A program made the translations under genes and the position numbers. DNA of 63,166 bases, filler included, from Perkinsus chesapeaki ATCC PRA-425 (Eukaryota; Protista; Perkinsozoa): NCBI GenBank assembly GCA_013115145.1. It is 11 parts of 11 records of this genome, joined end to end, with 100 filler letters (N's around TTAATTAATTAA, not from the genome) between each part and the next. Parts side by side here need not be neighbours in the genome. Positions count along the whole stretch, not along the records: positions 33,394 to 34,905 come from JAAPAO010001923.1; 10 more parts are not named here. One strand, 5' to 3'. Positions within the stretch are counted from its first letter, which is position 1; each line of letters begins with the position of its first letter. Below are positions 1 through 63,166 of this stretch, piece after piece. Below the pieces are notes generated by a model. The model was not told the DNA's origin and did no database searches. It saw only the letters and a list, made by a program, of their open reading frames with translations.

Positions 1-501
1 AGTTTGTGAGGTACCGCAAAAGAGTTCTGGTGGCTGTGAGCTGCAACTGTAGAGTTGCTTTACATACATAAAGGTCTTTGCTCCGGAGCGCCAAGCGGAT
101 TCCGAGTGCAAGCGGACCATGTATTTACCTTGAGCCAGAGAGGCTACGGTGCCAAATAATGGTCGATGTCAAAGCTTGGGTTGCAAACTATGCGGGTTAC
201 GATTTCGACCTTGACAAGATGGACTCGCAGTATAAGCTACTTGTGCAGAGAGTGCGTGATCTCACAAAGGATGCCGAGGCTGGCACGATTGACATTTGTG
301 AATTATGGCAGCGAGTCCACTGCATGCCTTCCGTCTTCACATGGATTGAAGATGCCTTGTATATCTGTGCACATGCATCCCTGGGAAATCTTTGAAACAA
401 GATTCTACACTAGCCTTGGCCCATACGTTTCTGACGCGATAATATGGGCGCTCCCCTTCGTTATCGATACACAGGGTTACCTTGATTGGATGGCATGCTG
501 A
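1..501 (+). pseudogene. Possible hAT-like transposase C-terminal fragment with frameshift
   Basis: ORF 78-395 (…ELWQRVHCMPSVFTWIEDALYICAHASLGNL) continues in the frame of ORF 166-501 (ETRFYTSLG…). Removing one T near 392 gives SLGNLETRF, which loosely resembles the hAT dimerisation motif W..P.L…S.A..ER.F. Resemblance is weak. Confidence 0.3.
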
Positions 502-1401
502 AAATGAAATGTTTTATCCGGTTCGCTTATTTGGCCTACTCTCGAGAAGGCCTAAATGTCCTCGCCTAAAGGATAAATGGTTTCATGTTACGTAGAATCA
601 GTATTACCTGAGCTTATATATCTCGATGTCATAAAACTCGGTCGATAAAGTGGTACAGAAGATGAGGGTGGAGGAACAACCTCCCCACTGTAGGACATCC
701 TCGTAGCTTCTCGACTTCCAACTGCGGCTGTCACCAGCGCATAGTGTAAGAATCTGCTGAATGTGGCCATCTAATAATGGGTAACACTAGAATGAGTGAG
801 TCGTATAAAACATACGACTCATTGTACACAATACCTGCGCCCCTCGATGGCTTTGTTGTCAAAATTACCGAGCGCAACCACTGCTTGCATATGAAAAATA
901 CAAACGTTGTTAGATCGGTCGATGATACAAATTGTATTATGCAATGACTACAATTAACACATCATTCTCCAAGAGAGCCGTGACGATCAACTCAGCCGTA
1001 GTTAGACCGAAAGGTCGTCCATCTGGACCGGGGCAGTCGGTCGATAAATCACGAAGACTCTTATAACAGTAGATGGATCGGTCGAGGGAAATTAGCGGTC
1101 GATAGAAACAGAACCGAATAATCAAGTGTGAGGCTGCAAGACTGTGATAATGACAACAGAATACAATGTAGGAATGAACCTCGACTTCTGGATCGGTCGG
1201 GAGAGGTTCATCAACACGCAAAGAGGAAACCCAATGCAGTGCCGTAGGCCTTGTCCATCGATTACTACCTGGCAATACCACTTGTGCGCTAGGCATCGAT
1301 GGTGATAGTTGTGATAGACCATAGCTAGATGATTGTGACGTTGACGGAATAGTATTTCTTTCATCAGTAGCCATTGGCGTTGTGCAATCGGTCGAGGGTA
1401 G

Positions 1402-1977
1402 TTGGGTATTAGATTCGGTCCCAGCAGCTCCCACAACGGGTGGAGGTGTCGGTCGAAAAAGTTGCGGGTTTGGGTTTCGGGTTTTATATTAAGAAATATA
1501 CAACATATTCAATGCGAATACGGCCGGACTGGTCCTGTTTCAGTCAGTCAACTCCTGCCTTATGAAGTTTCAGATGACCGTGATCACTACGACCATGCCA
1601 TCAAACCGACTCAGGATCGTCTCGCCCTTATCGTCAAGGATAAACTACCAGGTGGCGTCGAGATCCAGGATTTCCAGGTTAATCTACATTGGCTCTTGTA
1701 CACGGTTGATTCTACTGAGGGCGATGAGTTGATTACGCATATTTATGTTGCCAAGTTCCTTCATCACAATGACTCTGGAGATCTCACTGTCCAAGGCTTG
1801 GATAAACAAGCTGACGGTTCTTGGAGATTGCCCCCGCGGAGAGTTCGATCATCTACTCAAGTCACAATTCCGGTGGACGCCGTTTTGGGTGGTCGAGGTT
1901 TTCTTCCCACCAGGGGCGGCTGGAGGATACCTCGTCCAGTGAGGTCCTGGTTCAATGGTTGTGGCGTTGATCTGTAG
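1402..1977 (+). mobile_element. C-terminal end of an LTR-retrotransposon pol (post-integrase extension)
   Basis: The 191-aa ORF shares a pattern with the C-terminus of pol at 35641 (VSQLLPY vs VNELQPV; V..LD…G…LP; ends in GV). It is followed by a G8 tract and TG. Confidence 0.55.
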
Positions 1978-1989
1978 AGCTGCGTTGCT

Positions 1990-2194
1990 GGGGGGGGCGT
2001 GTTCCAGGGTGATCACGCTACTTGCTCCCCTTGTTCTCTTCTTATTTTCTCACTGCCACAGTGTTCGGCTCCATCGTGTGTCGAAGGAGGGTTTGGAGCC
2101 GCTCCATCCCTGTGTCAGCTATGCTAGGCTAGCAGCTCTCCGTATTAACTATTGATCGTTCCTATTCCTTTTCTTATTCCTCTGTTGAAACTCA
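1990..2194 (+). mobile_element. Polypurine tract (G8, 1990-1997) and probable 3' LTR starting TGTT at 2000
   Basis: GGGGGGGGCG|TGTTCCAGG directly after the pol stop. The LTR end is uncertain (…AACTCA at 2194 or the contig end). Confidence 0.45.
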
Positions 2195-2335
2195 TCAGTG
2201 CTGCTGCTAATGTCGTCTGTTGCGTCCGAGTCAGATAACTATGGGGAGGCGGTATCTTCAGTGGGATGTTAACGATTGGTACACATAAATTAGGTACACT
2301 TAATGTTTAATCTCCATAAATCACGTTCATACTCA

Positions 2336-2435
2336 NNNNNNNNNNNNNNNNNNNNNNNNNNNNNNNNNNNNNNNNNNNNTTAATTAATTAANNNNNNNNN
2401 NNNNNNNNNNNNNNNNNNNNNNNNNNNNNNNNNNN
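2336..2435. other. Artificial contig-joining linker (44N-TTAATTAATTAA-44N)
   Basis: Identical 100-bp linkers also at 20757-20856, 22621-22720, 30352-30451, 33294-33393, 34906-35005, 54209-54308, 57590-57689, 58702-58801 and 61678-61777. The 12-mer places stop codons in all six frames. Confidence 0.98.
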
Positions 2436-2922
2436 TTACCTAACCTGAAGAAGGCAGGATGGAAGATATCCTATGTAGAAGTTGAAGGATGTAACGTTTT
2501 TACCCATTCTCCGGCGCGAACGATTTGGTACTTACTCACATTATGATATGATATGAGGGTGGTCTTAACGTGGTTAGATATCCGATCTAAAAGCCTGTCC
2601 ATGTTTTGATCGTTTTTGCGGAAGCGGCAGGCTCACGGGGTAGCGGGAAAGCTGTCGGGGAGTGGCAAACTCTGAGTTAGCAATTGTCTTCCTATGAGCG
2701 GTGCCTCTTCCCTATTGCTTTCTCCCAACAATCAGCCCATAGGGTCACCAGGCAGCACTGTAAAGCAGATATGTGCCAATGCCCCAGTGTTTGACGGCGT
2801 TGACTCTCTTCAATTGCCCCAAGTAAAGCGTCTCCAAATACCTTTACCCATTGCTATTGACTTAGGCTGTCACTACGGCCATCAACGGTGTAGAGGAGGG
2901 ATCGCCTTCAACCTCCGCATCG

Positions 2923-4051
2923 ATGCCTAATAAGAGAGATTCCCCTGGTAAGCGCCTTTTTCTTACCAGGGATTTATGGGAATGTGTCGACCATGAGCAG
3001 GTGTCGTCACTGAGCCTGCGCCGCTATTATCAACACCCTCGTCGCAATTAGCCTCTTTTCCAGAGACCTTTATAATCGGTGTGGCTGGTGCCTCGGCGGC
3101 TGGCAAAACCACTTTGTGCGCGGAGATCATGCGGAGACTGGGGGTTAAGAAGGTATACTCGGCCAGAGGCGTGTGCATGGCAGTTTTACTTGCTGATAGA
3201 CTCGTACGGTCACCTTCTCTACAGATCAATATTACAGAACTCTTTCTAGAGAGGATCACGAGGTTGCTCTTAGGGTAAGGTATCATTGGTATCTTGTAGA
3301 TCGTCTAAGCTCAGGGTGACTTTAACTTCGATGATCCCAAGCGGCTTGACTTTGCCCTTATGCGCAAGCATCTTTTGGCCTTGAAGAGAAAGGACCCCGT
3401 TGTATAGTAAGCCGGATGGTTCTTATTTATATTATACTCATCTGTTAGTGTGCCCGAGTATGATTTTGTTTCCCATACACGTACTGATAACGCCACTGTC
3501 ATCCATGGCAGTAAGGTCGAGGTTGTTATAGTGGAAGGTATCTTTGCCCTCTACGTACCAGAGCTTCAGGATGTAATGGTATCTTAGCTTAAACCGTGCA
3601 CATAGCATATTATGTAGGTTCTGGACATGAAAGTATTTACCCAGGAGGACGCTGATCTGTGCTTGGTACGGCGGATTAAGCGTGACTGCGGCGAGAGGGG
3701 CATATCTGTCGACGCCACTCTCACTCAATACGAAGCGTAAGACACCGGCTTCTGGCTCTGAGTTACTCCCTTATAGGTTTGTCAAGCCAGCTTTTGAGGC
3801 CTTTATCCAGCCCTCCGCCCGCAACGCCGACATCATAGTACCAAACGCCGCTGTTAATAATGTAGGATTTCGGAGCTCAAAGGGTTGCTGTTATTATCAC
3901 TTGTCGTTCGAAGGTCGCTATCTCACTGTTGGTGCAATGGATCGAGTCTAGACTCTCCAACATTAGAAGTGCTAGCGTATCGGTGGCCTCGGAACCCATG
4001 GAGGCCAACCCGGTCGCGCCTAAAGTGGCCGTGAAAGCGCCAAGTGAGTAG
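2923..4051 (+). CDS. UCK: Uridine(-cytidine) kinase, multi-exon
   Basis: Spliced translation: MPNKRDSPG…FIIGVAGASAAGKTT (P-loop), TDQYYRTLS, FNFDDP, VPEYDFVSHTR, VIVEGIF, LCLVRRIKRD…ERG, FVKPAFEAFIQPSARNADIIVP. The 3' end is approximate. Confidence 0.92.
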
Positions 4052-4272
4052 TGGAGAAATGATGATTCTTCACTGGCTACTGCTCATCTACCTGTTCTAT
4101 ATTATTGTCAATACTTGCAGCACCATGGCCCGGTAGGAGTAGATGTGTATCCGGTGTTGCCCTGTTAAGCATATGCTACTGTTCCTCCACCTCCAGTTGA
4201 CACCCACTACGTCTCTAACACTACTCCCTGTTATGTTGTCATCCCTCGCCATTCCTGGTAGTTGTCTTGTTT

Positions 4273-5568
4273 ATGTCCGTCAGCTCTCGAACCTCTACTG
4301 CTGATTCGGATGACCGTCCATTCGGAGAGGTAGGCTGCCTTGGACACCTGCGATCTAGACAACTGCTTCTCTAGGGTGGTCTATTGGATCTGCCGCAGCC
4401 AATACGTCGGCGAGTTGAGCACATGATGGGTTTGGGGCCGGTAAGCATCTGAGTAACCTAGTCTGGGACTAATGCCGGCTGTAGGACTTTCAAGATCATC
4501 TGGTCAAGTGTGCTCCTGAGGATCATTTCTTGAAAGCTATCGAAGGCGTTATTGCAGACGATGGCGTTCGGATGTGCGAGTTGATAAGGTAAGTTGAGGA
4601 CCCTGATCCACTATCGTAGACTTTTGCATAGTCCAACGGGGATGGCGAATAGACGACGAACTCTAGGGGGTAGAAGCAACATACGTAGAAGTAGTCTCGG
4701 GGGGGCAGTCGGTGAGTGGGGAAAGAGTGGTATCAGGCATTGCCCCACGGAAGAGCCAGTATCATACTGAGGTGGATAGTGAGCAATCTGATGAGAACGA
4801 CGAGGAGGAGGAGACGAAGGACCCATTGGAGAAGTGTGAGCATAGTTTACTGGAGCCGTGGGATGAGGAGGAGGCTACTGCGCTGAGGAGGGCTTTTATG
4901 GACCTGTCTGCTCACACTAGACCGACACGGTGAGAGGGGGGGGAATGCTGGATAGAATTCTATCAAGTCAGTGGATTAATGTCGGCAATGGGGGTGTGAA
5001 GTCGAAGCATGGCTGCTGATGCTTGCTCAGGGACTTCCCGTTAGAGCTCGTTACGAGGCCAGCATACTGCTGTTTTCTACTGAGGACAGGACTAGTGCAG
5101 CAGAGCCGGCAGAACAGGGATAGGATTAAGGCAGCTCTGAAAGACAGCGGTGGCTCAGCTGCAGCCGGCCTTAGGGAGGCAGTCAAGATGGTGGCCGAAA
5201 CCAATGCTGTAAGAGTAGATGTCTCCGATTGGTCTTGCTAATGTTGGGTGTCCTTAGGTTGGCGGTTTAGAGGATGGTGACTCGGGCGGAGGCAGCTTGA
5301 GTAAAGTTGTTACGAATGATATGAGGGGTGTTGGGCAGGATGGTCAGCTCTTATGTGGCCTACCCTATCATAGGGCTATGAGGGAATTTGACCGTTACTC
5401 TTACAAAGTTGGAGGTAGTATTGCGATACGGGTGTTCACTAAGCTAGTTTTATTACTGGAGCCGTAGTTTAGAGGCCACGCTTCGAGCTAAGATAGGTTC
5501 ATCTGACCCAGATTGCAAAACAGCGCTCTCTCAGACACACCCCCGTATTGCCGAGTCATCCCGCTTGA
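4273..5568 (+). CDS. Hypothetical multi-exon protein
   Basis: ATG at 4273 (MSVSSRTSTADSDDRPFGE). Short GT-AG introns link open exons including ORFs 4712-4933 and 5023-5241. No recognisable domain. Confidence 0.5.
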
Positions 5569-5702
5569 AGTGGCTCTGGATCTGGTCCGACGGCACCTTT
5601 CCGAAATCCACGTAAACGCTATCACGGTAAGGGCAAGTACTGTTCTGGCGCGCGGGAACCTCTTCTTGTCAGATGCCGACTCTGATAGAGAGCCGTATTA
5701 AA

Positions 5703-8700
5703 ATGAAGGCGGAGCAAACCATGGAGGTTCTGATGCTTGTTGTTGTTGACTTGACAGTGCTCATAGGCACTGTCGATGAGGAAGCAGGAGCAGAAGGACG
5801 GTGCTGGTGGGGTGTTACGGAGGAGTTCTGATGACACTGTGCTGCGGAAGAGTGAGGGGTACTAGATGGATTAATGGGAGTCCCTTTGTAGGCTTCCTGC
5901 GCTTGGATAGCAGAAAGATATCATTATCGACGCCAGTGAGCCCGGCTATGGAGGGGACAGAGCCGACACAACCACAGCAACAGCACCAACAGAAGGAACA
6001 ACAATCGGTGGAGACAGCGCAACGTGGCCCTCCTAGAAGACAAGCCTCTGCATTCATGCAGCTGGTTAATACTGTAAGTGATGGATGAATGTACGCGGTA
6101 TACAACTCCTCATCATCATCATGAATTAGTTGGGATGCCTTTTGCGTCATCATTCAGAGCACATAACCGTGAGCTTTGGGAGGGAGATGTATCTCTTTTA
6201 GATACAGCGGCAGCGCAAGTCTGTTAAGAGAGGACGGAAAAGCCTGTTGCCTAAGGAAGGGGTAGGGCTGGCTGAGGTTGTTGTTGTGGGAGGGTAGTGA
6301 GATGGGTTGTAGTTGGCAAGCTCAGTGCGTGAGCTGTTCTTCAATTTAATGCTGCCTAGAGTATCAAGTTGGATATCTCAGAGGAGGAAGGCCCTCAGCA
6401 CAAGGGTTAAGGAGGATAGGGAGGTGAGGAGGAGGGGATGGGGGAGGAGCTTGCCGATATGCTTGTGGTAACTGTAGATGCTGCTGGCTCGTGGACTAGG
6501 TCAGGAAGCTGTCAAAAGTGCTCGGCGTCGAACTGATGTGTTCACTGACGTGGAGGAGGCCGGGCCAGCAGCGAAGCCACTGAAACGCGTGAGGCGTTCT
6601 GAGGGCTTGTTCAGGGAATACATACTTGCTGTAGAGGGGAAGCCAGCTCGGGCATGGTGTTCCTATACCAGAGTCTATAACGTCCGAACAGTTCTTTACT
6701 GGGATGGAGGTAGACAGGGGAGGAGGAGGAGGAGGAGGAGGAGGAGGGGAGCCAGGGTGAGGTTGGTGGTAGGTCTGGCGGGACATAATGCTGCGGACGA
6801 CGTGGGAGGATAAGCATAAGCTGCTTACACAGGAACCAAGGCATCATGAGTATATCACATGTTGTTTGATGGAGGTGAGGATATCTGAGCTCGAAGCGTG
6901 CAAGATACAGAATAGGTCAAGTGTAGTTATAATGATTCCTTTCAGCCCGAGGTTCTTCAAGTAAGCGCCCAAGTAACGCCAACTATAGAGGCCTTATTTT
7001 CGGGTTACCATAATACATCAGATCCATCGAAACGCTCTGCTGGCAACACCAGTAGGCGAGCATGGGTCGTCCCTCTCCCCGCCAGTGTGGTCCTCATCAG
7101 GCGATATGAGCTTCTCCACCTTCTTCCGTCTTCTAGTGGATCTCCAGTTGTTCCCTGATTTGGTCAGTTTCCAGCAGGCCAAGGTATAACACTTTATCCG
7201 TTCTTGTTGCTCAATGTCTCTCTCAGGAGGTATACCTTACTGTTGACTGCACGTCCCCAGCAAAGAAGCCTCACGCTTCTGTGGACGAGGCATCTTCAAT
7301 GGCCAAACGGTTCAGTGCGTTAAAGGATATCATGGTGACTATAAAGGTGATTGGTGGCTTGTGAGTGTGAGGATGGTAGATACTTAAGAGCCATAGTTGG
7401 ATGTATAAGGATGCCTCCGAGATGAGCCACATAGAAACAATGGCCTGGGCGGTGCTGTCAAGGGTGGAGGATTACGTGAATCAAAGGTGATGATGATGAT
7501 TGGCCCTGTGATGTTGGACTGCGGCAGCAGCCAGTGCAGGCTACTCAAAATAACGGATGTGTTTGGATCATATGACGCTGACGATAGCGGCTCCATTACG
7601 GCGGAGGAGCTGTTGGATGGTATAAGTCGGCTGGACTTGTAAGGGCAGTATATGGGAAGTGGTGTTGAGGTCTGGATGAAAGGTTCGATGAAATGGCAGA
7701 GAGCCTTACAGTGGAGGACATTGGAGAGATACTCAAATTGGTAGTAGTAGCAGTGGGATGCATCGCTCCTCCGCCTATATGGGGTGCAGAATTGTGATGC
7801 GCTGACTGAGGAGGGGGAGCTCTCGTTGAAGGAGTTTGAAAAGGTCCTTGGCCAAGTTAGGACGGCTAAACAGTATTTGAGAAAGCGGCAAAAGTGGGCA
7901 GCAGTGAGGGGACGGCGTCAACGAACTTCTTTAGTTTCTTCCTCAAGTCTGTGGGGGAGAAGTCCTGCATAGAGAAAAAAGCCACGGTAGGGTGTTATTT
8001 CGTGGCGCAGCGGTCATTGTAGGGCAGGTGGTGGTGAAGGCTATGGCTGAGTGGATCGAGCGGAAGTCATCGAATTTTGAGAAGGGTTGTCAAAAGCTCT
8101 TCAATCTGTTCGACACTGATGGCAGCGGTAGCATCACCCAGGTGGGGTCGCTCGTTTCTGTACCGAAAGAACTGTGCGGTGGCAGGACGAGTTTGCTGAC
8201 GGTATCATTCAACTTGCTAAGGATCACCATCTTGACTTGACGATAGACCTTACCAGTAGGGCTTGGGGGGGCAATGGAGGCTTATAGGAGGGTTGCTGTC
8301 AGTGGGGGAGATGAGGGACATCCTTCGCCTGTTCGACTATGGCCTGGACGGGTTCCTCCAGTTGGATGATATCCACAGCATGATCAAACGATACAACAAG
8401 GCCGCTGGGGTAAGGGACAGAAGGATAGGAGGGTGGCAATGAGGAGTTATGGCAGGAGCTGGCACTGACGCAGCAAGCTCAGCCGAGTAAGCCAGTATCG
8501 GTTGAGGTGTTTGGACCAGCGGCTCTGGCTGAGGCACTATGGAGGATAGCTATAAGACACTGTAGTAGACTGCTGGTGGCGTCTGTGGTGTGGGCGGCGG
8601 CTAGTGGGTGGCAGGCACCTATTCGATGGACTCGAAAGATTGTGTAGCCAGCCCTAGCTATGTTAAGATATGGTGGCTGTTGAGCTACTTAAGGATGACC

Positions 8701-9577
8701 TATCTAGAGGCAGTAACAGGTAAGGAGTGAGCACTGCCTTGTGTGCTTTGAAGGGCTGAGGGCAGATTTGGGGCTGCTGGAGATGCCGGATGAGCTCGCT
8801 GTTAAAAAGGTCGCTTTTGAGGAGAGTGAACTGTAAGGGTTCGACTAGTGGTGGTGGGACTCTAAAGTCAGTTACCAAACCAGTAGGACCTCGGCCGGCA
8901 CTAAGAGCAGCAGCTTCCTCACCGTTGTAGGGCCTGGTCTTTGGGGGTGATAGCGTTGGTGGATTTACCCTGGTCAGGCGGACAGCAGTGATTGGATGCG
9001 AAGGGTGCCTGTGGCGAAGATGACTGGCGGAATGCTGCAGAAGTTCCAATGGATCGTCCGCAGCAAAGTGACGGAGGGGATGGTGGCCGATGGGTGAGTA
9101 TGAGAGTGACAGGTAATGCGACGGCCGACACTGTCCCCTTTGGAGACATTGAGCCGTCATCATCCGAAGCTCTTCACGGGTAGCCCCACTCGGCTGGTTG
9201 AGGTGCATAATGAGATCAAAGCGGCTAAACGAGCGATAAAGTGAGGGTTCATGGGGTTGATGGGTGGCTACTGTGGATGTAGGCGGATGAACAGCAGGAT
9301 GCCTGCTCGGTGTGACTCTGAGGCATTAAGTGGCTTTGGAGATGAGGACGATGATGATAGGGTTGCTAATGAGGGGTAGACAGGGTGCATGGATCTTGGC
9401 TTCGTTGGGGAGCATGCTTTCAGTCTTGCCTCGTTAACCCTACCAAATAGTTGTAAGAAATGCGGTATGAAGTTCTGGGAAGGATGGGGCTTCCCGGCCT
9501 GCGATGAGTGTTCTATGGTGGATCATCCAAATATAGTGGCCAATGTGGCAGCTGGCATGCTTAAGAACCTGTTGTGA
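5703..9577 (+). CDS. Large multi-exon EF-hand-containing protein
   Basis: EF-hand-like loops in exons: YDADDSGSITAEEL (~7570), LFDTDGSGSIT (~8105), LFDYGLDGFLQLDDI (~8330). The last exon is Cys-rich (CKKC…CDEC). May be more than one gene. Confidence 0.6.
6719..6746. repeat. (GGA)n microsatellite in an intron
   Basis: About 9 GGA units seen directly. Confidence 0.9.
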
Positions 9578-9721
9578 GTGTCCTTGGTGATGATGTACTG
9601 TTCCTTCAATGTCTTTGTTGTTCCCACACTACTGGTGTGTTTCGTTGAGTACTGCTGCTGCTGATGCCAATCCTAGTGGTGGAGTTGCTGTTGTGTCGGT
9701 GTTGTACTACCTGTCTGTTCC

Positions 9722-10651
9722 ATGGCGTCGTTTGCATCTCGGAGACTCCAGAAGGAGAGAGCAGAGTGGCGGAAGGACCATCCGTTTGGCTTCTCGGCCA
9801 AGCCGATGGCCAACCCGGACGGGAAGGGTACTTGGCTACTTGTCCCACTGTACCCGTGGGATTATAATTATTAGGCCAGAATCTTTTCCGTTGGATCTGC
9901 GGCATTCCCGGCAGAGCAGGCACACCGTGGGAGGGCGCAACGTGAGTCTTTCACTGCTGCTGCTGTGGTGGCGGTGGTAGTGTAAACTGCTGCTGCACCT
10001 GCTGCTGTATTGTAGGTATAAGCTGACAATGGACTTCTCTGAGGATTACCCCGGCAAGCCTCCAAAGTGTAAATTCGTATTTGTTAATGGCAAAGTGCTC
10101 TTCCACCCCAACATCTACCCCTCTGGCACCGTCTGTCTGAGGTAATCACAAATGGGGGTCCTACTGGAGGGCTCGCTCATTAATGGCAGCTCACTGTTGT
10201 TGACTGTCGTTACATGGATAGGATATTTTATTATTAGTGGCCCAGTGTTGATAGTAGTAGTTGGACTATCACAGCTCTACCGCCATGGTAGTTGATGTAA
10301 CACATATTTGTAGTCGTTGTTATTCTGTATCATAATATCATTATAGTAGTTGCATTTTAATAATATAATTTATTATTATTGTTAGTATCCTTAACGAAGA
10401 TGAGGATTGGAAGCCATCTATTACCATCAAGCAGATCCTATTGGGAGTCCAGGATCTCCTGGACAATCCTAACTCAGCAAGTCCTGCACAGGCAGAGCCC
10501 TTCCAGCTCTTTACACAGAACAAGGAAGAGTAATAGAGGATGTCGCAGCCAGGGTTCGAACCTGAGACCTATTATATCTTTCAGATACCTTCGACGTGTC
10601 AAACAACAAGCGAAAGATGTGGCCAATGGAGGGCAGAAGGTGACGCACTAA
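9722..10651 (+). CDS. UBC9: SUMO-conjugating enzyme Ubc9, multi-exon
   Basis: [24 protein letters not shown]…WICGIPG…TPWEG…[11 protein letters not shown]…[39 protein letters not shown]…PAQAE, which are Ubc9-diagnostic motifs. Confidence 0.97.
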
Positions 10652-10755
10652 AATAATATTCAAGTCACGTAATCGTTGGACTGCAGCCTAAGTCTGTCCC
10701 TGTTGCGTTATTATCACTACCACGGTCCGGCGCAGCTCATTTCACAGCCTCTTCC

Positions 10756-12088
10756 ATGGTCATGACGCCCCACACTGTCCTCCTTGCGACAACTAAGCCC
10801 TTTGCCAAGGACGCTGTGGAGTCCATCAGCACTATCTGTCAAGAACATGGCCTTCTGTTTGAGAAGCTGGAAGGGTGGCAGTATTATCGATTGCGTGATC
10901 GATTTGGCCATGCCCAGGTATAAGGACCGAGCGGAGCTTTACGAGGCGGTGGCTACGGCTGAGGCCTGCATCGTTCGCAGCGATACCTGCGATGAAGAAT
11001 TTTTCTCGCACGCCAAGAAATTGAAGGTTCTGGTCCGAGCTGGGGCTGGCGTTGATGCCATTGATCTTGCAGCAGCCACCAAGCACGGTGAGGAAAGCTT
11101 GGCACGCGTAGATTCGCACTGGGACCTTGTCTTAAGGTGTCTGCGTACAGAATACGCCGGGACAGAACTCGAATGCTGTGGCGGAATTAGCCTTTGGCAT
11201 GCTTCTTGCCCATAAGAGAAATCATTTTGATGGTAAGGGCCTCCCAGTGGTAGTAGGGACACTATGCTGGCTATAGGCAATTCTGGAACGGAGATAAGAG
11301 CGAGCAGTCTGGGGCTGTATGGTTGCGGCAATGTGTCAAGGTTTATGATCCTGGTGGCTCAGGGGTTTGGCATGGACGTAATAGCCTGATTATTAGCTGT
11401 GCTGGCCATCATACCGCATCCTCTAGGTTTTCGCATATGATCCCTACCTCACCCCCGAGCAAATTGAGGATCTCGGCGCCGAGCCACTTTTCGATGTAGG
11501 GCGGGAGCGGGAGGGATGTGTGTTGATATGTGGGTAGGTCCCTTCCATCTTCAAGTGCGATGTTGTCTCATTGCACATACCGGCCACACGAGAGACCAAA
11601 CGTTCCATTGATGAAAAGCTGCTTAGATCTATGCCCAAGGGGGCTGTCCTTATTAACACCGCCAGGAAGGATGTAGCCTTGGACGGGGGCGAGGGGAAGG
11701 CGGAGGAGACTGGTGTCACATTTAGGTTATCCTGGAGGACGATTTGCTCAATACTTTGGTGGACCGCCCCGACCTCAGCTATCTGGCAGATGATAAGCCG
11801 GACAACACAGAGGAGATCAAAGAACGTCTTGGCGAGGCTCGAGTTAAAAAACAAGTAGGATGGTGACGGTGGTATTGCTGTTGGATTTGATGGTGGGGTC
11901 AGTTTTTGGTAACCCCTAAGAAGATGGGCGCTCAGACAGCGCAGGCGAATAGCAATTCTGGCATAGCAGCCGCTAAGCAGATTGTTGAATTTTTCAGAGA
12001 CGGTCACATCAAGTATCAGGTAGGAGTGCGAACTTCTGCTTCGAGGGTGATGCTTTGTTAGGTTAATATCAATGGCAAACACTTCTAG
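10756..12088 (+). CDS. serA: D-3-phosphoglycerate dehydrogenase, short type III(K), multi-exon
   Basis: ATTKPFAKDAV, IVRSD, VRAGAGVDAIDL, NTPGQNSNAVAELAFG, VSLHIPAT, LINTARKDV, TPKKMGAQT. No ACT domain. Confidence 0.9.
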
Positions 12089-12374
12089 CCACAACAATGC
12101 CGTTTCGTCGCCACGCTGGTGTGCTGGAGTGTCTCTACGCACGTTTTTAAGACTAGGCGGGGCGTCGACGACGGCAGCAGCAGCAGCGAGTCGGCGGCGG
12201 CTGTCCGTGAGCACCTGCTATTAGATTCTCGTAGCATTAGGTTGAGTAGAGTCGTTTGAAGGGATCACAGCAGACTCACGTCATCGACTGTTTCATCCAC
12301 GATCATATATTGATACCATTGTTGGGTGTAATAGATGGTGGGAGGGAAGGTGGAAGTGTGGCTCAGTTTATAGA

Positions 12375-13542
12375 ATGTTCAGTACATTTAAAGGCGAAAC
12401 TGACGATTTGCCGAATGACAACTATGACAGGCCACCCTCAGCGAGCCCGGGTGCAAGGCCTCCCTATGTTATAGTAGTACATAGCTGCAAAGGTGGTGTT
12501 GGTAAAAGTACAGTAGCCTTCAACCTCAGCATTGCCTTGGCGAACAGCGGCCTCGATGTCGGTAAGCGTCCACCTGTGATGTGGAACTGTTGGATGGTGC
12601 GCAGGTCTGGTTGATGCGGATGTGATGGGACCATCGCTGCCAGCTTTCGTGTCGCCCGAAAAAGGGCATATTTATTTCTCTAGGAATGAAAAGTGGGCCC
12701 AGCCTGTTCAGTAAGGAGATTCGCCCCTTCGAACTGCGTGAACATTGCATCGGTTAGATTCCCTATGCCCAGCGGTCGAGGGTCGCTGAGATGTCAGTCG
12801 TTTGGATGGCTTGATGTTAACAAGGTCTCGAAGCAAGGGGCTGGGCTCTCCGCTCAGAGTGCTAAAGAAGTTGTGGCGATGATGCTGACTCAGACGGACT
12901 TTGGCAGTACGCCCACTTGTCTAGGGAGATGCAAGTGGCCGGATTTCAGATATAACTCATTTGGTCGTCGACTGCCCGCCAGGGACGGGTGACATCCCTA
13001 ATCTCTTAATGGGAGGTGGAGTGCATCCATCATGCGCAGTAGTGGTAACCACGCCGCATAAGCTGTCCCTGATGGACACTAAACTTGGCGTGGATAAGCT
13101 CAGGCGGGACGGGGTAGGTCTGATATAACAAAGCTGCCGTTAGAGCGTGCGAGTGTAGGTTACTGTGGGAGCTATAGTGGAGAATATGGCCTATCTGGAG
13201 TGTCCGGATTGCGGAAAGATGATTCATCCCTTTGGTGACGCCAATCCCCGGTCAGCTTTGGGCCTTGGTCAGGAGGTAGGCGCCTGGGGATTGTCATTAT
13301 TGATGATATTTCTCACACAGGTACCAGTTGTTGAGCTTCCCATTGAATCCAGTCTCTCTTCGGATCTTATCGTCGATTCTGAGTCGGCAACAGGCCAGCG
13401 TTTTGCAGAGCTCGCCAGGGTTATCTTGGAAGCGTGTGAGGCATCGGGCAGCCCTCGAGGGGTCAAAGGTATTTATGACCGTTTGCCAATGGTCATACAG
13501 GACTGGGGGACTTTCATAGCCTGCCTCTCCGTCTCTATGTGA
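12375..13542 (+). CDS. Mrp/NBP35-family P-loop ATPase (Fe-S cluster carrier-like), multi-exon
   Basis: SCKGGVGKST, DADVMGPS, LVVDCPPGTGD, VVVTTP, GAIVENMAYLECPDCG…PFG. The 3' end is approximate. Confidence 0.9.
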
Positions 13543-13948
13543 GTGATTACACTGCCCCAGACACTCACTCGTCCAGTTATTTTTATACCCTTGCTCTACT
13601 GGTGTGTTTCGTGTTCGTTACTGTTGTTGAATCGACCCCATTTTGTGTTATTCAATTACATGCATCATTGGCTTCAACATCTTACATGAGCCAAGCAGCG
13701 TCCCCCAGTGGGTGATTCAGTCGCCGCACTACTGCTGAATCAGCACGCGTTCTCCGCTCAAGACTGTGCTCTTCCTTACACTGTGGGGATCTGTTTTCCA
13801 TCTTTCCAACACTGCTAGATACAGCAGTACTACAGCCTTCCAGCCTGCCTGACTGCCCCACTGCATTCAACCTAACCACCCTCTCGTATGGCTGCCGCCA
13901 TTAGTTATCGTAACAGCATATCCTTGTTAGTTCTGGTTCGTGTACCAC

Positions 13949-16297
13949 ATGGCGGCGCCGCTACAACTGTACGCTATATCAACGATAGCATTACTCACCT
14001 TTCTCTACATCGGTAGGAACCTCTTTTACTCCATCCACCTTGGCCCGTCCAACCCCATAGCTCCCGAGGCAATCCTTCGTTACTCGCAGTTCGCCGGAAG
14101 GCCGTATACTGTCAGCTACGATTCCCGCGCCTTCAAGCTTAATGGGGCGCGCACGCTCCTCTTGGGAGGATCCGTGCACTACCCTCGACTGGCTGTCGAG
14201 GAGTGGGAGCCTATGCTGGAGGAGATGGCGCGTGACGGTTTGAACCACCTTCAACTCTACGTTTTCTGGAACTACCACGAGCCCGAGCCACCGCAGTTTG
14301 ATCAAGCGGCTGGCCGTTTTAATCACAAGTATGATTTCTCGGGCCGCGGAGATTTGGTTCGTTTCATCCGCCTTGCCGGCCAGAAGGATCTCTTCGTCAA
14401 CCTTCGGATAGGCCCCTATGTCTGTGCCGAATGGACATTCGGTGGCCTTCCACTGTGGCTACGTGACGTAGACGGTATGTGCTTTCGGTCCGTTTGTGAT
14501 TACCAGGAAACTTCGGAGACGTGTAGGCCATGGGAAGATGGCAGCCTGTCGGGGTGCGATCCATGGAGGAAGTACATGGCCGAATTCGTTCTGGACATCG
14601 CGAACCTAGTTAAAGAGGCAAAACTGATGGCCTCCCAAGGTGGCCCAATTATCATGGCCCAGCTCGAGAATGAGTACGGTGCAAACACGGAGGCTGGGAC
14701 AGCGTACATCGACTGGGTTGGAGAGTTATCGTTCGGCCTGGGATTGGAGGTTCCCTGGGTTATGTGCAACGGCCTCTCCGCAAATGGTACTGTCAACGTC
14801 TGCAACGGCGACGACTGCGCAGATGAGTACAAAGCGAGCCACGATGAGAGATGGCCAGATGAGCCGCTAGGGTGGACCGAAAACGAAGGTTGGTTTGATA
14901 CTTGGGGCGGCAGCTTTGGCAACTCAGAGAGGTCTGCTGAGGAGATGGCCTATGTCGTGGCGAAATGGGTAGCAGTTGGCGGCAGCCATCATAACTACTA
15001 TATGTGGTATGGTGGGAATCACCTAGCTCAGTGGGGAGCGGCATCTCTGACTAATGCTTACGCGAATGGCGTTAACTTCAGATCTGACGGGCTTCCCAAT
15101 GAGCCCAAGAGATCGCACCTTAGAAGGCTTCATGGCCTCCTCGGGCGACTCAATGGGGAGCTGATGAGGGTCGATGACCGGCACTCGGTGAAGCCGATCC
15201 GGTTGGAGGAGAACGTGGAGGTTTACGAGTGGACGGACCAACTTGCATTCCTGCATCGTCCAGCCTGTAGCAACGGAAGCGTGTCGGTCCAGTATAAGGG
15301 TGTAACATACTCCATCAAGTGTCGCGAGGTTCTCGTTATCGATCCCTCTACTGGTACTGTCCACTTCGCCACGGCGAGCACAGAGAAACCGCCAGAGCTG
15401 GTTACGCGGGTGATAGCTAATCTGACGCTAAGCAGATGGAGTATGCGGCAGGAGCGGATCGAGCATGGTATGGACGTTGTGGTGGATTCAGAACCGATAG
15501 ATCACTTGCGTGTGGCCGGCTTGGCCACCGACTATGTCACGTATAAGACCCGGATCTTGGCCGGCCCTGGCTCTAATACTTCTACCCTACTTGAGATAGA
15601 GTCAAGCATATCACAGGTTTTCCACGTCTCTCTGGACGGTGGTAAGAGTTTGGTATCTACAGTGATGAACGTCGAGAAGGGGAACACACGGTGGACAGCA
15701 GCTGTTGAACTGCCGGCCTTGACGCGGAACGCGTCGTATGATCTCTGGATCATCTCGGAGTCTCTGGGCGTAGAGAACGGCATGCTTTATGGCGCTCCGG
15801 CGGCTAGGGAACCGTCCCTGCTCAAGGGGATCCTTGGAGATGTTCGCCTCAATGGCACATCGATAAGGAAGAACAACTGGACTATGGTCAAAGGCCTTGA
15901 TGGTGAGGCCATTCGAGGACAGGTAACGGCAGACACGCCGTGTTGCAAGGCCCTCGGGCCGGCCTGGTTCACGGCGGAGTTTGACCTCGATCGGCCAGTC
16001 AGCGGCCGGTCTATCTCACTGCAGCTTCCCAATGGATTGCCGAACACAGCAGGCGGCCATATCTGGCTGAATGGTGTGGATTTGGGGAGATGGCGTGCAG
16101 TTGCTACTGGTGACGGCTATCGTCAGTCGGCATATAGACTACCACCGGATGCTCTTCTAGAGGGAACGAATAAGGTTTCGGTTTTCAGTGCAACTGGGTA
16201 CTGGGTTTCTGAGGTAGAGCAGCCGCCCGCTGTTATAGAAAGGTCCTACAAGGCGCAAGCAATGTCAGCCACGGAGTACCTGGTTGAGGTGGTGTGA
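13949..16297 (+). CDS. Beta-galactosidase, glycoside hydrolase family 35, intronless
   Basis: Single ORF with an N-terminal hydrophobic anchor, SGSVHYPR-like LGGSVHYPR, YVFWNYHEP, RIGPYVCAEW, AQLENEYG (acid/base), WTENEGWF (nucleophile), NYYMWYGG. Confidence 0.96.
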   Translation: MAAPLQLYAISTIALLTFLYIGRNLFYSIHLGPSNPIAPEAILRYSQFAGRPYTVSYDSRAFKLNGARTLLLGGSVHYPRLAVEEWEPMLEEMARDGLNHLQLYVFWNYHEPEPPQFDQAAGRFNHKYDFSGRGDLVRFIRLAGQKDLFVNLRIGPYVCAEWTFGGLPLWLRDVDGMCFRSVCDYQETSETCRPWEDGSLSGCDPWRKYMAEFVLDIANLVKEAKLMASQGGPIIMAQLENEYGANTEAGTAYIDWVGELSFGLGLEVPWVMCNGLSANGTVNVCNGDDCADEYKASHDERWPDEPLGWTENEGWFDTWGGSFGNSERSAEEMAYVVAKWVAVGGSHHNYYMWYGGNHLAQWGAASLTNAYANGVNFRSDGLPNEPKRSHLRRLHGLLGRLNGELMRVDDRHSVKPIRLEENVEVYEWTDQLAFLHRPACSNGSVSVQYKGVTYSIKCREVLVIDPSTGTVHFATASTEKPPELVTRVIANLTLSRWSMRQERIEHGMDVVVDSEPIDHLRVAGLATDYVTYKTRILAGPGSNTSTLLEIESSISQVFHVSLDGGKSLVSTVMNVEKGNTRWTAAVELPALTRNASYDLWIISESLGVENGMLYGAPAAREPSLLKGILGDVRLNGTSIRKNNWTMVKGLDGEAIRGQVTADTPCCKALGPAWFTAEFDLDRPVSGRSISLQLPNGLPNTAGGHIWLNGVDLGRWRAVATGDGYRQSAYRLPPDALLEGTNKVSVFSATGYWVSEVEQPPAVIERSYKAQAMSATEYLVEVV

Positions 16298-16399
16298 ATG
16301 ACACGATTTCTGGGAAGTTGAAGGTGACATTAGTTTTTATCCTCCCATCCACTTTGTGTTGGTCCCGCAAAGGGCTTGACAGTTAGCAGTTTTGGCCAG

Positions 16400-17314
16400 A
16401 TGTTCTCCTGTCGGTTTTGTAGCGAATCACCCTTCGCCAAGCTGTTCGGAGAGGATCCAGCAGCACCTGGTAAGCAGCCGCTTCTTTATGTAATAAGATA
16501 CGCCTCAGCTCCGTCCGCGCAAGGAGTCCGAGAACGAGATTCAAGTAAGTGGGAGGGAGTACCTCAGGTATCAGACTTCTCTAGACGTCAACTTGCAGGA
16601 GACCGCACTAACCGACAAACCAGAAGGTCTCCATCTAGTTTTGTGAGGCGGAACCCAGAGGAGATCAAACAGCTTATTGCTAGTACCAGCTATGTTGGCT
16701 CGGACTCTGCTCATTCTTCCTTCCCAGGCTGGGAACCTTATGTCAGCTCCCGTGCTAGAGATTTCTTTGTAACTCGCGAAAGGCTCGAGGAGGTACGTCG
16801 AAGTTGGGTTGTTGGTAGGTTGTGTTACCAAGGCACTTCTGCTAGGTCCTCACAATGATAGCGAGGAGCATTCATCATACCGAAGATCCTATCTTAGGGT
16901 GAATACGGGGAGGCAACTGGACCCGCTATTCCACTACGCTAAATTATACTACCTGTTTCCGCCGTTCGTCAGCACATGTTCTATTACTCAGGGACGACAG
17001 TTGTGTGTTCTGGTATGGGGAAGTCACCAAGGATGATAACCAGGCGGTCATAAGAGTAAGCCATCTGCCAGCCTTGTTGTGGGTGACATCCTTCGTAGAT
17101 GGTAAAACCCACCGAGGAGACCGAGAGCTTGACATATGTCAATCGTGTGATGGTGCTCATCTTCTCCTCGGATGAAGTGTTTCAACAGCTGATGGCGCTC
17201 CCAAAGGCCCCGTTCAGGTGGGGCCCAAGACCTCGGGCTCACGTTATCATTCGTGTCAGAATGGCCTGCGGCAACCAGCTGTGTGTGTCACTGCATCATG
17301 TCGCACTGAATTAG
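16400..17314 (+). CDS. Hypothetical multi-exon protein
   Basis: ATG at 16400. Open exons (parts of ORFs 16376-16858, 16809-17036, 17099-17314) are separated by short GT-AG introns. Confidence 0.4.
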
Positions 17315-17931
17315 ATTTTTACGTCGCGCTAAGATGCGCAAGTAAGGCCGTGAGCGTCGGGCTCGCGTTTGCATTATTATGTGTTTCCCCCTGGCCTGGC
17401 TTTGGTTCTCTCTGGTTAACTAGTACCCGCTTAGGGCCTCATGCGAGTGTCAAAGCTTGTTCTTCTCACCCTTGTTGAAGCATTAAAGATTGCGCGAGCA
17501 ACCAAACAGCTCGCGCGGGGACTATTCGTATGCATTTACAACGCTCGCGCTCAGCGGTTGGGTCGTACCGACAGTTCTTTAACCAAGGCTGTGAGAATCA
17601 GTCCCTCGAGCTGAATGATTGCGAACAAAAATCAGAGCCCTTCCAACAGGGTGTTGCCTGAGTATTGCAGGGTACTCAACAGGCTATTGCGGGCTCGGTT
17701 CGGCAACTGAGCGCCCGGGTCCTTTGCACCTGCACCCCCAAGCCCACTACTTCTGTATATACAGAACACAACCTCTCTTATCCGAGTTGTATCATAATAT
17801 GAATTTTCGCTGCTACTGATAAGGTAGTTCGATGAAAAGCCAAATAGAGCGAAAACGGATATGCGTCGGATATTCCGAGGAGGGCAACTCGAGGAGTTGA
17901 TGGTCACTAATGCCACTCACGTGTAGGACCT

Positions 17932-18665
17932 CTACAGGACGAAACCGCTGGCAAGCGACAAAGCAAAAAATGCCAGCAGGGCTCCCACAGATAATCCTCG
18001 CTTGGCTGATGACCGTGATGGCCCGGGTGAACCAACGCACTGTACTTCGTGATCCAGTTGTCTATAAGGCTCGCTCTGAGCAGGAAAAATCTTATTAATA
18101 CCATCCGGCTGCAAGGCACTCACCACAGCGAAGACAATAAGAACCGTGAGGCGCACGGTTCCGTTAACGTCGCCACACTGCATGGTTGCATTCACAGTCG
18201 ACTTGGGGGATGGATCATTATGAGTCACAGCGGCTCGTGCAACTCTATTTTTGGAACTAGGGCAATCGTCATAAAATTTCCCATTCTGAAAGGTGAATAC
18301 TTTAACTCTCCGACAGACTGCTCACCGCGGGGGCCTCAGTAAATATCAGGTTCTTATCGGTTTTGACAAGGAAGCCTTTGAATGGGCGCTCCGACTGCAT
18401 AACCACCTGAACTGTCCCGTTCATGTTGAATGTGAAGATGGACATGCCCTGAGTAGACTTGAACCATGACAGTGCGTCGCGGAATGTTACAGAATTATCG
18501 GTAGAAAGTTGTGACCCTGTGATACCATGGCCCAGGGGTCCTTGGCAACTCCCCGCCCCACCAGAGTACGCAATAACCGTACCTACGGAGCCGTGGTCTG
18601 GATACAAGCTCAGAGATAGCCTTGCCTGTGAGTAATGACAAGTAGACAATATCGGCAATCAGCAT
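17932..18665 (-). CDS. Secreted, probably GPI-anchored Reeler-domain protein (copy 1)
   Basis: Spliced: MLIADIVYLSLLTGTVIA|YSGGAGSCQGPLGHG…VQVVMQSERPFKGFLV…C…VTHNDPSPKSTV…GTVRLTVLIV, followed by a hydrophobic C-terminal tail (…GLSVGALLAFFALSLASGFVL). Confidence 0.75.
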
Positions 18666-19181
18666 TGAGGCTCTTCTAATATGTATAATAATCTGCGTAC
18701 TCTGCGTAATAACCATCGGGGGTGCCTGTGCATGCGTTCACCGTCGTACGTGCACACGGGAGCCTGCCAATGCAAGTTAGATCGCAGGAAAAAAGAGGGA
18801 AACACCCTGTCCGCACCGTATCGGTATAGGAGGCTCTTCTTAAGGAACTCACCGCCGGTTTGTCGGAGCTAACGAGCCACAGCCTGTGGTCCTTCACAGT
18901 TGCATTGTCACCCTCGGAGATATCATTGTCTCTTCATACATCTTCTTGCGCGTCGCATGCTCATTGTGTGGCTTCACAAGGAACGTCTGGCACACTGAGG
19001 AATCCTCATTGCTCGATATCTTCGCTGAGAATGTCGAGGCACCTCCTTTAGCCCAAGCACAGCAAAGTAGGCTGAGTTGATGAACTCTCTGAATCACCTT
19101 TAAAAATACTATAAGTTTCAGAAGGAAGGACAGTTGAAATATTGTAACTTGAGCACTAGAACCTCTCAGTTCTGAAGATCA

Positions 19182-20255
19182 ATGCTCTACTGCGTCCTAT
19201 TATTACTATCGGCGTTGTTCGTTTGCGGCCACTACAATGAGCCAATGGCCTTCATAATCGGTGAAGGGACACCTGCTGGAGCAGTAACTCTTACCAAGGA
19301 GGATGACATCGACCTCGCCACTGATTGTGGAAATCCCAGGTTAGCTTAGCGCAGCAAAATCGATACGTCTGCGTGCCGGGGCTGCCCCGGCGGGGCATCC
19401 GTGATGGGTTAGCAATGCTATAGATAGCATTAACCACTACCTGTGGGACCGTATTCATACCTAAGCCTTCAGATGTCCGTCTGTGGTTATCTTCAATGGT
19501 GAACAAGAAGGCACGCAAGAACTAGTCAACTGTTATCCTGGACAGCTGTAAGTTCCACAAGCTCGGCGGCTTGAGTTTGACACTCTGTTCAATAGGTACA
19601 CCTTCATTAACAAAAGCAAGCGTGATAATGGAATAATAGTTCAACACAAAGGCGGTCGATTTGGGAGCAAATCTATACCACAGTAAAGAGCGTCGCCACC
19701 TTCCTACCTCATGGCCATGATAGGTTTGGACTCGGCCAGTGCTTTTGCTATATTCGAACACATGACGATGACCGGATCGAACAGGAGGGCTTATTAGGTG
19801 CAGATGTTATGTCTCTTCCTGTTGGACCATTTGTCCTCTGGGGATATTTCCCCCTGATCCCCACGGGCCTGCAGGAATAGGGAAAATGGGCTACTCTACT
19901 TCCCAGTCCCAGCGGATCTCTGTGATGCGTCACCCGGTGAGTGTTTTTCACTTCAGGCACCCCGAAAGGTTCTGAAATTCCCGACAACGATGATGCGCTG
20001 AATGCCACAGCAGGGGTAAACCAGGAGACTGGCTTGGTGGGCGCTGAGCTCGTTGAACTGTCAGGTCGAGGTCGATTCGGCGCCCGTTTTCAAAGGGAGT
20101 GGGGGTATCCTTTTGTGTGGCTGACATGACCGTTGTACGAGGCTTCCCACTAAAGACTGTTGTAGCTCTCAGAAGCAGTTTGTGTTGCTAGTGCTGTCAC
20201 CTTTTTCGGTTACTTTGGTGGTAAATTTGTACCGATGCTGAGCACGAGTTTTTAA
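19182..20255 (+). CDS. Hypothetical secreted/membrane protein, multi-exon
   Basis: Signal-peptide-like start (MLYCVLLLLSALFVCG) and a hydrophobic final exon (AVCVASAVTFFGYFGG…TSF*). Confidence 0.5.
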
Positions 20256-20428
20256 CGACATTACGCTACTATACAGAACACAACTGATGCGGGTTATCGT
20301 GATAATATGAAACTTAGCTACAGCAACCGGGTTACCCCCGCTGAGTGGCACGATCTTTCAGAACTGTGTTTCAAAAACTCTAAGATGGGACGGCAGATGC
20401 TTAATAATGCCACTGTTGCGTAGGAAGT

Positions 20429-20756
20429 CTAGAAGGCGAAACCACTGGCGAGTGATACAGCGACAAATGTCAGCAGAGCTCCCGCAGTGAACCCTCGTTT
20501 GGCTGATGATTTTGGTGATCTAGCAGTGCCAACGCACTGTACGTCTTGATCAAGTTGTCTATAAGGCTCGCTCTGAGCAACAAAAACACGATAAATAGCA
20601 TCCGACGGAGACGCACTCACCACAGCGAAGACAATGAGAACCGTGAGGCGCACGGTTCCGTTGACGTCACCACACTGCATGGTTGTGCTGTTCCGTAGAA
20701 CTGTAACCAACTCAAACGCGCAAAGCAATAAACCAGATACTTGTCCTTTGAGGCCT
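20429..20756 (-). CDS. Reeler-domain protein copy 2 (5' part lost at the contig end)
   Basis: Near-identical to 17932-18228: TMQCGDVNGTVRLTVLIVFAVVS…AQSEPYRQLD..VQCVG…SSAKRG…SLASGF. Confidence 0.75.
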
Positions 20757-20856
20757 NNNNNNNNNNNNNNNNNNNNNNNNNNNNNNNNNNNNNNNNNNNN
20801 TTAATTAATTAANNNNNNNNNNNNNNNNNNNNNNNNNNNNNNNNNNNNNNNNNNNN

Positions 20857-21894
20857 TTCTTCGGGTTTTGTAGAACACGTTGGGCGAGATCGATAGATAC
20901 ACCGTTAGCACTGCAACCCATACCTGAAACGAGTAATGTAAGGCTATCAAGCATTCTAGCTTACCTGATAGGTTGTAGGTTAAGATGTCACTACGCATTC
21001 CAAACTTATGGACTAAAAGTGCACAGAGCGACGGAGTAGGTGACAGCAAAGAACAGTTGACAATAAGGACCTGAGTACTTCTATCCCACACATGAATGCT
21101 CAAGTGAGCGAGGTAGCCCACAACCTACATCGATATCTTTAGGTGAAAGACCCGTCTTATCCATCAAACCCTGAAGAGCACCGCCCATGGCCTGTTCAGC
21201 TTCATATCGAGAATCTTCCAAGGTTGCGGTCCACCTCTCGCCAGTCTTGAGGCTTCTTACCTATGGTGTGTAAGAATACTTATGGTAGCTAAGTGAAACG
21301 GTCCTACAAGATTGGGCGGGAAAGCAGTGCGATCACTGGTCCCAGACTTGGACAGCAGCCTCTCCATGAATGCAACGCTCTCTGGAGTTAGATGCTTGTC
21401 GGTTGAGAGGATCTTAACAATATCGGCACGAGAGACCCTCCACTCATCTGGTGGAGTGAACTCATGGTGATCGATACAATAGACACTTCTCTCAGAGAAG
21501 AAATAATGGTAAGTGGCCAAACCGATGATAGCAATGGTAGCAGCCAGAGCACCTATGTAGTAGAGATGATAGCATCGATAAGTGTTTTGCGAATATTACT
21601 GTTCTGTTGCATCCATCCAAGAGCATCACCATGAGTTATATAGGCTACCAATACAGCGACAAATGCCATCATGATAACAGAAATAAATCGATACCTGCAT
21701 TATGAAGTAAGCAACTCTCGAATGTTGGATAGAATCCCTCACCTGTGGCAAGCCACTGTAATGTAATCCTTAATACGAATAGTCCAATAGACTTCATCAG
21801 TGAAAGGAACTGAAGCTGTTGGTTCAACTGCCTCAGGAAATACGAAGGGCTTCGGCTCGCACACGACACCGGAATCTGGAGTGACTGATGGCAT
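20857..21894 (-). CDS. FAE1-like 3-ketoacyl-CoA synthase (very-long-chain fatty acid elongase), 3'-truncated by the contig end
   Basis: Two N-terminal TM segments, [65 protein letters not shown] (catalytic Cys), [10 protein letters not shown]. Confidence 0.92.
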
Positions 21895-23399
21895 GGATAA
21901 TCAGGTCGTGGAAAGAGATCGTCCGAGAACTGAACAATAGGTATACCACACCAGCTTGCACCATGCCACCTTCGATTAGCAAGTCCGGCTAGTGATGAGG
22001 GAATGACGAAGCCGAGGGAAAAACAACAAGTAACAAGCAAAGTTAGGTTGGATTTTTATGATAGCTCCAAATCAAATATCTTTGAGCGTGAAACCGTTAT
22101 TTCTGGGCGGATGCGCAATCCCCAGACAAGGTTAAGAGGTGTGATAGCATCAAGGGGGAGGGCAGGGGTTACTTTCACCACCTTAAGAGTAGGCGGGCGG
22201 AGGCCGGATGGCTAAAGAATTCTTGTGTCGGCTGTCCCTTCTGTGATCGGTCTTGTGCAGGAGACAGCGTATGCAAGATACGGGCTTGTGTTCACTTGAG
22301 GCGATGTGCCTCTACGGGGTGATTCAAATAGTGTACCTCGTGAAGGTATTTAGTAGCTATTCATTTCATTGACAAGTAAACTCGATGGCAAGAACACAAC
22401 AAAGGGATTCATCGGAAGTCCCTATTACAACAATCCTGTGACAAACGTGGATAGCATCACTTAGGTGATGCACACCCAGAAAAATTGAGAAAAGGTTAAA
22501 GCCCTGGTAGGCTGGTTACGAGGTGTCTCGTATAATACTAGTTACGAAGGCAAAGCCAAACCATCGAGTTACACTTGAACCCGCTACCAAACGCTACTTG
22601 AAGGATTCTATGACCAGCCTNNNNNNNNNNNNNNNNNNNNNNNNNNNNNNNNNNNNNNNNNNNNTTAATTAATTAANNNNNNNNNNNNNNNNNNNNNNNN
22701 NNNNNNNNNNNNNNNNNNNNCCCCACTTTCAGATTATCTCTCGTAAACTCTGGGTTGTATGCGCATCGTTGTGCTCCACGGATCCATCGTCGATTATTCC
22801 ATGCCCTGCTGCACCAACGGGGAAGGCATTATGCCTGACAGCAACATTTAGCAATATTGGAGTCTGCTTGATTGACTGTGAAGATGCTGTAAGGCGCTCG
22901 TAATCCTATTCGTGACATCGCCAAGTTCAAATATTCAGTTGTGCCCCGAGGGAGCCACGTGCAAAGCTCTGACGACAGGAGAATCGGTGTGCCTCTTCGA
23001 AGATTAGCCTAAATGGGTCGTTATTGAAGCTCAATAGGCCTCATTACTATCAAAGCGGTGCATCCGGAGACATCCTGCGCGCCCCATGAAGCTCTTTTTG
23101 TCAGGAGCGCAGCCTCGTTATAGTGTTTGGTTATCTTAGGGACAGCGTATGTAAGCCTGCCTGAGCTATTGACCGGGTTTCCATCAACGAAGAACAGTGT
23201 TAGTAGTAATTGGTTAATTAACTTCCCCGCGCTGGTACGGCTGTATCTGGGCAATCTACTTGACGGTTCAATCATACCTTTTATAGTGTGTTACATCTTG
23301 TGACTCGTCGATATCGAGTAGTGCAAGACAACAGGAGCGTGACTGACAGACATCGTTGTATCGTTTACAATGGGAGCGTCAGGCCTGGGAAGATTAGAC

Positions 23400-26300
23400 T
23401 TTCAGATAGAGATGCCCCTCGAAGGTTAATAGACAGATTGACTCGAAAATAGTACCATCGAAGATGGTACTAACGCAATACTTTCGAGATTAATGTCCCC
23501 CGTTGTCTACGTTGGTCCATCGCATAAATGGACAGCGTTAATTTATCGGACAATGATCGAGTCGTGACTCATCAGTGATTTCGTGCTGGCCCTTTTCCGC
23601 ACTCGCGCACCGAGGGTTTCCGCACAAGGAATCCAACTCTTCGAGATTATTATTTGTGTATGTCCTTAGAACCATTGATGGGTGAATTAACTGCGCAAAC
23701 CCCACAAAAGGAAGTGGCACTCATTCGTTAACAGAAACCGTGCCATTAGGGTTCTCAATTAAAACATGCCGGCTGGTCCAGAATCGGATAGCTGCGTCAA
23801 CCTGAGAAGTGATCGATAAACAGAATGAGATGAGAAGCTACAGCATCCTCGTCAATGCCGCCTCCCATGAGCTGTTGGATATTATCTCTAGTGAGACACC
23901 AAGCAGAATCGGACTCATCTTCAAACAAAGCTAAGACAGCAAGTGCTATCAGAGGGCATATCACCTGTGGCAAGAGATATCATTCCGTCAGGAGCACCTA
24001 TGTGTGGTAATCACTTACATCAGTCGTTACGCCATTAATGATAATCTCCACCGTAGCATGCCCTTCTGTCCGAAGCCATACAAGTTCACGTTCACCACAG
24101 GTTTCCGCATACTCTACAGCGAAGCGTGAGAGCATCTGACAAGATTCCAGCTTTCAAAGTCGAGACCGAAGACAAAAGTACATCTTCAACGATTTGTGGT
24201 TGCAGCCTGAGCTCATTAAACTGCTGATGATAATGTCGAGTGTCTCCAATTCTAGCACGGCCAGCATTGGATGGCCAGAAGTGCCTCGATACCTACGGCT
24301 TTGGAAATATAATGAAACCTTTGCTGAGCTTACCATGAGAACTGAAATGTCCGGATTATCATGATGATTATCGTTGAGCTTCCGAATGATATGCGAGCTT
24401 ATCTTGCGTGAGTTCTCCACATCATGCAGGATTACCTGGGAGGACGGAGAGCTGGATGGTGTGGAGGCGCAAGAAGAGTCTTGAACGATTCCATTGCTTA
24501 GAACTGGCTACACTTAGCAGGTTCGAATGCTAACCGCCGAGCCTTGCTTTTCTCACATCGCATGGTTGAAGAGCATCCTCCCCAAACTTCTTTTTCAACA
24601 TTGTAAGATTGCTGGCATCTCGAGACGCCTCCCCCTGTGGGTTGGACACGAAGGATACTCCGAGTAAACGTTGACACATAAGCTCACGGTACCTACAAAA
24701 GTCAGCTCCTCTACGAAACGGGTGAACACTTAGCTGAGGTAGTCAAATAGACATCACTGCATCCTACTCTTTAATAAACTCGTCTTCTGAACCGTAGACT
24801 CCCACAACTAGTAACGGTAGCATTTGAGCTTCTGTCGACTCTCTTTTGTATCTTTGTGTGACTGGAGGGAACCTAACAACGAGCTCCTCATACCCTGCGG
24901 GAAAAGGATTATCCGAGGCTGCTGTAGAGAGTGANNNNNNNNNNNNNNNNNNNNNNNNNNNNNNNNNNNNNNNNNNNNNNNNNNNNNNNNNNNNNNNNNN
25001 NNNNNNNNNNNNNNNNNNNNNNNNNTGTGTGAGCTGGAGGGAACCTAACAACGAGCTCCTCATACCCTGCGGGAAAAGGATTATCCGAGGCTGCTGTAGA
25101 GAGTGACAACCTGGCGTACCCAAAGTGACCTCACCTTTCGTCCCAGACTTGGACGAACTTCTTTGTTTGAGTACCCGATATGAACGGCGGCGACACGAAT
25201 CTCGAAGGACCGGCTGGGACGGTAGGAATTGCGGGTGTCTCGAAGTCGTATAGTTCTAGCCATGCACTCGAAGTGCTCTCCCGAGGCTTAAATCGCACAA
25301 CTGCCATTCCTTCGCTGGAGTCACCTAACAGAGGAGCTCCAACCAACCGGCAGTACAGCCGGATAGTATGCTGAACCAAGTGATCAAAGGCACGGTCGTC
25401 GACCAGGTCAATCGTATTTGGTATTGCACAGAATTCCCGGAAATCAGAACAGGCTTACCTTTCGGTCTTTCTTCATCTGTTCTGTTGTCGCTGCCTTCTA
25501 GCATCGCAGCCACAACACATCGAACGGTGTCGCTTCGGCCTTGAAGGAACGTAACGACAGGCTCGCAAATCCAATCGAATATCTACAACAGATATTTTCA
25601 TCAACGAGCTTTTATTAAGCCAAATCCCGATGTAAGCAGTTAACAGGTGGACCGATAGAAGAGAATGATTATCCGAGAATCTGGGCAGTGCAACCTTTAT
25701 TATCTAAATCTAACGCCACAAAATTGCGCCAGTTTATTGTCCACGCTAGAAGCAAAAAAAACCGATTGCCTCAGAAAGTAGTATCTCGCTCGACGAGATG
25801 GGCTGGATAAGCACGAAATAGGAAGCATAATGTTAGTAAGTTTATTATTGTTATTCCAGCACCGGCCTGGAGTGTCGTGCTCACCCTGTGGGCAGCGTGA
25901 GGTCTCTCCGGACCAAGGAGGATATTGACAGCGCTGAACGCCCTCAAGTAGAGCTTGAGAACGTCAGCGGTCTGAGCGCTTGGAATGAGCAAGCGACGAT
26001 GAAACTCGAGCTGTATGGATGCTGCGAGAAGCACCATAGGTGATTGCCTGACAACGACACTCGAAACGAAGAGAGGCTAGTTGGAGCATGCAATCAGCAG
26101 CGGTCGCCTACGTATCTCCAAGAGAGAGAAGTCCCTTATCTTGACACATTTGAAGATATTCCAAACACCACGCCAGATCCATCAACGCTTGAGTGCTATA
26201 CGGATAGTCCTGAGCTCGAATTGATATGAGACGGAGCGTAGCTCTTACTCTTATAATGGCAAACACTCCACGATCGTGGCCACTGATTGTAGAACTTCGA

Positions 26301-27776
26301 CCATGTGGGATGCCAGGCACTCTGCAGCGTATACGAATCATTGTCCAGCATACCATAGCCTTCCAGTTCCCACAGCCATCAGCGACTGAGGCGACACCAG
26401 CTGGTTCAATGAGCTCTGGGATTATTGTTGAAAAATACCTACGGCAGACTGGCAGACGACGGACAGACAACTTAAAGAAACTGACCGTAGCAATGGCCCC
26501 AACACTGAGGCGTTCATTTCCCTTTTGCAGCCCTGAGCCAAAATAGGTGCTATAAGATCCTCCATTAAGATACGGCGCCACGCAGCGCACCAAAGGTCGT
26601 GCAATCCACAAATGGCAATCAGATCTCGTACCTGCGCAAGATGCAAGTACGAGGCCTTCTGATCAAGCTCACTCTGCCAACGTGTGCCAAGGCGATAGTA
26701 ACTTGATCATCTTCACCTTCCAAACCTTCCCGTAAAGCCTCCTTCCATGGCTGCCACTCATCGGCCTCTGATAGCGCTGGCATCAGTTGCATAACCTCAT
26801 CCCAGTCGTCAACTTGTCGCGTCGAAGCATCGTCAGGCTCCTCTTCGTTATTGTAAGGAGAGATATTTGGTAAGCGCGTCAGCGGTATTGCTTCTTCCTT
26901 AGTGACGGAATCTTCGTTCATATCTTCCACCGATGACTCAGACAAATAGCTTTCCGATGGCGTAATGAAGCAGTGCCTGACTCATCTCAGTTTAGGAAAA
27001 CCGATCTGTAAAGATTACCTCGCTTTAACAACAGCTCGATGAATGAGATATAGGATACAGGGCCGGAAGAGGGCCACCTCGTACTCATCACAACACTTCA
27101 GCTTCGATCTTTCCAGACCACGAATGCCTTCCTTCACCCATCTCTGACACTGCGCAGTATTCACTATGTACGCTAAAAATCCTACCACGACCTTCTCAGG
27201 GCAGCCGGTAGCCTTCGACGCATTTTGGNNNNNNNNNNNNNNNNNNNNNNNNNNNNNNNNNNNNNNNNNNNNNNNNNNNNNNNNNNNNNNNNNNNNNNNN
27301 NNNNNNNNNNNNNNNNNNNNNNNNNGAACACGATCCGCTACCTCCTCAAGCCATTGCATCCAACGGCCTTCGTCATCGACTGGTGCACTTTGGGCTAGTG
27401 CTGAGGTAAATCGGATAAAAAGGTTATGTCGGACTTCTTCTCAAACCCTTAATGTGGCTCTCTAATTCCTTCTCTGATGCCTCTGTCATTTCTACGTCTT
27501 CCGGCACTGCACATGACGACGAGGAAGACATTTCCAGATACTCACGTCCTGCCAAGATTACGAGACCACAGAGCACGTGCCAAAGTGTTAACGTGTCTAT
27601 AGAAGTGATTTTGAAGCGCGGTCGGTGATCGTGTCTCATCACTGGTACGAGGGCTGAGGAGTAGTTATTCGCTGTCGACACACAAAGTCGTGAATCTGAG
27701 GCAATGTAAACAGCTGTAGTGAGCTGATTCGGCCTCGGGGATTCCTGCCTGAAGAAAACCGTTCCAATAAAAACAT
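23400..27776 (-). CDS. APC2: Anaphase-promoting complex subunit 2 (cullin-like), multi-exon
   Basis: Ordered APC2 motifs: DYPYSTQALMDLAWCLE, RRLLIPSAQTADVLKLY, CEPVVTFLQGRSDTVRCVV, LVVGVYGSEDEFIKEYRELMCQRLL, LKKKFGEDALQPCD…LHDVENSRKI. It spans two scaffold gaps and both ends are approximate. Confidence 0.88.
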
Positions 27777-27880
27777 GGTTAATTTGGAGACATTAAAGCA
27801 TTGAACAACGCAAACCACGGACACCTACGAGAAGTCCCATGGAGATGAGACATCCCAGAAACACGTGCAGAAGCATGGCG

Positions 27881-30300
27881 TCATCTAAACACAGTGAAAA
27901 GGCCATCGCGCATCACCGCTGGCATTTCCTTATTTCTCCAAGATCGAGTCTTCCGTCTTGACTTTTGCGCAACTCCTGCGTAGCGAAAGTGCAAACGTCC
28001 ACCGGGGTTAGATACCGAGTCGTGGGGCATGATGTCATCGACAGCGCTCGGATTGTATGAAAATTTTCCAAGAGAACTGGGGGAAACCGACGAGACCTTA
28101 CGCTTACGATCGGGCTTGATAACAGAGGAAGAATGAGAACTAGAATGTATGAACACCTTGTCATCGGTTTTGTATTCAGTGTTGAGATCTTCCCAGATAC
28201 TCAAATGGGATTTCCCTGACTTTGCCTCACAGCCACCTTTATGTGGTTGTGCAATCCCGTCCTCCCATGAGTCGATGACAGAGTACGTTGGCTCCCTAGC
28301 AAAGGACACTTTTCTTGGATTGGTTGGCCGGATTTTATTCTTCGACCTTTCGTGCATGAATGAGCTCGGTGAGAAAACAGAGTTCCCCTCAACTTCAACC
28401 TCGCGGCCGTCTAGCGTGTCTCGTAATGGGTACGCAGGACCAAGGCGCAATTGCTTGCTCGGCAAATCATCCGATCTAGAGTCACTGTGAAGGCCAAAAC
28501 TACTGTCTTCATAGTTAACTGGACTGACAGGCTTTGCAGTCCAAGATGGAGCGCTGGACAATGCGCTGGCGTTAGATCTTGAACTATTGTGCTCCACCAC
28601 ACTCGATGATCCTGTAGGACGGCACTGCCTTCTTCTTACTCGCGCAGGAGATGGACAGGCGTTGACCTTGAACGTGAGTGACTTTCTGTCAGCCATCCTA
28701 CGCGTACGCCGCTGAGGGGCCGATGAGGTTCTATGGCTACGATCGAGCCTTATTGTCAGTTCTGATAAGATATCTTCAGCGGTCTCCGTCTGCCGTGACG
28801 GCCTCTCTTCAGAGGGTGAGAAACCATGATCAACCAATTCGGACTCACAGTCTGTGAAGATCGACTCTGCAGCCGGGAAAGGTTTACGGAGTAAGCCGCG
28901 AGTTGACGGAGCATAAAGGTCGCTGCCGAAGTCATTGCAATCTGCAGGGTACGACCAATCAGCGTCTAGACCGTCAGAGCCGTCTTCGTGTTGGTCAAGC
29001 TCACAAGTCTCCAAGTCTGCAAAGCTGAGAGTGTCGTCACCACTAGCATCACAATCTGTCAGGTGGTCTTCTGGTTCTGGATTGTCGAAGGCCAGTGAGT
29101 CAGCTAGCTCACCGCAGTCCCGCCCCACAAAGCTGCCCGAATTGAACCAGCCAGCCTTGGAAGCTAACGAGTAAGAATCGTCATCGCTCGGAAGAGAGAA
29201 AGAGTCCAACGGGCCTTCGAAAGGATTACCAAGGCTACCAGACTGATGTGTAACTTCGGTATTCGGAAGACCGTCACCACCAAAGAGTAGCTCAGCGTCG
29301 GTTTCGTGAGCATTGTCGGAGGCACGCTCGTTGGTCATAACGTCTAGATCAACCTCACTCAGTGGATGATCTTCGAAGGCCTCACGCTAAAAGAATGGAT
29401 GCAGAAGGAGGCGACGGCACACTTCCGACCTTCCTATGTGTCAGCAATTTTTTAATGATACTAACAACGAACTTGGCGGACGATTTCTGAGGACAGGTTA
29501 GCGGGATGACTCCATCCACCATGCAAAGTCGCAGCGCCAGTTCGGTAAGGTCTGAGGCTACAATGCCGCAGAAATCACGACTGCTTGTCACCTTCGGGAG
29601 CTAGACAAGAAGTTGTGGGCTTCTCGTAGCCAAGCTCATCTAGGCACATGCTCATAGCCAAGGAGGCGTCCATCATTGAGGCGCTCTTCAGCGCCCCAGG
29701 CGCACCGGGGATGGCCACATACACACTTTTGAAGAGCTTCGATATTCTCTGGATCGTGCTAACAGTAGATACTGGTTGCCTTCCGGCCGACGCCTCAAGA
29801 GAAATTACAACCATATCATCATTCTGAACGAATACGAGAATCCTTTGCAAGTGTGAGATCCTTCGGTACGACTTCCACCGCAGTGGTGATCTCCTTCGGC
29901 AAAGTCTTGAACTTTGAGCTCGGTCTGCAGTGTATGCGCGAGGCGCGCAGCGAACTCTCGACGGCTGATCGGGGCGCCGACGAAGTTAGGTAAACCTAGT
30001 AGCCAAGGTAAGTTTTCTCAGTATGGCATCCTGACCACCGTCGAGGACTCCAGTAGGACATCTTCGTCACCCTTGTGGATGTGGATGTGATAGCGTATGG
30101 ATTCGAAGGCTGCCTGAACCCCGGTGATGGGCCAAAATGAGGGACCAAGATGCTCACTGGATTAGACACCTCTAAACCCATGAGTGGTTCAAATGCGACC
30201 GACACAGTGTCTGGCCTGCATAACAATGAGCAGACCTTCGGACTCTTGGCGAAACACTCCGAGTCGCTTTCTGGTATGACAGGACAAGGTAAGAGAGCTT
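27881..30300 (-). CDS. Hypothetical protein with a long acidic/Ser-rich terminal exon
   Basis: The 485-aa ORF 27881-29338 is joined in frame via a GT-AG intron (…TCTTTTAG|REAFEDH…) to exons in ORFs 29382-29591 and 29575-29850. The 5' end is uncertain. Confidence 0.6.
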
Positions 30301-30451
30301 CTTCGGGGACGAAGTGCAGCGTCTTGAGAGCGTCTAAGAGGAGATCTGCCCNNNNNNNNNNNNNNNNNNNNNNNNNNNNNNNNNNNNNNNNNNNNTTAAT
30401 TAATTAANNNNNNNNNNNNNNNNNNNNNNNNNNNNNNNNNNNNNNNNNNNN

Positions 30452-30685
30452 AAGTGAGAGTCTGAATGATTGTAGGGCTTGTTGATACTTCACGGGAGTT
30501 GACAAATCAAGGGGGTGAAGGTCGCCGTAGTGAAGAAGATCGATGTCAGTAATGAACTGGAGGTCATCTGCGTGGTGTAGCTTCAAGTAGGTAAGGAGCT
30601 CTTCGACGGGAGAAGTAGAAGTTGATGGGGATTCAGAAGGACCAGAGGAAGTCTGGGCACCATTTGTTGCTTTTTCTTCGTTCAT
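30452..30685 (-). CDS. N-terminal fragment of an unknown protein, possibly gag-like
   Basis: MNEEKATNGAQ…VEELLTYLKLHHADDLQFITDIDLLHYG runs into the contig edge. The neighbours are all retroelement fragments. Confidence 0.25.
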
Positions 30686-30999
30686 GCGGAAGAACACAAG
30701 GCGAGAAGGGAGTCTGCAAAGGCTTCTTCTTATTCAGCTGACACTCGCAGGGGGATTTAGCTGTGCACGCATGTACAAGAGAGCGAGCGGCGCACAATGA
30801 ATAACACTTGGCATAGTACCGCGATGTCCCTGGCCAACGCGCACCTCTCAATCGGGTGTCGATGGCCCAAGCCGCTTGGCTACCAGTAAATATATACCGC
30901 CGCGTTCAAAGAAAGACTTGGAACTGACCGGCGGTAGACCGTACACACCGCAGAGCATCGCGGATGGCTATTAGTTCACACTGGGCTATAGAGCAGAAA

Positions 31000-31850
31000 C
31001 CGGGCAGGCTGAAATAGGACTGGTGCACCGGCATGTTATGCGCGAAGGCAATAATGCCTCCGCCGCTACTCTAGTGGGATTTGGAGCCATCTGTGAAGAT
31101 GGCACAGTGGCGTTCGCATTCCGTAGCGCGCTGTATAGCCTCCCCTAGGTTCCATCGCAAGATTGGCCGTAGGGGCCCATGGAGGAAGACGAGTGTCAGA
31201 CTTCCATACCATCTCCCTGTACCTGCCAGGGCAATCTCTCAGGGGCAGCACTGGCATCATCCAATCTCGTTGAACCTCCAGGAGGGACAGGAGTCGCATG
31301 TGCGCAGGCTGGAGCCCTGCCATAATAGTGACTGCCGCATACGAGTTATTACGAGGTGCACGTAGCACTATGCGCATATCATACCAGACACCGAGTCCAC
31401 CAATTTCTGAGTCCATAAGAAGTGCAATACATCTCCCCATGCCGACAACCCATGTGAGAGGTGCGGAAAGACTCCCTGGTGGTAGGTACGAGCGGCTTTT
31501 TTTGTGAGTTCTTGCTCAGCCTAGGCCAACTAGACAGGCTAGCCGGCGTCGGCACTCGGACACTTTTTTACGCAGGTGAGGACTAAGGGTCAGTCTTTTG
31601 TCAAGAAAGACCCCTAGGACTCTCACCGTGTCGGTCGTGGGAAATTTCGCGCCCTGCCAGGTAGGCGAGAACACTAGCTTCCTAGGGGAAAGGACGTAGC
31701 ACTTGTCCGGAGACATGTCCAGTCCCGACCGACGGCACCAGCGGTCAAGGTTTCCCTCAACATAGCGCCAGGCTTCACGAAAAGCCGTTACGCCGGATGC
31801 GTTGATGACTATTGGCATGTCATTGTGGGGTCATGCAGTAGAAGCACTGG
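31000..31850 (-). pseudogene. Degenerate non-LTR (LINE) reverse transcriptase C-terminal region
   Basis: …LDRWCRRSGLDMSPDKC…VRVLGVFLDKRLTLSPHLRKKVSECRRRL fits the LINE RT thumb region. Stops and frameshifts follow downstream. Confidence 0.75.
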
Positions 31851-31859
31851 CGTTCCGTC

Positions 31860-33070
31860 TCCGGTCTTCATGCAACCTTTGTCGAGCATCGCCTGCGTAC
31901 CTTACGTGAATTGGTTAGCCAGTTGCGCTTGGGCGTGCGTGTAGAGCATGTCGCCAGTGACGCTAATCTCGCGGATTCTCTGAGTCGCATTCCGCAGCGG
32001 AAATTCCGCTGTTCTGCGCCCCCGTCGAGATGCTTTAGGCTCGACGGCATCTATCGCTGCCCCTGCTCTAGCCAGCCCCGCCCGTGATGCCGCAGGCCAC
32101 TTTATCATCACTTCAACGGCGGAGTTAGATCCTTCGTTCGGCTACGTGAGTTGGTCTCATTCCCCGATTTGCGTGAGTATTGCCGCAACTTTGTTCGGAA
32201 CTGTTCAGATTGCGGCCTTGGGAAAGTTACCGTGTCGGCCGCTGTTGAGGCTGGTATACGATCGACCACCATTACTCCGCGGGCTTCGGAGCCTTGGCAG
32301 ATCGTACATACCGACGTGGTTGGCCGTTATAAGGACAGTCAGGTCTACGTTGTTACCCTGATCGACAACTACAGTGGTCACCTACTAACTCGTGTTACTC
32401 GTTCCATGCCTGTGGGTCAAGTTGCTGCGTCACTCCTTAGGGACGTTTTAGAGCGCTTCAATACGCTCCCTCGGACTGTGCATCATGACGGTGGCTCCCA
32501 GTTTACTTCGGTCCAGTATTTCAACGCGTTAACATGGGCCGGCTGTCGAGGATGCCGGTCCCCTGGGAACAGCTCTTGGACGAACGGCAGGGTGGAGCGG
32601 GTTCACCGCGTTTTGAACGACCGCATCTGGCCTCACTTTCGTCCCCTTCGAAAGTATTGTGTCCCGGGCGACTCTACGCTACAATACGGCTCCGGTTCGT
32701 CGCCACGGTTTGAGCTCCCATCAGCTCATCTTCACCTTTCCTGCGTGGCCGTATCCTGGTGTTGACGGCTCCTAACGTCCCGAGGTTACTGCTGAAGTTC
32801 CTGCTGCTCCTTCGTCAGTCGCTACTCCCGGCGTGGCGCGTCGTTCTAGGGTTCCAGGAGTCGGTGAAATATGGTTATGCTGCCGTTTTGGCCAGCCCAA
32901 AAAGTACCATTCGAACCGTGTCTCATTACTGCTCAGCTTTCTGCTAAATGTTTTCTTACCCGTACAGTTACCGGACGTAAGTCTCACTCAACTCATTTAC
33001 ATCATCTTAAGTATATCTCTCCGACTGCTGCTTCTCGTCTCGACTTGGGGTCACTTCTCTCCTCGGGAGG
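31860..33070 (+). mobile_element. LTR retrotransposon RNase H end plus integrase, frameshifted
   Basis: TFVEHRL…EHVASDANLADSLSR (RH end), C..C zinc finger, PWQIVHTDVVG, LIDNYS, HHDGGSQF, NGRVERVHR, YNTAP, and a GPY/F-like tail (PFEPC…HLHHLK). Confidence 0.85.
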
Positions 33071-33293
33071 GAGGCGTGTAGCTGTCGAGCGCATGTGCAC
33101 GCTAGGAGGAGGGCGCTATAAAACGTGACGCGACCACGCGGGGCTTGGAGACGAGAGGGCTAGTCGGCTTGGGGCCTCTCAGTTAGCTTTGCTACAAGTT
33201 AATCACTCTTTAAATGTTGGGTTTGTCACCTCAGAGTCCGGAGGCCGCCAACAATCGGACGAGCTGATCGAGAAGGCTCTGTTGAGATCCTCT
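33064..33293 (+). mobile_element. Polypurine tract and 3' LTR (starts TGTAGC at 33077, truncated by the contig end)
   Basis: CGGGAGGGAGGCG|TGTAGC directly after the integrase tail. Confidence 0.6.
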
Positions 33294-33431
33294 NNNNNNN
33301 NNNNNNNNNNNNNNNNNNNNNNNNNNNNNNNNNNNNNTTAATTAATTAANNNNNNNNNNNNNNNNNNNNNNNNNNNNNNNNNNNNNNNNNNNNGGAATCT
33401 ATCTCTTCCCAAGATTCTCTGTGGGGGCTGT

Positions 33432-34905
33432 ATGAGGAGGCTAACGCGGTTTGATAAGAATCCAGGTGAATTTGAAGCGTGGAAACAGGACAAGCGGTTC
33501 TACGTCGATGCTTTGCAATTGGACTACGACCTGGTAGCTACTAGGAGTGACAGGTGTTCCCAAGAGGCGCGTTGCCGAGTTTGTGATATTGTCCACAATC
33601 CGAAGTCGAACGAGCTCCAGGCTAAGGAGTCTAACTTTCCTAAGAAAGGGCGCCCTTTGGAGCAATCGCCACCGCAACCCATTTGCAACAAATGCGGAGA
33701 GCCTTGGACCTTTGAACATGACTTGCGCCATTGTGCTAATGTCATGAAGCGACCAACTCGTTCGGCTGCTGCAGGTCGAGTCTTCGCTGAGCGAGTAAAG
33801 GCCAGAGGTTTCCTAGATGACCTGGTAAAGGAACATTTGCGGGATACCTTCGAGAGTGGTGGTGGCTCTGAGAGCTCCGCTACTCCATTACGGACGGGTG
33901 TGAAGCTAGACGGTCACACCTACCTTGGTATTACTCCCTACCGCTACGATGGTACCACAACTACCAAGAGCCTCTCTATAGAGTCCGCTAGAGACCTCTT
34001 GAGGCTCGGCCATCTTGGTCTTGGTAAGGACGGTGCTCGGAAGCTATGCGCAATTTTGGGACGCGAAGGAATATGCTTTCCGAATGGTGGCCTCGAGGAG
34101 TGTAGGAACGAAAAGTGGACTGTGTTCGGTCCCCTTTTCCGTAGCGAGGTTCTAGATCTGGAGATCGAAAGGCACCAGATCCCTTACTCCACGCCCTTTG
34201 GCCTGTGTATGGACGTGAGAGCTCTGTTAAATGTGGTGACAGATGGTGACGCTGACTGCATCTCCCGTCTCAAATTCCAGTTAGACGGTGGTAGGCAGTT
34301 CCTGAAGCTTTCAGTGAACGTCGTTTCTATTGAATCTGGTTGTCCATACGTTCCGGGTCCTAACAGTGTAATGAAAAACTTTGTCATTGGCCTTGGACAA
34401 GCTCTTGAGACTCCGCACAACCTTCGAAAGTTGTTCGAGTATCCATCAATCAGCGTGCTATTCAAGTCCGAAATGCCGAAGCAAATAGCTTGTGACCTCA
34501 AGGTGGCGGCCATGGTGGTTGGTATCCAGGCCGCTTCTTGCAAGTATCCTTGTCCTTTCTGCCTTTGGGTGAAAGGATGTGCCTGCGTCGGTGAAAGAGC
34601 AGCCTCTCGAGACTGGCAGTCTCATGACCGTGACTTTAAGAATGGTCACCATAATGTAGTCTGTGAGCCTTGTGTCTGCTGGCGCGACTCACCCATGGAG
34701 GTCATAGCTCTTGCTCCACTTCACTTACTGCTCGGTGTGGTCAACAAGGTGTACAAAGAGATCTGTCAAGGATTTGGCGATGCTTTCACTGCCAAGCAGC
34801 AGGATGCCTTGGCCAGGTACGGCATTAGACGTTCCTCGTATTTTCATGGTGACCTTGAGGGTAATGAATGCTCTCGATTCCTTGACGCAGTTTCAGAAAA
34901 CAAGA
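33432..34905 (+). mobile_element. RAG1/Transib/Chapaev-like DDE transposase, 3'-truncated by the contig end
   Basis: Intronless ORF with motifs in RAG1-core order: KFQLDGG, ACDLKVAAMVVGIQAASCKYPCPFC, LAPLHLLLG, GNECSRFL. N-terminal Cys/His clusters are present. Confidence 0.7.
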
Positions 34906-35327
34906 NNNNNNNNNNNNNNNNNNNNNNNNNNNNNNNNNNNNNNNNNNNNTTAATTAATTAANNNNNNNNNNNNNNNNNNNNNNNNNNNNNNNNNNNNNNN
35001 NNNNNCTTCCCCTCCAAGCGGGCGTGCGAACGTCTAACTGCGTCTTTCTTGCAACGCTCCACACCCGCGACCGCGCATCACTCATTAACATGGACATCTT
35101 GCGCACTTGAGCGTTTCTCAACGTACGCACGTGCGTGCGGCTACACCGCTGTGAAGTCACTCAACGCATAATCTTTCTGTGCTACTGCACATACCTCTCT
35201 CTAGTCGTCTTTCACTTGCGGTATATATTTTTCACCTCCGGTACTATCACAATGATCAATTCCTATTAACGTGCATGTCTTAGTTACGCACAGATTGGGA
35301 CCGCGCAGCTCCGGAAAGCGCGACATG

Positions 35328-35582
35328 TGTAGCATCACCCTGACTCTCAACACGGCTCATATTACCCAAGTAGAATGCAGGTAGTTATAGATATAATAGT
35401 AATACCTTGATGGCACCCGTAGAGGGCAATTAGAGCAAATGGGAAAGGCTACAAACAATACAATGCAGTGTGAGTCATCCCATCAATACGATATACAATC
35501 ATCATCATCTATCTTGAAACTGCGCTTCTTCGTGCAGTTGTAGGAAATCGGCGGAGCGTAGTAGAGGTGTGATTCTGCCACA
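35328..35582 (-). repeat. 3' LTR (255 bp)
   Basis: Direct repeat of 41226-41483. On the minus strand it is preceded by a short PPT, TTAGGGGGCTC. Confidence 0.97.
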
Positions 35583-35640
35583 GAGCCCCCTAACGACGAG
35601 AGATAGAATAGAGGGAGTTGTTACGTGACGAATACACCGA

Positions 35641-38600
35641 CTACTGCACGACTCCTAGAGAATGTAGACGCGCCTTCGAGTCGGCCGTAGGATAACCACT
35701 CGTCGAAATGCTGACCTTGCAGATAACCTCGTCCAGCTTGACTTCTCTGATCTCCTGATCTTCTCTGACATCAGTGACAGGTAGACGCCATAGGGGTAGA
35801 AAGACAGTACCTCGATCTCCTCCATCTAACACATGAACTCGTAACGGAGAACCGTTCGAAGAAGGGGAAAGAATACGGCCTATCATAACCAGTCCTTTAT
35901 TGTCCATCCTGTACAACACACAGTCATCGGCTTTATACTCGGCATCTATCGCAGAGAGAAGATGAAGTGGGCGACCATCATCCACCGGCTGTAATTCATT
36001 CACCGGGGCCTTCAATCCTGAGGATAGTTCAACAGAAGTCGGTCGGCCATTCACCTCACAGCGATACACTGCCTTGATGGAATCACGAACACCTTGGTGC
36101 AATACCTCAGTGCCGACGGCAATGTGTTCATCAGCTTGGGAGCCCGCCGAGTTAGCTGCCATACGAGATGCCATATTATAATGCGCCTTGAGGTCCTGCT
36201 GAGCTCCACGAACCTCGGCGGAATAAACAGCACTCTTACATATAGCTTCCACCACAATAGCGTCAGGAGAATCCAACCCATCTGCCGTAACATTAGAATC
36301 GGCCAATAGGGGCGTATTCGGACCCACACCATAGACGCTGTGGTGAACAGATAGACCATCTTCATCAATAGCCAAGTTAATCTTCGACTCCGCTGCTGCC
36401 AAATAAATACGCATATGCTCTTCAGAATCGCCATCACCGCTATCGATCAACCAATCGAACACTGCCGAGATAGACTGGTGCGCTCGTTCCACTCGGGAAT
36501 TCCCCGTGGGATTACGAGCCGTACTACACTTTGTTCTGAAGGCAAACATAGCGCTCAGATGTTGTACCACTTGACCGACGAAAGCCGCTCCTCTATCACT
36601 ACACAATAGATCAAAAGTGCCATGTCGGCTGATGATACGGCAAAAGAGAAAACGACCAACGAATCTCGCATCCTGCCCTGGCAAAAGATCGAAACAAACT
36701 TCTCCAGTTCCCAAGTCTATGACAGAGATAACGCACGCAGTAGAGGACAACTTCATACGCTCTACCAAGACTGGCGGGATGCACTTGTGGTCTATTGATA
36801 TAACACTGAACCTCCGGTGAGTAGATGGTAGCTTGCCTACTGCCTTCCGAAAGGTCTTCGGTCGACAAACAGGACACCGAGCACGATGGTCTCGAACATC
36901 CCTACTTACTGAGGGCCACCAAGCACACCGCAAGACAGAGTTAAGAAGGGGGGTAGTAGAATTGTGCACACCTACAAGAGTATCATGTAGTAGATACAAA
37001 ATACTACTTCTCAGATCATACTTGTCGTAACGATCCTCTAATAGGTTTACCGGACAACACTCAGGGACCACTATGACAGGACCCAATTTGAGTTTAGAAC
37101 CATCACGGATAATAGGGATCGTGTACAACAACTGAATGCCATCCTCGGAACGAAGGAAGAAGAAACGTTCCCTCTCCCACTTACGGATCCTCGTAAGAGC
37201 TATAGGAGGTAACTGAGAACTATCACCACCAGATAAGACCAAGATTATATCGGCCAACCTGACACCTTGGAATACGCTGGAATCCTTAACCTGAGCCTCT
37301 TTCACCAAAGCTTTCTGCTCCGGAGTGAGTGGGAGTTGTGGTACATCTTCCAGTAGGGATTCCGCGCTGGCCTCCGAGTATACCGATTGTAGGTCTTCTT
37401 CATCAGTGGATTGTCCTTCCTCAGAATGATGGATACTAGGCGGCTCGGGGTCGCTCTCGACAATCATCATTGCGGGAGCGGCTCCCCCATAATCGGCTTT
37501 ATCAGTAGTTAGACTCTCGCTGCTCTGCCGTGCTGACTTAGCCAATGCAGTGGCCCATCGACTGAGTAGGTCAGCAAGGTCATTACTGATGCCCTTGCAG
37601 TGTCGAAAGATCATCGGCAAGTGTCTCCACTCACCAACATCCTCACACCACGATAGAAACCTTTTCACCTTAGGACTGGCCAAAGGACAGCCCGGGATCT
37701 CATAAGTAGACCATCGGTGTAGGCATATCATAGAGTCAGTCATCACCAGGATCTTCGCCTTATCGTCGAAGTCAGACGCAAGGCCTGGACACGAGATTGG
37801 TCGAGTGGTTGATACCAGTAGACGGTACCAAGTCTGTACAGCATGTAGGACTGAGAAAACTTCCTTCTCATATATTTGCCAACGGAGTTCGTGCTGTGAC
37901 AGTACCTTACTAGTAACACTGACCAGTGATGATCTCGACGCATCTTGTAGGATATCAGGAGTGATGGCTTTGGCCTGACCTGTCACTCTGTAAAGGCCGG
38001 CTCCACATGCAACATCACTCGCATCTGCAACTATAACCCAGCACCGGGTTTCGCCATCTACCAAATCACGGTAGCTGTGTAGCGCCATTGGTGCCAGAGT
38101 GACCGCCTCAGACAGCTTGACCAAAGCTTGCTTAGCTTCCTCGCTGAAGTGGAAGGGTTTGGTACATTCCGTTTGATGTAGGGTCTTCATTATTGTGGCA
38201 TAATCACAAAAACGTTCTAGCTTTCTGAACGCAGTAGACGCATATTTGATGCTACCAATAACCCTTCTCAGGTGAGGTGCGCTCGAGGGATTTGCACTCA
38301 AGGCACGACGCAGTTTGGCCTCATTGTGCTCGGTCATGACTACACCACCCTGACTCCATCGGAATCCGATACAGTCCGCGTACTCACGTACCTCGGCCGG
38401 GACCTTAGAGCTTATTTGCTTATCTAGCGCCCACAGGGCGCAGCAAATTAAGCGTCTCCGATGTTCACAGAGTTCCCGAGTTGGTGCATATATCAATATA
38501 TCATCGACAAAAATTGCCGTGTACTCCAATACCTCAGGTCCCAGTATAGTGACCAAGCCATGACGTAGATGAAACCGCCAATATAGAGGGGATATACTAA

Positions 38601-39792
38601 GCCCTTGCAAAGCCACCAGCGACCGGTAGTAGGCATCACCAAGCCTTAGGCAGAGTAAGTTAGATGAGCGTTCGCTAACACGTATAGTGGAGAAAGCGTT
38701 AGAAACGTCAACGGTACAGAAGTACCGTGAAGTTTCTGGAACCTCTCTTAGAAACACTTCCTTGCTCTGGCCGTCGACCCGATAATAGTGTGGTATACAT
38801 ATGACCGAATTTAGTCGGCGTAGATCTATCAACAGTCTCACTTCTTCTCGATCAATGCCTCGGTCGTCGGTATACGTCCGGCCTTTGCTTTTGGGAAAGC
38901 AGGCGGACACCCACTGTTCTGGGCCCAACTTTGTTTGGACCCAGTTGCCCATCTCTAGCTCTTCATTCACCCGCTTCATAGTGCCAGGCCAGAGGCCTGA
39001 GGGTACGCCATAAGGCGCCGAGCATTGAAATGGACTTTTGGCCAATGCTTCTGGAATGCTAAAGTCGAGTACCGGGGCCTCATAGTTGATGTCTTTGAGG
39101 CCTGCTTTGAAGTCGGCTACTATCTCCGTGTCGCTCTTCAAGAGGATGTCCTCAACAGACTGTGGAATCAACGCACACGCCGGAGTAGAACCATCCCGTG
39201 ATCGACGTTGAAGGGGTGAAAGAGAAACTGAGATGCCATGTTGCGGGACCTCAAATCTCTTCTCTGCCAAATGTAGGTTGGCCCCCATTCGTTGCATTGA
39301 CCGGAATCCGATAATCATATCCATTTGTACGCATGTGGTCGCCATGTTGACCGAGAGTGCGTACAGATACATAGACTGCCCACCAATCTGGACATGTAGT
39401 CTCACCTTACAGTGAGGTCTGAATGTAGTGCCGCGAAAACCGGCAAGTTGAGGCAGATCTTCTTTGGCACAGTTCACCACATCGCATAGGCCACTCTGTG
39501 TAAGCCGATCATCAATCAAGTTGTACTCAGATAAGGTATCGACACCAACAATACAGGACCTCCTAGAAGTGTCCGGTGATATCAAGGTGGCGTCAATAGA
39601 TGATACTGTTAGGGCGTCCGAGGACTCAACTGATGGACTCACCATATAGGTGGGTATGACAGGCTCTTCTTTGTCGTCAGGTTTCTTCTGACTTGACTTA
39701 AGAGTGTACCAGCTTGGTCTCACCGTGCAGGAAGGGTTTTCCCAGCAATTGTCCGGGTTGTGCATAACCAATTTATTGCAGAACCGGCACAT
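35641..39792 (-). CDS. pol: Pol polyprotein (zinc knuckle, protease, RT, RNase H, integrase)
   Basis: CRFC..H….C knuckle, VDTLS protease motif, DVSNAF and FVDD RT motifs, DASD…YEKE…TDS…NDLADLLSR RNase H, H..H…CPVC, IDH / SDRGAAF / GNSRVERAH integrase. Confidence 0.95.
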   Translation of the reverse strand: MCRFCNKLVMHNPDNCWENPSCTVRPSWYTLKSSQKKPDDKEEPVIPTYMVSPSVESSDALTVSSIDATLISPDTSRRSCIVGVDTLSEYNLIDDRLTQSGLCDVVNCAKEDLPQLAGFRGTTFRPHCKVRLHVQIGGQSMYLYALSVNMATTCVQMDMIIGFRSMQRMGANLHLAEKRFEVPQHGISVSLSPLQRRSRDGSTPACALIPQSVEDILLKSDTEIVADFKAGLKDINYEAPVLDFSIPEALAKSPFQCSAPYGVPSGLWPGTMKRVNEELEMGNWVQTKLGPEQWVSACFPKSKGRTYTDDRGIDREEVRLLIDLRRLNSVICIPHYYRVDGQSKEVFLREVPETSRYFCTVDVSNAFSTIRVSERSSNLLCLRLGDAYYRSLVALQGLSISPLYWRFHLRHGLVTILGPEVLEYTAIFVDDILIYAPTRELCEHRRRLICCALWALDKQISSKVPAEVREYADCIGFRWSQGGVVMTEHNEAKLRRALSANPSSAPHLRRVIGSIKYASTAFRKLERFCDYATIMKTLHQTECTKPFHFSEEAKQALVKLSEAVTLAPMALHSYRDLVDGETRCWVIVADASDVACGAGLYRVTGQAKAITPDILQDASRSSLVSVTSKVLSQHELRWQIYEKEVFSVLHAVQTWYRLLVSTTRPISCPGLASDFDDKAKILVMTDSMICLHRWSTYEIPGCPLASPKVKRFLSWCEDVGEWRHLPMIFRHCKGISNDLADLLSRWATALAKSARQSSESLTTDKADYGGAAPAMMIVESDPEPPSIHHSEEGQSTDEEDLQSVYSEASAESLLEDVPQLPLTPEQKALVKEAQVKDSSVFQGVRLADIILVLSGGDSSQLPPIALTRIRKWERERFFFLRSEDGIQLLYTIPIIRDGSKLKLGPVIVVPECCPVNLLEDRYDKYDLRSSILYLLHDTLVGVHNSTTPLLNSVLRCAWWPSVSRDVRDHRARCPVCRPKTFRKAVGKLPSTHRRFSVISIDHKCIPPVLVERMKLSSTACVISVIDLGTGEVCFDLLPGQDARFVGRFLFCRIISRHGTFDLLCSDRGAAFVGQVVQHLSAMFAFRTKCSTARNPTGNSRVERAHQSISAVFDWLIDSGDGDSEEHMRIYLAAAESKINLAIDEDGLSVHHSVYGVGPNTPLLADSNVTADGLDSPDAIVVEAICKSAVYSAEVRGAQQDLKAHYNMASRMAANSAGSQADEHIAVGTEVLHQGVRDSIKAVYRCEVNGRPTSVELSSGLKAPVNELQPVDDGRPLHLLSAIDAEYKADDCVLYRMDNKGLVMIGRILSPSSNGSPLRVHVLDGGDRGTVFLPLWRLPVTDVREDQEIREVKLDEVICKVSISTSGYPTADSKARLHSLGVVQ

Positions 39793-41258
39793 ACTGGGCT
39801 CCTTCTTAGCAACCTTGGGGTTGTTGGCCTGCCCTGACGCTTTAGTAGGTAAGGTAGGCCCCCCATTGGACTGGGGCGTGACAGAGGCTTAGGTCCTTGT
39901 AGAGAACGATGACGAGAGTTGTAGGATTGAGAAGGCTTGTGGTTGTTGCTGTTGTTGTTAGCACTGCTGTCCGCCTTCTGGGGTCCTTTACCAGTAAAGA
40001 TAGAGGTGGCTCCAATGTATCCCTCCGAAGACGTTATCTCGCGAGGCTGCCGCTGCTTAGGGTCCTCCCAAGGGAGGGTAGTGTTCATCTCTTCCTCGAC
40101 AATAAGCAGGCGCTGTACAAGGTCACTGTGGGTAAGGGTTTCCACCTTGACCCGTTCCCGCTTGATACGCTTGGAGAGCTCATTCTTGACATCTTGATGA
40201 ATAGAGCGAGCAATCTGCAATATTCTATCATACTCCGAGGGAGGGGAAAGATTCTTGAACTCAAAGCACATCTCCATCCTCTGCCAGGCCTCATCTTCTC
40301 GACGGAAGTACTCCGATATGGGCTCGTGCTTCCTCTGTGATAGAGAAAGCCAGAGCTGCTTTGCTTGGAGATGACCATGAGAACCTATCTTGAATTTGGC
40401 CCAGGCCAAGGTTAACGTCTTAAGTAACCATGACCAATCACCACCAAGCACTAGGTCACAACCAGGTAGTTCAGCATAGTCGGTCTTGTAGGGGATCGAC
40501 GGTCTCGTTATCATAGGACTTTTTCTGGAAGTGATCTCTGTCGTTATAGCACCTAGAGCGCTCACATCCCTGCAGCATAATGCCTTAAGTAGGATAGCTT
40601 CAGTGATTCTTCTGAGGCTTTCATCGCCATTATTGGAGACTTCACATACTAATAAGGCTGTGATGCAGGGTATATTGAGCTTGAAGGTAACCTCAAGGGA
40701 CTCGACAGCACCTTGAAGGGCGAGGGCAAAATCTTCCTCGCTACCCTTAGCCCTCATAAGAGCAAAAGGGTTATCGTTGGCCTCCGACAACTCGGCGTGC
40801 AACTCGGGGATAGATGTGGCCCAAAATCTGTCATATAGATGAGTAGGTACATCCACCCGAGAGTAGAGGAAAAGCGTCGGATGGGATCTCGTAGGAACCC
40901 CCGTACGCTGTAGGCTTGTTCTTACCAAAGCTGTGGCACTAGTACCGGCATCAAAGTTGTTGTTGCTGGTCTGATGTCCAGACATGGAGTTATATCCATT
41001 ATCGTCTGGCTCACAGTTGTCATTGTTGCGAAGAGATAATGTTCCACGCTGACAACGTGAGTGGATATGCCTAGCCAGGGCAAGGACCCTAGGGTCGTCA
41101 GGGCTCTCAGCGGCAGATATTCCGCTGAAGAACGACTCGGTATCGCTCAGGAAAGATTTGAGAGCTTCCAACTCGTCATCCGGATCTTTTGGAGTAACGT
41201 GTTGACCTTGCTTTTGCTCTAATCCTGTAGCATCACCCTGACTCTCAACACGGCTCAT
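39720..41258 (-). CDS. gag: Gag-like ORF (first ATG at 41258, inside the 5' LTR)
   Basis: About 510-aa ORF upstream of and overlapping pol. Contains the capsid-like Q.K.EPISEYFRR motif. Confidence 0.85.
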   Translation of the reverse strand: MSRVESQGDATGLEQKQGQHVTPKDPDDELEALKSFLSDTESFFSGISAAESPDDPRVLALARHIHSRCQRGTLSLRNNDNCEPDDNGYNSMSGHQTSNNNFDAGTSATALVRTSLQRTGVPTRSHPTLFLYSRVDVPTHLYDRFWATSIPELHAELSEANDNPFALMRAKGSEEDFALALQGAVESLEVTFKLNIPCITALLVCEVSNNGDESLRRITEAILLKALCCRDVSALGAITTEITSRKSPMITRPSIPYKTDYAELPGCDLVLGGDWSWLLKTLTLAWAKFKIGSHGHLQAKQLWLSLSQRKHEPISEYFRREDEAWQRMEMCFEFKNLSPPSEYDRILQIARSIHQDVKNELSKRIKRERVKVETLTHSDLVQRLLIVEEEMNTTLPWEDPKQRQPREITSSEGYIGATSIFTGKGPQKADSSANNNSNNHKPSQSYNSRHRSLQGPKPLSRPSPMGGLPYLLKRQGRPTTPRLLRRSPVCAGSAINWLCTTRTIAGKTLPAR

Positions 41259-41483
41259 ATTACCCAAGTAGAATGCAGGTAGTTATAGATATAATAGTAA
41301 TACCTTGATGGCACCCGTAGAGGGCAATTAGAGCAAATGGGAAAGGCTACAAACAATACAATGCAGTGTGAATCATCCCATCAATACGATATACAATCAT
41401 CATCATCATCTATCTTGAAACTGCGCTTCTTCGTGCAGTTGTAGGAAATCGGCGGAGCGTAGTAGAGGTGTGATTCTGCCACA
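41226..41483 (-). repeat. 5' LTR (258 bp)
   Basis: Differs from the 3' LTR by one substitution (GAGTC/GAATC) and one extra CAT unit. Confidence 0.97.
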
Positions 41484-41520
41484 CATGTGTGGGATTCGAA
41501 CCCACGCCCTTAAACTAGCC
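41484..41520 (-). pseudogene. tRNA-like 3' fragment (T-arm/B-box; Ser/Leu-like), split by the retrotransposon
   Basis: The minus strand reads GGCGTGGGTTCGAATCCCAC-ACATG, a perfect 5-bp T-stem plus TTCGAAT loop. It continues as TCG on the other side of the element. No complete cloverleaf is present. Confidence 0.6.
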
Positions 41521-41965
41521 ATTTTCGATTGATTCATTCACTTGCTGAACTTTGGTGCCCCGTTAGATTTGCGGGTTTGGAAGATACAATGAGTATTGAA
41601 AGTGTTACAGTCTATTCTAGACCAGTCTCTCGGCATTCGCTCAATTGCCGACGGTCCCAGGTTGCCTCCACCGAATCGTTTGGCGCCAGGTTTAAAGAAT
41701 TTAGAAGCTCGGGGAGTGATTTCGTCGGAATATGAAATCATATCCAATCAAGATGATAATTATATCTATATACGCCGTCATGGCAACCTCGCGATATGGT
41801 CGTGATGACCATTTGGGTGCCCACCGCAACGGAAAGCAGTGACACTTTCCATCTAGGCCTGCCTTCAGTGAATATTATTAACTCCCTTAATAAGTATCGT
41901 CTTTCTCTCAGTTGATATTTTGTTATAGTGTATCCTTGTACCATTAAAGGATAATCAACTTTGAA

Positions 41966-44810
41966 ATGGGATGTGCTTCCTCAAAAGTGCTAACTTTAGA
42001 CCAGGGGGACGGTCCAACTCTGATAAAGAGGAATCTGGCCAACAACAACACCGCGGCGGCAGCAGCAACGGCAACCCCTGTGTCTACGAAGGACGGAAGC
42101 GAAATCGCTGGTAGGCGGCGATATAGTGGTGGAAGCAGTAGTACGGGACAGCTAAATAATACTAAAGACTACGCTGACTCAAATAGGTAATAGATTGAGG
42201 GAGGTGATGATAGTGGTATTAATCTTTGTGCACCTGCAATGTCGAGTAGTATAACACTGTTGTATGATGGTAATATATCTGCTAACTAGTGATATAGGAC
42301 TATACGGTGTTATATCATTTATTCAATGCAGAGACTACCGGCTACATTAATTTATTGTACCCCGGTGCTGGACAATAGTATTTCTATCATGTCTCCAGTG
42401 GAGATTCTCATCACCGTATATTTCCTATTATATCTCCACTGTATATTTCCTATTATATCTCCACTGTACATTTCCTATTATATCTCCACTGTATATTTCC
42501 TATTATATCTCCACTGTACATTTCCTATTATATCTCCACTGTACATTTCCTATTATGTCTCCACTGTACNNNNNNNNNNNNNNNNNNNNNNNNNNNNNNN
42601 NNNNNNNNNNNNNNNNNNNNNNNNNNNNNNNNNNNNNNNNNNNNNNNNNNNNNNNNNNNNNNNNNNTACATTTCCTATTATGTCTCCACTGTACATTTCC
42701 TATTATGTCTCCACCTTAGTAACAGTTCCACGGGTTTGTTCAAGTATCTGATAGTTGTTGTGTATTATATCAGCCACGGTTCTCCTCAAGGACGTCGTCG
42801 TCGTCATCATTTTGAATCGATGACTGAGGACCAACTTATACATAAAGGAATTGCCTGTGTAAGCTGCTACCGCTGTTTAACTATCGTCGATCACGGTCCA
42901 CAGGTGCAAGAGGCTTCAGTTACAAAGGATAAGTTTAGACGGGAAAGGCAGCTTAAAAAGGCGAAAGGGTTGCTGATGGAAGCATTACAGCGGCAACAAG
43001 GCCGCGATAGGCCAGTGGTAATAATGATAATGTTGGATGGTTCCGGACTGGGTCAAATTAGTACTACAGCAGCACTACAGTGTATTTCGCTGGGTGCTAA
43101 AGTGTACTATGGTATAATAGTATTTCATTTTCAATCACCTAGTAACAATCTTACGAAGCGATTCACAGTGATAGTGTGTTTACGAGCACTAGCAAGCACT
43201 CCTTGAGAGACGCGTAACGATGAATATTCCATACACAGTTTTGAGACACCTTTTAATGCCGCTTCTTCTGTTTTCCGAGGAACTATGGGGATGGTTCTGA
43301 ATGACTATAACTATGGGTACGGTATAATGCAGAAGGGGACAGCAATGGCTTCTCAAATGTGCTGGGAATAAGCTCATAGCCAAGTTGATGAATTCCAGAG
43401 TCTACGAGATGGGGCTTTATCGCATTCCGGAGAGGGGCTGGCGGATATCCAAGTTGGCTTATGTCAGAGTGGTAATGAGAAACCTCGCGAAGGTGACGCG
43501 GTGACGGTTCATCTAGCGGCAGTGTTGTTGTCGTTGGGAGAGGATCCGGATGATGTAATATGGCATATCGCTAGTTAAAGAAGTGTTGTTAGGTTCGAAG
43601 AATGCTGGGAATGAGCACTCCTAGGAAGTCTCCGTCTACCCTGCAAACTATGAGTACGGTGGACAGCGCCGCCAGTTACACTGCAACGGCGGCGGCGGTA
43701 AGGGGACAGTTTTTGTGTTACTTTATCGATACGTGTTTAGAGTCCGGATCTACGTTCAAGCCCTGGGACGCCTGATGTGTTCCGACATAGGCAGCAGCAG
43801 CAGCAGCAACTTGCTGCTGCTGCACGCCAAGTGGTATACCTTTTCCGCCCTGCATTGTTGTGAACGCGGTGGGTTTAGGTATCAGTGCAGTTGCTGGATG
43901 AGGATGGACAGCTGGAGTCAGCAACAACACGGGACGTACACAATACTCAGAATGTAGGAGGGTTAAGTTGTCGTAGAGAACACATCCGATGTTCTGGAAC
44001 GTACTTTATATCCGTGCTAGTATTGTTGTCGATCGACGGGCTTGGGGAGCACGTCGGGGAGGCGGGAGGATATACAACTTTTGCGCCGTATCAACCCGAC
44101 ACCCAGTGGCGTTTGGAGCTGTCCGCGGTTTACTGATTGTGTAGTGGTCGGAATCATGATGATGAAGACGGGAGGAATCTTCCTCTTAAGAGTTGTTGAT
44201 GAGTATATGCTGTGAAGTTTTGGATCTAACAATAGTTAATATATGGATAGTATTATCATAGATGCTTAGGATAGTGTTCATTGATCGTTATAAATGTTAT
44301 ATCGATATAATAGGTATTCTTTCTATCAGGCGGGCCCTGGTCGAATAGCGGCAGTTCGCAGTGAAGTATCGTATGAGCCAGAGGAGCCCCCACAGTCCTC
44401 TCCACCATTGCCGAACTGCGCACCCTCGGATGTGCTCTTGAAGTATCACGCGTTTATGCAGGTAAGCCTTAGCGGAGCGAAGCGATTTTCGAAATGCATT
44501 TTCACAGAACTGTCCATCTCCGGCTGCATTTTCCCCGGCTCCGTCACGGTATGGCAGTGAAAGCGAGTCCTTGCAGATTTGGGTGAGTTGCCTGGGAATC
44601 GAACCTGTGCGGGCCGATGGTATGTGGGTTTTTAGGTTGATCAGCGACGTGGGGCGGGAAGTAGAAGGGACGATAGCGCTGTGGGAACGCCGTGTGGTTG
44701 GTATGCTGATGAAGATGAAAGTGAAGTGCTGCCGATGGACGAATCAGCATCAGTTATTGAGTTTGATCCGGACAATGATGAGCCGCTCTCGGATGAGGTG
44801 AGCTGAAGGA
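41966..44810 (+). CDS. Hypothetical multi-exon protein with an N-terminal MGC acylation motif
   Basis: MGCASSK start. Many short GT-AG introns link open exons (e.g. parts of 42736-43206 and 44294-44560). The 3' end is approximate. Confidence 0.5.
42416..42714. repeat. 25-bp minisatellite (GTAYATTTCCTATTATRTCTCCACT)n, intronic, spanning a gap
   Basis: Six full units before the N gap and two after it. Confidence 0.95.
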
Positions 44811-44893
44811 ATCCATGAATCTCCTCGTCGGCAACTGGTTGGTTTCTTTTTCAATAGTAACATGTTCTATTTCGAATATATACTGTATAGATA

Positions 44894-45129
44894 CTGGGTG
44901 CCCTCGGGACACTGTCCGGGAAAATGTATAAATTTTAATCAATCAGACGGTAAAGTCGACGAGCTCTTCAATTATAACGGTTTTTTTAATTTCGAGATGA
45001 GCATTTCTCGCCAACGCTGTTACTGTTTAGAAAGCGGCCCTCGAGAGCTTTCAAACGCCACAAGTGTTGACAAAATATTCGCCCTCCAGAAAAGGTTATT
45101 CAAACAAGCACACTTCTTGGGACACCCTG
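44894..45129. mobile_element. Probable Tc1/mariner-type MITE with TA TSD
   Basis: TA|CTGGGTGCCC … GGGACACCCTG|TA, imperfect CAGGGTG-type TIRs. The interior is AT-rich with a GAAAGC…GCTTTC inverted pair. Confidence 0.5.
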
Positions 45130-45650
45130 TATAAATAATAAGGAAGCACAATGTGACGTAAAACAGTATATGTAGAATGTTACTGTGCCTTAAGTCTTCG
45201 AAGTAGGGATGCGGTCAGGGTTTGGAAAGTTACATTTACGTCTGGTTTGGCATGAACGTTTCAATAACTTGAGTTTTGCGGTTTTTCTATCAGAAATGCG
45301 ACGAATTGTTATCGGAGATCGTCAGTCAAGCCGGCAGCTCAATAGGTCACTCTCCGGCCTCCTCTGTCGGTAGGACGATTTCCACTTGCGCATACGTGCA
45401 TATTACCGCTCCTCCCTTTTAGGTTCTGATTGGCAAAGCGCTGATTTCGATCCGCTGCTGTTAGATAACCGTGATAAGTCTTTATCAGTTTACCTACACT
45501 GTGGAATTACTGGAGAGCTATTGTCGAGGTAGGCGACCAGACGGAGCGCAGCCAACGGGCTTTCATCCCAAGGCAGAGGCTTGAGCCGAACACCGTCATG
45601 GTCCGAGTCCCAGGGTAGAAGCAATACTTATACTAGAATCTATATTTCAC

Positions 45651-46980
45651 ATGGTGTTCCCCCACGCACTCTCTTATACCTTGCTGGTGGTGTTTGAGAG
45701 AATTCTCACATCATCCATCAGCATGAATGCTTTTTATATATCAACTTGGAAGGAAGCCGAGCATCCCCTCACTGATTCGTCATCATTCCTACTTCATGCA
45801 TTGTCATCATCATCGACGCGTCCACCTCGATTGCCTGCAGACGTCGTGTTGTATATTCCACTGCGGACTGGTCTACTTCATGATAGTGACAGCGTTTCTT
45901 GGTCCCTATATAGTCGGTTGAATCTAAGGAATTCTACGAAGTTGATTTTCGAAAATGGTACACAGCGACTTGTTGTTCGTTTCGTTAGATTTGACATTCC
46001 TCTCCAAGACGAGCGGTCTATCGATCAGCTGTATAGTGATCTCGAGGATTCATTGCAGCAGAATTGCGGTCTTGGTTTATCAGAGACTCACTGGGTGAGG
46101 GAGAACCAGAAGATTCGTTGCGATAAGCGGATGTTAGTGTCGGCGCTGTCACCGGTAGGAGTTGATGCAGAAATTAGCACGCACGCGCATGCTTTGTGTC
46201 AGACGGGACATTGTGAGCTGCGCATGTGCACAGTTCCTAAGACGCCTCCCGCGGAGATGGATATCTATTCTGGGGGCGCTCAAGGTTCCAGCATTCGGTT
46301 AAAATCGTTAATACCGCACAGTTTGTCACCGGGAAGGGTTGCGACGCTGACGACCACGTAGGAGTGACGAAGTGAGGAGCGTAGCTGTTATTGGTGGTTG
46401 TTGTTGTTTCAGGCCACTTCGTCGAGGTTTGGATTACTCTGTTGTTTTGGTATCTCAAATGGATTCTGGTAATTCATGTTGGTTATCTGGTAAATCTCTT
46501 CTCATCGACCATAAGCTTGGGGTTATACAATTTGCCCTCAGTGATATGCAAATTAAGAGTTTGCTTAGACGAACTCAAGATGGGTAAGAAGAAAGATCAT
46601 TTGTTAATATTATTATTAAAATCAGATTATTTGATGTTTATCTGGTTGTTGACGGTTCACTTCGCAGTGAGAATCGTCGTACAGTTGTTGTCGTTGATAA
46701 TTCTGGTTTCACCCCAAATGCTCAAACTGGTGATGGAGATGTTAGTGATGGAGATAGCAGTGATTCCTGTGATTCCTCTGATGTTGCCTCCTGGGCAGAG
46801 TTCGATCCTATTCTCTAAATGCACACAGTACACTATTACCGACCTTATCATCATGAATATTCTTACTCCAAGACTACAGTCTGTAGCCATTCCTAAGTCG
46901 CTTGTAAGTTTATATATATCTCCTTCTACCGCAGTAACGGTGATGCCATCGTTACTTAATAATTGGATTAGATTGTAGCC
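45651..46980 (+). CDS. Hypothetical multi-exon protein
   Basis: 236-aa first exon followed by short introns and hydrophobic exons (ORF 46391-46978). Confidence 0.5.
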
Positions 46981-47338
46981 TTCGCCGCCCTTCAGCGGGT
47001 AACTGTCAGTCTCGTTGTGAGCCTGGGGTTATGGTGGTGATGTGATACGTACTAGTCTTTATCAACGACAGTGTTCGAAGATATCGGTGTAAGCCCTGAG
47101 GAGCAAAGACGGGTATTTTACGGCGAAAGGTTCATCGGCTGTCCATTTTCTGTTTTCTCTTCCGTAACTACTACACAGAGGCCCTTCGAAAAGACTAGCG
47201 AGGTTGGATTCTGTAGGGGTTGAAGCGTTTCAAAGGGTGACAATTTGCGCATTGTGTTGGTTACGTACAAGATAGGAACACAAGACAAACTCAGTCAGGA
47301 TCCATATTAAATGCAGACAAAAAAGAACATGAAAATTA

Positions 47339-47905
47339 TTAATACTGAATCTTAAATAGAGGTCCGGCAACATCACGTTTGGCATAGCATTCCTCACACA
47401 AGTACGCCTTGCCGCCGTATTCCTTGCCACAAGGGATCTCCATAATAGCTGTCTTCTTTTTCAAACATTCGGTACAGAAACCCATACCAGAGGATTCGAA
47501 ATGGACAACGGGGTGATTAGTAGGCGTGTAGAACATAGACGGCTTGGAGATCTTCAATTCGTTAACGAGCTCATTGAGGGCCTTCACGACACTCTCCTCG
47601 TTCACAGTCTTCATCATATCAACTGTTCGACCAGTATTTTCACTGAGAAGATTCTCCATCGTAACCTCACCGGAGGACTTCTTGGAAGCAGCTAGATTGA
47701 GTAGAGCCGAACGCATCAGATCAGCTGCAACAATGCGGTCAGCATGAGCACCGCCGACGCTCTCAGCTGCAATGGCACGCAACTTCTTGGACAACTCGGC
47801 GATCTCTTGGGTGGAGGGAGGATCCATCTTGTCGTAGTGGACACCCTCGTAGGCATGGTGACCACCAAGGAACTCACATTCGGCAGAGTTGATCTCGACT
47901 GGCAT
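47339..47905 (-). CDS. Single-exon 188-aa protein with a C-terminal C4 zinc-finger-like motif
   Basis: CTEC…(x23)…CEEC. Clean ATG-TAA ORF. Confidence 0.7.
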   Translation of the reverse strand: MPVEINSAECEFLGGHHAYEGVHYDKMDPPSTQEIAELSKKLRAIAAESVGGAHADRIVAADLMRSALLNLAASKKSSGEVTMENLLSENTGRTVDMMKTVNEESVVKALNELVNELKISKPSMFYTPTNHPVVHFESSGMGFCTECLKKKTAIMEIPCGKEYGGKAYLCEECYAKRDVAGPLFKIQY

Positions 47906-48290
47906 TTCGTAAGAGTTTCAGATGTCGGTGATGAAGCGATACTAGCGTTTCGAGTTCTTATCAGGGAGACAAGTTGAACCACTCTAGCGTGGGCACAAAT
48001 GCGCTCCATTTCGCTGCTGCACCCACAGAAGTGATTCAGGCACGCATCGCTTGTGTGTAAAAAGTGAACTCCTTTATCGCCTGTGAATTGGTCCAAGAAG
48101 GTTCCACGTGGCCTGAAGCATATAGTTGATGAACGCGGCTTATGATAAAGTGCGCATATCGCTGTTAAATCGCGATTCAATTCGAATTCAGGAGCTGGAG
48201 TGTCTTCTAGCTGTACTGTAGGTGTTCCAACTTGGTAACTCAATAACATCAATGCAATCTCATCAAAAAGTTTTCTATCCTGTTGGAACA

Positions 48291-50104
48291 CTAACATTCA
48301 AAGCTTGGAATGCTCGTCAGCAAGTAGATGATCCATACCAGGTCCTACCAGTTGGGCCACCGCGGCACGCTGGGACGGCGCGAGCCGCTTGTACTGAGCC
48401 TTCAAGTCCTGTCAATAGCAAGAATTGAACCTTGACCAATTGAGAGCCTCTTACCTCGAAACATCTCTTCTGATAAGGACCAAAGGCCTCTTTGTGAACG
48501 AAGGTCACACCGTCCTTGAGAGTGAGCTTCACTTCCACTTCCTCTCCTCGGTTACGGACGGCGTTTGCGGCCAAATACGGGAGATACATGGTGTCAACTA
48601 AGTTCAGTATCTAAAGCGCGAGGACCGTAGTTAGTTGGTTCACTATGTTTGTAGTCTGAGACGGGCGTTACCTTTCTCACGGCAGGAGTATCCACGGTTG
48701 CATACTGAAATTCACCCTCCACGACAAGTCCACTGAGGTCATCCATTGCTTGGATCCAGCAGTACACTGAGCTCCGAACACCTTTCGAGTTCGAATCGGA
48801 CGGTAACATACTCACCAGAAGGGAATTGTTCTCGCAAGACATGTCCACCAGTTGAATCGAGCGAGAATTGTTTGAGAATGCCGTACAGGGAGAAATCGGC
48901 GGAAGTGGGGCGATACGAGAATAAGAAACGCACAGCGTCTCCTAATGAGGGAAACGCAACTGACATTAAATGTGTTAGTCTCGGAAAGCCTCTTCTTGAG
49001 AAAACAAGAAGAGAAATGGTGCATGTCTATATGTTGTGTGTGAATTTCCATGCTCTGGAGGTCTTGCGTCACATACACGTGGTTTTACGTGGGTGACTAC
49101 CGCATTCCAAATGCGGGAGCCCAACTGAGCAGAGGGTAGAGGGGAAGTGAAGATTAGTTGAAGAAGGGTGTTTTCTATCCGAGTCTATCTTCCTCCCTTC
49201 TCTCTTTTCCATCTCTCTTTCCCTTTTTTCTTTCCCCCCCTTTCCGGAGCTTTTCCGCACCAAAAACACCCCAAACCAAACCTGAGCCTCACCGAACCTC
49301 AACTGCTCATCCATGGCCTCCATCACTTCATACATAACCCTCTGCCATAACTCGTCGTCCTCACAACCAACCAGTTTTACTCTGCTAACCTGACCAGAAC
49401 CCTGCAGCGGAATGCCGAGATAACCTGGCTCACCTGCCTTTCACGGAACACCGCTGTTAGATTCGCCATGTCACTTGCACTGGGTAGAATTCTTAGCGTG
49501 GGAGAAGTCAACAGCTGGTCAGTGATTATCCATCTGCTCGACCAGTCACGATCAGCCTCAGACGACCTGAGCCGGCATATAGAAGCTGAGCTGGAGGATT
49601 GCCGCTCACCAACGCCGATTAAACATGGCCTTCATGAACCACTCATCGAAGAAATCTTCGAGTAGCTTCACCATAAATCGCTGGGATGCGTCTCGAGGTA
49701 AAACATCTCGACTCCTTGGAAAGCTAGAAAAGCCACACATATCGAATGGGGACGAGCGGTGCACTTACTCTGCGTCCAGCGCTTCAATAATCACGGTGGA
49801 GTCGTTCAAAACTCGGCCGTCTGGCCATTCCAGAATCGGGATCACGCGAGCCTTCAAGGCAGTACGTTGAGGTCGAGCAGTTCTCCGTTACCTTGAGAGA
49901 ACGTATGTTAGGATTCGGATGACTCGGAATTTCCATCGGGTTCAAAATTACCCAATTAAACGGAAGCCGGCGGTATCTGATAGGCTAATTGTGCGCTGAA
50001 TAACTCCCGGATCGCCGGTACCTCATCAATGCTCGCATTTTACAACTGTATGGGCTAGCATTAGACCCGTATAGGGTAAATTGACCAGCACAGGACATAG
50101 GCAT
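48291..50104 (-). CDS. Bacterial-type glutathione S-transferase family protein, multi-exon
   Basis: Spliced: LYGSNASPYSCKMRALMRYRRLPF, VIPILEWPDGRVLNDSTVII, FLFSYRPTSADFSLYG, VYCWIQAM, YLPYLAANA…YQKRCF. Confidence 0.8.
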
Positions 50105-50787
50105 CCTTAAAAGTAAACTGCCCCGTAAGTCAAAGCTCTGCCGGCAAGCAACAGGTGGTATGCATTTTTATCGGTCGCTATTTTTCCTCGCGTTCCGGTT
50201 TGCAAGCCAGTCTACAATCTACTAGATTCAAATGCGAATCAATCGCAGTTGTGAGAGAATTCACCTTGCGAAGTGGAGGCTGTGCTAATTCTGAGCTAAT
50301 AGTGAAACCCCACTGTCGCTTTAGGGAAATCACCCCACCCCGTCAATTCCATATTGGAGGATTCGGGCGTCTGATCATCGGTTCTGTTCCCAACCATGCG
50401 GTATATAACGCAAGGGCAGCCGTTGGATCAATGACTTAGGACAGGGGAAAAGTCTAACTGGCGATTATCATTATAACTACTCTAGAACACTCTAAGGAAT
50501 GATTGCCACGTTCATTGGGGCAACTGAACCGAGGGTTCCAAATGCCTACGCGTACACATGCACGCGCGCACATCTCGCGCCATGGGCGATGCAGCACAAT
50601 AACAAGTAGTGAACCATACCAGACGACAACAGAAAGGCCTCACAACAAGCAGAGAACTGCTTTCTACAACACGCTAAACTAACTAACTAGGGCGTTATCA
50701 ATACGTTCGATCTGATATGTTTACTGTGCCTTATATCTTGCTATTCATCACAAGCTTTAAGTTCGTATGTAATGAATAGTTCATGTC

Positions 50788-51790
50788 GTGCCACAACCGG
50801 TCATCGTGGCATCAGGAAATGTATGGCGAACAGTCTCTGATGATTCCAGCGGCCTACAAGGGGATGGAATAGTCGTCCAAAAATTGCGAATTAAAATACG
50901 ATATAATGCGAGGATGAACAGGAGACAGCAATTATGTGCTCATCAGCCCTACCGTATGTCGAAGACTCTTCCTGTCAATCCAGGAGATATCCTGCTGAGA
51001 ACGAACCAAAAGGTATCTCTAGAACAGCGGCGGTGGTTCTGTAATGCAGTGGGCCCTGCATAATGCAGGCCTAGTAGGCCTGGGCTACTATGCAGGAGGA
51101 ATTTCATTCTTGTTCCAGAGTCGAGAATGCAGGCTGCATTCTCGAATGGAGTAACTACTGAACAGGTACGTCAAATGTTAGAAATTCAGCGGGTTACCTC
51201 ATCTAGTATCGCTAATAGCAATTTGCTAGGATTGTTTTGTTATAGAATGCGAAAGGCTGCAAAAGGCTTCGAGCCCAGGCGTTCCTTTCGCCATGAGTTA
51301 TGGCCCATAACGCTTGCCCACTGATAAAGTATTTCGCTACGAAAGTTCGGCCGATCATCATGGAATCCATAGAATTATGATAATTCAACTATCACCATCC
51401 GAGGACTTCCTTACGGCAATAACGTATTGTGGACAGCTTCTGTCAATCTCGCTCCGCTAAGCGTGATACCAATGATGTTAAGTACCGTCGTTTCACCTGA
51501 CTTCCTACCTACAAGGGACCAGGCCTACTAGATGAGCTTTCGTTGAAGAATGGTAGAGGTAAATCCAAGGAGCAGCAGTTTGCCAAGTGGACGCTCTGTG
51601 AAGTATCTTTATAGTATTTCATGAAGTGCCCAATTCAGGTTCTTTCCACACAGGAACCAATCTATGGTATGGACATCTGCTCGGAGACTCCGACGGAGAG
51701 GCCCACAGTCGCCACCTTTGGATTCGATCACACTGTGAATTACAAAACGAGATAGCAGACAGCGCTAGGAATATTGCTATACTGTTCTAG
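50788..51790 (+). CDS. Hypothetical multi-exon protein
   Basis: Short open exons bounded by GT-AG pairs (ORFs 50788-51063 and 51127-51324). The structure is unresolved. Confidence 0.3.
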
Positions 51791-52661
51791 TATTATGGAA
51801 GTGAATGAGTACAAACATAATAATCATAATTCCTTAAAGGCCACCGATGTAGATGGACAGTGAAGGTGGCTGTGAGGGTTCGAATCGACAAAAATACGCT
51901 TAAGTTTCAACTTCAGAGAAATCTCACAACAGTTCTCTGCGAAATATATAGAAATTGCACTCCAGCCTGTGTCGGCAGGGAGCCCAGAGACCTCGTCTAA
52001 AGGGAGCAGATCCATCAGATTCACCCTAGCGACTAGAATCGAGGAAACGTCGCCTATATTGGTGATAATATTATAGACTCGAGGCATTCACGGAAACGTA
52101 AATGACAAAAAGAAGAGACAACCAAAGAGCATTCAACAAGTTGGCGCAGCGCAAATCGCGCCAGCTGCTGCTAATATAGCTCACGTTCACGGAGCGGTGC
52201 TCCATAAATCACACCGACTCTACAACGTGGATTGGGTGGCGATAGCTGGCGAGAGCGACGGTTCACTTGGCGGTTGCTGGTGGCATGTGTGGTTGCCCAT
52301 CTTAGTCTTACTATATGTGTTAGTGTTAAAAGAAGTAAATGCGTCTACAGATCCTGCTTTACTGTATTTCGGCTTCATTGGCTCAGCATAATCAGACGTG
52401 GCCATTCGACGGGTAGTCGTGGGCATTATTTAGGCATTCTCCCCCCGTACAGGGCGGTAATTCAAGAAGGGCCACCCTAAGTACATCGAACCGCTTTTGT
52501 CACCGTCAACTCTGCCACCTGTTTCGTGGCGTCTCCTTCCATGGCATAATTTGCTGCGATCTCTCACAATGTGAGCAAGAATGAGAGCTTTTGAATGGTG
52601 TGATATTTTAGGCTCTCACTCTCTCGCAATTAAAAACTACAAGGGATAGGCCCTATAATAT

Positions 52662-54208
52662 ATGCCTATATGCCCAGCTTCTCTGTGGATGACAGAGCTT
52701 GGGTTTGCCTGTCGCTGGAAGCTGCTTGTGCAATCTCAGATATCCATCAGGGAGATCCTCGCAACGCTTACGAGGTGGCTGGTACTGGCAAACTGTGGAA
52801 TGTCCGGTGGACCACCTAAAAGTTACGGGATGATTGCTAGCTCATTTATCCTCTGTCTGAGTTGCCTCTATAAGCAGTCTGTCTGCTATACTTCACAGCT
52901 GGTGTGCTCAACACTATACACTTTCAATTAGTGTTTGTATAGTACAGAGTATTCGGCTGGTATTTCAGGTAAAGAAGAAGGTACTTTTTTTCTGCGCACA
53001 ATGAGAAACGATGACTTCTATAATCCAGAGAAGCCGGTAAGCCATACCAAGTCTTTCTGCTGTAAAAGTTCAATATGAACTCGAGTGGAGGCCCCACTGT
53101 GGAGTGTTCATTTGTCCAGCCCCTTACAACTCTCCTAGGTATTGTTCCTGGGGGTTAATTCTGTATCCCCGCTCACACGTCCCCCAAATTACATAGTACA
53201 CGCTGCAAAGGACCTCGGTGCTAGCATCGCTATCGTGGAGCAAAGGTATTCATTCAGCATGCAGAATCCGATTAGGTGTTTGCAAGCCTCTCGATGTTGC
53301 CCGCAGGTATACCGGTACAAGCTTGCCTACAAAGGAGTTCTCAGTGGGAACGCTGAAGAAGTTTTTCACAGTGCCTCAGTCGGTTCAAGATGTGGCCCTT
53401 GTGGGTCAGAATATCAAATCACGTTTACCTGGAATAAGAATAATCCTTTTTGGATGCAGCGCCGGAGGAGTAGCCGATATCCCCTTATTATAAGAATCTT
53501 ACGCATATACGTTGGACGCTTCTTATTTCAGGTAGTTGCAGCGTTGGTTCGAAAGTATTACCCACTCACCTTTGATGGGGCAATTTTGTCTTCAGCTCCA
53601 CTGAAGTTTCAACTGGAGTATCGTGAGTATGACCATGTCGAACGAGCATGCTCATTTTGAGCATATCTTTCATACTCTCTGTCACGTTTATTGACATCGC
53701 TATACTCTGCTTTGTACGGGTAATTTGATCGTGATACTTCTTAAGGTATACCGAGGTCGTGGAAAAGGATTCCTCCAATCGTGGATTGGGAGGGAGTACT
53801 CAGTGTCTCTCAGCGGTGAGAGCACACCACTTTTAAACACTTGCAGTTCTCTGCAGTTGAAGGGAGCGCACTCGACTATTGGCGAGAAGTTAGCCTCACC
53901 GGAAGGGCGTCGACTGCTCGAGAAGACATTTGACATACATGAAGGGGACTTGGAGACTCGCGAAGTCCAGACAACTCTGTGAGCGTTCTGTCAACTTACG
54001 AGCGGTTCATAGGAAAGTTTTTCCTGGTTTAGCACTTTCAATGGTCGACTCGCTCATGTGGTAGTACAATTCAATGACCCGCAATGTAAGGGGGAATATT
54101 GCAACGTGGAGAAGGTATGCAAGAAGCTCACGGAACACGGCTGGCCGTAAGTGGGGCTGACATGGGATCAAATGCGAATAAAATTTTCCTTCGGATATCT
54201 CATCTTTA
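52662..54208 (+). CDS. Serine carboxypeptidase family S28, multi-exon, 3'-truncated by the contig end
   Basis: AKDLGASIAIVEQRY…GTSLPT…FTVPQSVQDVA…ILFGCSAGG (nucleophile elbow)…LVRKYYP..FDGAILSSAP. The start is uncertain. Confidence 0.85.
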
Positions 54209-54559
54209 NNNNNNNNNNNNNNNNNNNNNNNNNNNNNNNNNNNNNNNNNNNNTTAATTAATTAANNNNNNNNNNNNNNNNNNNNNNNNNNNNNNNNNNNN
54301 NNNNNNNNTACGCCACTGGCGTCATGCTAAACACAATTTACCTCGGCAGGAACGTATATCTGTTACTTCGACGTGGTGCTTGAACTGAACGTAATAATGT
54401 TACAGGACGTTCTTGGTACGACTATGAGAAAACTAGTAGTTTTAAACTACTCCACCCTACTGGCAGAGGGCCCTATTCAATGGGTGGTAGTATCACCGTT
54501 GTACGTACACAAAATTACTTGACGTCGGCACAAGCCGGTATCCGTATTTTCTAATACCG

Positions 54560-54830
54560 ATAAAGCATGCAAGTCGCACGATGCGACCAGCATTGCAAAG
54601 CAAAAGAACATTGAAGAATTATGAGAGATTTAATCAGATCAGCTCCGAGTGCTGCTCGCAAAGCACTGAAAGCAATGCTACCAGGCCCATCAGAGACCAA
54701 CCGTCCAAAAGAACGACCGACAAGAAGCATTTTTCCACCGAATTCATAACTTTCCGGTATGGGTTGCAGGTTACGAAGATCCTCGAATTATTCGATAGAT
54801 TGATTACTAGATAAGAGGAGGATATAAGCC
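54560..54830 (-). pseudogene. Degenerate paralog of the 56877-57497 ORF
   Basis: DLRNLQPIPESYEFG…LVSDGP aligns to DLLNFQLIPGNYEFG…LVSDGP. There is an in-frame TAA just upstream. Confidence 0.6.
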
Positions 54831-55341
54831 AGTGAACTTGGATTCTTTCACCTGGCCGCTTCGGTCTCCCTATAGTTCGAACAGGCTTATTGACCCGTCA
54901 ACAGCGGTCTCTAGCACAAGACTCATGACACGAGTACGCTCTCTCGAACGGCAGTTGGCTAGAGTTTACTTATACTGATTGATTCTCCTCAGCTTTTACA
55001 ACAGTTAACGAGTCATTAATAATGACTTCAACTTGCTGAATTCTCTATCTCGTTTACGATTAATAAACTACTAAGATATTCAGCTTTTATTCACGTTACG
55101 TGCATCACGTCGTGGAAACACTGTGAGAATACATAAGGCATGAAGCAGTGATGAGTCGTCCGCGACGAGCCGCGCGAAAATAAGCCGAACCCTGTTATTT
55201 CTGAGACACCTGTTAATTATACTAGACACGTAGCATTATTATTAACTTCAGTTTCTCGTTCAGCGTCAATGAATGTTGGCTGTATAATAATATATCAGAT
55301 GTAGGTGATACTAAGTATCACAGAAGTAGCACATGAGGATC

Positions 55342-56730
55342 GGTGTAGTCCAATTCGTCCACTGCCAACTGGTCCAGTGATCAGCTGGTCCACGAACCAA
55401 CTCATCCAAGGACCATCTCGTACACTGGACGTGATGAGGTACCAATTCGTCCACCGCCGACCAGCACCAACTCATCCAGTACCGATTCGGACACCAATTT
55501 CTACCAATTCGTCCAGTGCCAACTCGTCCACTTTTACACCCGCTCATATTAGCACTATCTTCGCGAGCCGCTCGCGAAGATAGTGCTAATATGAGCGTGC
55601 GCGCTTCGCGCCGACTCCCCCCCTTCTGATGCCTCGTCTTCGGTTCGAGCCTAGCTCCCGCGTGAGAGGCAGACGTATTAACCGCTACACTACATGACTA
55701 CGTATTTTTATGCCGGTCAGGCCTCTCACTACAACAACTAACTCGTCGCGCGCCACACTCCTGAATAACTATATCGCTATGTTTAATGAAAATCGTTCGT
55801 CTTGAGGAGCCTGTCAGTTGATTACTTTCTAATGTTCAACCTATGTTCAATAACTACATCGTTATTTTTAATAAAAATCTTTCGTTATGATGAATATTAT
55901 CTAATATTCAACCTACTATATTGGGTTCCAATAATTGGGACGGTCCCAAATTGGGGCCATTGGGACTCGCAATGCGACCTCATATTTCCTCTGGGTCCTG
56001 CTTTTTATGTACGACATCCTTCGTTTTACTAGATACTGAGTCGGTATATGTAACGAGTCGTCAGCGACGACTGTTCTCGATGATATACCCAACTTTGATC
56101 AACGGTTCGCTAGACTGAGAGGTAGGAAAGCATGCCGTCAATCAACGCAAGATCGCAAGCAGACACAAGCTTGTCTGGGAGAGGCGTAAATAGCCACTTT
56201 CCCCGTGTATGCTGCTAGCATAATGCTGGTATAGCTTGGTCTTGCGAGAGTGTTAGCCTGATTACAGGTAGGTTGTCCCGTGACGGGACTCCCATCCTTG
56301 ATGGCTGCAGTTCTGCCCTGGCATGGTCAAGCCCACAAGAAGTTCCAGACTAAACCAGTCTGAGACTGGCAGTCTCATTGGTTATCGTAAGTTACATGGC
56401 ATAACTTTCGGACTGGTATTCCTCGTACCGATTCACAAGTTTGTGATAGTCAAAACATCGCTGTTTAGTTAACTCTGCGTATTGTTAAGACTGTCAATCT
56501 TGCGTTGGACGGGAAACACCCTGTGGATGATATGGCACTGGACGAGCAGTTGGCGAGCGAAATTGCGGTGGACGAGCCGGCACTGTCTCAGTTGGGCCTA
56601 ATCGCCCCAGCAGTTTCTGGATGAATTGGCAGTGGATGACTTGGTAGTGGACGAATCTGTGGTGTACGAGTTCACCTCATGGACCAGCTGATTACTGGAC
56701 GAGTTGGTACTGGACGAATTCGGATACACC
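55342..56730. mobile_element. Non-autonomous TIR element (MULE/foldback-like) with subterminal tandem repeats
   Basis: TIRs start GGTGTA and match at 44 of the first 51 nt. Both ends carry ~200 bp of CCAAYTCGTCCA-type repeats in inverted orientation. Flanking direct repeats CATGAGGATC / CATAAGGATC. Confidence 0.8.
55541..55597. repeat. Perfect 28-bp-arm palindrome with a 1-nt spacer
   Basis: CGCTCATATTAGCACTATCTTCGCGAGC-C-GCTCGCGAAGATAGTGCTAATATGAGCG. Confidence 0.98.
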
Positions 56731-56876
56731 CATAAGGATCAGACAGACACATTATAACGCCAAACACGACTCTCAATCTCAGCAACGAAGCGAGGGTTGG
56801 AGATTGTTACAGATAAAATAATACCAGTTAAGAATGGATGTATCGAGGGACGAAGCCTACCTGACTGGTAAAGAAA

Positions 56877-57497
56877 TTATTCAGAGGGTGGTATCATACC
56901 ACTGGTATGTGCATTTGGGGCCGGCGAAAGCCTAAATCTGTGTTTTACAATACTAATGAAACATACCACTATAATTGATGAGCAAATGACAGTTAAGCTG
57001 AAGAAAGATGCAAAACTTCCAACCATATCAGCGGCTGCGCCTCTAAGGGCATTGTTCCAGGGCCCATCAGAGACCAACAGCGGAAATCGACGACGACCGA
57101 CAACCAGCACAACATCTCCAAATTCATAATTTCCCGGTATGAGTTGAAAGTTAAGAAGATCCCAAGCGTTATAGATAGACGATAAGATAGCAGTGGGATT
57201 GTTGGGAATCTTCACATCGGTGAAGTTATTAAGTTTATCCCAAGTAGTCGGTAGATAATAATCGTAATACCCGCAGTAGTCGCTATTTTTACTGCGACAC
57301 GTGACAATTTGGTCACTTTCATAACCCGGACAAAGCTCACAAGGGCTACCAGGATCAGATGACTGCAGCATTTGGAAAATATCTACATGGCACCTTGTTT
57401 GTTCATATTCATGGACAACGCGGAACTCTTCGGTTTCACAGCCTTCCCATTCATCTGGTTTAAGCTCTGAACCAACATTATACTTAACAGCAGCCAC
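56877..57497 (-). CDS. Cys-rich hypothetical protein with a C-terminal TM helix (surface-protein-like)
   Basis: 206-aa ORF with six Cys in the N-terminal part and a TM segment FASFFSLTVICSSIIVVCFISIV. The true start is unclear. Confidence 0.6.
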   Translation of the reverse strand: MAAVKYNVGSELKPDEWEGCETEEFRVVHEYEQTRCHVDIFQMLQSSDPGSPCELCPGYESDQIVTCRSKNSDYCGYYDYYLPTTWDKLNNFTDVKIPNNPTAILSSIYNAWDLLNFQLIPGNYEFGDVVLVVGRRRFPLLVSDGPWNNALRGAAADMVGSFASFFSLTVICSSIIVVCFISIVKHRFRLSPAPNAHTSGMIPPSE

Positions 57498-57802
57498 ACG
57501 ATAGGAATCATTAGGTAAGTGTGATGCTATTATTGATGCTATATTATTATGTTTAGTTGTTGTTGATATATTATTATATTTATTAAATANNNNNNNNNNN
57601 NNNNNNNNNNNNNNNNNNNNNNNNNNNNNNNNNTTAATTAATTAANNNNNNNNNNNNNNNNNNNNNNNNNNNNNNNNNNNNNNNNNNNNAGATAGGACTG
57701 AAACTGTCAACTTCGTCAAACACGAATTATAGAGACAGATCACACCCACACGGAGGCCTATCACTTGTAGCCTACAAGTTGTAGGAAAGGTGGGGGGGAA
57801 GG

Positions 57803-58701
57803 CTACTTAGCTGCCTTGGAGTCTTTTCCATGAGTCCCGGTAGACTCTCCGTTACTCGCAGAGTCTGTCTTACCCCTCTGTTTGTTGTAAGGGCCAGAGC
57901 GCCGAGAACCATTACCCTTACCACGGCTGCTCTTTCCCGCATCCGCAGATGAACCAGAAGGCTTCGGCGGATTCTTGTTCGGGGCTGACTCGCGAGTCTG
58001 GAACTCAATCGCAGCTTCCGCGAAGCTGGAGCTCACCTCGTCTGCCGAGAACCATTTATAAATATCCTCAGATTGACATGACGCCATCTTATTAGGTACC
58101 GATTTGCGGTGATACCGATCGTAGAAAATAACACGGCCCCAGCCTTTGGATGCCAAGCTCAGCACTCTCGTACAGTACAGAATTAAAGTAAGGAGATTGC
58201 CTTCGGGAAAGGCCAACCACGTAGCGATACTCCACCTAAGGAGACACCCAGGAACCTCGGCACCTGGAACGAATAGGTGTTCAGAATCCTTCTTGGAAAC
58301 CAAGACCTCGACCGGGCTACCATCAACCGAGGTGCAGAACTCCGTACCAGCCACCTCGTTGCCGGCGAAGGTTCGGTACTCCGCCAACTCGGTGAACTTG
58401 CCGCCACGAACGGAAGCAACTACCTTAGCGGACGGGAGCAGAGCAGAGGGGATCTCGTGACCAAACTTCTCAGTGGCTGAGGCAACGAGCTTCTTAAGGT
58501 CTGCCTCGACCTGCTTAGCAGAAGCCTCTCTCTTAGCTCTCTCCGCCGCAAGCTCGACGTAGGCACCGCTCTCGCCAGAAGCAGCCATCCCAGACGAGCA
58601 TAGAACCTGGCGCTTGCGCGCAACCGCAGCGTCACCGTCATCACCAGGGACTGCAACCTTAGCTGCGGCATCCCAGAAGCTCTCGCGCAAACGCGCTACT
58701 A
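57803..58701 (-). mobile_element. Gag-like ORF1 of a DIRS/Ngaro-type (tyrosine recombinase) retrotransposon, 5'-truncated
   Basis: Intronless ORF with LYCTRVLSLASKGWGRVIFYDRYHRK…W, resembling the Y…I..LA..W..V..YD..FR motif of DIRS-like gags, and a basic C-terminal tail. Confidence 0.5.
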
Positions 58702-58801
58702 NNNNNNNNNNNNNNNNNNNNNNNNNNNNNNNNNNNNNNNNNNNNTTAATTAATTAANNNNNNNNNNNNNNNNNNNNNNNNNNNNNNNNNNNNNNNNNNN
58801 N

Positions 58802-59441
58802 ATCTCTTTCATCAGGCAGCATGCCAGTACATATGAAGTTAACTTCAAGCCTCTCCTTGTACATACAAGAGGAGACGGTCACAACCTGTGACTTGAAGCC
58901 CAGGAGGGAACTTGATATTGCAGAGACTTTCATACTGTATCGGGTGGTGGTTTATAGCGATGGCCGTTGTCTCCATACAGGACAAAGGTAATTGAATTCC
59001 TAATACGAATTTCTTATGTACTTCGAGGATCCACTACAAAGGAGAGAAACACGAAAAACAATATGCTTGGAAACTACTTCATTAGATGGACGACGACGCA
59101 ACATTCGGGATCTCCAAAACATCCTCCATCGAAGAATGCTCGATGGCATCCATCATCATCAGCTGCCGCACTGGCGTCAGCGGCAATACAAGCAGCTTCC
59201 CAATACCCCGTTGCAGGGCTCTCGATGGGACCACAGGCGGGTGGGATCGACTCACACAAGAATACCAATTTGGTATTACCAAGACATCAGTCATCACATG
59301 GTGGAATTCCGTGGCGCGGGAAACAGAGCAAAAGAGCTCATGTATGGACAGCTTGCCACCAAGCTCGACGAACTGCAAGTCGGTGAGCATTATGAGCGTA
59401 GTAGGCTTGAAAACCATCTATTTGTGGTTAGTATCTACTAG
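58802..59441 (+). CDS. C-terminal fragment of a hypothetical multi-exon protein
   Basis: Open exons running from the contig edge to ORF 59016-59441. Confidence 0.35.
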
Positions 59442-59994
59442 TTACTTATAATTCCTTTTGCCGCATGCAACATGCAATTTTCCAATCCTTCTCGCATATG
59501 CCGGGAATCAAAGAATGTTTCAAAATGTCTTACGTGGCTTTAATCAGTCACTGCCTTGACTTTTGAAATCAAGCTCGTTGAAGGCCAAGAGGGTATCCGA
59601 ACCCGAAACTATTCGGAGCGGCTCCCAATTTTGTGGCGCGTGATAAAAGGTACGAGCTGATAGAGGGCTCGTGTAAGACCTCATCTCTGTAAAAATTTTT
59701 ATAATTTTTATGGGAGTCCCTCTTGACCTTTCCGGATACCCCCATTCCAGTGGTAACTCTCTTTTTGCGATATTATGAAATCGATACGTGACAGCCATTA
59801 TCACAGGGATGAGTGTACACCGAAGAATCTTGATTTTAGTCAGCGGCTCAGGCTTAACGTTTAGGTCATTACTATTCTTCACCACTAGGTTTTTCACTGA
59901 AGAACACACCGCCTTTTGTGTGAAAAAAAGCTAATGACCGAGGATGTGGGACTAAAAAAGCCACTTTTCAGAGCTTAGCCTTATTATAGCTCAT

Positions 59995-61050
59995 TCAATA
60001 GAGCTGGCCAACAGAAGAAGGAGCAAAAGCACACGTGTGGGTTCCGATGCATGGCGCATTCAATGATGGAGGTCGACCAGATATAACACGACAATATTTT
60101 CCAGATTCAAACTCCTAATAGCGGAGACACCGTTACGAAGTTTTCGCAGTGAATAACGAGCTGCCCTTGCGGCTTTACGGCATGTGGTGACATAGAGCCC
60201 GAGAATTGTACTCGGACGGCAGATTGATACATCATATTGCAAAAGCCTGAGATTAGCCGAGAGGTAATATTTCCCGCAAGTTGCTGACAGCAAGTGTGAT
60301 GACGTATCGTATACTCACCTGCTCCTTTTTTGACTTCGGGATGTCTTGGAATTCTAGCATAACCACCCTCCCCCCAACCCGTGCCCCAGCTGTTTCTTTT
60401 AACCCAGTAACTAGTAGGATAGTAACGAGGTTTAGGATGCGTAACGAAACTACGGGCGGTCACTTGAGTTTTTCCATTCTCGACGGATCTCAGTCGAGAT
60501 CTGAGGGAAAGCCCTCCAGGGAGTTGTTCGGTTTCTCATATCGATTCTTTTGTGGGAGCTTGACTGAAGCAGCTAAGCCGTAATTTACGGCCCGTAAACG
60601 TCAAACAATGCCGAACAGACCAGAATGCTGAGGAGATGAACTTGGTGAAAACATCTTCCTGGCAAACTCTTCTTGAGTCATGGCGGCAAACTGGTTAACC
60701 TTTAACGTATATGATAAATCTGAGGATCATCTACATAACAGTTTACAGATGTGGCGTTGCGACTCGCAATATCCCGCAATTTGGGAGGTAAGCCGCTCGT
60801 AACACGATGACATCGTGGCGATGTAGGAGTCTTATCGAATAAGGAACCGAAATCTCCAGTGTGGCTCGAATGCACCCATACTCAATAAGGGCCGGAGCAC
60901 CCCGAACTCCTGGAACGTCGGAGTAGTGAAGACGAAATGCGGAAAAGCGGCAAGATACACGGGAATGACGAGGTGCTTTGATACAAGGGAACTGTTGATA
61001 TCACGAGTGTTGTAGATTTCAATTCGCTTACTTAAAGTGCGATGATTCAT
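59995..61050 (-). pseudogene. Papain-family (C1A) cysteine peptidase pseudogene, copy 1
   Basis: I29 pro-domain motif VNQFAAMTQEEF (60661-60699), FPSDLD* (TGA where W is expected), then [20 protein letters not shown]. No QxxCGSCW or catalytic His segment was found. Confidence 0.75.
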
Positions 61051-61210
61051 CGCCGATGAATAAATACCTTGTAATTGATCCGGTGCCCACTAGGGTCTGA
61101 ATTAAACTCATCGCCATTATTAGAACAAGAAAGTACTGAGTCAGTCCTACTGACTAGGTGAAACTACAATAACCACTTTGTCAAGGCCTGTGGGGCCCAT
61201 TATAGCCCAT

Positions 61211-61677
61211 TTAATAAAGGCGATTAACAGCAGAAGGAGCAAAAGCACACGTGCGCGCTCCGACCAATCGCGACTTCATGGCGTTCGAAAAGATGAAGGA
61301 TTGATAAAGACTGACCCCTACAGGATTATATAGCCACCTAATATGAACCTAAGTGGAACGCCGATACTCAGTTTGATTGTTGAAATTAGATTACCTTTAC
61401 GGCACGCATGTGGTGACGTTGACTCCGATAATTGTATTCTGCAGGCCACATTATACATCATATTGCAGAAGCCTGAGATTGGCCAAGATGCTTGATGATA
61501 GGTCTTATCAGCACCTGTGATGAAATATAGTATTCTTACCAGGTCCATGCGTAGCTTTGGGATCTCTAATAATCCTAGCATACCCACCTTCCCCCCAACC
61601 AGTTCCCCAGCTATTTCTTATAACCCAGTAACTATCGGATAGTAACGAAGTTTAGGATGGGCGATAGACTTGCCTTT
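61211..61677 (-). CDS. Papain-family peptidase C-terminal part, copy 2 (5' lost at the contig end)
   Basis: [21 protein letters not shown]…ISGFCNMMY…CAFAPS, paralogous to 59995-60430. Confidence 0.8.
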
Positions 61678-61777
61678 NNNNNNNNNNNNNNNNNNNNNNN
61701 NNNNNNNNNNNNNNNNNNNNNTTAATTAATTAANNNNNNNNNNNNNNNNNNNNNNNNNNNNNNNNNNNNNNNNNNNN

Positions 61778-62906
61778 ACTACACGAAGCTCACAATCATC
61801 CCGGCAGTGGTACTGGAATACGACGACTACAACGACTGATTATCTGGCACCGCATGCCCCGCGATGTCAGACGATGGACCTCCCAATGTATTATCTGCCT
61901 ACGAAGTCGCCGAGAACGCCAAGCTATGGACACCATCAACAAGTTCAGAGTTAAGAGTACCAAACCCCTAGAAGTTGTGAACATCGACTACTGCGGCCCT
62001 TACAATGGTACAAGCGGATCCCCAGTTGCTCTGGTTATGGTATGCGCAGCAACAGGTTATGTTTGTGCTAGATTACTTCCTGACCGCAAGCTATCGACCC
62101 TTATACATTGTCTATTTGTATTATTTCATGAAGTTGGTTTTCCATCAATTCTATGTTGTGATAGAGACAGCACTATTCTTGCGGCTACAGACCACTTAGC
62201 TTCATGGGGTATTATTACTGCTACTATCCCTTCCTATTCTGTTAAATTGGCATGGTGGGAACGTGTACATCGGCAACTTCATGACCATATGCGATCTTAT
62301 TTACTAACTCAACAAGCAGCTCTCAAGCAAAATGGCAATCCGTGTCCGCCACCTCCAAGTTTTACTGACACTGAAAAGGCATTAGCATCGAGTGTTCTTG
62401 CGGTTAACGAAACCCCTCGTGGCCCGGGAGGTATCACTCCCAATATGATGACCCGTAGTAACGGTGATGCCATGCTACCCAAGTCCCTAGTCTACAACTA
62501 CACCAACTCAGCAGAAGCAACTCAATATGTTAAAAGACTCCTCATCACCCCCATTAAGGATGAAACCACTGTTGAACAACTCCGCCAAGGTATGGCAATA
62601 TCCCTACGACAATATCTACAACTTGTTCGACTACCTCATCTTAAACGACATGATGGACGAGTTCGCTATCAAGTACCCATTGATCACCCTGCAAGTCAAC
62701 TGAAACCTGGTGATGATTGTTACTACTGGCGACCACGAGCCCACAAGCTATCTTCAAGTTGGCAACCTGCTAAGTTCTGTCTTCGTGTCCCTGGCACTAA
62801 CTACGCTATACTTGAGAAACCAGGAGGACAGAAGACTACTGAGTACTTCTTCAATGTTATGTGTATCCGTTCCGAAGATGACCTCAAGTCCACTTCTAAC
62901 AACTAA
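61778..62906 (+). mobile_element. LTR retrotransposon integrase (BEL/Pao-like features), 5'-truncated
   Basis: C..C finger, PLEVVNIDYCGP, MVCAATG, CCDRDST, WWERVHR, VNETP. The C..T and W.ER motifs are more typical of BEL/Pao. Confidence 0.85.
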
Positions 62907-63166
62907 TTATTCCTCTACATCTTCTATAAGCTCTACTGCAGCCTACTTCTCTACGACGACTGATACTCAAGTTGCTGTACGTCTCAAGGATAAGGCTGAT
63001 GAAAATTGCATTCGTTGTATTGTACAACTTGTATATACCTACTCTCTATTCATTGTGTATATTTTCCTCCTTCCCATGCCTCGCCTCCCCCGGGAGCATG
63101 GCGATTCACTACGCTCCGTCGAGCGCATCCATTGTCTCGCTCGCCAAGTAACGCTCGTAAGATATC

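Follow-up and report, generated by a model that had tools for sequence, protein, structure and literature searches.

The window analysed here is a stretch of 63,166 nucleotides from Perkinsus chesapeaki ATCC PRA-425 (assembly GCA_013115145.1), made up of 11 parts of 11 records joined through runs of 100 filler letters. The locus under study is the part that derives from JAAPAO010001923.1 (positions 33,394 to 34,905). On the plus strand, a single frame of 503 codons (33396-34904) was free of stops and reached both ends of this contig. An uninterrupted open reading frame starting at 33432 had been described in the initial annotation; the uninterrupted frame was borne out, but position 33432 is merely the first ATG, and the gene start lies outside the contig, because the frame is open upstream of this position and the relatives align there. 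The translated protein was 51-57% identical to Perkinsus relatives of 750 amino acids and aligned with them without a frameshift. It is incomplete at both its N- and C-terminus because the contig ends there, with approximately 70 N-terminal and 190 C-terminal residues missing. Unitigs from public sequencing runs extended past both contig ends, by 452 nt upstream and 650 nt downstream, and one unitig omitted 1357 nt of the stretch. None of the RNA runs covered by the public-run search carried it. Seven of the 12 differences recorded between strains or copies were synonymous, which is a hint of constraint.

The features of the fragment are given below. Counts for the N-terminal columns refer to 57 full-length family members, and counts for the core to a 91-sequence family alignment, with 88-90 sequences counted per column. 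Core residues of the P. marinus relative P0002, used throughout as a reference, have the number of the fragment residue plus 64-68.

33396..34904, plus strand: transposase open reading frame, internal fragment (open frame, frameshift-free alignment to relatives)
33420..33431, plus strand: C9-x2-C12, second CxxC pair of a ZAD-like (ZFa-like) zinc module (C79 and C82 of P0002, kept in 56-57 of 57)
33555..33584, plus strand: C54 and C60-x2-C63, putative C-terminal ligands of a second (ZFb-like) zinc site (C131 and C134 of P0002, in 57 of 57)
33684..33734, plus strand: C97-x2-C100...H108...C113, a further small zinc-finger-like motif (C168, C171, H178 and C183 of P0002, invariant or nearly so)
33966..34904, plus strand: part of a RAG1-like core, comprising a DDBD-like/pre-RNase H region, the RNase H fold, the ZnC2 loop and the start of the helical ZnH2 region (from alignment of the P0002 model to mouse RAG1)
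34272-34292, plus strand: KFQLDGG, containing D297
34284-34286, plus strand: D297, first catalytic Asp (D in 88 of 89)
34491-34502, plus strand: CDLK, containing D367
34494-34496, plus strand: D367, second catalytic Asp (D in 89 of 90), paired with the D of DEK in RAG1 and BbRAG1L
34545-34562, plus strand: YPCPFC, containing C386 and C389
34551..34562, plus strand: C386-x2-C389, the C(2)C zinc ligands (each C in 90 of 90), paired with CTLC of RAG1 and BbRAG1L
34713-34736, plus strand: APLHLLLG, containing L442 and H443
34719..34724, plus strand: L442-H443, the LH motif (L in 89 of 90, H in 90 of 90), paired with the LH of RAG1 LHCDIG
34860-34883, plus strand: GNECSRFL, the final conserved block ahead of the contig end (G489 in 87 of 88, N490 in 71 of 88)

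The four RAG1-like motifs first noticed in the sequence were present in the order reported, and as they fall on nearly invariant columns of the family, they are not due to chance. When the family profile HMM was aligned to mouse RAG1 and BbRAG1L, DLK was matched with DEK, PC-x-WC with CTLC, LHLLLG with LHCDIG, and GN-x-C-x-KLL with GNFARKLM, in agreement with the initial annotation; in BbRAG1L, GNECSRFL corresponds to GNYARELF. The first Asp lies outside this sequence alignment and inside the structural alignment (P0002 257-707 to RAG1 460-1007). In the model, D363 of P0002, equivalent to D297, belongs to strand 355-365, strand one of the RNase H fold. C386 and C389 are 19 and 22 residues C-terminal of D367, the same spacing as that of C727 and C730 from D708 in RAG1. 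As had been suspected, the fragment stops short of the catalytic Glu: in full-length relatives, H-x4-H and S-E-Q-S-G-E follow approximately 130-160 residues beyond the point where the contig ends. In the 91-sequence alignment, D363, D433, C452, C455, H627, H632, E653 and E657 of P0002 were each at least 98% conserved, and L506/H507 and H627/H632 were invariant or nearly so across the family.

A conserved Cys/His-rich N-terminal region of approximately 190 residues is also present in the family, with the pattern H22-x7-C30-x2-C33...C79-x2-C82...C-x-C131-x2-C134 in P0002. The first His and the first CxxC of the ZAD-like module are encoded upstream of the contig. Judged from the sequence, this arrangement appears to resemble that of the Chapa domain and of the mouse RAG1 NZD, whose ligands are H102, C110, C113, C175, C178, H206, C210 and C213 (10.64898/2026.01.24.700457). 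Searches with the N-terminal profile gave weak matches, with three ZAD structures on top (E 0.045-0.22) and the RAG1 NZD (21wb) at E 0.69; the zf-AD/ZAD matches of the domain were likewise weak, all above E 0.01. A ZAD/NZD-like N-terminal zinc domain has been reported as specific to RAG1/RAGL and Chapaev, and canonical Transib is without one.

An AlphaFold model of P0002 was built from 91 sequences (mean pLDDT 82.3, core >90) and compared with known structures. The best 49 Foldseek matches in the PDB were all RAG1, BbRAGL or HzTransib (best E 5.6e-12), and the next fold was that of the P element (E 2.4e-3). In VIA comparisons, the model matched mouse RAG1 with a Z-score of 22.9 (418 residues, 4.0 A), HzTransib in its hairpin-forming complex with 22.4 (386 aa, 3.4 A) and BbRAGL with 20.8, compared to 13.0 for the P element transposase and 8-9 for Hermes; the order of folds was unchanged in an exhaustive VIA search. 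The model of the fragment protein, built from 10 sequences, was poor (pLDDT 53) and its TM-scores of 0.25-0.29 were not usable; its first 45 places were taken by RAG1, BbRAGL and HzTransib chains. No solid match was obtained in a viral structure library, whose top-ranking entries were a Sylvanvirus protein of 200 aa (E 1.5e-4) and one from a bracovirus (E 2e-3). The structural atlas neighbours included a DUF1280 nematode cluster.

Among PDB sequences, the 91-sequence family profile retrieved BbRAG1L (E 1.3e-6) and mouse RAG1 (E approximately 1e-3), in alignments that covered the second Asp, CxxC, LH, GN..R.L, H(4)H and the Glu block, and it did not retrieve HzTransib up to E 10. RAG1L and RAG1 were reached by this profile alone: a 16-sequence profile of Perkinsus members had no match, and neither had the fragment protein as a single sequence against Pfam and PDB sequences, including the Pfam RAG1 families up to E 10. 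The PDB copy that was searched contains no solved structure of a CMC element. Any CMCT member would therefore have RAG1 and Transib as its sole possible top matches, and the fold match does not discriminate between Chapaev and Transib.

The anatomy of complete elements was established at six loci, two in P. marinus, one in P. olseni and three in the eukaryote behind ENA assembly ERZ20067936. Complete copies were 3.1-4 kb long and consisted of one open reading frame between terminal inverted repeats of 0.17-0.8 kb, which were 95-100% identical. All six elements started with 5'-CAC(G/A)GGTG and closed with its complement, which accounts for all twelve ends; a repeat tip reads CACGGGTG. Target-site duplications of 4 bp were found in four of the six copies (GCGT, AAGT, ATTA and CTCA, none of them TWA), a fifth had a 5-bp duplication (CAACC) and the sixth was without a clean duplication. 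CAC-starting repeats with a target duplication had been suggested as features to be sought; in the relatives, the CAC tips were general and the duplications mostly of 4 bp. No repeat end was found in the fragment itself. A RAG2-like partner, which had also been considered, was absent: a single open reading frame lies between the repeats, which leave no room for a second gene (L001, L002). Family copies were found at many unrelated sites, some of them truncated or internally deleted, including deleted forms of 2.6 and 1.9 kb.

Together, the fold, the active-site layout and the element anatomy of the relatives uphold the description of the protein as a RAG1/Transib/Chapaev-like transposase. The fragment very probably derives from the interior of an intronless transposase gene, the only gene of a cut-and-paste DNA transposon family resident in Perkinsus; the protein has a RAG1-fold core and a zinc domain. 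The uninterrupted frame and the share of synonymous differences might also indicate a host gene that was domesticated from a transposase and is no longer mobile. This explanation was considered very improbable, given the nearly identical repeats and target duplications that flank the relatives and the scatter of the copies, truncated and deleted ones among them, over unrelated sites. Dada, a DDE superfamily described from P. marinus, was another candidate, as its families in that species are intronless and its spacing between the two Asp residues (68 in Dada-U6_DR) is similar to the 70 of the fragment. Dada transposases have DxxH after the second Asp, target tRNA or snRNA genes and, in HHpred, resemble retroviral integrases and the Mu transposase only weakly; the Perkinsus family has instead CxxC with H(4)H and the RAG1 fold, and no tRNA gene was present at the six insertion loci. 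Identity with Dada was therefore rejected, and its probability is close to nil.

Relatives of the transposon were found in P. marinus, P. olseni and P. chesapeaki, in all three as single-ORF elements. The P. marinus relatives are located on contigs of 1.0 and 0.48 Mb, amid genes for ribosomal proteins, GNL3, a protease and an eEF1A-like protein. The Perkinsus copies formed one clade with several diverged subfamilies. The nearest relatives outside the genus were from the ERZ20067936 eukaryote, whose G+C content is 34%, and relatives also occur in Pompholyxophrys. The clade of Perkinsus and ERZ20067936 has a long stem (1.2 substitutions per site) and was 20-28% identical to the rest of the 1689-member family. 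When a protein word index was searched with the family profile, Perkinsus was the only source of named proteins, so the taxa of the wider family (Cnidaria, Porifera and Nematoda) are those of ESM Atlas cluster labels alone.

The protist origin of the fragment is genuine. Contamination by the mollusc host, which the initial annotation had named as a possible refutation, is excluded by the contig context of the P. marinus relatives and by the recurrence of the stretch in the data of two studies carried out independently on this organism, with >99% identity in the second. The wider host range proposed there likewise holds. Its other proposal, transfer from the invertebrate host, found no support: no relative of more than 44% identity was detected outside Perkinsus, either in a word search of 5.8 billion clusters (approximately 15 billion proteins) or in a profile search of 1.84 billion representatives. 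Perkinsus does infect bivalves such as oysters and clams, transfer of Chapaev elements between animal hosts and their parasites has been proposed, and the nearest relatives outside the genus are from a eukaryote of low G+C. Against this, the G+C content of the window (51%) is in line with that of Perkinsus loci (46-50%), and the copies form a single, internally diverged Perkinsus clade. Contamination or a recent transfer from the host, taken together, is thus scarcely credible.

The placement of the family among transposons was examined on its hallmarks. According to published descriptions, members of the CMCT group (CACTA/EnSpm, Mirage, Chapaev, Transib and RAG1) have 5'-CA...TG-3' termini and duplications of 2-5 bp, the length being 5 bp in Transib versus 2-4 bp in CMC elements. 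The catalytic and zinc residues, the termini and duplications of the six elements and the RAG1/Transib-type core fold all correspond, and the family almost certainly belongs to this group. It does not represent a new type of transposon: both in its chemistry and in its anatomy it corresponds to CMC and Transib elements already described.

Within CMCT, one explanation is that the element is a canonical Transib or a RAGL transposon, directly related to the ancestor of RAG1. The top PDB matches in structure and sequence, the single 5-bp duplication, which is the length produced by Transib and RAG, and the CAC tips, as in RSS heptamers, are in accordance with this. The first of these points would hold for any CMCT member, since the searched PDB offered no CMC structure. 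The duplications were of 5 bp in only one of six copies and of 4 bp in four, none of the 57 family members matched the Pfam RAG1 families (E up to 0.01), no RAG2-like gene is adjacent, and a conserved N-terminal zinc domain is present where canonical Transib lacks one. A Transib or RAGL identity was therefore judged improbable.

The Chapaev lineage is the most likely placement, and is favoured with moderate confidence from sequence hallmarks and transitive Pfam matches. According to the published account (PMC4079192), Chapaev is characterised by duplications of 3-4 bp (TWA in Chapaev3), invariable CAC...GTG termini and the C(2)C, LH and H(4)H motifs, and all of these hallmarks, in duplication length, termini and motifs, were observed in the family. 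DUF1280, a Pfam family that has been equated with Chapaev transposases (PMC3985635), was matched by nine of the 57 wider-family members (best E 6.4e-7) and by no Perkinsus protein. It was the sole transposase family of Pfam to be matched; Transposase_21 and DUF1258 were also without any match among the 57 members at E up to 0.01.

A separate CMCT lineage, either unnamed or little described, such as Lanisha, would account for several of the same observations. The recently split lineages Plavaka, ESTA and Lanisha share C(2)C and H(3-4)H, and the Chapaev entries in the Repbase-derived tree of Kojima 2025 are all animal. The long stem of the Perkinsus and ERZ20067936 clade, its low identity to other members and the lack of any Pfam match for the Perkinsus members point in the same direction. 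Every published Chapaev hallmark is nevertheless present, DUF1280 is the only transposase family reached, and the ZAD/NZD-like domain has been reported from RAG1/RAGL and Chapaev specifically, so that a separate lineage is rather unlikely. Membership of Chapaev, the preferred placement, might be extended to the elements of Perkinsus, ERZ20067936 and Pompholyxophrys as a whole. That these are true non-animal Chapaevs, with an NZD/Chapa-type zinc domain on a RAG1-fold core, is put forward tentatively and could well prove incorrect.

The transposase consists of an N-terminal multi-zinc domain and a RAG1/Transib-fold catalytic core of approximately 450 residues, in which a C-x2-C/H-x4-H zinc site is inserted into an RNase H-type DDE centre (D297, D367 and the Glu past the contig end). 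A dimer may bind the repeat tips and nick at the CAC boundary, and the element would then be released, probably via hairpins on the flanking DNA, a step suggested by analogy with RAG and Transib. The 3'-OH ends would be joined to target DNA with a 4-bp stagger.

RAG1, which assembles vertebrate antibody genes, is descended from a transposase that belonged to this structural group, and where and when its parts, the zinc-binding N-terminal domain and the catalytic core, were assembled is still debated. To our knowledge, nearly all arguments in this debate have been drawn from sequences of animals. An alveolate family with the RAG1 fold, the same layout of active site and zinc ligands and a look-alike N-terminal domain widens the sampled range, and its compact, one-gene, intronless element of 3.1 kb is amenable to biochemistry. 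If these are indeed non-animal Chapaevs, the architecture of NZD plus core would be older than animals, or would move between eukaryotic supergroups. 'Hypothetical proteins' of three Perkinsus species are also explained as transposases. A DNA transposon may be active in a parasite that attacks commercial shellfish and for which few genetic tools exist. The Perkinsus copies with an intact frame, 95-100% identical repeats and clean duplications may still be mobile, and could then provide this parasite, in which genetic work is difficult, with a transposon tool of its own.

When compared with known systems, the family shares with Dada of P. marinus the host genus, an intronless open reading frame and a DDE transposase, and differs from it in the DxxH motif, the fold neighbourhood and the strict tRNA/snRNA targeting of Dada. 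C(2)C, H(3-4)H and CA...TG termini are common to EnSpm/CACTA, Mirage and the Perkinsus family, whereas the Pfam families of the former two (Transposase_21 and DUF1258) were matched by no family member. Duplications are of 3 bp in EnSpm and of 2 bp in Mirage, and most EnSpm elements have a second open reading frame. With HzTransib, the fold (Z 22.4), the CAC termini, the single open reading frame and cut-and-paste DDE chemistry are held in common; Transib differs in its 5-bp duplications and in having no NZD-like N-terminal domain.

The likeness to RAG1 and BbRAG1L extends over the whole core, DDBD and C-terminal domain included (Z 21-23), and D, D, C-x2-C, LH, GN..R.L, H-x4-H and E follow one another in identical order; sequence identity is only approximately 13%. 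These two proteins have a RAG2-like partner and 5-bp duplications, whereas duplications are mostly of 4 bp in the Perkinsus family, which is without a RING domain. The nonamer-binding domain of RAG1 is unaligned with the family, and the matches begin at RAG1 452-461. Chapaev (Chapaev-1/2_BF, Chapaev-1..3_ACa and the Hydra Chapaevs) differs in its animal hosts (Kojima 2025 tree) from a family of an alveolate protist, which in turn has long repeats of 0.17-0.8 kb and a 5-bp duplication in one copy. DUF1280 is matched by wider-family members, the Perkinsus proteins being too diverged. The DDE core with C(2)C, LH and H(4)H, the CAC...GTG termini, the single open reading frame and the 3-4 bp range of duplications (4 bp and not TWA in Perkinsus) are shared by both, and the N-terminal zinc domain of the Perkinsus family, in which the first module is ZAD-like, may be of the Chapa type too.

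The transposase fragment occupied a complete contig as one open frame, and an ORF scan of this piece (33394-34905) found no second notable ORF. The frame was still open 5' of its first ATG at 33432 and relatives aligned to the upstream residues, so the gene extends past both contig ends. The start at 33432 given in the initial annotation lies inside the ORF, but it is only the first ATG and not the start of the gene. All of the motifs named there were found in place:

33394-34905, complete contig, 1512 bp
33396-34904, + strand, open frame of 503 codons (translation)
34272-34292, + strand, KFQLDGG
34491-34502, + strand, CDLK
34545-34562, + strand, YPCPFC
34713-34736, + strand, APLHLLLG
34860-34883, + strand, GNECSRFL

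Taken alone, the window protein was recognised neither by Pfam nor in a sequence search of the PDB. A word-index protein search returned named matches from Perkinsus only, all annotated as hypothetical: P. marinus PMAR020401 (758 aa, 51% identity to the window protein), PMAR008500, PMAR006364 and PMAR015675, and several P. olseni and P. chesapeaki proteins. ENA proteins without names (680-750 aa) showed 41-44% identity. When a ten-sequence Perkinsus-type profile was searched against 1.84 billion representatives, 1689 proteins were retrieved at E up to 1e-3, of which 700 reached 1e-10 or better; many were 650-710 aa and aligned nearly end to end, and one was a transcript from Pompholyxophrys punicea, an amoeboid protist. 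Neighbours in the ESM Atlas were clusters without names labelled Cnidaria and Porifera, a nematode cluster with Pfam DUF1280, and RAG1 clusters. The gene model of P. chesapeaki FOL47_011307 joins the C-terminal part of a phosphoribosyl-pyrophosphate synthetase (Pfam Pribosyl_synth, Pribosyltran) to the transposase, a fusion that is likely an annotation error, or the result of an insertion beside or within the synthetase gene.

The near-invariant columns in an alignment of 91 family sequences were D363, D433, C452, C455, L506, H507, G557, H627, H632, E653, E657 and H660 (PMAR020401 numbering). The window protein has the first seven (D297, D367, C386, C389, L442, H443 and G489). Both His and the Glu residues (H627, H632, E653, E657) fall past the contig end, so the region of the catalytic Glu is indeed lost there, as had been claimed. 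In the PDB, the profile of the 91 sequences matched amphioxus BbRAG1L (6b40_A) at E 1.3e-6 and, more weakly (about 1e-3), mouse RAG1. In these alignments DLK corresponded to DEK, PC-x-WC to CTLC, LHLLLG to LHCDIG, GN-x-C-x-KLL to GNFARKLM and GNYARELF, K-x-H-x4-H to LHKVIEH, and SEQ-x2-E to SSEGNE. E657 was aligned to the second Glu of the RAG1L block, which we take to be the counterpart of the catalytic E962 of mouse RAG1; the E653 and E657 columns are both conserved, and either is a candidate for the catalytic residue. In the family, the cysteines of C-x2-C stand at +19 and +22 residues from the second Asp and the His pair is spaced by five residues, which is the spacing of D708, C727 and C730, and of H937 and H942, in mouse RAG1.

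A first AlphaFold model, built for the window protein from 10 sequences, was of low quality (pLDDT 53); RAG1, BbRAGL and HzTransib chains filled its first 45 Foldseek places. The second, of PMAR020401 with 91 sequences, had a mean pLDDT of 82.3 (core >90) and a pTM of 0.66. Its best 49 Foldseek matches in the PDB were all RAG1, BbRAGL or HzTransib (best E 5.6e-12, TM by target up to 0.59), with P element transposase next at 2.4e-3. VIA-align gave Z 22.9 for mouse RAG1 (418 residues, 4.0 A, model 257-707 on RAG1 460-1007), 22.4 for HzTransib (386 residues, 3.4 A) and 20.8 for BbRAGL, followed by the P element (13.0) and Hermes (8-9). The ranking was unchanged in a Foldseek-independent exhaustive search of 48,161 representative chains. 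The structure search proposed in the initial annotation placed the best matches inside the RAG1/Transib fold, with none of the top 49 outside it. The match is not limited to the RNase H fold; it takes in the entire core, with the dimerisation and DNA-binding domain at one end and the C-terminal domain at the other. The model puts D363 on the first RNase H strand (355-365) and D433 immediately after strand 428-431, as is usual in DDE geometry.

Genomic sequence around six relatives was analysed, two from P. marinus, one from P. olseni and three from ENA ERZ20067936.

Elements at the six loci: size, terminal inverted repeats, target duplication
L001, P. marinus GG679899: 3110 bp; repeats about 197 nt (finder arms 213 nt, 95%); GCGT
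L005, P. marinus GG671513: 1924 bp, deleted copy; CTCA
L004, P. olseni: 2640 bp, deleted copy; repeats 173 nt, 99%; CAACC
L002, ERZ20067936: 3951 bp; repeats about 820 nt, 96-100%; AAGT
L003, ERZ20067936: 3716 bp; repeats 133 nt at 98%, then lower identity; ATTA
L006, ERZ20067936: 5472 bp including a nested element; repeats 740 nt, 99%; unclear

All six elements were bounded by terminal inverted repeats beginning with CAC, the kind of end that the initial annotation had proposed to look for, with CAC(G/A)GGTG as outermost bases. The duplication was exactly 4 bp in four copies, 5 bp in one and unclear in one; for each, the probability of a chance 4-bp match at a fixed boundary is 1 in 256. The 5-bp CAACC flanking the P. 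olseni copy (L004:3501-6140), against 4 bp in the four clean copies, may reflect either a variable stagger or an extra base that matches by chance. Each element holds one long ORF without introns, in agreement with the intronless frame described initially, and a RAG2-like partner was absent, there being no space for another gene. No tRNA gene was found at the six insertion sites. That the transposon has proliferated in the ERZ20067936 organism is shown by clusters of 11-12 near-identical proteins, truncated in various ways and encoded on different megabase contigs.

The inverted repeats reach 0.74-0.82 kb in ERZ20067936, a eukaryote of 34% G+C (L002:9047-9865 and 12158-12997; L006:2982-3727 and 6394-7133), compared with 0.17-0.2 kb in Perkinsus, and the right repeat of L002 overlaps the final 99 nt of the transposase ORF. 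An insertion of about 1.3 kb is nested at a TA inside the right repeat of L006 (7130-8445); it has its own inverted ends, CAGGGTGGCTCATAAGTT..., with TA on either side, and its ORF (7292-7954) matches HTH_32 and PAX-type homeodomain-like domains, as transposases of the Tc1/mariner type do. The three diverged elements L002, L005 and L006 carry ACGAAAA(T/A) at positions 19-26 from the end, at equal distance from the CAC(G/A)GGTG tip. These ends are bipartite (heptamer-like tip, 11-nt spacer, A-rich block) and loosely resemble a 12-RSS; the resemblance may be chance, since a T-rich block takes its place in the tips of L001 and L004.

Conserved acidic and zinc-binding residues, repeat ends, duplications and multiple, deleted and nested copies were directly seen, and the fold is predicted; the mechanism proposed here is drawn from RAG1 and Transib biochemistry and general DDE chemistry. 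A transposase dimer would bind both repeat tips and nick adjacent to CAC, freeing the element, probably via hairpins on the flanking DNA. The 3'-OH ends would then be inserted into the target four base pairs apart. The C-x2-C and H-x4-H zinc site may brace a helical insertion against the RNase H domain.

Contamination by the mollusc host, raised in the initial annotation, was excluded because the evidence from genomic context, species distribution, G+C, independent runs and the tree all places the sequence in Perkinsus. In P. marinus the copies sit on contigs 1.02 and 0.48 Mb long, where the surrounding genes encode ribosomal proteins L7Ae, L1 and S8, a GNL3-type GTPase, aspartic proteases and an eEF1A-like protein. 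Three Perkinsus species carry relatives, and the 1512-bp contig (51% G+C) matches the Perkinsus loci (46-50%). The stretch was nearly complete in runs from two independent studies, both of one organism (98% and 80-83% of the words sampled), in which unitigs extended past the contig by 452 nt on its upstream side and 650 nt on its downstream side; between these data sets there were 12 differences, 7 of them synonymous and 5 non-synonymous. None of the RNA runs contained the stretch in the sampled-word search of public runs. In a FastTree phylogeny of 91 sequences, the window protein grouped with Perkinsus proteins (support 96), and this group joined the ERZ20067936 sequences (support 100) in a clade on a long stem. 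Recent transfer from the invertebrate host, also suggested initially, found no support: nothing above 44% identity was detected outside Perkinsus by word search of 5.8 billion clusters (about 15 billion proteins) or by profile search of 1.84 billion representatives. An old exchange with some invertebrate is possible. In one run (X1), a 75-nt unitig of depth 59 links window positions 33475 and 34833 via six other letters (TGAGAA), skipping 1357 nt of ORF; it looks to derive from a non-autonomous copy of the element, internally deleted and in the same genome. In another (X3), the 151 nt at 34091-34241 are covered by two unitig variants, one differing from the window at 6 positions (depth 165) and the other at 1 (depth 66), which indicates two alleles or two close copies in the strain.

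The CMCT clade comprises EnSpm/CACTA, Mirage, Chapaev, Transib, Plavaka, ESTA, Lanisha and RAG1, and the family shows all of the features given for it (Kojima 2025, PMC12730594) and almost certainly belongs there. Within the clade, Chapaev is the somewhat favoured placement, set by its hallmarks and the DUF1280 matches of wider members; it is held less firmly than CMCT membership, and the Perkinsus proteins themselves gave no DUF1280 match. DUF1280 represents Chapaev transposases, DUF1258 Mirage and Transposase_21 CACTA (Majorek et al., PMC3985635). In Pfam searches of the 57 full-length members, nine matched DUF1280 (best E 6.4e-7), four matched zf-AD, and none matched the RAG1 families, DUF1258 or Transposase_21. 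The N-terminal 190 residues contain invariant H22, C30, C33, C79, C82, C131, C134, C168, C171 and C183, the first eight of which reproduce the ligand order and H-x7-C-x2-C spacing of the N-terminal zinc domain (NZD) of mouse RAG1 (H102, C110, C113, C175, C178, H206, C210, C213). The NZD-like 'Chapa' domain, with a ZAD-like first module, has been reported only in RAG1/RAGL and Chapaev (10.64898/2026.01.24.700457). As a pointer to Chapaev, this sequence likeness is only suggestive because the profile values were weak: three ZAD structures came first (E 0.045-0.22), and the RAG1 NZD 21wb gave E 0.69 over the whole domain.

The kind of element is already known and the host is new, in line with the host-range extension proposed initially. 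In the Repbase-derived CMCT tree every Chapaev and Transib entry comes from an animal, and Perkinsus has no entry (Kojima 2025, PMC12730594). Only Dada was found among Perkinsus DNA transposon superfamilies in the literature searched; an unpublished Perkinsus entry in Repbase or Dfam is possible. The Chapaev literature found covers animals and an insect bracovirus (PMC3985635, PMC4079192). A weak structural match was also obtained to BFVD O92526 of Bracoviriform inaniti (E 2e-3, 544 aa). Canonical Transib is marked by 5-bp duplications, and CMC by 2-4 bp. Chapaev is distinguished by 3-4 bp duplications (TWA in Chapaev3), invariable CAC...GTG termini and C(2)C, LH and H(4)H motifs (PMC4079192), and every one of these hallmarks is found in the Perkinsus and ERZ20067936 elements, with a 4-bp, non-TWA duplication.

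Follow-up and report, generated by a model that had tools for sequence, protein, structure and literature searches.

A candidate Tf1-like self-priming signature in a Ty3/gypsy LTR retrotransposon of Perkinsus chesapeaki and in its relatives

How does an LTR retrotransposon begin minus-strand DNA synthesis when its 5′ LTR is not followed by a binding site for a tRNA? The question is raised by a locus of Perkinsus chesapeaki, a relative of an oyster parasite, on the JAAPAO010000643.1 part of the stretch of DNA analyzed here (63,166 nt in total, hereafter the window), where the LTR of a minus-strand element is followed by GGATTAGAGCAAAAGC rather than by a tRNA-type primer-binding site (PBS) beginning with TGG, and where an 11-nt segment close to the LTR end is the exact complement of a segment inside the LTR. 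An earlier interpretation of this DNA, made without database searches (the sequence-only reading), had proposed that the element uses its own RNA as primer, as Tf1 does. On re-inspection, its placement of the 5′ LTR end, the GG spacer, ATTAGAGCAAA and TTTGCTCTAAT, and its report that TGG is absent, were all correct (Table 1).

A young Ty3/gypsy element and the complement of its LTR

The element is a near-intact Ty3/gypsy LTR retrotransposon. Its two LTRs are one substitution and a 3-nt indel apart and have the TG..CA ends of Ty3/gypsy elements, and the junction between polypurine tract and LTR (AGGGGG.. followed by TGT) recurs in relatives. The NCBI gene model starts at the same ATG (41258) as the gag-like ORF. 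The pol frame encodes a CCHC-like knuckle, reverse transcriptase (RT), RNase H and integrase H2C2 domains and a weak match to the integrase core (P0001 residues: RVT_1, 788–881; RT_RNaseH, 1022–1097; Integrase_H2C2, 1362–1413; weak rve match, 1448–1531), and the order RT, RNase H, integrase is that of Ty3/gypsy (Metaviridae-type) elements. FOL47_009330, a hypothetical protein of P. chesapeaki, matches the pol ORF at 100% identity, which bears out the earlier attribution of the element to an alveolate. In one DNA run, read depth over the element (54–68) equaled that of the flanks and was about twofold over the LTR, and no diverged copies at ≥80% identity were seen in that run; for these reasons we consider the element to be single copy, and the locus holds a young LTR retrotransposon of Ty3/gypsy type.

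Table 1. Features of the P. chesapeaki element, in positions of the window
Feature	Position	Strand	Remarks
Target-site duplication CATG, 5′ side	41484..41487	-	
5′ LTR	41226..41483	-	258 nt, TGTGG...GCTACA; direct repeat with 35328-35582
Putative self-primer TTTGCTCTAAT	41327..41337	-	LTR positions 147-157; exact complement of 41213-41223
U5 arm CGTGTTGA of 8-bp pair	41245..41252	-	Part of minimum free energy (MFE) fold
gag-like ORF	39720..41258	-	ATG within U5 of 5′ LTR
Spacer GG, between terminal CA of LTR and PBS	41224..41225	-	2 nt
Putative PBS ATTAGAGCAAA, self-complementary type without TGG	41213..41223	-	Exact complement of LTR 11-mer
Leader arm TCAACACG of 8-bp pair	41198..41205	-	Part of MFE fold
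pol frame	35641..39888	-	-1 relative to gag
Polypurine tract region, AGGGGG	35583..35591	-	Directly before 3′ LTR
3′ LTR	35328..35582	-	255 nt
Primer-motif copy in 3′ LTR	35429..35439	-	
Target-site duplication CATG, 3′ side	35324..35327	-	

The exact match between putative primer and putative PBS extends over 11 nt and no longer, as the sequence-only reading had stated: beyond it, an A faces an A at the primer's 5′ side, and a G·U pair is possible at the opposite side. The putative PBS falls within the gag reading frame, where it codes for ..LEQK... In shuffled LTRs, an exact complement of at least 11 nt starting no more than 4 nt from the LTR end was found in 0.02% of cases (p ~2e-4), and a complement of at least 11 nt inside the first 15–30 nt in 0.07–0.3%. 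Many windows were scanned in the search that produced the sequence-only reading, so an event of ~1e-3 could appear by chance, and a single-copy element offers no second copy in the P. chesapeaki genome against which to compare the match. The decisive comparison comes from other families.

Compensatory change across related families

Relatives were collected by searching exhaustively with HMMER, the pol region serving as query; ~35 representatives were obtained at E<1e-30, and relatives that a word-indexed protein search had missed were recovered. The nearest is a family of Perkinsus marinus ATCC 50983, annotated as 'gag/pol/env polyprotein', with 37% identity to the P. chesapeaki element over the polyprotein and 43% over RT–IN. 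Three genomic copies of this family, with GG686192.1 (range 88560-100154) as an example, have 325-nt LTRs that are 100% identical, flanked by 4-bp duplications, and the identity of the LTRs indicates recent activity. After the LTR, the P. marinus sequence reads CA, GG and then ATTAGAGATA, whose complement TATCTCTAAT lies at LTR position 162. The two Perkinsus families have the core CTCTAAT/ATTAGAG in common, and the next two positions have changed on both sides between P. chesapeaki and P. marinus (G:C to U:A and U:A to A:U), so that the pairing is retained with different bases. The Gag N-termini of the two families have only TGLE in common, the codons of which cover the LTR end, the spacer and the start of the PBS; the pairing is therefore conserved at the nucleotide level and not through coding.

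Further relatives came from metagenome and SRA assemblies and are 23–29% identical to the Perkinsus proteins; overall, relatives with a self-complementary PBS span 23–42% polyprotein identity. They have a common layout, in which the terminal CA is followed by 1–3 nt and then by a 9–12-nt PBS complementary to the family's own LTR. Three of them (L004, L009 and L010, 36–42% identical to each other) carry TATCGGAAT in the LTR and ACA, AG and ATTCCGATA after it, and L008 carries AAGAAATCCAAT in the LTR and CA, G and ATTGGATTTCTT after it; these four were assembled as one-LTR circles or tandems, with the LTR start set by the polypurine tract and the LTR 3′ end picked once the pairing was known. Two identical LTRs of 271 nt are present in L013, which carries ACGAGAAAT in the LTR and ACA, AAG and ATTTCTCGT after it, forming 9 pairs. 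Boundaries set independently by two LTRs are thus confined to P. chesapeaki, P. marinus and L013. Across families the primer motif lies 83–164 nt from the LTR end, a distance that is plausible as the length of R plus U5.

Together, seven families (P. chesapeaki and six more) contain five distinct primer/PBS pairs, and the other six reach p ~1e-3 to <2e-4 each where tested. Pairing and its conservation can be read directly from these alignments: positions 1–3 at the junction are invariant (primer AAU-3′, PBS 5′-AUU), and positions 4–9 are Watson–Crick paired in every family aligned at the junction, with base pairs that differ between families. The sequence-only reading had proposed looking in related families for maintenance or co-variation of the 11-bp pairing and of a second, 8-bp pairing between U5 and leader; the compensatory changes answer this positively for the first, whereas the second has no counterpart. 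With the same architecture recurring in six further families with different sequences, the comparative data refute a chance match for practical purposes, and we give it a negligible probability. The sequences support the view that the 11-nt complementarity between LTR and PBS is genuine and under selection.

Some members of the clade depart from this layout or are ambiguous. L011 has a TGG-type site (CA followed by TGGAGG...), and L006, L012 and also L007 are ambiguous, with LTR ends that are undefinable or a pair that lies away from the place 1–3 nt past CA. L011, L006 and L012 form a derived subclade in the RT–RNase H tree described below, which suggests that primer type can switch within the clade.

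The TGG-type site of L011 also counts in favor of a host RNA as the primer, either an internal or a half-tRNA fragment of the copia type, with the LTR match being incidental, and half-tRNA priming is known to exist (PMC6317226). Such a primer gives no reason, however, for a copy of the sequence inside the LTR or for its co-variation with the PBS, and each of the five different PBS sequences finds its complement in the LTR of its own family. Likeness to a tRNA 3′ end is absent from every primer segment, as is a complement of CCA. An ARAGORN search of the window, the reconstructed empty site and the fetched Perkinsus loci returned no tRNA, and an Rfam search returned nothing relevant, with a sub-threshold tmRNA/tRNA-clan match on a flanking T-arm-like fragment. 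We regard a host RNA primer as very improbable.

A proposed route of self-priming

We consider it probable (roughly 0.8), from the sequence comparisons above, that the P. chesapeaki element uses its own RNA, in a Tf1-like manner, as the primer of minus-strand DNA synthesis. Self-priming is the best explanation because pairing at the PBS position has been kept by compensatory change in relatives. In retroelements the 3′-OH of the primer is positioned at a spacer of this kind, 1–3 nt past CA, and in retroviral biology the spacer nucleotides are those that integrase trims.

We infer the following steps, from the 5′ end of the RNA through its cleavage to the DNA product. Transcription would start at or just upstream of the primer motif (about 41337), making the motif the 5′ end of R, and the RNA 5′ end would fold back onto the PBS or pair with that of a second RNA copy. 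The element's RNase H would then cut after ...AAU (between 41327 and 41326), freeing a 3′-OH. From there RT could copy GG, U5 and then R as far as the cut, which would yield a minus-strand strong-stop DNA of ~100 nt that would be transferred to the 3′ R. Plus-strand strong-stop synthesis would finally copy the RNA primer, such that a change in the primer is written into the progeny PBS; this proposed copying would explain why primer and PBS co-vary so readily. The sequence-only reading placed the start at about 41337, but a start at exactly this nucleotide need not be assumed: RNA begun there or anywhere upstream would contain a usable primer once RNase H cuts after ...AAU. In most families the proposed +1 nucleotide is U, a start that RNA polymerase II seldom uses, and the true start may for this reason lie upstream of the motif. 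The invariant AAU/N junction is suggestive of the RNase H cleavage point.

The same pairing might be functional in another capacity, serving cyclization, dimerization, packaging or control of gag translation while a different primer is used. Covariation demonstrates pairing and not priming, the Perkinsus PBS lies inside the gag ORF, where the pairing would enclose the start codon (the gag ATG being in U5), and long-range 5′ pairings are present in Ty1 RNA. The position of the duplex is what speaks for a primer instead: the paired block always begins 1–3 nt past CA, at the exact place of a minus-strand primer 3′-OH, its invariant AAU/AUU junction suits a site of cleavage and extension, and no alternative site adjoins U5 (neither TGG nor any other conserved block). 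A role other than priming is, in our view, unlikely.

RNA folding was carried out on the sequence from the primer motif to 30 nt beyond the PBS. The unconstrained MFE structure included the duplex between 5′ end and PBS in four of the six families folded (P. marinus, L004, L009 and L010), and forcing the duplex cost 1–2 kcal/mol in P. chesapeaki and L008. The P. chesapeaki leader is about as stable as shuffled sequence (z = -0.74). Folding of this leader had been suggested as a check by the sequence-only reading; the MFE structure of the leader contains the 8-bp pair between U5 and leader but not the primer duplex.

The 8-bp pair had been likened to the U5 inverted-repeat (U5-IR) stem of Tf1. 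It is present where it had been described, but a conserved role of this kind did not hold up: by itself the pair has p ~0.04, and its arms interleave with those of the primer/PBS duplex in a pseudoknot, which means that a nested fold can accommodate one or the other but not both. Relatives have only pairs of 5–7 nt at most in its place, and we rejected the 8-bp pair as a conserved analogue of the U5-IR.

Place among LTR retrotransposons and known self-priming systems

Does self-priming in Perkinsus then come with membership of the Tf1/sushi group? A search for Chromo and SH3_Tf2-1 domains at E<=1 returned no match in P0001, P0021, P0023, P0024 or P0215, and both domains were detected in a control chromovirus, L037. 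In an IQ-TREE analysis of RT–RNase H cores (48 rows, among which authentic Tf1 and sushi-ichi sequences were not included), the Perkinsus lineage formed its own clade with support of 100/98, with the L013 group as a weakly supported neighbor. All chromodomain-bearing polyproteins grouped apart from it with 100/100 support, on a branch that measured 1.06 changes per column in this tree. With no chromodomain and a position outside the chromodomain cluster, the Perkinsus lineage does not appear to belong to Tf1/sushi.

A metagenome scan with the clade alignment recovered generic chromoviruses and no members of the clade, and the chromoviruses were unusable as a background set because most of them are one family with a self-priming signature of its own. 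In the L037/L021 family (metagenomes Ga0307516/Ga0307508), CA is followed by CT and ATAATCTT(A), with an 8–9-nt complement within its own LTR; the signature is also read as CA, CT and ATAATCTTA. This family is like the Perkinsus element in having an LTR-internal complement of the post-LTR site in the same architecture, and unlike the Perkinsus clade in carrying Chromo and SH3_Tf2-1 and in falling inside the chromodomain-bearing cluster.

A broader history can be proposed at about even odds: a deep Ty3/gypsy lineage without chromodomain, present in Perkinsea and uncultured protists, may have been self-primed since its origin, independently of Tf1/sushi, with the junction fixed and the rest of the duplex drifting, and with one subclade later adopting a tRNA-type (TGG) site. 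Self-priming would then be a recurrent convergent solution, and the duplex outside the junction would be free to drift because the primer is written into the PBS at each round of reverse transcription.

To our knowledge, self-priming has been demonstrated experimentally only for fission-yeast elements and has elsewhere been inferred from complementarity in single elements. In Tf1, the RNA anneals to the PBS through its first 11 nt and is cleaved by RNase H between nt 11 and 12 (PMC7175516; PMC5341516). Self-priming has been predicted for S. japonicus Tj1 (PMC4600332), for Cryptococcus Tcn1 (PMC7175516) and, in plants, for 12% of surveyed elements, comprising the Tcn1 clade and the Ty1/copia TAR lineage (PMC6317226). 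The statement in the sequence-only reading that the mechanism is known from the fungal and vertebrate Tf1/sushi group is therefore out of date, and predicted self-priming spans several unrelated LTR-retrotransposon lineages. The literature that we searched contained no description of self-priming in Perkinsus or any other alveolate. What is added here is the probable occurrence of a known mechanism in a new lineage, with no new mechanism revealed: the signature is now seen in an alveolate and in a broad environmental set without chromovirus hallmarks. Such a distribution favors either repeated origins or a great age for independence from host tRNA primers. The comparison further supplies a testable rule for the lineage (CA, 1–3 nt, then AUU..., with a primer ending in AAU-3′), and the P. 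marinus copies, recently active and with identical LTRs, provide a system in which self-priming can be tested.

Compared with tRNA-primed Ty3/gypsy elements and retroviruses, the P. chesapeaki element has the same LTRs, polypurine tract, 2-nt spacer and RT–RNase H–integrase order, but its PBS lacks an initial TGG and complementarity to a tRNA 3′ end. With Tf1/Tf2 and the Tf1/sushi elements (Tj1, sushi-ichi and Tcn1) it has in common the Ty3/gypsy type and the lack of a tRNA-type PBS, and most of its relatives have a single gag–pol ORF, as does Tf1. It differs from Tf1/sushi in its separate RT–RNase H clade, in that no chromodomain or SH3_Tf2-1 was found and in the location of the Perkinsus PBS inside the gag ORF, and its lineage differs in a primer of 9–12 nt with an invariant AAU-3′ end and in that no conserved U5-IR-like stem was found. 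For Tf1, the place where RNA synthesis begins and the place where RNase H cleaves are documented; in the Perkinsus element both are predicted from sequence. The predicted self-primers of other lineages resemble the Perkinsus element in that self-priming was read from LTR/PBS complementarity, which in their case is the sole basis; their hosts and lineages differ, the Perkinsus clade being neither chromovirus nor Ty1/copia. For Perkinsus, the case for self-priming draws in addition on compensatory covariation across families of 23–42% polyprotein identity, which is much stronger evidence than a single match.

Sequence around the primer motif

Directly upstream of the primer motif, the LTR-internal sequence that complements the primer-binding site (PBS), the LTRs of both Perkinsus families (P. 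chesapeaki and P. marinus) share a conserved block, with a pyrimidine-rich run ending in YAG 9-12 nt ahead of the motif. This pyrimidine-rich/YAG block could be a promoter or initiator sequence, or could be splice-acceptor-like. In the LTRs of several environmental relatives (L004, L006 and L008), the primer motif is followed at a distance of 15-25 nt by AATAAA, a placing that fits a very short R region; AATAAA was absent downstream of the motif from the LTRs of both Perkinsus families.

One environmental clade member (L011, 7354 region; Logan SRR20381879) departs from the self-priming layout. Its LTR is followed by CA and then TGGAGGCAACTGG, and no complement of this post-LTR site was found inside the LTR; the site is apparently a conventional tRNA-type PBS amid an otherwise self-priming lineage.

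Coordinates of features in the element, its surroundings and its relatives (unprefixed positions are those of the window)
Feature	Location	Strand	Remark
Conserved CATT..G.TTTG(T/C)AG-C.TT..CCA	41338-41358; L002:2920-2945 (P. marinus)	minus (window)	kept in both Perkinsus families
AATAAA within 9-bp hairpin CAATAAAGA/TCTTTATTG	L004:7555-7576		L004 LTR
gag/pol overlap, 165 nt	39723-39888	minus	pol frame -1 relative to gag
155-nt 'intron' of NCBI model	39835-39989
C-5 cytosine DNA methylase (PF00145)	P0186 residues 650-805		27.6 bits, above cut-off
C-5 cytosine DNA methylase (PF00145)	P0032 residues 1490-1614		marginal match
T-arm-like GCGTGGGTTCGAATCCCAC	41489-41505	minus	flank immediately upstream of 5' LTR
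25-nt unit CACTGTA(T/C)ATTTCCTATTATATCTC	42387-42736		tandem array
LTR + ~535 nt of gag	L001:2926-4598 (P. marinus GG677981.1)		additional tandem unit

Reading frames and a methylase domain

All relatives, P. marinus included, carry a single gag-pol open reading frame, whereas the P. chesapeaki element has separate, overlapping frames, with its CCHC-like knuckle encoded in the pol frame; the NCBI model joins the two through an 'intron'. The offset reflects programmed -1 frameshifting or else, in this single copy, a mutation that shifted the frame or an error in the sequence data.

Two polyproteins related to the clade, P0186 and P0032, from a subclade related to L006/P0039, contain a DNA methylase domain between protease and RT. 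This looks like a further case of a DNA methyltransferase captured by a retrotransposon, for which a case for comparison has been described (PMC5890265).

Insertion sites and neighbouring repeats

The T-arm-like flank of the P. chesapeaki element stops 5 nt before the insertion site and has the sequence of a perfect T-arm, of the type seen in tRNA-Leu. When the empty site was reconstructed by removing the element, ARAGORN detected no tRNA there, and Rfam gave only a sub-threshold tmRNA/tRNA-clan match on the flank. The flank may be what is left of a tRNA gene, or a repeat derived from a tRNA. P. marinus reportedly has tRNA genes in hundreds of copies, which Dada transposons target (PMC3706591).

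Elsewhere in the window, the array of 25-nt units is broken by a run of N, an assembly gap. At the P. marinus locus L001, the tandem LTR-gag repeats (99.7% identity) lie ahead of the full element, and a cyclin gene is duplicated around the whole insertion, with one copy on either side, the two being 96% identical and ~10.3 kb apart.

Metagenomic chromoviruses

A large chromovirus family with Chromo and SH3_Tf2-1 domains was present among metagenome loci L015-L094 (for example, L037:1893-10116 and L021:2025-10597; metagenomes Ga0307516/Ga0307508). Its members read GTCACA-CT-ATAATCTT(A/G) after the 5' LTR and hold an LTR-internal complement of the post-LTR site of 8-9 nt, a self-priming signature that, in dozens of copies, resembles that of Tf1 and Tcn1.
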